Shown here in pieces: positions 1 to 64,000 of a stretch of DNA of 64,000 nucleotides. The notes beneath the pieces are model-generated. The model did not search any database. It was given only the letters and a program-made list of their open reading frames with translations, and was not told the DNA's origin. The stretch comes from Octopus sinensis (taxonomy: Eukaryota). Positions within the stretch are counted from its first letter, which is position 1. Every line of letters starts with the position of its first letter. The DNA is taken from NCBI RefSeq assembly GCF_006345805.1, contig NC_043015.1, positions 42,780,001-42,844,000 of the forward strand, read 5' to 3'. Made by a program: the position numbers and the translations under genes.

Positions 1-503
1 GTATCTCAAAGTCTCATCTAACCCATGCCAGCATGAAAAAAATGTTGACATAAAAAAAAAATCAATAACATTTAATGTAATGTGTGTGATAGAAAATTCT
101 AGTCAACATTATGCAAGGTTTGCATATAACCCAAGGTCAGTCCTGATCAAGCAGATGTACAATCTAAAGCATTCTAGTTATGACCTCTCCTTTTCATTAC
201 ACACAGACTTACTAAATATATATATAAATACACACCTACTTTATTTAGATCTATATATATATATGTGTGTGTATGTATATGTTTGTGTGTTGGTGTTTGT
301 CCCTCCACCTTCACTTGACAACTGATGTTGGTGTGTTTACGTATCCATAACTTAGCGGTTTAGCAAAAGAGACCAATAGAATAACTACTAGGCTTACAAA
401 GAATAAGTCCTGGGGTCGATTTGTTTGAGTAAAGGTGGTGCTCCAGCATGGCCGCAGTCAAAATAACTGAAACAAGTAAAAGAATAAAAGTAGTGCCTAT
501 ACA

Positions 504-544
<41 letters not shown>

Positions 545-770
545 AATACACACATACATTAACTCAATTAACAAAATTATAACGATCCATTTTTTAAATT
601 TTATAAGCAACTTTGTTAACAGAAGAAGGTAAGCCATAGTTTTTTTTGATGCCAGTAAATTCTTAAAATTATGGAAAATTAACATATATATATATATACA
701 CACACAGATATACATACATATATTGACCAGTCTGAAATACAATATCCATACATACACATATATATATAAT

Positions 771-1370
771 TAAGAGAAATAACCTCTATTAAGCAATCCA
801 ATAGTGAAAGACATTATCTATATTATATAGAAAAAATTCAAATATACTATAATAAATATTTAAAAAATCAATAAATTAGATAAACATTAAATTGACTACA
901 TGCATTTCGTGACTATATCTTTAAATCAATAATAAAATCGATACTATTAAAATTCGATTAAAAAATATAGCCACTCTTCAGGTTTAAAATAATAAAATAA
1001 ATAACAAATAAATATACGTATTGTAACAATAAATAATCGATTAAAATTTCGCAATATTGATAAAAAATAAAATCATAACTTATCTTTTTGAAGAATTCCA
1101 TTTAATTCTATATTTATTTGTTAATTATTATATGTTAAGATACATACATTTATTTTATTATTTTAGACCTGAAGAGTGGCTATATTTTTAAATTGAATTA
1201 ATTTTAATAATATTAATTTTACTATTATTGATATAAATAGTCAGTTTAATGGTTATATAATTTATTGATTTTTTGAATAATATTTATTATAGTATATTCA
1301 ATTTTTTTCTATGTAATATACATAATGTCTTTCACTATTGAAATGCTTAATAGAGTTTTTTCTCTTAATT
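771..1370. repeat. Long imperfect AT-rich palindrome
   Basis: Arms ~771-1010 and ~1150-1370, e.g. tatagccactcttcagg / cctgaagagtggctata. Confidence 0.75.
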
Positions 1371-1514
1371 ATATACATATATTATATATTGTGAAATTTA
1401 GAATGAGCATAAACATTATGCTCATTAGAATTGCTAAACTGAATTTTCCCTGTAAGTTTGGAATTATATTCCCTATTATTATTATTAATAATAATATTAC
1501 TATATATATATATA

Positions 1515-1629
1515 CAGGGTGGCCCAAAAGTAGGTTTACAATTTTTTCTTTATAATTAAGATCTAAACTTAATATATGAATGCGAGAGAAATAGTTGAAT
1601 AACTATAAACCTACTTTTGGGCCACCCTG
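1515..1629. mobile_element. 115-bp Tc1/mariner-type MITE
   Basis: Perfect 24-bp TIR cagggtggcccaaaagtaggttta; TA on the left, inserted in a TA/TG microsatellite. Confidence 0.8.
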
Positions 1630-1637
1630 TGTATGTA

Positions 1638-1670
<33 letters not shown>

Positions 1671-2764
1671 GCATGTATAGGTACAGGACGTCACTGGCAG
1701 TAAACAACATGATATATGAAAACAAATGAGTTAAATACGCAAATGGCGAGTGGGAAAAAGGAGAAAACAAGACAAATAATACAAAGAACGACCCTTCATC
1801 AGTTGTCGACTGTCTATCTACTCCCCATTTCAAGCATCCATTTCCAAGTATATGTATATATATATAATACTTATTTAAAATACAGAGGCCTACTATGATC
1901 CATTTTACACAAAAGAAAATCATTTGAACATAATTATATGTAATTTAATCAAAGAAAAAAATATATATGTATATAAACACTTTCTTTTGTTTATGGAACA
2001 AGTTAAATATATGGAACAATAAAAAGCCATAGTGATTCTGTTAGATTTTGTTGTTTTTATTATTATATTATTTGGAAAAATAACAGAATCAAATGTGATT
2101 GCTTTGCCGTTTTTCTTCTGAACCTCTTATTCTTCCATCTAACAATTCAGCGCCATCATTACAGTTCTTCTAACTTCCATTCTTTGTTCATGATTTGGCC
2201 ACATGTTTGCACTGCAACATGTTGGAAATAAAGGGCCCTTTTTGTTGTTTTTTTTTGCAACAATCACATGATGCCAAGGCAAAGAGACACAAACACTTAC
2301 ACACATGCACATGGACACATACACACACACACACAAACATACACACACACACACACAAACATATATATATGTGAGTGTATGTGTGTATATAAAGCACTGG
2401 TGCCCGTGGCACTAAAAAGCACCCACTACACTCTGTAGTGGTTGGCATTAGGAAGGGCATCCAGCTGTAGAAACCATGCCAGATCAGATTGGAGCTTGGT
2501 GCAACCGCTGGCTCTCCAGACCTCAGTCAAACCATCCAACCCATGCCAGCATGGACAACGGACATTAAACGATGATATGGAGGAGAAGGAGTTGTGGATA
2601 TAGGTGCAGAAGTGGCTCTGTGGTGGTAAGAAGCTTGCTTCCCAACTACATGGTTCCGGGTCCAGCCCCACTGCGTGTCACCGTTGGCAAGTGTCTTCTA
2701 TTATAGCCTCAGGCCAACCAAAGCCTTGTGAGTGGATTTGGCAAACAGAAACTGAAAGAAGCCC

Positions 2765-2797
<33 letters not shown>

Positions 2798-3779
2798 ATT
2801 TTGTTATTTGTGTCTGTGTTTGTCCCCACCCCCCACCATCAGTTGTTGCTGTTGTTGTTTCCGGTAATAATATTCTTGTTGATGTTGATGATGATGCTGT
2901 CATCATTTGTTCTGCTGCTTCTGCTACTGCTACTACTGCTACTACTGCTACTACTGCAGGGGAAGTTCCCTGCTGAGTCGAACAGTCCTTAGAGATGATA
3001 TCATGAAAGTGCCCCTTCAAACCCAAATGGCTCAGACCAATCATTGTCTGAGCCTTAAGCAAGGGAGCTGTGGTTCCCAACCTTTTCACTATCAAGAATT
3101 GATGATTTATTGAGAAGCTGAGCTAAAGCTGCTCTGACATGTAACCTCCCACTAGAATCCTTGTGAAGGCGTGTAGCCTAGTGGTTAGGGTGTTGCAGTC
3201 AGAATCATGAGGTCATGGTTTCAATCCCTAGACTGGCTGTGTATTGAGTTCTTGAGCAAAACATTTAATTTTACATTCCCAGTTCATTCAGCTGTAAATG
3301 GATGACTTTGTGATGGGTTGGTGTACAAGGGGGAGATGGTGTCTCAGGAAATCACCTGAACAGAGCTCTCACAAACCATGCTTTGTATTCAGTAACCAAA
3401 AGGACGTATAGTACAACCCGTACTGTGAATCCCGACTGGTTGGAATTGGTTATTCAACATCATCGAAGATTAATCAATCAACCAACTAATCAATCAGTTA
3501 ATCAATCAATCAACCAATCAATCAATCAGTCAATCAATCAATCAGAATCCTCATACTTTGATTGTCTTAGCTGCTGTTGCCAAAAAAACAAGTGAAGCAA
3601 CAGGATGAGACTAAAATATTTTCCAAGTCAATAAGTTTCACCTCTATATTCCAGTATATATTGATATGGAGGTCAATTCGGAAACAGTGCTATGACCTAC
3701 TTTTGCTGGTTTGTAGTCTTGAAGTCTGGGATATAAAGTTATTGTCCTTTGTTCTGCCATTTTCTGGAGAGAGTGATGA

Positions 3780-4713
3780 CTTTTGAAGAGACCTTCGACT
3801 CTGTGCCAGTCAAAGAAGGGTCGAGGAAGCTACCCTTTAAAAAGCGGGGGCTGTGAGTCTGTTGGACAGTTGGGGAACCAGAGCGAGTTGGTGACAGGTG
3901 GTTCCGCCGGAGACAGTGAATGTGAAAGACAGACAAGCGAGAGGATGACAGCGTAGAGGAAGACAGGCAGATAGGATTAAGAAGAGCGAGAGGCAACGGC
4001 AACGTTGAGAAAGACATACACAGAGGATTGAGGAGGTGAGGGAGATTACGGTGTGAAGGCATTGGCTATTTGTAGTAGCTCGTAATGGTATGTTTGTTTA
4101 TGTTTTGATGTGTTAAAGAAGGAAAAAGAATTGTTGAAATGTAAAAGATTGATGTGAAAAAAGGAGGAAGAAGTACTGAATTAAAGAAATGAGACTATAA
4201 AGAACATTGTGAATTGTGTTACAGAGTTGTTGAAAAAGAAAGAGAAAGACTCTAATGTAGAACATTGAACTCTGAACTATATTGCATCAATTTGAACCGT
4301 ATCGTTAATGTGAACATTATTTGTTTTAATTTGATCTGAACTGTTGTCTCCGGACTGTATATTGTACCTGCATGCTTTGATCTTGTTAATTTTGTTGCAT
4401 GTTATTCTCTTTGATGTACCTGATGTATTTTACATTGTATTTGATGTCGTAATTGTTATAAACTGTTCTTAAATGTAAGCCAACTGCTTTCCGCCGTGTC
4501 TCTCTGTATCTCTTCCTGTTGCTGTTGTTGTTGTTGTTGTTGTTATCTCCGGTCGCCGGTTGCCGAGTTCGCTGCCACCTTCCCCCCCCCCCACCGAATT
4601 CTCTCGTTCCGTGGCGGATTCGTCGATCGATCGAGCCGGTCGATCGTCGTCGCTCGACTTGGTAGGGTCCCGGGTTTTCCGAAGAGTTTGAGCGACGGCA
4701 GGTATTCGTAACA
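3780..4713 (-). mobile_element. Possible LTR or retroelement end with a CpG-rich segment
   Basis: Minus strand begins TGTTACG at 4713 and 4480-4700 is unusually CpG-rich. I could not identify a matching second terminus or a TSD. Confidence 0.3.
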
Positions 4714-5019
4714 ATATGAATGTTTTTTTTTTTTTTCACAAACCCCCTGCAGATATATAGTCCACTGCCCCTACTGGTATCACCACCTTGCTTGTAAACA
4801 TCTCATCACTTATATCTGATTTGTCAACTCTTTTTACCCTTCCCTGATTTCATTTCATCCATCTTGGAAACCTCCACCAACTTTCTAAACATCTGAGTCT
4901 CCGTCTACCACCTTACGATCATGATGCTGACGCCCTAACCACTAAGCCACGAGCCTCCACTACACAAATATATAGATGCAAATAAATAGATATGATATGT
5001 ATACGTAAGAAATACACAA

Positions 5020-5061
<42 letters not shown>

Positions 5062-6559
5062 TCATCGTCCACAATCTCCGTTCACATGGTTAATATAATG
5101 GTTGTGTGTTAACATACATACATACATACATACGTATGTATTATATTAAGCATGTGTATATAAATCGTGGATGTTGCTGTGATGATTCTAGCGATAGTTT
5201 GGTTTGGCAATGTATCTGGCCTCCAATGTACCGCTGATGGTAGGCTGGGTAGGAAATGACGGAAGTCCATCTCCGCACTCTTTCTCAAGTACTTATTTAC
5301 CTGGATTCGTTACAACACATGATATGTTAACAGTTCTGACTGTGAGTATCAAAAAAATGTGTGAGGAAGAAGCAGAATTTCAAGGAGGGAGGGAGTTGGT
5401 AGGAACGGCTTTTGTGTATTTACGTACGATTTGCCTATATACACACACACATACAAACTGCGTGTGACTAAAAAAGAGGTAGGCCGCAATATCGTTGGGA
5501 CTAGAGGACTATATTTATGGAATGGTGTGGTTATGGCGACTTACATTCAGGACTTTAAGTTTCTTTACCAACGATGATCATTGCGTCTCTTCAGCTACCG
5601 CAAGCCCGGTACTTGTAATACTATCAACTATGGGTACCAAGATTACTACAGGTGAAGCTGTTCTGGAGTCATGCCGACTCATACGGGCCAGTTACCCGCT
5701 TCTGTAGAGTATATATTCTGCACCTGGATGGGACGCCAGTCCATCGCAGTATTACTCATTTTTGCTGGCTGGGGGATTGGAGCAACGTGAAATGAAGTGT
5801 CTTGCTCAAGAACACAACGCGTCGCCCGGTCCAGGGATCGAAACCATGATTTTACAATCACGAATCCAATACCCTAGCCACTAAGCCATGCACCTCTCAC
5901 CAATCCCACTTACGCAAATGATCGCATGTTAAATAGGTTAAGAAACGATGGTTTAGATCCACCTGCCTTGAAAGTACTATTAACATTCCTGAGATCAACT
6001 TCTCGGATCTTATTCTTGACCTTGACATTGATCCTTCCAAGTCTTTTAGGAAATAAAAATGAGGAACTTACTACCATATATTAACGCAGGGTCCTTTTAC
6101 CTTTATGTATTTTCAAAAAGCTCGTGAAAGGCGTAAGCAGTCGTCCAGCCAAGGGTTATTCAATTACGTAGCCCCTTACTAAAAACGGTATCAGAAATAA
6201 CATTCCCTATCATCCTCACCATAGTACCACAAGAAAAACCAGGCTCGAAAAAGTCATACGGCTTTCTCCACCTACCCAGCCATCTTCTAAAATTTGATAA
6301 ACATTTAACACAAGGGCACACATACAACAAATTTGTTTAATAGGCATACGGTTAAATTCACTTATAACTGCAACCCCTAACATGATACAAAACACAACCG
6401 CAGAGGTCCAGCTCTGCTACTGACGCTGGAAACCCATGGAGGAACCTCTTTGAGATGCTCCCTGAATGAATCTTGATACCAAGACGACCATATATAAGAC
6501 AGAAGTAAAATCTACTCACCTATACGAACCAGGACCCTAAATGATATATTGGACTAACC

Positions 6560-7200
6560 AAGAGAACTTTACCTTTCTTTGTTTCTTCCTTTCATCTTTT
6601 CTTTCTTCCTTTCTTTTTTCTTTCTTTCCTTCATTCACTTATTCATTCATTCCTCATTTTTCCTATTTTCTCTATTTTCTTCTCTCTCTACCTTTCCTTC
6701 AATGTCAATCAATTTTTCTTCTCTCTTTTTTCTCCTTCCTCATCTTTTCCTCTTTCCACCCCATTCTTCTTTCGTCTCTTAATCGTTCTTTAGTTTCTTT
6801 TTTTCCTTCTTTCAACCTTCTATCTTAACTACCTCATTCCCATTCTTCCCTTATAAATATCCTTCTTTCTACCATTTCTTCTTCTCTCTATCTCTTACCT
6901 GTCTTAAACGGGAACAGTTGCAGAATAACTAAACACCTCACAGTATCTAGTTTCGTTCCTTTACGTATAAAAAGCACAAATACCGCCGGGTTTGTCTTTA
7001 CACCCCTCGTCCTTCTGGGGTAGATAAATTAGGTACCAGTCAATTATTACAGTGGAGTCGAATAAACCAACCAAATATCTCTGCCCAAAATTCCTGGCAT
7101 TCATCCAAAGTTGTAAATCGTCTTATTTTTATCTTTCTTTCTTTCTTTCTTTTTCCTGCCCTCAGCTTCTCTTTAAACGTCTACTCTCACCACCACCACC

Positions 7201-7240
<40 letters not shown>

Positions 7241-8228
7241 ATCTATGTATCTATCTCTCTCGTACACATACGCATACAGAGTCATTCACATATACAGACA
7301 TACACACTGTCTTGCACGTACCTATTGACATTCTCACACACAACAGGTAGACTCACATGCACTTACACACACACACACACAAACTCACTACACTCACTCT
7401 GTCTCTTTATTCTTTCTTTCCCTCCTTCCACCTCCTCTTATTTATTTCTCTTCCTCTCTCCCTTTCCTTCTCTCTCCCTCTCTTTCACACACACGCTCAC
7501 ATCCTTTTATCTCTTCCCTATCCGTCTCCTACCACTCCATACGTTCTTTGTCTCTCTCTTTGCTCTCTCACTTTTCCGCTTTCCACCTTTTCTTAAAGTT
7601 CTTTCTAATTCTCTCTTTCTTTCTCCCTCTCTCTCTCTCTCTCTCTCTCACTCACTAATACACACACTCAAACACACACACACACACTCACACACACACT
7701 CACACATACTCACTAATACACACATTCACACGCATACACACTATACACCTCCCACCTCCATTCTATTTTTCTTTTCTTTCTTCTCCCCTTTCCCATCTTT
7801 TATCGTCTGCAAACAATATTTCATCACCTCTCCCTCCCCACTTTTATAATCCTTTTCTCTTCTTTCTCACACTGCCTCTCTCTCTTTCCCTCCCTCTCTC
7901 CCTCTCTCTCACTCGTTCTCCCTCCCTCTCTCTCTCTCACTCGCTCTCCCTCCCTCCCTCTCCTCTCAATTCTCTCTTTTTACACTCTTACTTCATCTCT
8001 ACTCTCTCTTTCTTTCCTTTTCTATTATTAGGTTCCCGTTCACTTACTTTCTCTCTCATCCCATTCCCCCTCCCTCTTCGTTTCTTACATCCCTCCTCCC
8101 GCTCGCTTGCTCTGTGTGTGTGTGTATGTGTGTGTGTGTGTGTACGTGCGTGCGTGCGTGTGTGTGTATGTGTGTTCTCTCTAGTCTCTCTCATATTCTT
8201 TATCTTTACTCTCTTTCTCTGCATTTCT

Positions 8229-8273
<45 letters not shown>

Positions 8274-8560
8274 TCTCTCTCTCTCTCTCTTTCTGCTTCT
8301 CCCTCCCCGTCTTATATTTCTTTCTCGCTCTCTTCCTCTCATTCTCACCCCATTATCACCCCCTCCCGCTGCGTTTCTAAACCCCACTTCTCTCTTTCCC
8401 CCCTCTCTCTCTCTCTTACACTTTCCTGTCCTTCTTTTCTCCTCCCCTTCATCCTCCTCTCTCATTCTCTCCTTGTATCGTCTGCAAACCTTCATTTTCT
8501 TCGTTTCACCCATATTTCCTTTCATCTTCCTTGTATTTTATCTTTTCCTTAGCATTTCAT
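6560..8560 (+). repeat. ~2-kb pyrimidine-rich low-complexity block (CT/CA/TTC repeats)
   Basis: Strong strand asymmetry; source of many spurious Leu/Ser/Phe-rich ORFs. Confidence 0.9.
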
Positions 8561-8891
8561 CACATCCAACCTATCAAATCTGTTCTTCGTTGTCTGTCAT
8601 CTACAAAAGCACACCTAACTTTTTCCTTCAATTTCCTTCAGACTTTTATAATTAAACAACTCAGATTCAGCCACTCCGTAAACGAACAGCCGATCAGCAA
8701 GCACCTTTACCAAACGAATTAACCATTTAAGAAACCGTTCTGTTTAATTAAATAAATCAAATATAAAAACAAAATAATTTGAAACAAATAATTAACAATA
8801 CTAATTAAATTAATAAATATATAAATAAAAGTTGCTTTTACTGATCTTTTTTTTAAAAAAAGGACAAATTTTGGTAAAAGAAAAGGAAATC

Positions 8892-9086
8892 ATGACAGAG
8901 AATGAAGTCATTGAAGAACGGGTTCTGAATTTGGAACCAGTTGCCAAGACTGAATTATTGCCTGAAAGAGAAATTAAATTCTATGTGGCTTTCACGGAAG
9001 CGGCTGATCCGAAACTTGGTGGAATTCACAAGGAAGAATTTATGGATGTTGCCAAACAGATAGGATTTAGTAAAATAACCATTGAG
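8892..9086 (+). CDS. EF-hand gene coding exon 1 (N-terminal extension plus degenerate EF1)
   Basis: ATG at 8892 has A at -3; strong donor GAG|GTGAGT at 9086/9087. A possible acceptor at 8861-8862 (T-tract then AG) suggests an upstream exon, so the true start could lie further 5'. Confidence 0.8.
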
Positions 9087-9428
9087 GTGAGTGATTCTGT
9101 CTTTTTTTAAAATTATATTTAAAAAAAAACGAAAAAAAAGCTATTTTGTTTTATTTATCGATGATTTGGCAGTGGTGGGGACATTTGCGTGTGTGTGTGT
9201 GTGTGTGCGTACGTATACATGTGTGTGTATATACACACTTACCTACATATATACAGTGATAAATACATAGACATAGATATACATACATACATACATAATA
9301 TTAATGTTTGTTTTTATGTTCAGTTATAATAAAAACAATTTTACATTAATCCCAAGGGTTTCTCCGTAGAGTACAAATTTATTATTCTTAACATTCTTGT
9401 TTAAGAATAATACATACATCGTACATAC

Positions 9429-9485
<57 letters not shown>

Positions 9486-9739
9486 CATACATATATGTGT
9501 ATATGTATAATGTGTGTATGTATATATATAATAATATTAGGGAGTATAACTCCAAATTTACAGGGAAAAATTCCATTTAGTATTAAATCAAATTTCACAG
9601 TATAAATATAAATTAAATTAGAGATAAAACCACTATTAGGCAACTCAAACAGTGATATTAATTATATATATTTTCGTTTTTTATGTTTTGGTTTATGTCT
9701 ATCACTGTTTGAGTTGCCTAATAGTGGTTTTATTCTAAT

Positions 9740-9775
<36 letters not shown>

Positions 9776-10046
9776 ATATATACATACATATATGTGTATA
9801 TGTATAATGTGTGTATGTATATATATAATAATATTAGGGAGTATAACTCCAATTTACAGGGAAAAATTCCATTTAGTATTAAATCAAATTTCACAGTATA
9901 AATATAAATTAAATTAGAGATAAAACCACTATTAGGCAACTCAAACAGTGATATTAATTATATATATTTTCGTTTTTTATGTTTTGGTTTATGTCTATCA
10001 CTGTTTGAGTTGCCTAATAGTGGTTTTATTCTAATTATATATATAT

Positions 10047-10093
<47 letters not shown>

Positions 10094-10418
10094 TTTTTGG
10101 ATTTGGTTTGCAAGATTCTTTATATGAGTTCGTGTGTTGGAGCATATTCTGTTGTGTCTGGGGAGAGTCATTTTTTTTCTTTTTGTGCCTTATAATTTAA
10201 CACACTCACCTGTAAAATTTCCACTTAGTTTTGACTCTTGAGTCAAAACTATTGAAAAGGTTGCAAGACGCAACAAAAATTTTAGGAAAATAAAAATAAG
10301 AAATAAGTGGAAATTTTACCGGTGAGTGTGTTAAATCATAAGGCACAAAAAGAAAATGACTCTCCCCAGACACAACAGTATACACACACACACACACACA
10401 CACATAAGCGTGTGTGTG

Positions 10419-10452
<34 letters not shown>

Positions 10453-13060
10453 TGTATGTATGTATGTATGTGCGTTTGTATGTATGTGAGTATGTATGTA
10501 TCTATGTGTGTTTGTATGCGTATCTGTGTATGTGTATGTGTGTTTGTATGTATATATGTGTATGTATGTGTGTACGTATGTGTGATATATGTATGTATCT
10601 ATGTGTCTATGTATGTATGTAAGTGTGTATGTTTGTGTGTGATGTATGTATGTATATTATGTATGTATGTATGTACGTTTGTCAATTTGCGTTGCAAGAT
10701 TCTTGATGTGAAACCGCGTATTGAAACAGATATTGTATTTCGGGACGGTCATTTTTGCCTTTCTGCCCAATAAACACACGCACTATTTATTCGTTCTTCA
10801 CTCGTTTATTATTATTCTTATTTTATCTTACATCCATTGCCTGGAAGTCTTTCGTCACACATCTGTGACCTCTTCAGCAACCCTTTCCGTCACGTGTATC
10901 CTCCTGCTCCACTTAATCCATTATAAACACACACACACACACACAGAGTCTTTCACTCTGCCATTGTTGTCATCGTTATTCGACAACTATTTTTCCCCAT
11001 CTTATTTTGCACTTATGTTCTTACTTGTGTGTGTGTGTGCGCGCGCCCACGATCGTGTATAGGTACGTTGTATTTATGGAGATATATCAATGTGTCCGTA
11101 TCACTACTCCCGTCATCATTATCGTCAGCATCATCTGTTATGTTATTGGAAGTTATGAAAATTGTTTTTAGGTAAAAAAAAACACTTCATTTTTTTAATT
11201 AAATATCGATTCATCATTTTGATAAAATTCGTATTCATCTCTCTAAATAAATGTTTACCCCTTTGAATTTGCTTCCACCTACTAAATCCGTGTTCACCTC
11301 TTTTAAATTACGTTCTCACCTATAAATCTGTGTTTATCTTTTTAAAACGTGAGTTCACCTTTTTAAATTTATGTACACTTTCTTAAATTTACGTTCACCT
11401 CCATAAAATTGTGTTTACTTCATTAAATTTGTTTTTATCTGTTCAACCTTATATTAATCTCTTTAAATTTACATCCACGTCCTTAAATTTATGTTCACCA
11501 TTTTAAAATGTGTGTCCACCTCTTCAAATTTATGTTCAGGCCTTAAACTAATGTTCCCCTTTTGGAAATGTGTGTTCACTTCTTTAAATTGCGTCCACAT
11601 CTTTAAATTTACGTTTACCGTTTTAAAATGTGTGTTCACCTCTTCAAATTTATGTTCATCTCTTAAAACTAGTGTTCACCCTTTTAAAATATGTGTCAAT
11701 CTCTCCAATTTTGTGTTCAACGCTTAAAACTAATGTTCACCTTTTTAAAATTTGTGTCCACCTCTTAAAATTTATGTTCATCTCTTGAAACTAGTGTTCA
11801 CCTTTTTAAAATATGTGTCAACCTCTCCAATTTTATGTTCATCGCTTGAAACTAATGTTCACCTTTTTAAAATTTGTGTCCACCTCTTAAAATTTATGTT
11901 CATCTCTTGAAACTAGTGTTCACCTTTTTAAAATATGTGTCAACCTCTCCAATTTTATGTTCATCTCTGAAACTAGTGTTCACCCTTTTAAAATATGTGT
12001 CAACCTCTCCAATTTTATGTTCATCGCTTGAAACTAATGTTCACCTTTTTAAAATTTGTGTCCACCTCTTAAAATTTATGTTCATCTTTGAAACTAGTGT
12101 TCACCTTTTTAAAATATGTGTCAACCTCTCCCTCTCCAATTTTATGTTCATCGCTTGAAACTAATGTTCACCTTTTTAAAATTTGTGTCCACCTCTTAAA
12201 ATTTATGTTCATCTCTTGAAACTAGTGTTCACCTTTTTAAAATATGTGTCAACCTCTCCAATTTTATGTTCATCGCTTGAAACTAATGTTCACCTTTTTA
12301 AAATTTGTGTCCACCTCTTAAAATTTATGTTCATCTCTTGAAACTAGTGTTCACCTTTTTAAAATATGTGTCAACCTCTCCAATTTTATGTTCATCGCTT
12401 GAAACTAATGTTCACCTTTTTAAAATTTGTGTCCACCTCTTAAAATTTATGTTCATCTCTTGAAACTAGTGTTCACCTTTTTAAAATATGTGTCAACCTC
12501 TCCAATTTTATGTTCATCTCTTGAAACTAGTGTTCACCTTTTTAAAATATGTGTCAACCTCTCCAATTTTATGTTCATCGCTTGAAACCAAATTTCTCCA
12601 AATCTGTGTCTACATCTTCGAATTTATGTTCATCCCTTTAAAATGGTGTTCACCTTTTTGAAATTTTTATTCACTTTTTTTTAAAATTGTGTCCACATCT
12701 TTAGATCTGTGTTTGTCGTTTTGAAATTCGTATCCACCTCCCCAAATTTGTGTTCATCTCTTTACACAGGTGTTTGTTCACCTTTTCGAAATTTATGTTC
12801 ACTCCTTTAAATTCATGTTCGACACACTGTGAGTAATGTATATAAGGTGATCTGGAAACATACCTGTCAGTTACTTTTCAAATGTTACACAGGTGGAGGA
12901 GGAGGAGGAGGAGGGGGGAGTGATTGAATAGACTAAAAACGAAAGTGATGAAATAATCTTGATCATCATCATTATTGTAATTTAGACCTATTCAACCTTC
13001 ATTGAACAGAACTATAAACAAACATATTTCAGCCGAGACTAATATGGCTTTATCTATGCA

Positions 13061-13113
<53 letters not shown>

Positions 13114-14221
13114 ATGTATGTAGACGTATGCGTACATATTCTCAGGCACGCATAATCATAAAATCCCAGATTCTTTACGTTCTCAAAACAAATCTTTGAC
13201 AATCCGCTATATTTTCGGTTTTGGAAGAAGACCAGTGAGTTCGGTGGGAGTGGGTAAGTCGATTACATCCACCCCAGTGAATCACTGGTATTTATTTCAT
13301 CAACCCCCGAAAGGATGAAAGACAAAGTTGACCCCAGCGGAATTTGAACTCAGAACTTAAAGACGGACGAAATGCCGCTAAGTGTTTTGTCGGAAATTCT
13401 AACGATTTCTGCCAGTTCGTTGCCTTAGAAACAATGATGATAATATACTTACTGGTACTGGAACAAGGGCTAAAATTTTTCAGGAGGGGTTTAATCGATT
13501 ACATCCACCCCAGTCCGTCACTGGTATTTATTTCATTGACCCCGGAAGAGTGAAAGACAGATTTGGCCTCGGCGGAATTTGAACTCAGATTGCCGCTAAG
13601 CATTTCGTCCGGGGTGCTAACGATTCCATCTGCTCGCCACCGTAAGGGATATCCTTTCTACTAACGGCACAGGGTCAGCAATTTCAGGACAAGGGACTAA
13701 TTGATTACATTGACCCCAGTACTTCACTGGTACTTATTTCATAGACCCCAAAAGGATAAAAAGAGAGAGTCGACCTCGGCGGAATTTGAACTCAGAACGG
13801 CTGATGGCGCCAGTCTTAATCAGAATCGAGATCAGTGAAAAAGTATGTGTGAAAATATAAATATTATTAAAATAATATTATTATTATCCAACAAAAATAG
13901 AGCACCATCTTATAAATATATAAAGCAGTGGTACTGGCTGCTATTTCTAGCAATGATCGTACTTCGTCTACCACTGCTTTATATCTTTATGATTCTACCT
14001 ATATGGTGCTCTATTTTTGCTGGATAATAATATTATTATTTTGATAATATTTATATTTTCATCATGTGTGTGTGTGTGTGGCTGTGTGGTAAGTAGCTTG
14101 CTTACCAGCCACATGGTTCCGGGTTCAGTCCCACTGCGTGGCATCATAGGCAACTGTCTTCTACTATAGCCTCGGGCCAACCAAAGCCTTGTGAGTAGAT
14201 TTGAAAGAAGCCCGTCGTATA

Positions 14222-14257
<36 letters not shown>

Positions 14258-15355
14258 TGTATGTATGTATGTATGTATGTGTGTGTGTGTGTGTGTGTGT
14301 ATCTATGTATGTTTGCGTGTCTGTGTTTGTCCCTCCAACATCGCTTGACAACCGATGCTGGTGTGTTTACGTCTCCGTAACTTGGCGGTTTGGCAAAAGA
14401 GGCTGATAGAATAAGTACTTGGCTTAGAAATAATAAGTCCTGGGGTCGATTTGCTCGACTAAAAGTGGTGCTCCAGCATGGCCGCAGTCAAATGACTAAA
14501 ACAAATAAAAGAATATATATATATATATAGGCCAGGTGCAATGTTATATCATAAAGGAAAAATTCAATCATCGCTAAATGTGACTAAGGATGCCGCCGGT
14601 GCACCAACATTGCTAGAAATAAGAGTCAAATTACTCTTAATGCTGTAGGAGGACCACAGAGTTTAAACAGACATGCTGACAGGGGAGGTAACCATGTCTG
14701 TTTCGAGGATCTAGTTTCGCCCATGACTGTAGGCATCGTCAGTGAGGAAAGCTGGAACAGCGTATAATCGGCTGAATCCCTCCGCCAACATATATATGTA
14801 TTTACCATAAGAATTTATGGATGATTTAGCGAAATGCTATATTATAAACAACCAGGCGTAATGTGATACGATAAAGGAAAAATTCAATCGTCACTGTGTG
14901 TGTGTGTCTGTGTGTGTGTGTAGACAGATATATACTACTTAAAGTTAATCCAAACATGAAAACACAAAGAGAAAACACAACGGCGCGAGGACGTGGAACA
15001 AATATAGTATTATTGGACGCTCAGGAAGGAAGGGAAGAAGGTGGGTTTAACGTTTCGTACATATGAGTGTGTGTGTGTATAGATATAACTATGTACTACA
15101 TATATATATATATATATATATAATATATATATATATATACATGTGTGTGTGTATAGACATAGGTATATACTACATATGATAGATCGTTAGCCACTACACA
15201 CATTTTTTTCTCTCCTTGTTTTTTCTGTGCACCTTTCTGTGGAAGAGCGTAGGCTCGAAACGTAAAAGCCTTTTTCTATTCCTGAGCGTTATACTAATAC
15301 ATCTGTTTGTTTTGTACACCACCTGTCTTCGTCTTTTGTTTTTTTCGTAAACTCT

Positions 15356-15403
<48 letters not shown>

Positions 15404-18400
15404 TATATATACATATGGGTGTGTGTATGTGTGTATAGATGTAGACATATACTACATATATATACATATATATACATGTGTGTGTGTGTGAGATTGTGTT
15501 TGTCTTCCACCACCACTAGACAACCTACGTTGGTGTGTTTGCATTCCAGTATAGTCATAACATAACAGCAGTGCACTTACTTCTACCTTATAATATGTAT
15601 GAGATCACAGTTATGACATCAGAACAGTTCACTCCTCTCTTATTTTATGTATGAGTCCACACTTATGACATCTCGAGAGTGGTTAACTCCTTTCCTATTA
15701 TTTGGATGTATTTACGATTATGACATCAGAGTTGTTCACTTCTATTTCTTCATTTGTACGTGTTCAAAATTATGACATCGGATTGTTAAGTCTTATCTTA
15801 TCATTTGTATATATTCACAATTGTGGCATCATAATAATGCTCTCCCACCTTATAATAAATATGTGTTCACAATTTCCATTCTCAGTAGCTGTCTTTGGAA
15901 TATGTTGGTCCTTTATTGGATCTTTTCTGTTTGAATGGCAGTTTTTTCTAGCGGTGTCATATGAAATTGTCACCCATAATTATGACCCTAGTATCAATCT
16001 ATTGCATTTCAATCTGTTTTAGGGTTAGGGTTAGTTAAGGTTAGGGTTAGGGTTAGGGGTGGGGGAAGGGTATCTTTTTTTCTTCATAAATGTAAATAAA
16101 CCCAATCTGTTTCTTAAACGAGGGACATATTCATGCGGCACAGAATGTTTTTCACCTCAATAGACAGTCATTGATTGGTTGAAATTGCAGAAATTGAAGA
16201 AAAAAACAACTAATATCTTACAAACTATAGAATTTTCTCAATAAAGCCAAGAGAAAAAGATGTTTTATAAACACATTCTACCAGTATACGAAGTTTAAAA
16301 GTGTTTAGTTACCTGGAAATTATTTTAAAAAACTGCCGTTCAAACCGAAAAGATCCCCTTTATTTTCTAAGATATTTTCCAGTGTATTTATGTCATGTGG
16401 CCAGTTTGCCATGTCTTCTGGAATGTTCTAGAGAGTTCTGTGAGTCATATTCGAACAAGGTGTAACTGATGATACTGTTTAACACATCATTGTACATTAA
16501 CGCAAGCAACGCTTTGTTTTGACGTTGCTTCGGTATACATTACTGACGTCAAAGAACGTGAGGCGAGGAGGAGGAGAGAAAAAGAGGGACAAGACAGACA
16601 GAGACAGAGACAGATAGAGAAACAGATAGAGGTTGAAAGCTAGAGAGAGAGAGGGGGAGAGAAAGAGATAGGCAGCGCGAAGCAGGGAGAAAGAGATAGA
16701 GACAGACAGAGGAAGTGATTGAAAGACAGTAAGATAGAGAGAGGTAGAAAGAGATAAGGAGAAAGAAATAGAAAAACAGGCAGAGAAGAGAAAGTGAAAG
16801 CGGCAAACAGACAGACAGAGCCAAGCAAGCAGAGACCAAGGCAATGTTCTCGAGCAGCAATAACCAGCGTCTGTTCTCAAGTGTCACATTAACACTGTTC
16901 TAGAGTATTCGAGCCGTCAGTAATGATAGAGTTATTGTTGAAAATGTTACCTGATGAAGGTTCATAAATTAGGTGATGAGGAAGTGAATAAAAATGCCAA
17001 AACAACAGGAAAATAAGAAAACAATGTTTATATCACTCCCAAAATACTATTCAGGTATGATTCATTGCAGACGTTCATGAAGAACTTGTGTAAACGTGAA
17101 GAGGCACTAACACACCTTGGCCTTCTGAATTTGCAATCTGAAATTTCAAAGTGTTCCTTATGCTAAGTTTAAGCCCAACCCAGATCAGGTCATTTCACAG
17201 CGTTGGCTAGAGATACTGCAGTAGACTGCAAGCTAAAATAGCATCGGATTTTCTTATGACTGTTGGTATGCCGGATGAATCATTTGAACTTGTGAACATT
17301 AAAACATTGACACAATCTCCGAATACAAAAAAATAAACTGAACAATTCCAGCAATAAGTGGAAACCTTGTTTGAAAATTTAGAGAGAAAGATTTTTATTG
17401 GTCTTTGTGGAAAAAAAAATCAAACCAAATCTAAAGTATTTTGTTTTGGGATTTGGTTTGCAAGATTCTTTATATGAGTTCGTATGTTGAAGCATATTCT
17501 GTTGTGTCTGGGGAGAGTCGTTTTCTTATTGTGCCTTATAATATAACACACTCACCGGTAAAATTTCCACTTTTTTTTCTTATTTTTATTTTCCTAAAAT
17601 TTTCGTTGCGTCTTACAACCTCACGCAACGAAAACTTTAGGAAAATAGAAATAAGAAAAAAATGTGGAAATTTTACCGGTGAGTGTGTTATATTATAAGG
17701 CACAAAAAGAAAATGACTCTCCCCAGACACAACAAATCTAAAGTGTCATTGTTGTATAGCATGGCAACAACTTACCTCAAAAGAAATGTTTGGGCAACGA
17801 TAAGGATAAATAAATCTTTTAAATATTGCGATGCACGGCAAATCTTCAAAATTTATGAATATTAAAACGTTACATTATTTACATTTGACGGATATTTGTT
17901 TTCATCTTGTTTGTTGTTAACACTATCTCTCATATGTATTGATGATGTTTGGAGTAAATACCATGTATCCAGTGAAATAATCTTCTGTTTATTGTTTTCT
18001 CTGAGAGGCCACGGACAGATTCTAATACCATTCTGTTATAATTTCCAAGAGCTTCAATTGTAATCAAGATTACCTGAGTTTTCGATGTCCGTATTCTTTT
18101 CGGACTTAAATAATTTTACAGTCTTCTTTCGTGCAATGGTTCCAGGTTCAGTCCTACTGTGTGGCACCTTGGGCAAGTGTCTTCTATTATATCCTCAGGC
18201 TGACTTAAGCCTTATGAGTGGATTTGGTAGGCAAAAACTAAAAGAAGCGGTAGGCAGAAACTAAAAGAAGAAACTAGAGCGGCAAGCTGGCTGAAACATT
18301 AGCATGCCGGGCGAAATTCTTAGCGGTATTTCGTCAGTCTTTACATTCTGAGTTCAAATTCCGCCAAGGTCGACTTTGCCTTTCATCATTTCGGGGTCAA

Positions 18401-18532
18401 TAAATTAAGTACCAATTACACACTGGAGTCGGTCTAATCAACTTAATCCCTTTGTCTGTCCTTGTTTGTCCCTTCTATGTTTAGCCCCTTGTGGGCAATA
18501 AAGAAATAAGAAACTAAAAGAAGCCCACCGTA

Positions 18533-18580
<48 letters not shown>

Positions 18581-19887
18581 CGTGTGTGTGTGCGTGCATG
18601 TGTGTGTGTGTGTGTCTCTCACTACCGCTTGACAACCGGTCGATTCGTTTCTCAAGGCGGTGACCCAGCAAGGCCGCAGTCTAATTATTGAAACAAGTAA
18701 AAGATAAAAACGAAAGAATAAAATACTTCGGAACACACAGCCCACTTTTGGGTTGTTTTATTTGATTTTGAAAATGATGAAGAATTTAATAAAATATCTG
18801 TCATTATTAATCTGGTGTTTAAGGCGACAAGCTGGCAGAATCGTTAGCACGCCGGGCAAAATGCTTAGCGGCATTTCGTCCGTCTTCACGTTCTGAGTTC
18901 AAATTCTGCCAGGGTTGATTTTGCCTTTCATCCTTTTGGGGTTCATCAAAACAAGTACCAGTCGAAGTAATCGACTAGCCCCAAATTCCCCTCCCACAAA
19001 AATTCAGGCCTTGTGCCTTTAGTAGAAAGAATTATTTAGCTAGTGTTTAGAAAATAAATTAACTTTGATGGAAAATTTTAATTTAAATTATTTTAAAACA
19101 GGTAGTATGCATCATAGAACTAAGAACCATTTCAGGTGCGGTTGGTATCGAAAGGGTTAAGATGGTAAGATGTAATTTTAAGGAGATTTGGCTGCTATAT
19201 ATAGCACATCAAGCCTCCACAGTAAGAGTCCCCCATTGGTTGGTTTCATAATGTGTCTGGTAGCTGTGTATTATAGGACACATGGTGTGATGTCTGTCTC
19301 GTAGACGTTGAATTTTTGTAATATTCTGATTGAAATAGAGAAGAAAGAGGCTGTTGGCAGTTTTCTTCTGCTACAATTTTATCTTTGGTTTCACTTATTC
19401 AACGGGCAGATGAGCAGATAAGATTTGGCTCCGTGTTTCTTACAATGTTAAATGTACCATATTTGAAAGCATAAAAGACACACGGATATACTAGCTGCAC
19501 CCCACCAATTTCAATAGCAGACATTCAGGAGCGTCAAGGACAAAATTAGATTACGGAAGGACCAATTTTGCATATATCTTAGGAATCAGGATGATTTTTG
19601 AGACATTTTTTTTTAAAGAAAAGCTTCGCCACGAGTTATGTATCAATAAATCTACCATTCGTTTCATTTACAAACTGTGTGGAATGATTAATTCATCAGA
19701 TTTTTTAAAAACTAAACACCAGTGTACGTTATTTACATTTACATTATTTACATTTGACGGATATTTGTCCTCATCTTGTTTGTTGTTAAGACAACGTTTC
19801 GGCTGATATACCCACGGGAATATGGCATAGTAGTTAAGAGCCACGGGCTACTAACCCCAAAATTCCGAGTTCGATTCCAAGCAGTGA

Positions 19888-19953
<66 letters not shown>

Positions 19954-19962
19954 TAATGATGG

Positions 19963-19995
<33 letters not shown>

Positions 19996-21264
19996 GAACG
20001 ACGATGATGATGACGATGACGACGACGGCGACGACGACGGAAAATAACTTAGGAATAAGAACCCAGGTTCGAAATTTCCGCAAGACACCTGATGAAGGCT
20101 GGAGGGTATATCAGCCGAAACGTTGTGTTACCAACAAACAAGATGAAGACAAATATCCGTGAAATGTAAATAATGTACTTAAATTCCTCATCTCTTAAAT
20201 ATAGAACTATAAACACCAGTGATAAACGAGGTTACGTGTATTACCCTAAATTTATTGAATAGGGGAAGACCTTCTGGGAAAAGACATCAAGAAAATACAT
20301 GATGGGGGAAGCTTTGCTGGCGTTGACCTACCGTTCGTTCCGTTCACAATGTGTAAAGATGATTCCCTTATAACTGGTTCATATATCACTGTTTCCTTGT
20401 TTTTAAACACCCCACTCCTTGTTATCATAGATAATCCGTGATAAGCGCATATTCTGTATTATTCTGAAGTCATTGAGACAAAGACTGCAAAAACCAATAA
20501 TAATGTTTATTTTTTGTTCTGTGAACACAATTTCTATCTTCCCCTATTCAATAAATTTAGGATACTACATGTAACCTCGTTTATCACTGGTGTTTACAGT
20601 TCTGTATTTAAGAGATGAGGAATTATGTACATTATTTACATTTGACGATAATTTCAATTATCCTGCAGCTCTCACTTTTGTAAGTTCTCATTCCTAGCTT
20701 TACACTGGATGTTTATACTCTCAGCTTCTCAGGAATGTTATATATAGAGATATATATTTTCTAAAAGCCTATCCTAATTTTTTTTTTTTTTATCAGATCA
20801 GAAACTTATCTAAAAAATTATTTTTGTTTTCGTCTGTAGTTAACCTTCGTCTGATTTTTCAAGGCCAACATTATTAACACTTTTTTTTTGGTTGTATATT
20901 TATATCTTGGCTGAAACAGCACATTACTTTGAAGAGATCAGTAAGTTCTCATTAGAAGCTACCAAATAAACAGCAAGTCATCCATAAAAAATAAATTGCG
21001 CGTTTTATAACTACTGCCTTTGATCTTAATCTTCAGGTCTTATAGAATAGGATTTACTAATAATTTTAAGAGCTTAGATAGATACTATTTACGAAGATAC
21101 TTAAAAAGATTGAATGCTATACAATAAATGCAGTTGGTTCTTGCAAGATTCTTTTGTTTGCAATGTTGAGAGAATAGACCTATTTCTTTACTACCCACAA
21201 GGGGCTGATTATAGAGAAGACAAACGAGGACAGACACACGGATTAAGTCGATCATATCGTCCCC

Positions 21265-21363
<99 letters not shown>

Positions 21364-24300
21364 TTGATAGGTAGTTAAAAAGAAATATATATTGCTTGCT
21401 TATTAGAGCAAATGCACTCAAACGCATATACTCGAGTTTGTATACGTGCGTGTGCGTACGTGTGTGTATGTATGTGCGTCTGCGCACAAAAGTGTCTATG
21501 AGCGTGCGTGTGTGTGATGTCATTTGCGTTAATAACCAATGAACAATGTTTGGTGCTGTTTCAAATTCCCCACACCTTATAGGAAACTCAAAACCAATGC
21601 TAAACACACACACACAGTAGACAAACTTACGCTGGTATTACACTCGAATATACTAAAATCTGAAACAGATACATAATATATATATATATATCTGATAAAA
21701 TGAATCATTATCGTTAATTAATCAGAGACGTAAAAACTGTTTAAGCGATGATTAAACGACGGCACATGAGATGTTTACTTTATTTACGCTGTTCTTTTGA
21801 ATTCTAGCGAGTTTAGCATAGCACGAGGTCAATTTCCTTTGAATATGTTCCAACAAGTTCAATGACGTCTTGTTTACCGTAATTAAAGAATTCGACTTAT
21901 AACTTTATCTCTGTCACCATCTTTCAAATATTCTGCTTGGTTGTTCTGCTTTTAAGTAAGTTAGATGTGCTTCGACCAAAGATTGGTCCAGGCCATGTCT
22001 AACTTAATGGCACCGCCTGATAGGATTTGCTAAATCCTTATTTAAGTCAAGTTTTGCGGTATCGTGGCCCATTCAAGTAGGGAGTTCTTGTTGAGTGAGT
22101 TGTATCCGGGTATTGGTGGCTTATCTGGTATCCCTTGAAGAAATTTGTCCAGATCTCGTTTACAGGTAATGGAATAGGGCAGGGCTTGTTGAAGGAAGGA
22201 AACTCTTTTGCTGTGTATTTATGTGTTGTGATCCAGAATTGAGCAAGACTTCCGCCCGTCCCCGCAAATGACCACCCTTAAAAAAAATTTTTTTTTTCGA
22301 CACAACCCCCTCTTTTCCGCTACGGGGAATACGAATCTGCAAAAAAATTGGCAAAAATCGACATTTCTAAATTACCCCCCACCCCCACCCCCATTTCCTT
22401 CATTTTCAACTTTTTTTCAGAATTTTTTTTTTCAAAATATGCGAAAAATATGGAGATTATGATTCTGAAAAAAATTTCCAAAAATGTTTGTAAATTATTT
22501 TTTAAGAATTAGTTTTTTCTAAATATGTGGAAAAATACGGACATCATGATTCGGACAAAAATTTCAAAACATTTCAAAACGGTTAGGGTTTTAGGGTTAG
22601 GGTTAGGATTTTAGGATTGGTTGAAGAAGTTTGGGGGGAAAGGGGGGGGATTTTCACAATGCCGATTTTTGGTAATTTTCCAGAACCTCCGTGTCCGAAA
22701 ACAGGGACTTTTGGCAAAAAAAAATTTTTTTTGATAAACAAATTTGGGAGAAAATGGGTAGGGGGACAGGCGGAAGTCTTTCCCTGAATTGTGTAGGGGA
22801 CGTGGTCCTAATCCTGGTTGGTTAACATGCAGTTTGTCGCCGTAAAATAAAGTGAAAAGAAATTGTCTTAAAGAAATTGAAGTAAATTGTGATAAAAACC
22901 GAAGTTATCAATTATTCGCTTAGGTTTCTTGGTTCAAACGATGACAGCATTCATACATAGGTTATAAGGAAAGCAATAGAAGTTTGCCAAGAACAAACTT
23001 AGGCGACAATATGGGACAAGTAACGCTTTATTTACAACATCCAGGCCCGTTGCCAGACTTCGGTGTCAGGAGGTGCTCTGAAGCATGGAACAAACTACCT
23101 GCATCAGTTGTCAGTTGCTGAGACATTGCTTCCTTAGATGTTATAGGTCGTTGTTGCATCTAATGTGACTTCGTTCAGAAGACTGTTATGTTGTGGCGGT
23201 AGTAAACCCGGATGAAGAATGTATAAAACACTAGATGGTAACTTTGACACGTTTTGTTGTGGTCACACACCACACATATAGACAAGCTGCATGGAAGGTT
23301 GATATACATTTATATATATAGGCGCAGGAGTGGCTATGTGGTAAGTAGCTTGCTAACCAACCACATGGTTCCGGGTTCAGTCCCACTGCGTGGCACCTTG
23401 GGCAAGTGTCTTCTACTATAGCCCCGGGCTGACCAAAGCCTTGTGCGTGGATTTGGTTGACGGAAACTGAAAGAAGCCCGTCGGATATATGTATATATAT
23501 ATATGTATATATATGCGTGTGTGTGTTTGTGTGTCTGTGTTTGTCACCCTAGCATTGCTTGACAACCGATGCTGGTGTGTTTACGTCCCCGTAACTTAGC
23601 GGTTCGGCAAAAGAGACCGATAGAATAAGTACTGGGCTTACAAAAGAATAAGTCCCAGGGTCGAGTTGCTCGATTAAAGGGTGTGCTCCAGCATGGTCGC
23701 AGTCAAATGACTGAAACAAGTAAAAAAGAGTAAAGAGTATCTACAGGCATCTGTGTAGGTTGTATGTAAGATGTTAACCCAGGTGAGAAGCTCAAGAATA
23801 GCGATATAGAAACCGATACAGTGTGTTGGTGCTGTGTAGATGTTGACGACATTGGTGAGAGACATTAGTGGTGGCGACGAAGATGGTTGTCGCTGCAATG
23901 GTGGTCAGTGGTTAGACCTTAGAAAGTCTAGGACCAAGTGACGTCGAGCCTAGGAAGAGGTGAGCTTTTATAGCTGACGGTTAGGCTCAAATGCTTGTTT
24001 GGAACAGACTGTCTCACATGACTTATTTGCAGGTTGTGATTGGTTGGGTTGCACATTGCATGTGACAGAGCCTCAGATTGAGATTGAGGGTACAACTCTG
24101 AACAACGTGAAGAGTTTTACATACCTGGGAAGCTGCCTGTCCTCAAACAGCAGCATGGACAAAGATGTCTCCATGAGGCTTTCAAAAGCAGTAGCTTCGT
24201 TTAGCAAACTTTGGAAGTGTGTGTGGGCCGAACGAGGCATCCGACTTTCCACCAAGCTGGCAGTCTATAGGGCAGTCGTCATCACCTCTCTGCTCTACGG

Positions 24301-27300
24301 CTGTGGGATGCGGACACTGTATAGGAGGCAAATGCGAGTACTTGACCAGTTCCACCTCCGCTGCTTGCGACGAATCATGGGAATTTCCTGAGAGGACAGA
24401 GTCTCCAACAGTGAGGTGCCTCGCAGGGCCAAAATACCCGGGATCGAAGCCCTCATCATGAAGGCCCAGCCCAGGAAGGCCACTGAGGCGATACAAGGGC
24501 AGCCTGAAGACTTCCCTTGAGGCCTGCGGCATTTCAGCTCATGGCTGGGAATCGCTTGCCTCTGACCGCGGTGCCTGGCGTCCAGCTGTCCAAAAGAGTG
24601 TTAGGCTGTTCAAGGAAAAGAGCCTGGACCAGAAGCGACAAGCCTGAAAAGAGAGGATCCCTAACCCTACTTCTGCTGTTACGTGCCCAACACGTAGCCG
24701 CGTCTGCCTTTGGGTTACGCTCGCACCTCCGGCATCACTGATATCATTGTTGAACCCCGACAGACTTCCATTATTATTATGTGATAGAATATAAGACAAA
24801 TTGCGCCAATATCAACCAATTGGAGTGGTAGACACAGCAGGGTCCAAAACAAAGGCTAGCTGTTACCTGCTACGTTCGTATGTACTTAATATAAGAGAGG
24901 AAGCTCACTAGGGTTCGGTACTCATCCATTAAAACTTCCATGCTTCCTGAAATTTGCCAACACTATACCTGATATCACAAAGCACCGTACAAGCACGCAC
25001 GCACACACACACACGCGCATAAGGCGGGCTTCTACGCATTTTATTACCAAATTCACTCACAAGGCATTGGTCTACCACATTTTTACGCATATTTAGAAAA
25101 AAAAAAAATTTTTGGAAATTTTTTCAGAATCATAATCTCCATGTTTTTCCGCATATTTTGAAAAGAAAAAAATTGTGAAAAAAGTTTTAAATAAAGAAAT
25201 GGGGGTGGGGGTGGTAGAAATGTCGATTTTTGTCAATTATTTTTGCAGATTCGTATTCCCCGTAGCCGAAAAGGGTAGTTTGTGTCGAAAAAAAAATTTT
25301 TATAATGGTGTTTTTTTTTTGGTGGAGGAGAAGTCTTGCCAAAAAAAAAATCGATTTAAATTTTTACCTCACCCCCATCCCTAAATCCTTACGGATGCTC
25401 AATTAGACTTAACTCATATTGATCACACAGTTATGGAAGGGTTTGAGGTCGTGCTAGAAACAACAGTTAAATCTCACTTTATTCACACATTTTTTCGTCT
25501 GAAAATTAATTAGAAATTATTTGAAAGAAACGGTTGCAGATTCGGACTGTCCGTGAACAGGAATAAAAAAATTCGAAAAAAAAAAAACAGAGAAAATTTT
25601 AGGATTTATGGGGGGTGAGGGGAATGAAGAATTTGAAAGAAAAAAATTGTTTTGCATAACTGTATGAATTCCAGTGTGTAGGACATAAATTCGTAAAAAA
25701 TTTGATAAAATTCCCCAAAATATAAAAGCTATGGGGGTTTATATGATTGTGCTTGGATCAGAATTCCACCGGTGTTGTAATATACGCAATACAGATTAAA
25801 CGACCGTAAAATTGTACAATAAAATAGAATTCTATGTAATTCTATACCTATTTATAACGACTGCTCTCAGATCGCACATCACTTAGCTGAAGAAGAAAAA
25901 TAACACAGGTGTAATTCTACACCTGATTCTATAAGTCTTCTCTGATAGTAAGAACCCGGCTATCGCTTTGTGAAAGTAGCAAAATTATGGGCTACATCGA
26001 AAACACTGAACGAAAACATGAAAATGAAACGAAACGAATCAGTCCACTTTCGTCTTGCGTGTAATATACTGAATATAAATGTATTTATTAATGATGGTGG
26101 TGGTACTGTCGAGGAATATGTAAGCCGATAGACATCGTCTTATTTGGGTAGAAGAAGCATCCCGACTGACTGAATACCTCCCTGTTGTTAAGTGCATACC
26201 ATTACGAAGAATTGGGGTATGTTGACGGTGGCGAAGAAAAAATGGGTTTTAGGGTTTCCTATTCTATCCTGCTGCTTGCTGATTAATTTAGATACTCGGG
26301 TTACAATACAACACAGAGGGGGAAGCGAATAGAAAAGGCATCTTCACCGTGCTAAATAATATTTAAATAGAGCTTAATTAATATCCACCACAGGGCATTG
26401 TAAATTGACGTAATTATTTACTAATCACTGAGTGGGGCAAAATGAGTAATTTATGACTTCTTATTGTTTTCGTTCTATTTTTTATTTTTTATTATTATAT
26501 TGCTGTACTGCATCGTTATTTTGTGCTGTAGTATCGTCTTTAGAGTATAATTTGGCCAGCATAGTTGTTATTGTTGTTGAGAGAGAGTTTGGAACATAAT
26601 CAGGTGACAGGTATCGTTTTTTTTTTTTCAAGAAAATTTTCGTCAACTTTGACCCGGTTATAAATAAGGTTACTAATAAAATATCTGGATAATTTTTTGA
26701 AGTTTAACAATCAATATTCTTTTCTCTGCTGGATTCAAAGTCAATTCCCCCCCACACACACACACACTAATGTCTAATTTGATAATTTTCAATTTTCAAA
26801 AAAAAAAAACGGTGTTTAAACTGAGGCAAAATAAGTCGTAACTAACTTCAATAATTTCCTCTCTTTTAAAATATATCGGAAAGAGATATATTTCTTCTCT
26901 GTGTAAATATATCGGGAAGAGAACCACTCCAACGGATCGCGAAGAAGCTACAGAGAATATTTTGTGTTTTTTTCTTTCTTTTTTATTTAGTCAGAGTTTA
27001 ATAACTTTCATATCATGTGCCATTTTTCCGGGATCCTCTTTCATTTGACCAACATCTTTTAAATTTTTGTTGCATTTCTGATATCTAAGGATGGATATTG
27101 ATATATACGTATATGATTCTCTTTTCAAATGTAAATCTGGGGAACTGAAGAGGCAAATTTGGGATCTTTGCCCTTTGAACGGTAGATCGAGAAATTAATT
27201 TTTTGTAACAAAACACTTTCAAACTTCGAACACTGGTAGAATGTGTCATATAAAACATCTTTTACTCTTAGCATTTTTGAGAAAGGTTTATATTTACGAA

Positions 27301-28833
27301 GTTATTTCGTGTTAAAGTTGTCGTATTCCAGTAATTTCAACCAATCAATGACGTGTATTCAGCTGAATCAAATTACTGCCGTTGTTTGTCAACAACAACT
27401 ATCGGCGGTGTTTAGTTACAAAAAATTATTTTCTAAATCTGCCGGTCAAAAGGTAAAGATCCCAAATTTGCCTTATCTTGGCTTACTCATTTTGTCCCAG
27501 CTAAATTTGTCTTTAATATGCTCAAAGAGAACGATGATAATTTTCTGAAATAGTGTTCAGATTGTGGTTTTAATGTTTTTGATACAGTTGGAGAAGGACA
27601 TTGGATCTTTTCGGTTTGAACGGCAGTTTTTTCTCGCGGTATCATATGAAATTGTCACCCATAATTATGACCCTAGTATTGATCTATTGCATTTCAATCT
27701 GTTTTAGGGTTAGGGTTAGGGTTAGGGGTGGGGGGAAGGGTAACTTTTTTTTCTTCAGAAATGTAAATAAACCCAATCTTTTTCTTAAACGAGAGACATA
27801 TTTATATAGCATAGAATGTTTTTTACCTCAATAGACGTCAGTGATTGGTTGAAATTGCAGAAATTGAAGAAAAACAACAACAAATATCTTACAAACCATA
27901 GAATTTCCTCAATAAAGCCAAGAGAAAAAGATGTTTTATAAATACATTTTGCCAGTATACGAAGTTTAAAAGTGTTTGGCTACGTGGAAATTATTTTTAA
28001 AAACTGCCGTTCAAACCGAAAAGATCCAGGTCATTTATTTAGCTGATATAGTTTTCGTAAGGTAGTGAACATTTGTAAAAGACATGTTTCTTCTCAAAGT
28101 CAAAAAATACAGTAAAAACTCCTCATTATGCCTCCACCCTATAATTCTTTGTGCTATAGACAGAAAGCCTGAAATCTTGTGGGTGGTTGGCTAACCGATT
28201 ACATTGACCCCCAGTACTCGACTGTTACTTCAAACAATAACTAACCATCTTACAAACAATAACTCTGAACATCTTTTCAAACTCCATCTGTCTAACACCC
28301 GTGGACATGTTTACAAAGTCAGAAAACAGCACAGCTCCCATGACTTTCGGAAACATTCTTTCACGTCAAGAGTTGCTGAAGCATGGAACAAACTGCCGGC
28401 ATCAGTTGTTAGTTGTCGGAGCACTGCATCCTTCAAAACTTCCATGCTTTCTGAGATTCGCCAACACTACACCTGATTTTCTCCCCTCCATACACACAAG
28501 CAAGCATGTATCTGACTCATACACTGTTCACTTTCCAGACATTTGTACATTACTGCATATACTTTATACGCACTTTTGACAAGTTGTGGTGCATCTGAGC
28601 ACTGTATACAATAATTTCATAATTATTATTATTATTATTATTATTATTATTTTATCATATCGCAGGAGTGGCTGTGTGGTAAGTAGCTTGCTTACCAACC
28701 ACATGGTTCCGGGTTCAGTCCCACTGCGTGGCCTCGGGCCGATCAAAGCCTTGTGAGTGGATTTGGTAGACGGAAACTGAAAGAAGCCCATCGTATATAT
28801 GTATATATATATATATATTATATATATATATAT

Positions 28834-28870
<37 letters not shown>

Positions 28871-31800
28871 TGTGTGTGTGTGTGTGTGTATGTTTGTGTG
28901 TATGTGTTTGTCCCCCTAGCATTGCTTGACAACCGATGCTGGTGTGTTTACGTCCCCGTAATGTAGTGGTTCGGCAAAAGAAACCGATAGAATAAGTACT
29001 GGGCTTACAAAGAATAAGTCCCGGGGTCGATTTGCTCGACTAAAGGCGCTGCTCCAGCATTGCCGCAGTCAAATGACTGAAACGAGTAAAAGAGTATCGA
29101 TTCCGAAAAGGAAAATCGATGTATCTGTACTAGTCGTGTACTGACGTCGTTGGTATCGTCTAAGCCCCATCTCCTCAAAATTACTGGCATTGTCGCCTAA
29201 ATTAGTCATCGTTATATTAATAGGTATATAACATTTTTTTTTTAAATTGGGAAGAACATAATATACCAAAGTAAACAGATAAAAAGGATTAACTTAGGAT
29301 ATGAAGCTGGAAGAAATATCGCTAAGTATTTTGTCTTCATGGTTAAAGATTAGAAAGGAAGACAAACCAGAAACAAATCCTCTTTTACTCTTTTTCTTGT
29401 TTCAGTCATTTGACTGCGGCCATGCTGGAGCACCGCCTTTAGTCGAGCAAATCGATCCCCAGGACTTATTCTTTTGTAAGCCCAGTACTTATTCTATCGG
29501 TCTCTTTTGCCGAACAGCTAAGTGACGGGAACGTAAACACACCAGCATCGGTTGTCAAGCAATGCTAGGGGGACAAACACACACACAAACAAACACACAC
29601 ACACATATATATATACATATATACGACAGGCTTCTTTCAGTTTCCGTCTACCGAATCCATTCACAAGGCTTTGGTCGGCCCGGGGCCATAGCAGAAGACA
29701 CTTGCCCAAGATGCCACGCAGTGGGACTGAACCCGGAACCATGTGGTTGGTTAGCAAGCCACTTAGCACACAGCCACTCCTGCGCCTATTCATTCCGTGA
29801 ATGAATAATTAAATACACTCCTTCAATTATACCCCACACCAGGGGGAAACTGATATTCCCTCTCAAAATTGTTGGAGACACCCCAAAACACTCCTGGCAT
29901 TACTTGAAGGTGAGCCAGGCACCCTGCCAAGTATCATCTTGATATGTCAGGTGGGACGTTAAAGTAGTCGAAAACGTCCTTGTCAGCGCTCCAACAACCC
30001 AGCAAATTCTCCAAACACTCAGACAGAGCAAAGAGGAATATGATTTACTGACAGATTACAGTATTTTCAGTGCCTTATTCTGTTCAGATAGGAATGTAGT
30101 AACCCCATATCGCTGCTGTAGCGTTACCTATTTACCTGTCCTATGAATCACCTTTGATAAACAGGACATATTTTCCTGGCGTCTATGCATCGTATACGAT
30201 ACACTTTGCCACATTTTTTGTGTTTTTTCGACCACCGAAATAACATGTCCTATCTACATACTTATACCTAACAGCGGCTTCAAAGACTGTTCTGACGAAG
30301 TAGAAATAGTAGATTTTACAGCTGAATAAAATGCCTTTCGGGTTGATAAAACTGTGAAAATATTGGACCTGGCAGTATTTATGCCAGCTCTTTGCATTTC
30401 GAGTTCAAGTCTTGCCATAGACTGCTTGGTAGGTAACTTTAAACCATTGCTGTTTAACACCATTACCTGGTTCCTTGTGTGCCTTTAGCGGAGTCCATTT
30501 TGTTGCCAGCATTTAGACCAATCTTCTGGTTTGAAAATACTCTCCTTTGTAGGATGGAGCCTACAAAGATTCGGTGTCCCTGTATAGAGTTTGGGCACTA
30601 CTTTCTTCCTTGATTGAATAAGAAAAAAACGAAAAAATTCAAGACGTTTTGGGTATGAAATGAGGGATATTTTGTTGCTATTTCTAGTGTGTGATGCAGC
30701 CATGTAGAGGTTTCCTCAATGGCTTGAAATTGTTAAATGTCTTAAGCACTAGTGTAGCTTAAGTGTGTGCCGCCTGGGGCGGATCTTCCGTTTTCCATCC
30801 CCGTACCTCACAAAAAGCACATACTGCTTACAACAGACCCCAAAGTGGCACCTCTTTAAAAGTGCTACGCTAGTGATTCTAAGTGTTTAAAAAAATCAAT
30901 TACCGTGTTTGATGACTTACAAGATGCACTCACCTCACTCCAAGAAAAAAGTCCCCAAAAATACCCCCCAAAAAAAATCGTACTGGGTTCCATATGCAAT
31001 GTTGGGTCCGCATTACATGTTTTAATACATTAAAAACCTTTATTCCTGAGTAAGTACAGCTGAAATCAGGGTACGTCTAATATACCCGCGCGTCTTTACG
31101 CCGTCAACTACGCCATACAATATATTAGTTTCAGTTTTTTGGGCGCTAGGCCAGCAAGTTCGGGAGACGGGTTAAATTGATTATACTAACCCCCAGTACT
31201 CAAATGGTACTCACTTTATCGAGCTCGAGAGGATGAAAGGCAACATCAACCTCGACGGAATTTGACTTTAGAACATAAAGACGGATAAGATGCTGGTAAG
31301 CATTTCGTCCGACGTCCGAACAATTCTGTCAGCTTTCGAATTCTGCCAAGGTAATTTTTGCTTTCCTCCTGTCTGGGGGTTCGCTAAAGTTCAAATCAAT
31401 CGGGAACGTCAACGTGCTAAATAATATTTAAATAAAGCTTAAATAATATCCACCGCAGGGGCATTGTAAATTGACGTAATTATTTACTTATCACTGGGTG
31501 GGGCAAAATGAGTAATTTCTGATTTGTTGTTATTTTTGTTGTATTTTGAATAGAATTCTTTCGAATTCTGCCAAGGTAAATTTTGCTTTCCTCCTGTCTG
31601 GGGTTCGCTAAAGTTCAAATCAATCAGGAACTTGTTGGATAGGGTATCAAAATGATCTTTAAAAACAAGAGGGTTTTAACGTTTTAATTTAAAATTTCGG
31701 GCTTGTTTTCCCTCTTTGAGATAAACAGAATTAAACCGTGCAGCTAATTGTTCTTTCACCTCGACACAGATATCTATGTAAATGTTTTGTCTCATTACAT

Positions 31801-34449
31801 TAAGAAGAAAAACACACACTTCACTGTGTAACTTCATCGCAGAGTATGTCCCAAGGCAATTTTTTTCTCTTTACTCTTGTCTAGTAATATATTCCAAACA
31901 TTTAAATAAACATCCATACACTAAATTTTTATTTACATTTTTAAGTTTATTTTCTAACACAAATACAAGGCCTAGAATTTGCCTTTCTTTTTTTTTTTTC
32001 GTTTTTTTGTTGTTTTTTTTTTGCAAGAAATGGCTTCGTATTTGATGGCATAAAAGACGCACTAGACGTAATCAGACGCACCTCAATTCCAGAAGCGCAT
32101 TTTCAGGAAAAAAATATTTCTAGTGCATTAAAGCTTATGGGAGACCCAACTAAGCAACATAGGAACCAGAATGGATCTTTTACGTTTTCTTCCAACAACA
32201 ACTCTTACTCTGAAAATTTCCAGAAAATGTACTTTTGATATAGGTTAGCAAGCTGATGACGAATGTCGCTGTTATTATTTTGGAAAATCTTTATATATAA
32301 AAGTGAGGTTGTGTGCTGTCTGTCTCCTACGATTTAGATTCCTAACTACTCCCACATTTTGCGGTGCAGTTTAACCAAAACCGGGTATCTTATAGTCATG
32401 ATTCATATCGAGCCCTTCTGGGTATTAGCGCTCGTCTACGATGAGTCTACGATTTTAAAAATAATTTACCATTATTTTTTTCCATTTTAATGCATTTTTT
32501 CGCTATTTTTTGGCTATAACTCTCTAAAAATGCTTTATAGTTATTTCCCTTACAAACCCGAGCAACGCCGGGCGATACTGCTAGTTTATAATAAAGAAGT
32601 TAGAAGCTTGTATTCGAACGGCATCTGTGTGAAAAACGTAAAAACAGTCCATTGAGAGTAGTTGGAAGAAAACGAAGGTCCCAGAGGGATTTTTTGACAT
32701 TTTCTTTGTTTTTGTTTTTTTAAGGAAAAAGTGCGGTACTACTTGAGAACAGTGGTCCCGGTGCGCGCACTCGCGTAGTCGTGCTAGCTAGTCGTGACTA
32801 GTCGATCCTACAATGACTACCTAGCAAAGTAAATAAAACAAAATAAATAAATTTTTTTACACAAAGTAAATAACACACAAAAACACAAAGGATCGACTAG
32901 TCATGACTAGCTAGTGTGGATGCGCGCACCGGGACCACTGTTCTCAAGTAGTACCAAAAGCGCATTTTATAAGCCATTAAATACGGTATATTTAATTAAG
33001 ATCGTCCCACCCCACTCTCGACTGACCGATTTTAATTTTAGGGAACTCAAACGGATGAAGGGCAGCATTTGCCTTGGCAGGAACACAATAAGATGTATGG
33101 TGTAATTAATATACTGTATTGTTAATTGTTTACTAATTTCAAGCCAGCGTAGAAGCCTCTTCGTGGTGTCTCCATATGTTAGAAATAGCAGCCAAATACT
33201 CACAATCGTCTTGAAATGCGGGCAAATACTCACAATCACCTTGAAATAATGTCAACCTACATATTTCTAAAAAGACAGTGTGTGGTCGTTGTTGGAATGT
33301 CTTTCGTCATAGGTGTAGCCAAAATAAAAACTAAGACAGAGTCCTAGAATAGCGTCCTATATAGAGACAGTCCTAGATTAGTAGTCTAAATAAAGATAGC
33401 ATAGTCTTAGAATAGCATCCTAAATAGAATTGCAGCTCAGGGTCCAAAACTAATATTCTAAATATAGTTATATCTCTGAATCTTAGTGTGAAGTTCTAAT
33501 TGAAACTGCTGAGTAGGATCCTAGAATAGCATCCCCCACAAAAATGAAAAGGTGTGTTCTAGATTAGTGTTGTAAATAAAGTTGAGTAAAGTCCTATTAT
33601 AGTGACTTCAAGGATTCTAACACACGATTCTATTTAGGACTCTAATCTAGGAATCACAAACACAATCCATGTGCCGTATTTGTTTGCACACAGTTTCTCT
33701 CTACCCAGGGTTGTAAGAAATAGAAAGATGTGCGCAGCTGGTGTCGTTGCTTTTAAATTTCATTTCTAGAAAGATCATCACTGGATGCAGGCATGGTTGT
33801 GTGGTTATGAAGCTCACTTTACAACCACGTGGTTTTGAGTTCAGTCCCACTGCACAGCACCTTGGGCAAGGCCTTCTACCTATTTTTTTACTACCCACAA
33901 GGGGCTAAACACAGAGGGAACAAACAAGGACAGACAAATGGATTAAGTCGATTACATCTACCCCAGTGCGTAACTGGTACTTATTTAATCGACTCTGAAA
34001 GGATGAAAGGCAAAGTCGACCTCGGCGGAATTTGAACTCAGAACGTAACGGCAGACGAAATACCGCTGAGCATTTCGTCCGGCGTGCTAATGTCTCTGCC
34101 AGCTTGCCGCCTTCTACCATAACCACAGGCCAACCATTACCCTAGGAGTGAATTTCATTAATCAAAGCTGAAATGAGCCTCTCATATATGTGTATAACTA
34201 CGTTTGTTCTCCAACAACCAGAGTTGGTTTGTTTAATGGTTCAGTGAGAAAGGCCTCTCTCCATTGGCTTTTCATTTTTTAATATTTTTTTACTTGTTTC
34301 AGTCATTTGGTTGCGGCCATGCTGGAGGGTTTTAGTCAAATAAATCGACTCCACAACTAATTCTTATTATTATACAACTTCCCAGGTTCTGCTAGCTATG
34401 AAACATATGTAGCCTGGATTTTATCTACTCTGATCCCCATATATATATA

Positions 34450-34492
<43 letters not shown>

Positions 34493-34578
34493 GTGTGTGT
34501 GTGTGTGTGTTGTGTGTGTGTGTGTGTGGTGTGTGTGTGTGAGTGTGCAGTTATATATATATATATACATATATATTT

Positions 34579-34618
<40 letters not shown>

Positions 34619-36463
34619 CTCTTTTACTTATTTCAGTCATTTGACTGTGGCCACGCTGGAGCCTTTTAGTCGAGCAAATCGACCCCAGGACTTATTCTTT
34701 GTAAGCCTAGTACTTATTCTATCGGTCTCTTTTGCCGAACCACTACATTATGGGGACGTAAACACACCACCATCGGTTGTCAAGCGATGTTGGGGGTACA
34801 AACACATACACACACATTCATATATTATATATATATGACGGGCTTCTTTCAGTTTCGCTCTACCAAAACCCCTCACAAGGCTTTGGTTGGCCTGAAGTTA
34901 TAGTAGAAGACACTTGCCCAAGGTGCTATACAGTGGGACTAAACCCGGAACCATGTAGTTCGTAAGCAAGCTACTTACCACACAGCCACTCGGCCTGTCA
35001 ACCTGTGCCTGACAGCCACGATTGTGGCCTGTTGTGCTTTATATGTTAAAAAAAATCAAATAATTTAAATTAAAAATTTTTTTTATGACGCAAGTAAATT
35101 TTTTCTTTCTTTCATTTTCCAGTATTTATACCAAAAATGCAAACGGAACGAAAACGGTGTCATTACCTGGAAGGAATTCATAACCAGAGTACGGAAAGTA
35201 CTTCGGCAACGACATTACGGGTAAAACAATTTCATTTTCTACATGTTTTAAAATTCACCATCACTTAGCATCCGTTTTCCATGCTGGCATGGGTTGTTAG
35301 ACAGTTTGACTGGAATTGGTAAAGTGGAGAGCTGCACCAGTCCCCAGTCTGATTTGGTTTGGTTTCTACAGATGGGGGGGCCCTTCCTAATGCCAACCAC
35401 TCCACAGAGTGTACTGGGTGCCTTCTACGTTTCACCGACACTGGTCATGACTACAATTTCTCTTGGCTTGTTGTGTATCCTTTGTCATTATGATAATAAT
35501 AATTGCTTCGAATTTTTGGTACAAGGCCAGCAATTTCATCAGAAGGGGTTTAGTCAAATTACATCGATCCCCAGTATTTAACTGGTACTTATTTTATAAA
35601 CCCCAAAAAAGATGAAAGGCAAAACTGACCTCAACAGAATGTTTTTTTTTGTTGTTGTTTCTCTTAGTTTCTAAATGTTTTTAATGTTCAGGCCATGGTT
35701 AAGAAGCTCACATTGGAACCCTGTAATTTCAGGTTCAGTCCCACAGCATGGCACTATGGACAATATCTCGGCGGGCAAGGCAGACCGTCACCACACCAAC
35801 TTCTGTTTTTTTTTTTTTTTTCTGCAGAAACCCATGTTTTGGCTACGGAGATTTCTGAATCTGAAATTTCAAAATGCCAATATTTTTTACAGATTCAGAA
35901 TTTCCATAGCCAGAAACATGGGTTTCTGCAGGAAAAAAAGAAAAAGAAAAAAAAAAACCCAGAAGTGGGTGTGGTGACGGTCAGTCAATATTTCTTCCAC
36001 TATAGCCCTGAACCAACCAATGCCATATGAGTGCATTTGGCAGATGGAAACTGTGAGGAAGCCCATCATACATATATTTGTGTGTGTGTGTGTCCACTAT
36101 CCCCGGGGAATCAGTATTAGTTTGTTTACATCCTTGTAACTTAGCAGTTGCAAAAGAAACTGATAAAGTCCCAGACTTAAAAAAATAATAAGCACTGTGG
36201 TCAGTTTGTTTGACTAAAACCTTCAGACCATTGCTCCAGCATGGGAACAGTCCATTGATTGACACAAGTAAAAGATACATGTATGTGTCTGTTCTGATTT
36301 TGGTTTTCACATTCCATATAAATTATGAAGTGGTTGGCATTAGGAAAGACGTCCATTTGTAGAAATCATACCAAAATGGACACTAGAGCAGGATGCAGTC
36401 CTTGGACACATCAGATCCTGTCAAATTGTCCGATCCATGCCAGCATGGAACATGGACATTAAA

Positions 36464-36495
<32 letters not shown>

Positions 36496-36748
36496 TTGTT
36501 GTTGTTTTTATATTTAAACGTTTTTTTTTTTTTGAAATTCCAGCATTGAGGATGTAAGGAACTCGTTCCAGAAGTGTGATAAAGACGGAGACGGATACAT
36601 AACTATCGATGACCTTCTCAAAGCTACCAAAGAAATCGAGCGGCAGTCTTTGGCAGAGGATCAACTGCAGGCCTGGGTGGACTTTATCGACAAAAACAAA
36701 GATGGTAAAGTCGACTACTCAGAATTCATGGTCAACTTTGGTTTCTAA
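8892..36748 (+). CDS. Calmodulin-like four-EF-hand calcium-binding protein, ~165 aa; join(8892..9086,35123..35220,36544..36748)
   Basis: Spliced translation: MTENEVIEERVLNLEPVAKTELLPEREIKFYVAFTEAADPKLGGIHKEEFMDVAKQIGFSKITIE|YLYQKCKRNENGVITWKEFITRVRKVLRQRHYG|IEDVRNSFQKCDKDGDGYITIDDLLKATKEIERQSLAEDQLQAWVDFIDKNKDGKVDYSEFMVNFGF*. Phases 0 and 2 match across GT-AG introns, and inter-loop spacing is calmodulin-like. The exact subfamily is not recognised. Confidence 0.88.
9481..10070. repeat. Tandem duplication of a 296-nt hairpin-containing unit bounded by (TA)n
   Basis: Landmarks at 9624 and 9920; each unit carries a perfect 34-bp inverted repeat. Confidence 0.9.
10090..10378. mobile_element. Fold-back repeat (family E), copy 1
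   Basis: ~75-nt inverted arms ctgttgtgtctggggagagtc...ccactt, plus a 5' segment shared with copy 2. Confidence 0.75.
11230..12830. repeat. AT-rich minisatellite with higher-order structure (~20 nt, 61 nt, 122 nt)
   Basis: Landmark tttgtgtccacc recurs at 11751, 11873, 12055, 12182, 12304 and 12426; the flanks are degenerate. Confidence 0.92.
13850..14061. repeat. AT-rich fold-back with nested arms
   Basis: Outer arms tgaaaatataaatattat...aaaaatagagcaccat and inner arms ataaagcagtggta / taccactgctttat. Confidence 0.8.
14080..14515 (+). mobile_element. tRNA/CORE-like SINE family A, near full length
   Basis: Head ggctgtgtggtaag...ggttcagtccc, ccttgggcaagtgtc-type core, internal microsatellite, tail ccagcatggccgcagtcaaatgact. 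Confidence 0.85.
15233..15268 (+). ncRNA. Hammerhead-like motif of a second repeat family (A6-to-U core variant)
   Basis: cttt-CTGTGGA-a-gagc(gtag)gctc-GAAAC-GTA-aaag: stems I and II pair and the cleavage triplet is GUA, but the core reads CUGU instead of CUGA. Confidence 0.45.
15918..16356. mobile_element. Non-autonomous TIR DNA transposon (GGATC termini, 8-bp TSD, internal TTAGGG tract), Merlin-like
   Basis: ~29-bp TIR ggatcttttc[t/g]gtttgaa[t/c]ggcagttttt; perfect TSD cctttatt (15910-15917, 16357-16364). Confidence 0.85.
17438..17732. mobile_element. Fold-back repeat (family E), copy 2
   Basis: Near-continuous hairpin ~17500-17732; 12-bp direct repeat caaatctaaagt at 17426-17437 and 17733-17744. 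Confidence 0.75.
19725..20209 (+). mobile_element. tRNA-headed SINE-like element with hammerhead tail (family D) and inverted partial tail at its 5' end
   Basis: Inverted tail 19725-19813; tRNA-like head 19821-19890 with A/B boxes; (AAT)n/(GAT)n spacer; tail 20040-20209; flanked by 12-bp direct repeat taaacaccagtg (19713-19724, 20210-20221). Confidence 0.8.
20084..20129 (+). ncRNA. Minimal type I hammerhead ribozyme motif (Penelope-like, palindromic stem III)
   Basis: gacac-CTGATGA-a-ggctg(gagggtatat)cagcc-GAAAC-GTT-gtgtt: stem I 5 bp, intact core, stem II 5 bp, loopless AACGTT stem III, GUU cleavage triplet. Activity not shown. Confidence 0.7.
21265..21365. repeat. (AGAT)n(AGAC)n microsatellite
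   Basis: Direct inspection. Confidence 0.95.
22242..22783. mobile_element. Non-autonomous TIR element (GGCAAGACTTCC-type termini, 8-bp TSD, internal TTAGGG-like tract)
   Basis: TIR aagacttccgcc[c/t]gtccc; TSD cagaattg/ctgaattg; a partial opposite-orientation copy lies at ~25085-25340. Confidence 0.7.
23323..23735 (+). mobile_element. SINE family A, full length
   Basis: Same head, core and tail as the other family A copies. Confidence 0.88.
23985..24741 (+). mobile_element. Decayed RTE/BovB-clade LINE fragment (RT thumb to C-terminus)
   Basis: Translates FTYLGSCLSSNSSMDKDVSMRLSKAVASF...KLAVYRAVVITSLLYGC...FHLRCLRRIMGIS*, and later ...GLRSHLRHH*; has an in-frame stop and frameshifts. Confidence 0.88.
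27162..27462. mobile_element. Related GGATC-ended MITE
   Basis: TIR ggatctttgccctttgaacggtaga / tctgccggtcaaaaggtaaagatcc; perfect 8-bp TSD caaatttg. Confidence 0.7.
27603..28027. mobile_element. Second copy of the GGATC-TIR element
   Basis: Collinear with 15918-16356; TSD aggacatt/aggtcatt. Confidence 0.85.
28240..28655 (+). mobile_element. 5'-truncated CR1-group LINE 3' end
   Basis: Translates NTRGHVYKVRKQHSSHDFRKHSFTSRVAEAWNKLPASVV...FK (RGH...WNxLP motif), followed by a 3' UTR and an (ATT)n tail. Confidence 0.8.
28660..29095 (+). mobile_element. SINE family A
   Basis: Same consensus, with a small internal deletion. Confidence 0.88.
29380..29790 (-). mobile_element. SINE family A
   Basis: Reverse-complement full-length copy. 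Confidence 0.88.
32288..32584 (+). mobile_element. Non-autonomous Helitron
   Basis: 5' TC(TTTATATATAAAAG), subterminal GC hairpin cccg-agcaacgc-cggg, 3' CTAG; inserted between A and T with no TSD. Confidence 0.85.
32735..32955. mobile_element. Fold-back MITE with GGTAC termini and 8-bp TSD (Merlin-like)
   Basis: 35-bp perfect outer IR (32735-32769 / 32921-32955), inner IR 32784-32808 / 32890-32914, TSD aaaagtgc/aaaagcgc. Confidence 0.8.
33885..34113 (-). mobile_element. SINE family B
   Basis: Full reverse-complement copy. Others at ~13255-13800 (three fragments, -), 18280-18505 (+), 18828-18970 (+), 31165-31335 (-), 43065-43255 (-), 44065-44280 (-), 52405-52560 (-), 52626-52857 (+) and 55690-55900 (+). 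Confidence 0.88.
34620..34990 (-). mobile_element. SINE family A
   Basis: Reverse-complement copy ending ~130 nt upstream of EF-hand exon 2. Confidence 0.85.
35123..35220 (+). CDS. EF-hand gene coding exon 2 (EF2 loop KRNENGVITWKE)
   Basis: Polypyrimidine tract ttttctttctttcattttccag, phase-0 entry, donor GG|GTAAAA, phase-2 exit. Confidence 0.88.
35783..35982. repeat. Fold-back element in EF-hand intron 2
   Basis: Arms gaccgtcaccacaccaacttctg...(T)n...ctgcagaaacccatg...gaatctg pair with the reverse complement ending at 35982. Confidence 0.75.
36544..36748 (+). CDS. EF-hand gene coding exon 3 (EF3 DKDGDGYITIDD, EF4 DKNKDGKVDYSE, stop)
   Basis: Acceptor ttccag; phase-2 entry completes GGC; two canonical EF loops; TAA at 36746-36748. 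Confidence 0.93.
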
Positions 36749-36888
36749 ACCATTCCAATTGGCGCATAACCATAAACTAAATCCATATCATCTTACTATA
36801 CATATATACATACATACAGACACACACATAGCATACTCTTCTGTGATGATAAATCAACAAAAAACGTACACCGTCTGGGGAGAGATAA

Positions 36889-37128
36889 ATATTATTTAAT
36901 AAGCACAATATATGTATTGATGTGCTACTATTAGTTTCCTGTTCTGAGAGCATGCCAAACAGTGTTTTATAATGTGCCTGGTGCTCTAGCACAATCATCA
37001 GACACTGTAAGCAGTGTCTGATGATTGTGCTAAGATACCAGATGTATTAAAAGACGCTGTTTGGCCTGCTCTCAGCACAGGAAAATAATAGTAGCACATA
37101 AATACATATAGTGTTTATTAAATAATAT
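36889..37128 (+). repeat. 240-nt imperfect hairpin in the presumed 3' UTR of the EF-hand gene
   Basis: Arms 36889-37007 and 37012-37128, 4-nt loop TAAG, perfect 21-bp apical stem. Confidence 0.92.
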
Positions 37129-37411
37129 ATGTATATATATATATATATTTTTATATAAACATTGTCATCCACACATACACAATGTACATGCTCTGTTTGT
37201 TTGCCAGTAGGCCACAAAGCAGATACATTATGTACGTGTGTTCAATAATGTTTACAATACTAGCACTGCTTCTATGCATAGGTACACACAAACACACACA
37301 CACACATATATAAATATATATATATATACATAGACATATACACACACATATACCTATATACACATGTTTATTTATTACACTACTCACACATATAGATTAT
37401 GTGTATACCAT

Positions 37412-37417
37412 TTTTGA
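37412..37417 (+). terminator. Candidate polyadenylation signal AATAAA for the EF-hand gene
   Basis: The first canonical AATAAA I found after the stop codon; followed by T-rich sequence. Usage not shown. Confidence 0.35.
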
Positions 37418-39383
37418 AGTAAATAAATATTTCTGAAATTTTACTCTTTGCTCATTTTCTATGCCATATCTTTTTTTTTTTTTGTTCCAATATTTTCGGT
37501 ATTAAAAATTTTGGAAAATTAACCTAACACTACCAGTGGCACTCAACCATGGTTCATATGATCTCTGGGGAACGAGTAGTCCATGTAAGATTTTTGGGGG
37601 GTCCACACAAGGAAAATAGTAAATTGGAGACCCACAGTAATATTTTAAGGGTCCATAAAAAGGAAATTTTGCAAAGAAATAGCTAGGATTCATTTTGTAA
37701 TGTTTTTACATACTTCAACATGTCTCCAGCCACTGGAAAAAAAAAGAGAATGTTCTTTCAGTGAGTGCAAATGCAAACCTATATAAATGAAAGACAAAAA
37801 TGGGAATTTTGAAAGAAGTAGCGATAGAACTAGTTTTTAAACATGGAATGGATATGTGGGTCCATCAAAATAAAATAGTCATCAATGGAGCCCATAAATA
37901 AAAAAAAAAAACATAGTTCAGTACCAGTGGTCTAAAGAGAGGTACACTTTAGCTATGAGTGTAAAACAGCAGAACAGGATGGAATGAAGCTTTGTATAAA
38001 ATTTTGAAGGCAGCAGAATATAAGCGCAGGCATAGCTGTAAAGTTAAGAAGCAAGCTTTACAACCTCTACATATCACCTTAGGCAGAGTCATCTCCCTTA
38101 GATCATTTTCAGTTAGGTCTATGTCGCTGTTGAAAACATCAGAAGGTGGTAGCATTCCTTGAGTTGGAAAATTTGGTATTCCATGTTTCTAACAGAAATT
38201 TCCTCTGATGAGGGCACTGAATAAACATCTCTTTTTTGGAGTTTAAAAAGGGTCTACATCAGACGAAATTCCTTTTAGAAATATGGAATTTCCCATTTGC
38301 TGACTAAAGAAATGCTACCACCTTCAGATGTCTTTGGCAGGTGTATGGACATAACTGGAACTAATCTAAGGGAGATAACTCCACCTCACTCAAAGGTTTT
38401 ACCAGTAAAGTTTCATTCCAGAATTTTTGTTTACAAACTGACCATAACGTTTCTCTCCCTCTAGTTGTAGAAAAGTTGTCTCTGGCCATTTGAGTCTGAT
38501 TAGTTGCCTGTATGGCTAAGCACTTTATAGGTGTGAAACCAATGGTCACTTTCTGGCTGGCCATAACAAATAACCTCATATATATATGTAAATATATATA
38601 GACGCACATAAATATATGTGGGTATGTTGATGGACCAGCGTCCCGTCCAGGTGGGGAACCTATACGCCAAGGAAACCGGGAAACCGGCCCTATGAGCCAG
38701 GTGTGGCTCGAGAAGGAATAACAACAACATCATAAAATATTTCCTTGGGTATAATTAAGTTTTTTGCCTTTTTGCATTCAGAAATATCCATTAAGTAATT
38801 AGCTTAGTTTTTTTTGTTTTTTTTTATGACAAAATATTTACATATGAAACTGATTAACCCTTTAGTGTTTAGTTCTGCCAAAATTAATCCTTTTTTTATC
38901 CACATTGTTTTGAACTAATCATTCATTAATCTTGTAGCTTTGAGATTTTGATGAGGTAGCTGTTAATTTTTAAAACGATAAATAGAATTGTTTCCGCTGC
39001 CACTGTCCTGTTACTGCAGGTGAGAAAACTCCTATGCTGACATGATGCACCTACCGTGTTTTAAAGGTTAATTAGAGCAGAGTGCGTGCTAAAGGTTTAG
39101 CTTAACTCCATACCAAGAGTTTGGCAGAGTAACCTTTTAGCATTCAAATTACTCTGCCAAATCTAATGCTTATTTATTCAAACTATTTTGAAAAATTAAA
39201 AATTATCCATTATCTCTTGACAGTTCAATGATGTGATTTTCAATTAATTTTTAAACTAACGAAGAATTCAGTAAAATAATTGCTGCTATTAAGTTGTTAT
39301 TTGGAATATAAATCAAATTAAAATTTTGAAGGAAGCTTTTCATTGAAATCACTTCAAAATAAAAAAAATTGTGTCAAAAAAAA

Positions 39384-39790
39384 TGCGCAGGAGTGGCTGT
39401 GTGGTAAGTAGCTTGCTAACCAACCACATGGTTCCGGGTTCAGTCCCACTGCGTGGCATCTTGGGCAAGTGTCTTCTGCTATAGCCCCGGGCCGACCAAT
39501 TCCTTGTGAGTGGATTTGGTAGATGGAAACTGAAAGAAGCCTGTCGTATATATGTATATATATGTGTATGTGTGTTTGTGTGCGTGTGTTTGTCCCCCTA
39601 GCATTGCTTGACAACCGATGCTGGTGTGTTTACGTCCCCGTTACTTAGCGGTTCGGCAAAAGAGACCGATAGAATAAGTACTGGGCTTACAAAGAATAAG
39701 TCCTGGGGTCGATTTGCTCGACTAAAAGTGGTACTCCAGCATGGCTGCAGTCAAATGACTGAAACAAGTAAAAGAGTAAAAGAGAGAGAG
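39384..39790 (+). mobile_element. SINE family A, full length
   Basis: Same consensus. Confidence 0.88.
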
Positions 39791-40243
39791 TATGGAACCA
39801 AGGTCAGCGTCAAAATTATATCAGTTTGCTCACGCTTAACCCTTTCGTTACTGTATTTATTTTGAGATGCTCTGTTTCTTTCAATTACTTTAAATATAAC
39901 ACAGAATTTAGTAAAATAACTTAGTTATCATGAAGCTAGTGTTAGGAACATAAATTGTGATTAAAGTTTAGTGGAAGATTTTAATTCAAAACTTATGAAA
40001 ACAAGACATTTGTACTACAGAGCCAGAGGTGGTTTCAGCCAGGTTGGTAACGAAAGGGTTAATAATAAATATAAACACAATTATTTATACATACAAATAT
40101 TTTGGAAGATTTTTTTCTTTTTTCCTTCTTTATTTTCATTTGTTACAAATATAAAAAAGCAAGACGGAAATGATAAAATAAAAATAAAATATCTGTATAT
40201 ATATCTGTATATATATGCGTATATATGTGAGGGTGTGTGTTTG

Positions 40244-40282
<39 letters not shown>

Positions 40283-43200
40283 ATGTGTATGCATATGTAT
40301 GTGTGTATATATATATATATATATGTGTGTGTGTATGCATATGTATGTGTAGGGTGTGTATATGTGTGTGTGTGTGTGTGTGTATGCATATGTATGTGGA
40401 GGGTGTGTATGTGTGTGTGTGTGTGTGTATGCATATGTATGTGTAGGGTGTGTGTGTGTGTATATATATATACACATTTATGTGTATATGTACACACATC
40501 ATCATCATCCAGTGTTTTAAATCCAGGTTTTGTCCCCATTAACGGGTTTGGCTGGATCTACCTCACTGCCATAGCAACTGAGGAAGGCAGGTGCAGCCCA
40601 CCCCAACCTTTGGACTGGCTGGTACATATTCTCCTTTGCTATCATGAGGCGTTTTTGGAGCTGGATTTTCTACGGGGTGCATGCCCTCACTTACTTATCC
40701 CCAACCTCAGTTTCTAGACATGAGTGGTCCCCGAGACCAAGGCCTCTACCACGATTTTTAAGAAATGGGGTGGGAAACAGGTAAATATTTGAGTACATGT
40801 GTGTGTATATATATATATATGCATGTGTGTGTGTGTGTGTGTGCGTGCGTATACTCTGATGTGTCAGATGTAGTGTGCGTAAACATGTGTATTAAAACAA
40901 TACATAATACTTAAAAAAATACATGCTTTTTCAAAAACACTTGCCAAAGAATATACAATGGTTTGAAAAATTTCATTCTTTTACTAGTTTCGGACATTAG
41001 ACTGTGGTTCTGTGTGTGGAGGGGGTTGGAGTTGGAGTGGGGGGTGGGGTTGGAACCATATAAAAGATGGAACAAAAGAGTACTGCGTTAGTATTAGAAC
41101 ACAGAGCAGGAGACAGAAAACTATACATAGATGCAGACATTAGGTGTGTGGTCAAGGAGTTTGTTAACATCTGTTATGAACCGGGTTCAATATCACGGCC
41201 CAGCACCTGGGGTAAAAAAAAATCACCTGGCATGGTTTGACGAGTAGACTAATACGTGACGGGTGAAACGTGACTGTGTGGATGCCTGTCAAATTTCATC
41301 ATCATTTGACATGAATTTTTTTTTTTTTTGTTGTGTTGGCATGGATTGGACAGTTTGACAGGACTTGGCAAGCTGCGGGACTGTGCAGAGCTCCACTGCC
41401 AGTTTTGGTACAGTTTCTATGGCTGGATGTCCTTCCTGATGCCAAACACTTTACAGTGCGGACTGGGTGCTTTTTACATGGCACCTGCATTAGTGAGGTT
41501 GCCAGGTAACTCACAAAGGAACAGAAAGGAATAAGAGAAAATAAACAGAGAGAGAATAAAAAAAAACTTCTAGATTTAAGATGAAAAGAAGAAGAAAGGG
41601 AGAGAGAGAAAGGCAAAGTAACAAAATATGGAGTATGAAAAAAACCAAGTTCAAAAATGTTCAAACATGGTATATTCGAGCGATTTTTCATCAAGGGAAG
41701 AGTCCAGTGAAATCCGCAGGTCAAAGCAGGATAAGACTGGGGTGACCACATGAGCATATAATATATAGTTGAAATTTACAGAAAGACAAAAGACAAAGAC
41801 AGGTGTATGAACAACAAGCAGGTGTATTAGTTTGATGAAGAGAAGTAACTCTGACTAGCATAGACAAATAAAGGTATATGAAATGGCACACCACATAAAT
41901 TCTTGATTCACTAAAATTATTTATGCTTCCAGAGAAGGTAAAACAATCACTGGGACCAACTCCAAATGAGATGAAGCAATAACCTCAAGAACTGGGAAGT
42001 CTCCAAACTTGATCATTTTACTAAGTACGTTTTTCTTAATTTTTACAAGACAAAATTTGACGATGACATCAAAGTTTTGGTGGGACTGAACCCGGAACCA
42101 TGTGGTTGGTAAGCAAGCTACTTACCACACAGCCACTCCTGTGCCTATTGACTGGAATATTTATAAAAATTCAATCCATACCATGTTAAATGATTGGATA
42201 GATAGATAGATGGATTGATCGATAAGATGGATGGATGGATGGATTGATCAATACATGTATCGATCGATAGATGGATAGATAGATAAGACACATAGGCAGG
42301 TAGATATATACATACATGCACATATGTAAAATTATTTTAAAAAAGCATTAAAAATATTAAAAAAAAAACAATATAAGAACACGATTGCAGTGTGGAAAGT
42401 GTTTATAAGCCTTGTAAACACCTTCCACGCTGCAATTGTTTTCGTTCCAGCACACGATCTCAGTTCAGGTCACTTGCTATGCAAGTACATCTCCGTAAAA
42501 ATATAAGAACAATGTATGACAAATACAGTGATCAGTTTAATGCTAGAAAATTTGTGATAGATATGGAGTGTTTTAACATTTCGGACATTAGTCCTTTTCC
42601 AGAAAGAAAAGGAGAGAGAGAAACAGACAGCCAGAGACAGAGAGACCGCCAGTGTGTGCCAAAAGTAAGAATAAAAAATAATTTTAAAATTAATGAATAA
42701 AAGTATTTATTGACCAGGACATGGTCAATAAATGAGAATGTTGAACAAAAATACCTTGTGGTATTCAGTCCACCAAGCTGGGTCCCTTAGGTGGACTTCA
42801 ATAGAGATCGATAAGACAAGGACTGTAAGAAAGTTTTGGGAGTGGAGGTGAGAGGGAATGGGTGGCAAATTTCACAAAAACCTTTGGAGACAAAAGCTCC
42901 AGTATGACCACAGTCCAGTGTCTGAAAACTGCGAGGAAATAAAAGTAAATGAATACAAACAAAACAGAGTCTAATTAGGAAGCTTAATGAAGCCCACTTT
43001 CAATTAAGCTCGTTAGGAAACACATCTGTGTGATTGTGCATGCATGTGTGTTTGTGTATCCGTTTCTACTCTAGGCACAAGGCCCAAGATTTTGTGGGAG
43101 AGGGCCAGTCAATTAGATCGACCCCAGTATGCAACTGGTACTTTATTTATCGACCCTGAAAGGATGAAAGGCAAAGTCGACCTCGGTGGAATTTGAACTC

Positions 43201-43480
43201 GGAACATAAAACAGACGAAATACCACTAAGCATTTCGCCCGGCGTGCTAACGTTTCCCCCATCTCGCTGTCTTACGTTTGTGTATTATGGTATATATGTG
43301 TATGTGTGTATGCATGTACGTATGAGTATGTATATGCATGTATGTATATGTGCATATATATGTATGTGTGTGTGTGTGCATGCTCACACATAGGAAGTGT
43401 ATATATTACATATATAAAAAATAAAAGTACATGCTGGTAGCTGGTGTGAAGTGAACTGCAAACAAACAAACGAAGAACAC

Positions 43481-62994
<19,514 letters not shown>

Positions 62995-63095
62995 CTGGAA
63001 TAACGGAAGAGAACAACAGATCAACGGAATTGGAACGGTATCGGCGAAATTACTATGAAGGCAATTTGTCATGTTTAAAGTGCAGGCTAAGTAGT

Positions 63096-63145
<50 letters not shown>

Positions 63146-63335
63146 AAAAGAGATGTACTATCTAGTTTCAGCTCACGAGCTGTGGCCATGCTGGGGCACC
63201 ACCATTCAGTGTTGCTACATGATTTTACTTCACGAATGCTTTTTAGCAACTGCCATTTGGTGCGTGAGAGAGTTCGATGCAGCTGCCCTCATCTGCACCT
63301 CCTGCCGTGAAGTTGGTTCATCTGGGACACCTGAC

Positions 63336-63645
63336 AAGGACAAGATACTGTGATAGCCTGGGCTTCAGAGGTCCACAGCTCTTCAATATCCTCCCGAAGG
63401 ACCTGAGAGACCTGCATGGGGTGGATGCAGATGTCTTTAAAATAAAACTGGACCTCTTCCTGTCAGGTGTCCCAGATGAACCAACTTCACGGCAGGAGGT
63501 GCACATGAGGGCAGCTGCATCGAACTCTCTCATGCACCAAATAGCAATTGCTAAAATTCATTCGTGAAGTAAAATCATGTAGCAACACTGAATGGCGGGG
63601 CCCCAGCATGGCCACAGCTCGTGAGCTGAAACTAGATAAAATATA
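63336..63645 (+). mobile_element. Non-LTR retrotransposon 3' end (CR1/L2/Jockey supergroup), preceded by an inverted copy of its own 3' end at 63158-63335
   Basis: Translates GPQLFNILPKDLRDL...FKIKLDLFLSGVPDEP...RAAASNSLMHQ, typical of an ORF2 C-terminus; A-rich tail. Confidence 0.75.
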
Positions 63646-64000
63646 AAAAATATATACTTGAATGTGTGTGTGTGCTGACGATTCCGTCAGTTTATCACCT
63701 TAATTACAAATTCTAATTTTAGTATCAGGCAATCAAGTTTTGGGGTGGGGGTAGTTGATACTATTGACTCCAATACTTTAGAGGTACTTAATTTTTTGAG
63801 TGGTACTTTATTATTATTTTAATCCGACAGGATGAAATGCTAAGTTGATAATGGGCTGCATGCGAAATTTTTTTTCCCACGAGAGTTCCGGACCCCAGTA
63901 ATGAACTACTTTGCATACAGCCAATCAGAGTTCACCTTGACCTTGTTGTCAAGTTAACAAACACAAACTACCAAGTAAACTCAAGAAGAAGAATGGTGTT

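What the first reader, a model, noticed from the sequence alone, without database searches (positions are those of the whole stretch)
36889..37128. 240-nt G:U-rich hairpin 140 nt downstream of the EF-hand stop codon
Seen: arms 36889-37007 and 37012-37128 close a 4-nt loop with a perfect 21-bp apical stem. Manual alignment of the arms gave about 16 substitutions and one 2-nt bulge. Of the 11 transition differences, 8 form G:U wobbles on the + strand and 3 form A-C mismatches, which hints that pairing is maintained in the sense mRNA. It matches no other repeat in the window and I saw no TSD. Established: long 3' UTR dsRNA with A-C mismatches is a preferred ADAR substrate, coleoids edit heavily, and such hairpins can also yield miRNAs or hairpin endo-siRNAs. 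ATTAAA variants in the right arm (~37045, ~37117) could allow alternative polyadenylation to remove the stem.
Basis: partly seen in the sequence, partly recalled or inferred. Interest (0 to 1): 0.7.

Follow-up and report, generated by a model that had tools for sequence, protein, structure and literature searches.

The report
Decaying foldback repeat after octopus gene
The 240-base inverted repeat just after a calmodulin-like gene in this octopus genome is real, but a second octopus species shows it drifting apart at the same rate as neighbouring non-coding DNA, so it is not being kept as a working RNA hairpin.

Summary
The arms are 36889-37007 and 37012-37128, with a 4-nt loop and a perfect 21-bp apical stem. 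There are 16 substitutions and one 2-nt bulge, and 8 G:U against 3 A-C. The hairpin starts 140 nt after the stop codon.

The interpretation that pairing is maintained in the sense mRNA does not hold. I recovered the orthologous locus from Octopus bimaculoides, and the hairpin is present there.
- Its between-species divergence is 6.8%. The intron shows 6.7% and the flanks 6.2-6.8%. The coding exon shows 2.9%, all synonymous.
- Of 15-16 lineage-specific arm substitutions, none is compensated.
- The inferred ancestor folded at about -183 kcal/mol on both strands. The descendants fold at -150 and -141.
- In O. bimaculoides the minus strand folds slightly better. The 8:3 G:U bias is not significant (p = 0.11) and is not replicated (5:4).

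The window holds other foldbacks of similar size, one of them a two-copy repeat.

Most likely this is a neutrally decaying palindromic insertion (MITE-like) or inverted duplication, older than the split of the two species. If transcribed, it would be a passive ADAR substrate, like many octopus UTR hairpins. Transcript ends, editing, small RNAs and genome-wide copy number could not be tested.

The parts
36889..37007 (+). Left arm of the foldback (119 nt)
   Evidence: Orthologous arm in O. bimaculoides differs at 7 substitutions (6.1%) plus two 2-nt indels.
37008..37011 (+). 4-nt loop TAAG (TGAG in O. bimaculoides)
37012..37128 (+). Right arm of the foldback (117 nt)
   Evidence: 8 substitutions (6.8%) against O. 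bimaculoides.
36987..37032 (+). Apical perfect 21-bp stem plus loop. The 21 stem columns are invariant in all four arms of the two species.
   Evidence: An invariant run of this length anywhere in the arm has p = 0.07-0.23.
36545..36748 (+). Last coding exon of a calmodulin-like EF-hand gene (two EF-hand loops; stop codon 36746-36748). Context for the hairpin.
   Evidence: The protein is identical in O. bimaculoides and all 6 nucleotide differences are synonymous.
35123..35220 (+). Penultimate coding exon of the same gene (EF-hand 2). Context.
   Evidence: All 7 differences to O. bimaculoides are synonymous.
36749..36804 (+). Block directly after the stop codon, 100% identical between the two Octopus species. 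It holds the weak poly(A)-signal variants CATAAA and ACTAAA (36771, 36776), so a proximal transcript end is possible.
37422..37427 (+). Only canonical AATAAA within about 700 nt of the stop codon, conserved in O. bimaculoides. Candidate distal poly(A) signal that would place the hairpin inside the 3'UTR.
37046..37051 (+). ATTAAA in the right arm, conserved in O. bimaculoides
37117..37122 (+). ATTAAA in the right arm, lost in O. bimaculoides (ATCAAA)

Best explanation
The feature is a neutrally decaying 240-bp DNA palindrome (foldback). It lies in the short intergenic or 3'UTR stretch between two convergent genes: a calmodulin-like EF-hand gene on the + strand and LRRC40 on the - strand.

Shown: it arose before the window's Octopus species and O. 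bimaculoides diverged. At that divergence the arms differed at only 7 of about 117 positions. Since then each arm in each lineage has accumulated uncompensated point changes at the background non-coding rate.

Inferred: its origin is most likely the insertion of a small non-autonomous, whole-length-palindromic DNA transposon (MITE-like, possibly with a TA target duplication hidden in the palindrome). A one-off local inverted duplication is the alternative origin.

Inferred: it has no selected RNA function. If the gene's mRNA runs on to the conserved AATAAA at 37422, the hairpin is transcribed. It then folds into roughly 110 bp of imperfect dsRNA and is promiscuously edited by ADAR as a by-product, like the many other hairpins in octopus 3'UTRs and introns.
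For: 1. The orthologous copy is present in O. bimaculoides at L003 33029-33264, in the same position relative to the stop codon.

2. Divergence between the species is 6.8% in the hairpin. It is 6.7% in the adjacent intron, 6.2% and 6.8% in the 3' flanks, 6.5% in a second nearby foldback and 2.9% in the coding exon.

3. The four-arm alignment has 92 invariant columns, 7 arm differences shared by both species, 15 single-arm lineage-specific substitutions plus 1 complex site, and 0 sites where both arms changed together. The count of structure pairs finds 0 pairs changed on both sides, 7 pairs broken in O. bimaculoides and 3 kept through a one-sided change.

4. Only 5 of 17 new changes keep a wobble pair. 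That is about what random transitions give.

5. The parsimony ancestor folds at -183.3 (+ strand) and -183.2 (- strand) kcal/mol. The present sequences fold at -150.3 / -137.7 (window) and -141.5 / -144.4 (O. bimaculoides). This is decay in both lineages, with no conserved strand preference.

6. G:U against A-C is 8:3 in the window (p = 0.11), 5:4 in O. bimaculoides and 9:5 for independent events (p = 0.21). A-to-G and T-to-C changes on the + strand are 3 and 3.

7. Foldbacks are common in this window:
- a two-copy repeat carrying a 235-nt foldback at 17437-17734 and 10087-10377;
- a 306-nt single-copy foldback at 38081-38386 that is also orthologous;
- an inverted SINE pair at 52450-52790 with the same 12.6 kcal/mol strand asymmetry, favouring the strand antisense to its host gene.

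8. No Rfam family reaches threshold.

9. A distant cephalopod homologue of the exon (78% amino-acid identity) has no inverted repeat in the 464 nt after its stop codon.

10. Literature: octopus A-to-I editing is concentrated in intron and 3'UTR hairpins (PMC9699675). Across metazoans it targets dsRNA from young repeats (PMC9989829).
Against: - Only one orthologue could be obtained, so the power to see covariation is low. About 0.15 compensatory pairs would be expected even under neutrality.
- No second copy of the sequence was found in about 100 kb of Octopus DNA, so the transposon origin is inferred, not shown.
- A TSD cannot be distinguished from the palindrome.
- The apical 21 bp are invariant in all four arms. 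If the apical position had been specified in advance, p would be 0.002-0.011. A small conserved sub-element is therefore not excluded.
- Neutral evolution of most of the stem does not exclude a function that needs only 'some long dsRNA'.
- No transcript, editing or small-RNA data could be consulted.
Confidence: 0.72

Rival explanations
1. One-off local inverted duplication. A fold-back or template-switch event during replication or repair copied about 118 nt in inverted orientation with a 4-nt spacer. This made a unique palindrome that has decayed neutrally since. The fate and lack of function are the same as in the best explanation. Only the origin differs.
For: Single copy in the window and in the O. 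bimaculoides locus. The very short 4-nt spacer is typical of snap-back products. The neighbouring foldback at 38081-38386 is also single copy in the DNA available. A 4-5-nt cluster of old arm differences (columns 85-88) looks like a small template-switch patch.
Against: About 100 kb is far too little DNA to exclude a family of up to tens of thousands of copies. The AT-rich ends with mirror-image TA fit a transposon insertion equally well. A repeat of the same architecture and size is demonstrably multi-copy in this window.
Confidence: 0.3
2. Selected cis-regulatory dsRNA in the sense 3'UTR. Under this reading the stem is kept paired in the mRNA, tolerating G:U. It would recruit ADAR or other dsRNA-binding proteins and control stability, localisation or translation of the calmodulin-like mRNA. 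Alternative polyadenylation inside the right arm would act as a switch.
For: The + strand folds 12.6 kcal/mol better than the - strand in the window, with 8 G:U against 3 A-C. The hairpin has persisted since before the species split. No canonical poly(A) signal precedes it, and a conserved AATAAA follows it. The apical 21 bp are invariant.
Against: The substitution rate is neutral. There is no compensatory change, and 12 of 17 new changes destroy pairs. Both lineages lost 33-42 kcal/mol. The asymmetry is reversed in O. bimaculoides and absent in the inferred ancestor. The bias is not significant. An equal asymmetry is seen in an intronic repeat pair on the antisense strand of its host gene. 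ATTAAA at 37117 is not conserved.
Confidence: 0.06
3. Small-RNA precursor. The hairpin, or its conserved apical 21-bp duplex, would be processed into a miRNA-like RNA or into hairpin-derived endo-siRNAs.
For: Long, nearly perfect hairpin. The apical stem is invariant in both species and both arms. Palindromic MITEs have given rise to miRNA genes elsewhere, for example MADE1 to hsa-mir-548 (PMC1784062, listed).
Against: No Rfam miRNA family reaches even a third of its gathering score. The 4-nt loop on a perfect 21-bp stem is unlike canonical Drosha/Dicer substrates (established knowledge, not tested). A mollusc survey including O. bimaculoides small-RNA data found no dedicated endo-siRNA pathway (PMC12479628). 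The invariance of the apical run is not significant without a prior. The loop itself differs between the species.
Confidence: 0.04

Closest known systems
Whole-length palindromic MITEs of the Tc1/mariner (Stowaway/MADE1) type, e.g. human MADE1, the source of hsa-mir-548 (PMC1784062)
   Same: Small and non-coding. Almost the entire element is one inverted repeat closing a tiny loop. The ends are AT-rich and compatible with a TA target duplication. It often lands in UTRs, where it forms RNA hairpins.
   Different: MADE1 is 80 bp and demonstrably multi-copy, with defined TIRs and TA TSDs. Here the element is 240 bp, no second copy has been seen, the TSD is indistinguishable from the palindrome, and no small RNA is known.
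The foldback-bearing repeat in this same window (17437-17734 and 10087-10377)
   Same: The foldback is almost the same length (235 nt) with a short loop (11 nt), in the same genome. It shows that such palindromes are generated and dispersed here.
   Different: No sequence similarity to the studied hairpin, except a 12-mer (GTCTGGGGAGAG) that lies just outside the hairpin. That repeat has a 63-nt non-palindromic extension on one side. It is also younger, with arms 96% complementary.
Inverted-repeat SINE/Alu pairs in introns and 3'UTRs as promiscuous ADAR substrates (PMC9989829, PMC5625713)
   Same: Long imperfect intramolecular dsRNA made from repeat-like DNA in non-coding parts of transcripts. 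They evolve neutrally and editing is a by-product. Octopus editing is concentrated in such hairpins (PMC9699675).
   Different: Those duplexes come from two separate copies of a dispersed repeat, with spacers of hundreds of nt. This one is a single contiguous palindrome with a 4-nt loop.
Drosophila hpRNA loci (hairpin endo-siRNA genes)
   Same: Long hairpin transcripts with near-perfect stems.
   Different: hpRNAs depend on a dedicated Dicer-2/AGO2 siRNA pathway and co-evolve with target genes. No such pathway was detected in molluscs (PMC12479628), and no target-like sequence or selection is seen here.

Membership tests
MITE (miniature inverted-repeat transposable element) | Terminal inverted repeats | tested here: met
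   The outer 14 nt pair perfectly and the whole element is an inverted repeat.
MITE (miniature inverted-repeat transposable element) | Small size (less than about 800 bp) and no coding capacity | tested here: met
   240 bp. Only chance ORFs of 73 aa or less cross it, and these have no protein homologues.
MITE (miniature inverted-repeat transposable element) | Multiple dispersed copies in the genome | tested here: inconclusive
   No other copy in the 64-kb window or the 36.7-kb O. bimaculoides locus. No relevant hits in viral, prokaryote-genome or metagenome collections. No whole Octopus genome or repeat library could be searched. About 100 kb excludes only very high copy numbers.
MITE (miniature inverted-repeat transposable element) | Target-site duplication flanking the TIRs | tested here: inconclusive
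   Mirror-image TA at 36890-91 and 37126-27, and complementarity ends 1 nt beyond. A TA or ATAT duplication is self-complementary, so it cannot be told apart from the palindrome. No empty site was available.
Structured RNA element under selection | Compensatory (both-sides) changes that keep pairs | tested here: not met
   0 of 108 pairs changed on both sides, and 7 pairs are broken in the orthologue. There are 0 ABAB columns in the four-arm alignment. Only two species were available, so power is low.
Structured RNA element under selection | Substitution rate below that of flanking non-coding DNA | tested here: not met
   Hairpin 6.8%, intron 6.7%, flanks 6.2% and 6.8%.
Structured RNA element under selection | Consistent strand preference of the fold across species | tested here: not met
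   Window + / - strands fold at -150.3 / -137.7. O. bimaculoides folds at -141.5 / -144.4. The inferred ancestor folds at -183.3 / -183.2.
miRNA gene | Match to a curated miRNA family | tested here: not met
   The best Rfam hits on the apex score 27.6 bits against gathering scores of 90 or more. Nothing reaches gathering score in the whole window.
miRNA gene | Precursor geometry: imperfect stem of about 33-35 bp with a terminal loop of roughly 8 nt or more (criteria recalled from MirGeneDB/Drosha literature) | tested here: not met
   4-nt loop on a perfect 21-bp stem that continues into a stem of about 110 bp. The criterion itself is from memory.
miRNA gene | Reads from both arms with 2-nt offsets and homogeneous 5' ends | not testable with these tools
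   No small-RNA data are accessible. The held supplement of PMC9699675 is a k-mer table, not miRNA sequences, so one search is not a test.
ADAR substrate (promiscuously edited dsRNA) | Long, mostly paired intramolecular duplex | tested here: met
   108 predicted pairs at -150.3 kcal/mol, including a perfect 21-bp run and three A-C mismatches.
ADAR substrate (promiscuously edited dsRNA) | Both arms lie within one transcript | not testable with these tools
   Only indirect evidence. There is no canonical signal before the hairpin, and a conserved AATAAA lies at 37422. However, conserved weak variants sit at 36771/36776 in a 100% conserved block. The O. bimaculoides gene table gives CDS ranges only.
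ADAR substrate (promiscuously edited dsRNA) | Clusters of A-to-G RNA-DNA differences | not testable with these tools
   No RNA reads are accessible.
hpRNA / endo-siRNA locus | A dedicated endo-siRNA pathway in the taxon and phased 21-nt reads from the hairpin | not testable with these tools
   From the literature only: no evidence of a dedicated endo-siRNA pathway in molluscs, including O. bimaculoides (PMC12479628).

The most novel reading that the evidence does not exclude
The apex of the decaying foldback has been exapted. This is the 21-bp duplex at 36987-37032, which is identical in all four arms of two Octopus species while the stem just below it is the most mismatch-dense part. It could act as a short conserved hairpin: a non-canonical small-RNA precursor, or a binding site for a dsRNA-binding protein in the 3'UTR of a calmodulin-like gene. 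The rest of the palindrome would drift.
Probability: 0.05. Interest if true: 0.45.

Novelty: new member of a known kind. Interest (0 to 1): 0.13.

Why it matters
It matters little in itself. Long foldback hairpins in octopus non-coding transcript regions are already known as the main, largely non-adaptive, targets of A-to-I editing. This one behaves like neutral DNA.

Its use is methodological. An apparent excess of G:U over A-C in a single sequence is not evidence for sense-strand selection. Here one orthologue was enough to show that the bias is chance, and that the ancestor had no strand preference.

The locus could serve as a dated, single-copy test substrate for studying how ADAR editing declines as a hairpin decays. 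The arms differed at 7 positions at the species split, and at about 16 plus indels now in the window species.

Tried and rejected
1. Other copies.
- blastn of the whole hairpin and of the non-AT-rich core against the window and the O. bimaculoides locus found only self and orthologue hits. The remaining hits were TA microsatellites.
- The 19-mer of the apical stem in JGI metagenome contigs gave one non-palindromic chance hit, L002.
- Viral contigs and prokaryote genomes gave nothing.

2. Finding copies or transcripts through ORF translations. The 73-aa ORF across the left arm has no homologue. Exact look-ups of two window ORFs found nothing.

3. The EF-hand exon as a protein query found only one distant Logan contig. 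The orthologous locus was reached instead through the convergent LRRC40 gene.

4. Rfam gave only sub-threshold generic miRNA-hairpin hits.

5. Searching the supplements of the octopus miRNA paper for the stem sequence returned nothing. The held files are k-mer tables, so this is not a test.

6. I tried to rebuild the full calmodulin-like protein to look up transcripts. The upstream exons encoding EF-hand 1 were not found by motif scan or tblastn, so I abandoned this.

7. I considered a link to the two-copy foldback repeat through the shared 12-mer GTCTGGGGAGAG, 4 nt upstream of the hairpin. I rejected it as probably coincidental. There is no further similarity, and O. bimaculoides has ATCTGGAGAGAG at that place.

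8. One search was a malformed call with no result.

Full report
**Observation.** The sequence at 36889-37128 is a 240-nt inverted repeat, exactly as described. The repeat finder reports arms 36905-37007 / 37012-37114 (84% complementary, 4 nt apart) and the outer 23-nt arms 36889-36911 / 37106-37128. As RNA, the + strand folds into one continuous hairpin of 108 pairs at -150.3 kcal/mol (z = -22.7 against dinucleotide shuffles). The - strand folds at -137.7 (z = -21.6).

- a perfect 21-bp apical stem closing the loop TAAG;
- 16 substitutions and one 2-nt bulge;
- 11 transitions, of which 8 give G:U and 3 give A-C on the + strand.

The exon ending at 36748 encodes two EF-hand loops. With the penultimate exon (35123-35220) it aligns to residues 60-143 of calmodulin. 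The hairpin starts 140 nt after the stop codon. ATTAAA occurs at 37046 and 37117. No other copy is in the window.

**Surroundings and organism.** The window carries an LRRC40 gene on the minus strand, convergent with the EF-hand gene. Its last coding exon lies at about 43490-43573. Using its exons as a protein query, I obtained the O. bimaculoides LRRC40 protein (P0002). From it I obtained the chromosome segment CM046619.1:8417139-8453861 (L003). That segment also carries the convergent 165-aa EF-hand gene.

The window aligns to this locus along its length at roughly 85-92% identity. It therefore comes from a different but closely related Octopus species. The last two coding exons differ at 13 positions, all synonymous.

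**The orthologue test.** The hairpin is present at the same place in O. bimaculoides (L003 33029-33264, 236 nt). It therefore predates the species split. Four results bear on whether the RNA pairing is maintained.

1. *Rate.* Substitution divergence is 6.8% in the hairpin. It is 6.7% in the upstream intron, 6.2% between the stop codon and the hairpin, 6.8% just downstream, 6.5% in a second foldback 1 kb away, and 2.9% in the coding exon. The hairpin evolves at the local neutral rate.

2. *Pattern.* I aligned the four arms (left and reverse-complemented right arm of each species). This gives 92 invariant columns, 7 arm differences shared by both species and therefore older than the split, 15 changes confined to one arm of one species, one complex site, and no column where both arms of a species changed together. 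The count of structure pairs on the two-species alignment gives 0 pairs changed on both sides, 3 kept through a one-sided change and 7 broken in O. bimaculoides. Only 5 of the 17 new changes preserve a wobble pair, close to the quarter expected from random substitutions.

3. *Stability.* The parsimony ancestor at the split had 7 mismatches and folds at -183.3 (+) and -183.2 (-) kcal/mol. The descendants fold at -150.3 / -137.7 (window) and -141.5 / -144.4 (O. bimaculoides). Both lineages have lost 33-42 kcal/mol on the + strand. The ancestor had no strand preference, and in O. bimaculoides the minus strand is slightly favoured.

4. *The G:U bias.* 8:3 has a one-sided p of 0.11. O. bimaculoides shows 5:4, and counting independent events gives 9:5 (p = 0.21). 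A-to-G and T-to-C changes on the + strand are equal, 3 and 3. An intronic inverted repeat at 52450-52790 shows the same 12.6 kcal/mol asymmetry in favour of the strand antisense to its host gene. Asymmetry of this size therefore arises without sense-strand selection.

**How unusual is it here?** It is not unusual. The window contains:
- a foldback of 235 nt (17500-17734; arms 96% complementary, 11-nt loop). It belongs to a roughly 300-bp repeat with a second copy at 10087-10377;
- a 306-nt foldback at 38081-38386 (arms 75% complementary, 14-nt loop). It is single copy and also present at the orthologous site in O. bimaculoides;
- several inverted pairs of SINE-like repeats.

This genome therefore makes and disperses palindromes of this size, and they are seen at different stages of decay.

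**What it is.** The best reading is a neutrally decaying DNA palindrome that arose before the species split. On a simple clock, that was roughly as long before the split as the time elapsed since. This assumes the arms began identical: 6% old arm difference against about 3.5% per branch since.

I favour origin as a small palindromic non-autonomous DNA transposon for three reasons:
- the size and the whole-length inverted repeat;
- the AT-rich ends with mirror-image TA, where complementarity stops one base further out;
- the demonstrably repeated foldback of the same size in the window.

This origin is inferred. No second copy was found in about 100 kb, which excludes only very high copy numbers. 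A one-off inverted duplication remains a serious alternative.

**Is it in the mRNA?** This is undetermined.
- No AATAAA or ATTAAA lies between the stop codon and the hairpin. The first canonical AATAAA (37422) sits in a well-conserved block. This favours a 3'UTR that includes the hairpin.
- On the other hand, the 56 nt after the stop codon are 100% identical between the species and contain CATAAA and ACTAAA. A distant cephalopod homologue has ATTAAA at the matching place. A short proximal 3'UTR ending before the hairpin is therefore possible.
- Of the two ATTAAA sites in the right arm, 37046 is conserved and 37117 is not.

**Function.** If transcribed, the stem is a textbook promiscuous ADAR substrate. 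In O. vulgaris most A-to-I editing lies in introns and 3'UTRs, consistent with hairpin structures there (PMC9699675). Across metazoans, including O. bimaculoides, editing mainly targets dsRNA from young repeats (PMC9989829). That would be a passive consequence, not a selected role.

The endo-siRNA reading is weakened by a survey that found no dedicated endo-siRNA pathway in molluscs (PMC12479628). The miRNA reading has no support from Rfam or from hairpin geometry, but it could not be tested against small-RNA data. The supplement I searched turned out to be a k-mer table.

**Residual oddity.** The apical 21 bp are invariant in all four arms. An invariant run that long somewhere in the arm has p = 0.07-0.23. 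The value falls to 0.002-0.011 only if the apex is specified in advance. I treat exaptation of the apex as the most novel reading not excluded, at about 5%.

**Verdict.** This is an ordinary member of a known class, scored low.

Noticed in passing
window 17437-17734 and 10087-10377: A roughly 300-bp repeat present twice. It consists of a 63-nt non-palindromic left part and a 235-nt foldback. In the 17.5-kb copy the arms are 96% complementary with an 11-nt loop. In the 10.2-kb copy the centre is rearranged. Homology ends exactly after ...CCCCAGACACAACA on the right. It is probably a mobile element with a terminal foldback.
   Followed up: partly
window 38081-38386 (L003 31756-32049): A second, older foldback about 1 kb downstream of the studied one. 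It has 146-nt arms only 75% complementary and a 14-nt loop. It is single copy in the available DNA and present at the orthologous site in O. bimaculoides (93% identity, 6.5% substitutions).
   Followed up: partly
window 36873-36884: The 12-mer GTCTGGGGAGAG is the terminal core of the two-copy foldback repeat. It also occurs 4 nt upstream of the studied hairpin: 5 hits in the window against 0.14 expected. There is no further similarity, and O. bimaculoides has ATCTGGAGAGAG here, so this is probably coincidence.
   Followed up: partly
window 36749-36804: The 56 nt directly after the stop codon are 100% identical between the two Octopus species, where about 6-7% divergence is expected. They contain CATAAA and ACTAAA. 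A distant cephalopod contig (L001, run ERR3431203) has ATTAAA followed by ...ATATCA at the matching position. This is a possible proximal polyadenylation or regulatory element.
   Followed up: partly
window 35123-35220 and 36545-36748: The last two coding exons of a calmodulin-like gene (165 aa in the O. bimaculoides annotation). All 13 nucleotide differences between the species are synonymous. The upstream exons encoding EF-hand 1 were not located in the window.
   Followed up: partly
window about 43490-63040, minus strand: An LRRC40 orthologue, convergent with the calmodulin-like gene. The two stop codons are about 6.7 kb apart. In O. bimaculoides an MT-A70 domain gene lies upstream of LRRC40 (L003 2726-4384).
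   Followed up: partly
window 63159-63638, 53581-54027, 45339-46051, 52463-52774, 28879-29605: Inverted pairs of high-copy SINE-like repeats, with arms of 99-178 nt (85-96% complementary) and spacers of 114-461 nt. Several lie in LRRC40 introns. These are further potential dsRNA-forming structures.
   Followed up: no
window 36461-36510: A compound microsatellite (GAT)n(GGT)n(GTT)n in the intron just upstream of the last exon. It is about 24 nt shorter in O. bimaculoides.
   Followed up: no
window 23999-24391: A 130-aa ORF resembling the C-terminal part of a LINE-type reverse transcriptase (degraded retroelement fragment).
   Followed up: no
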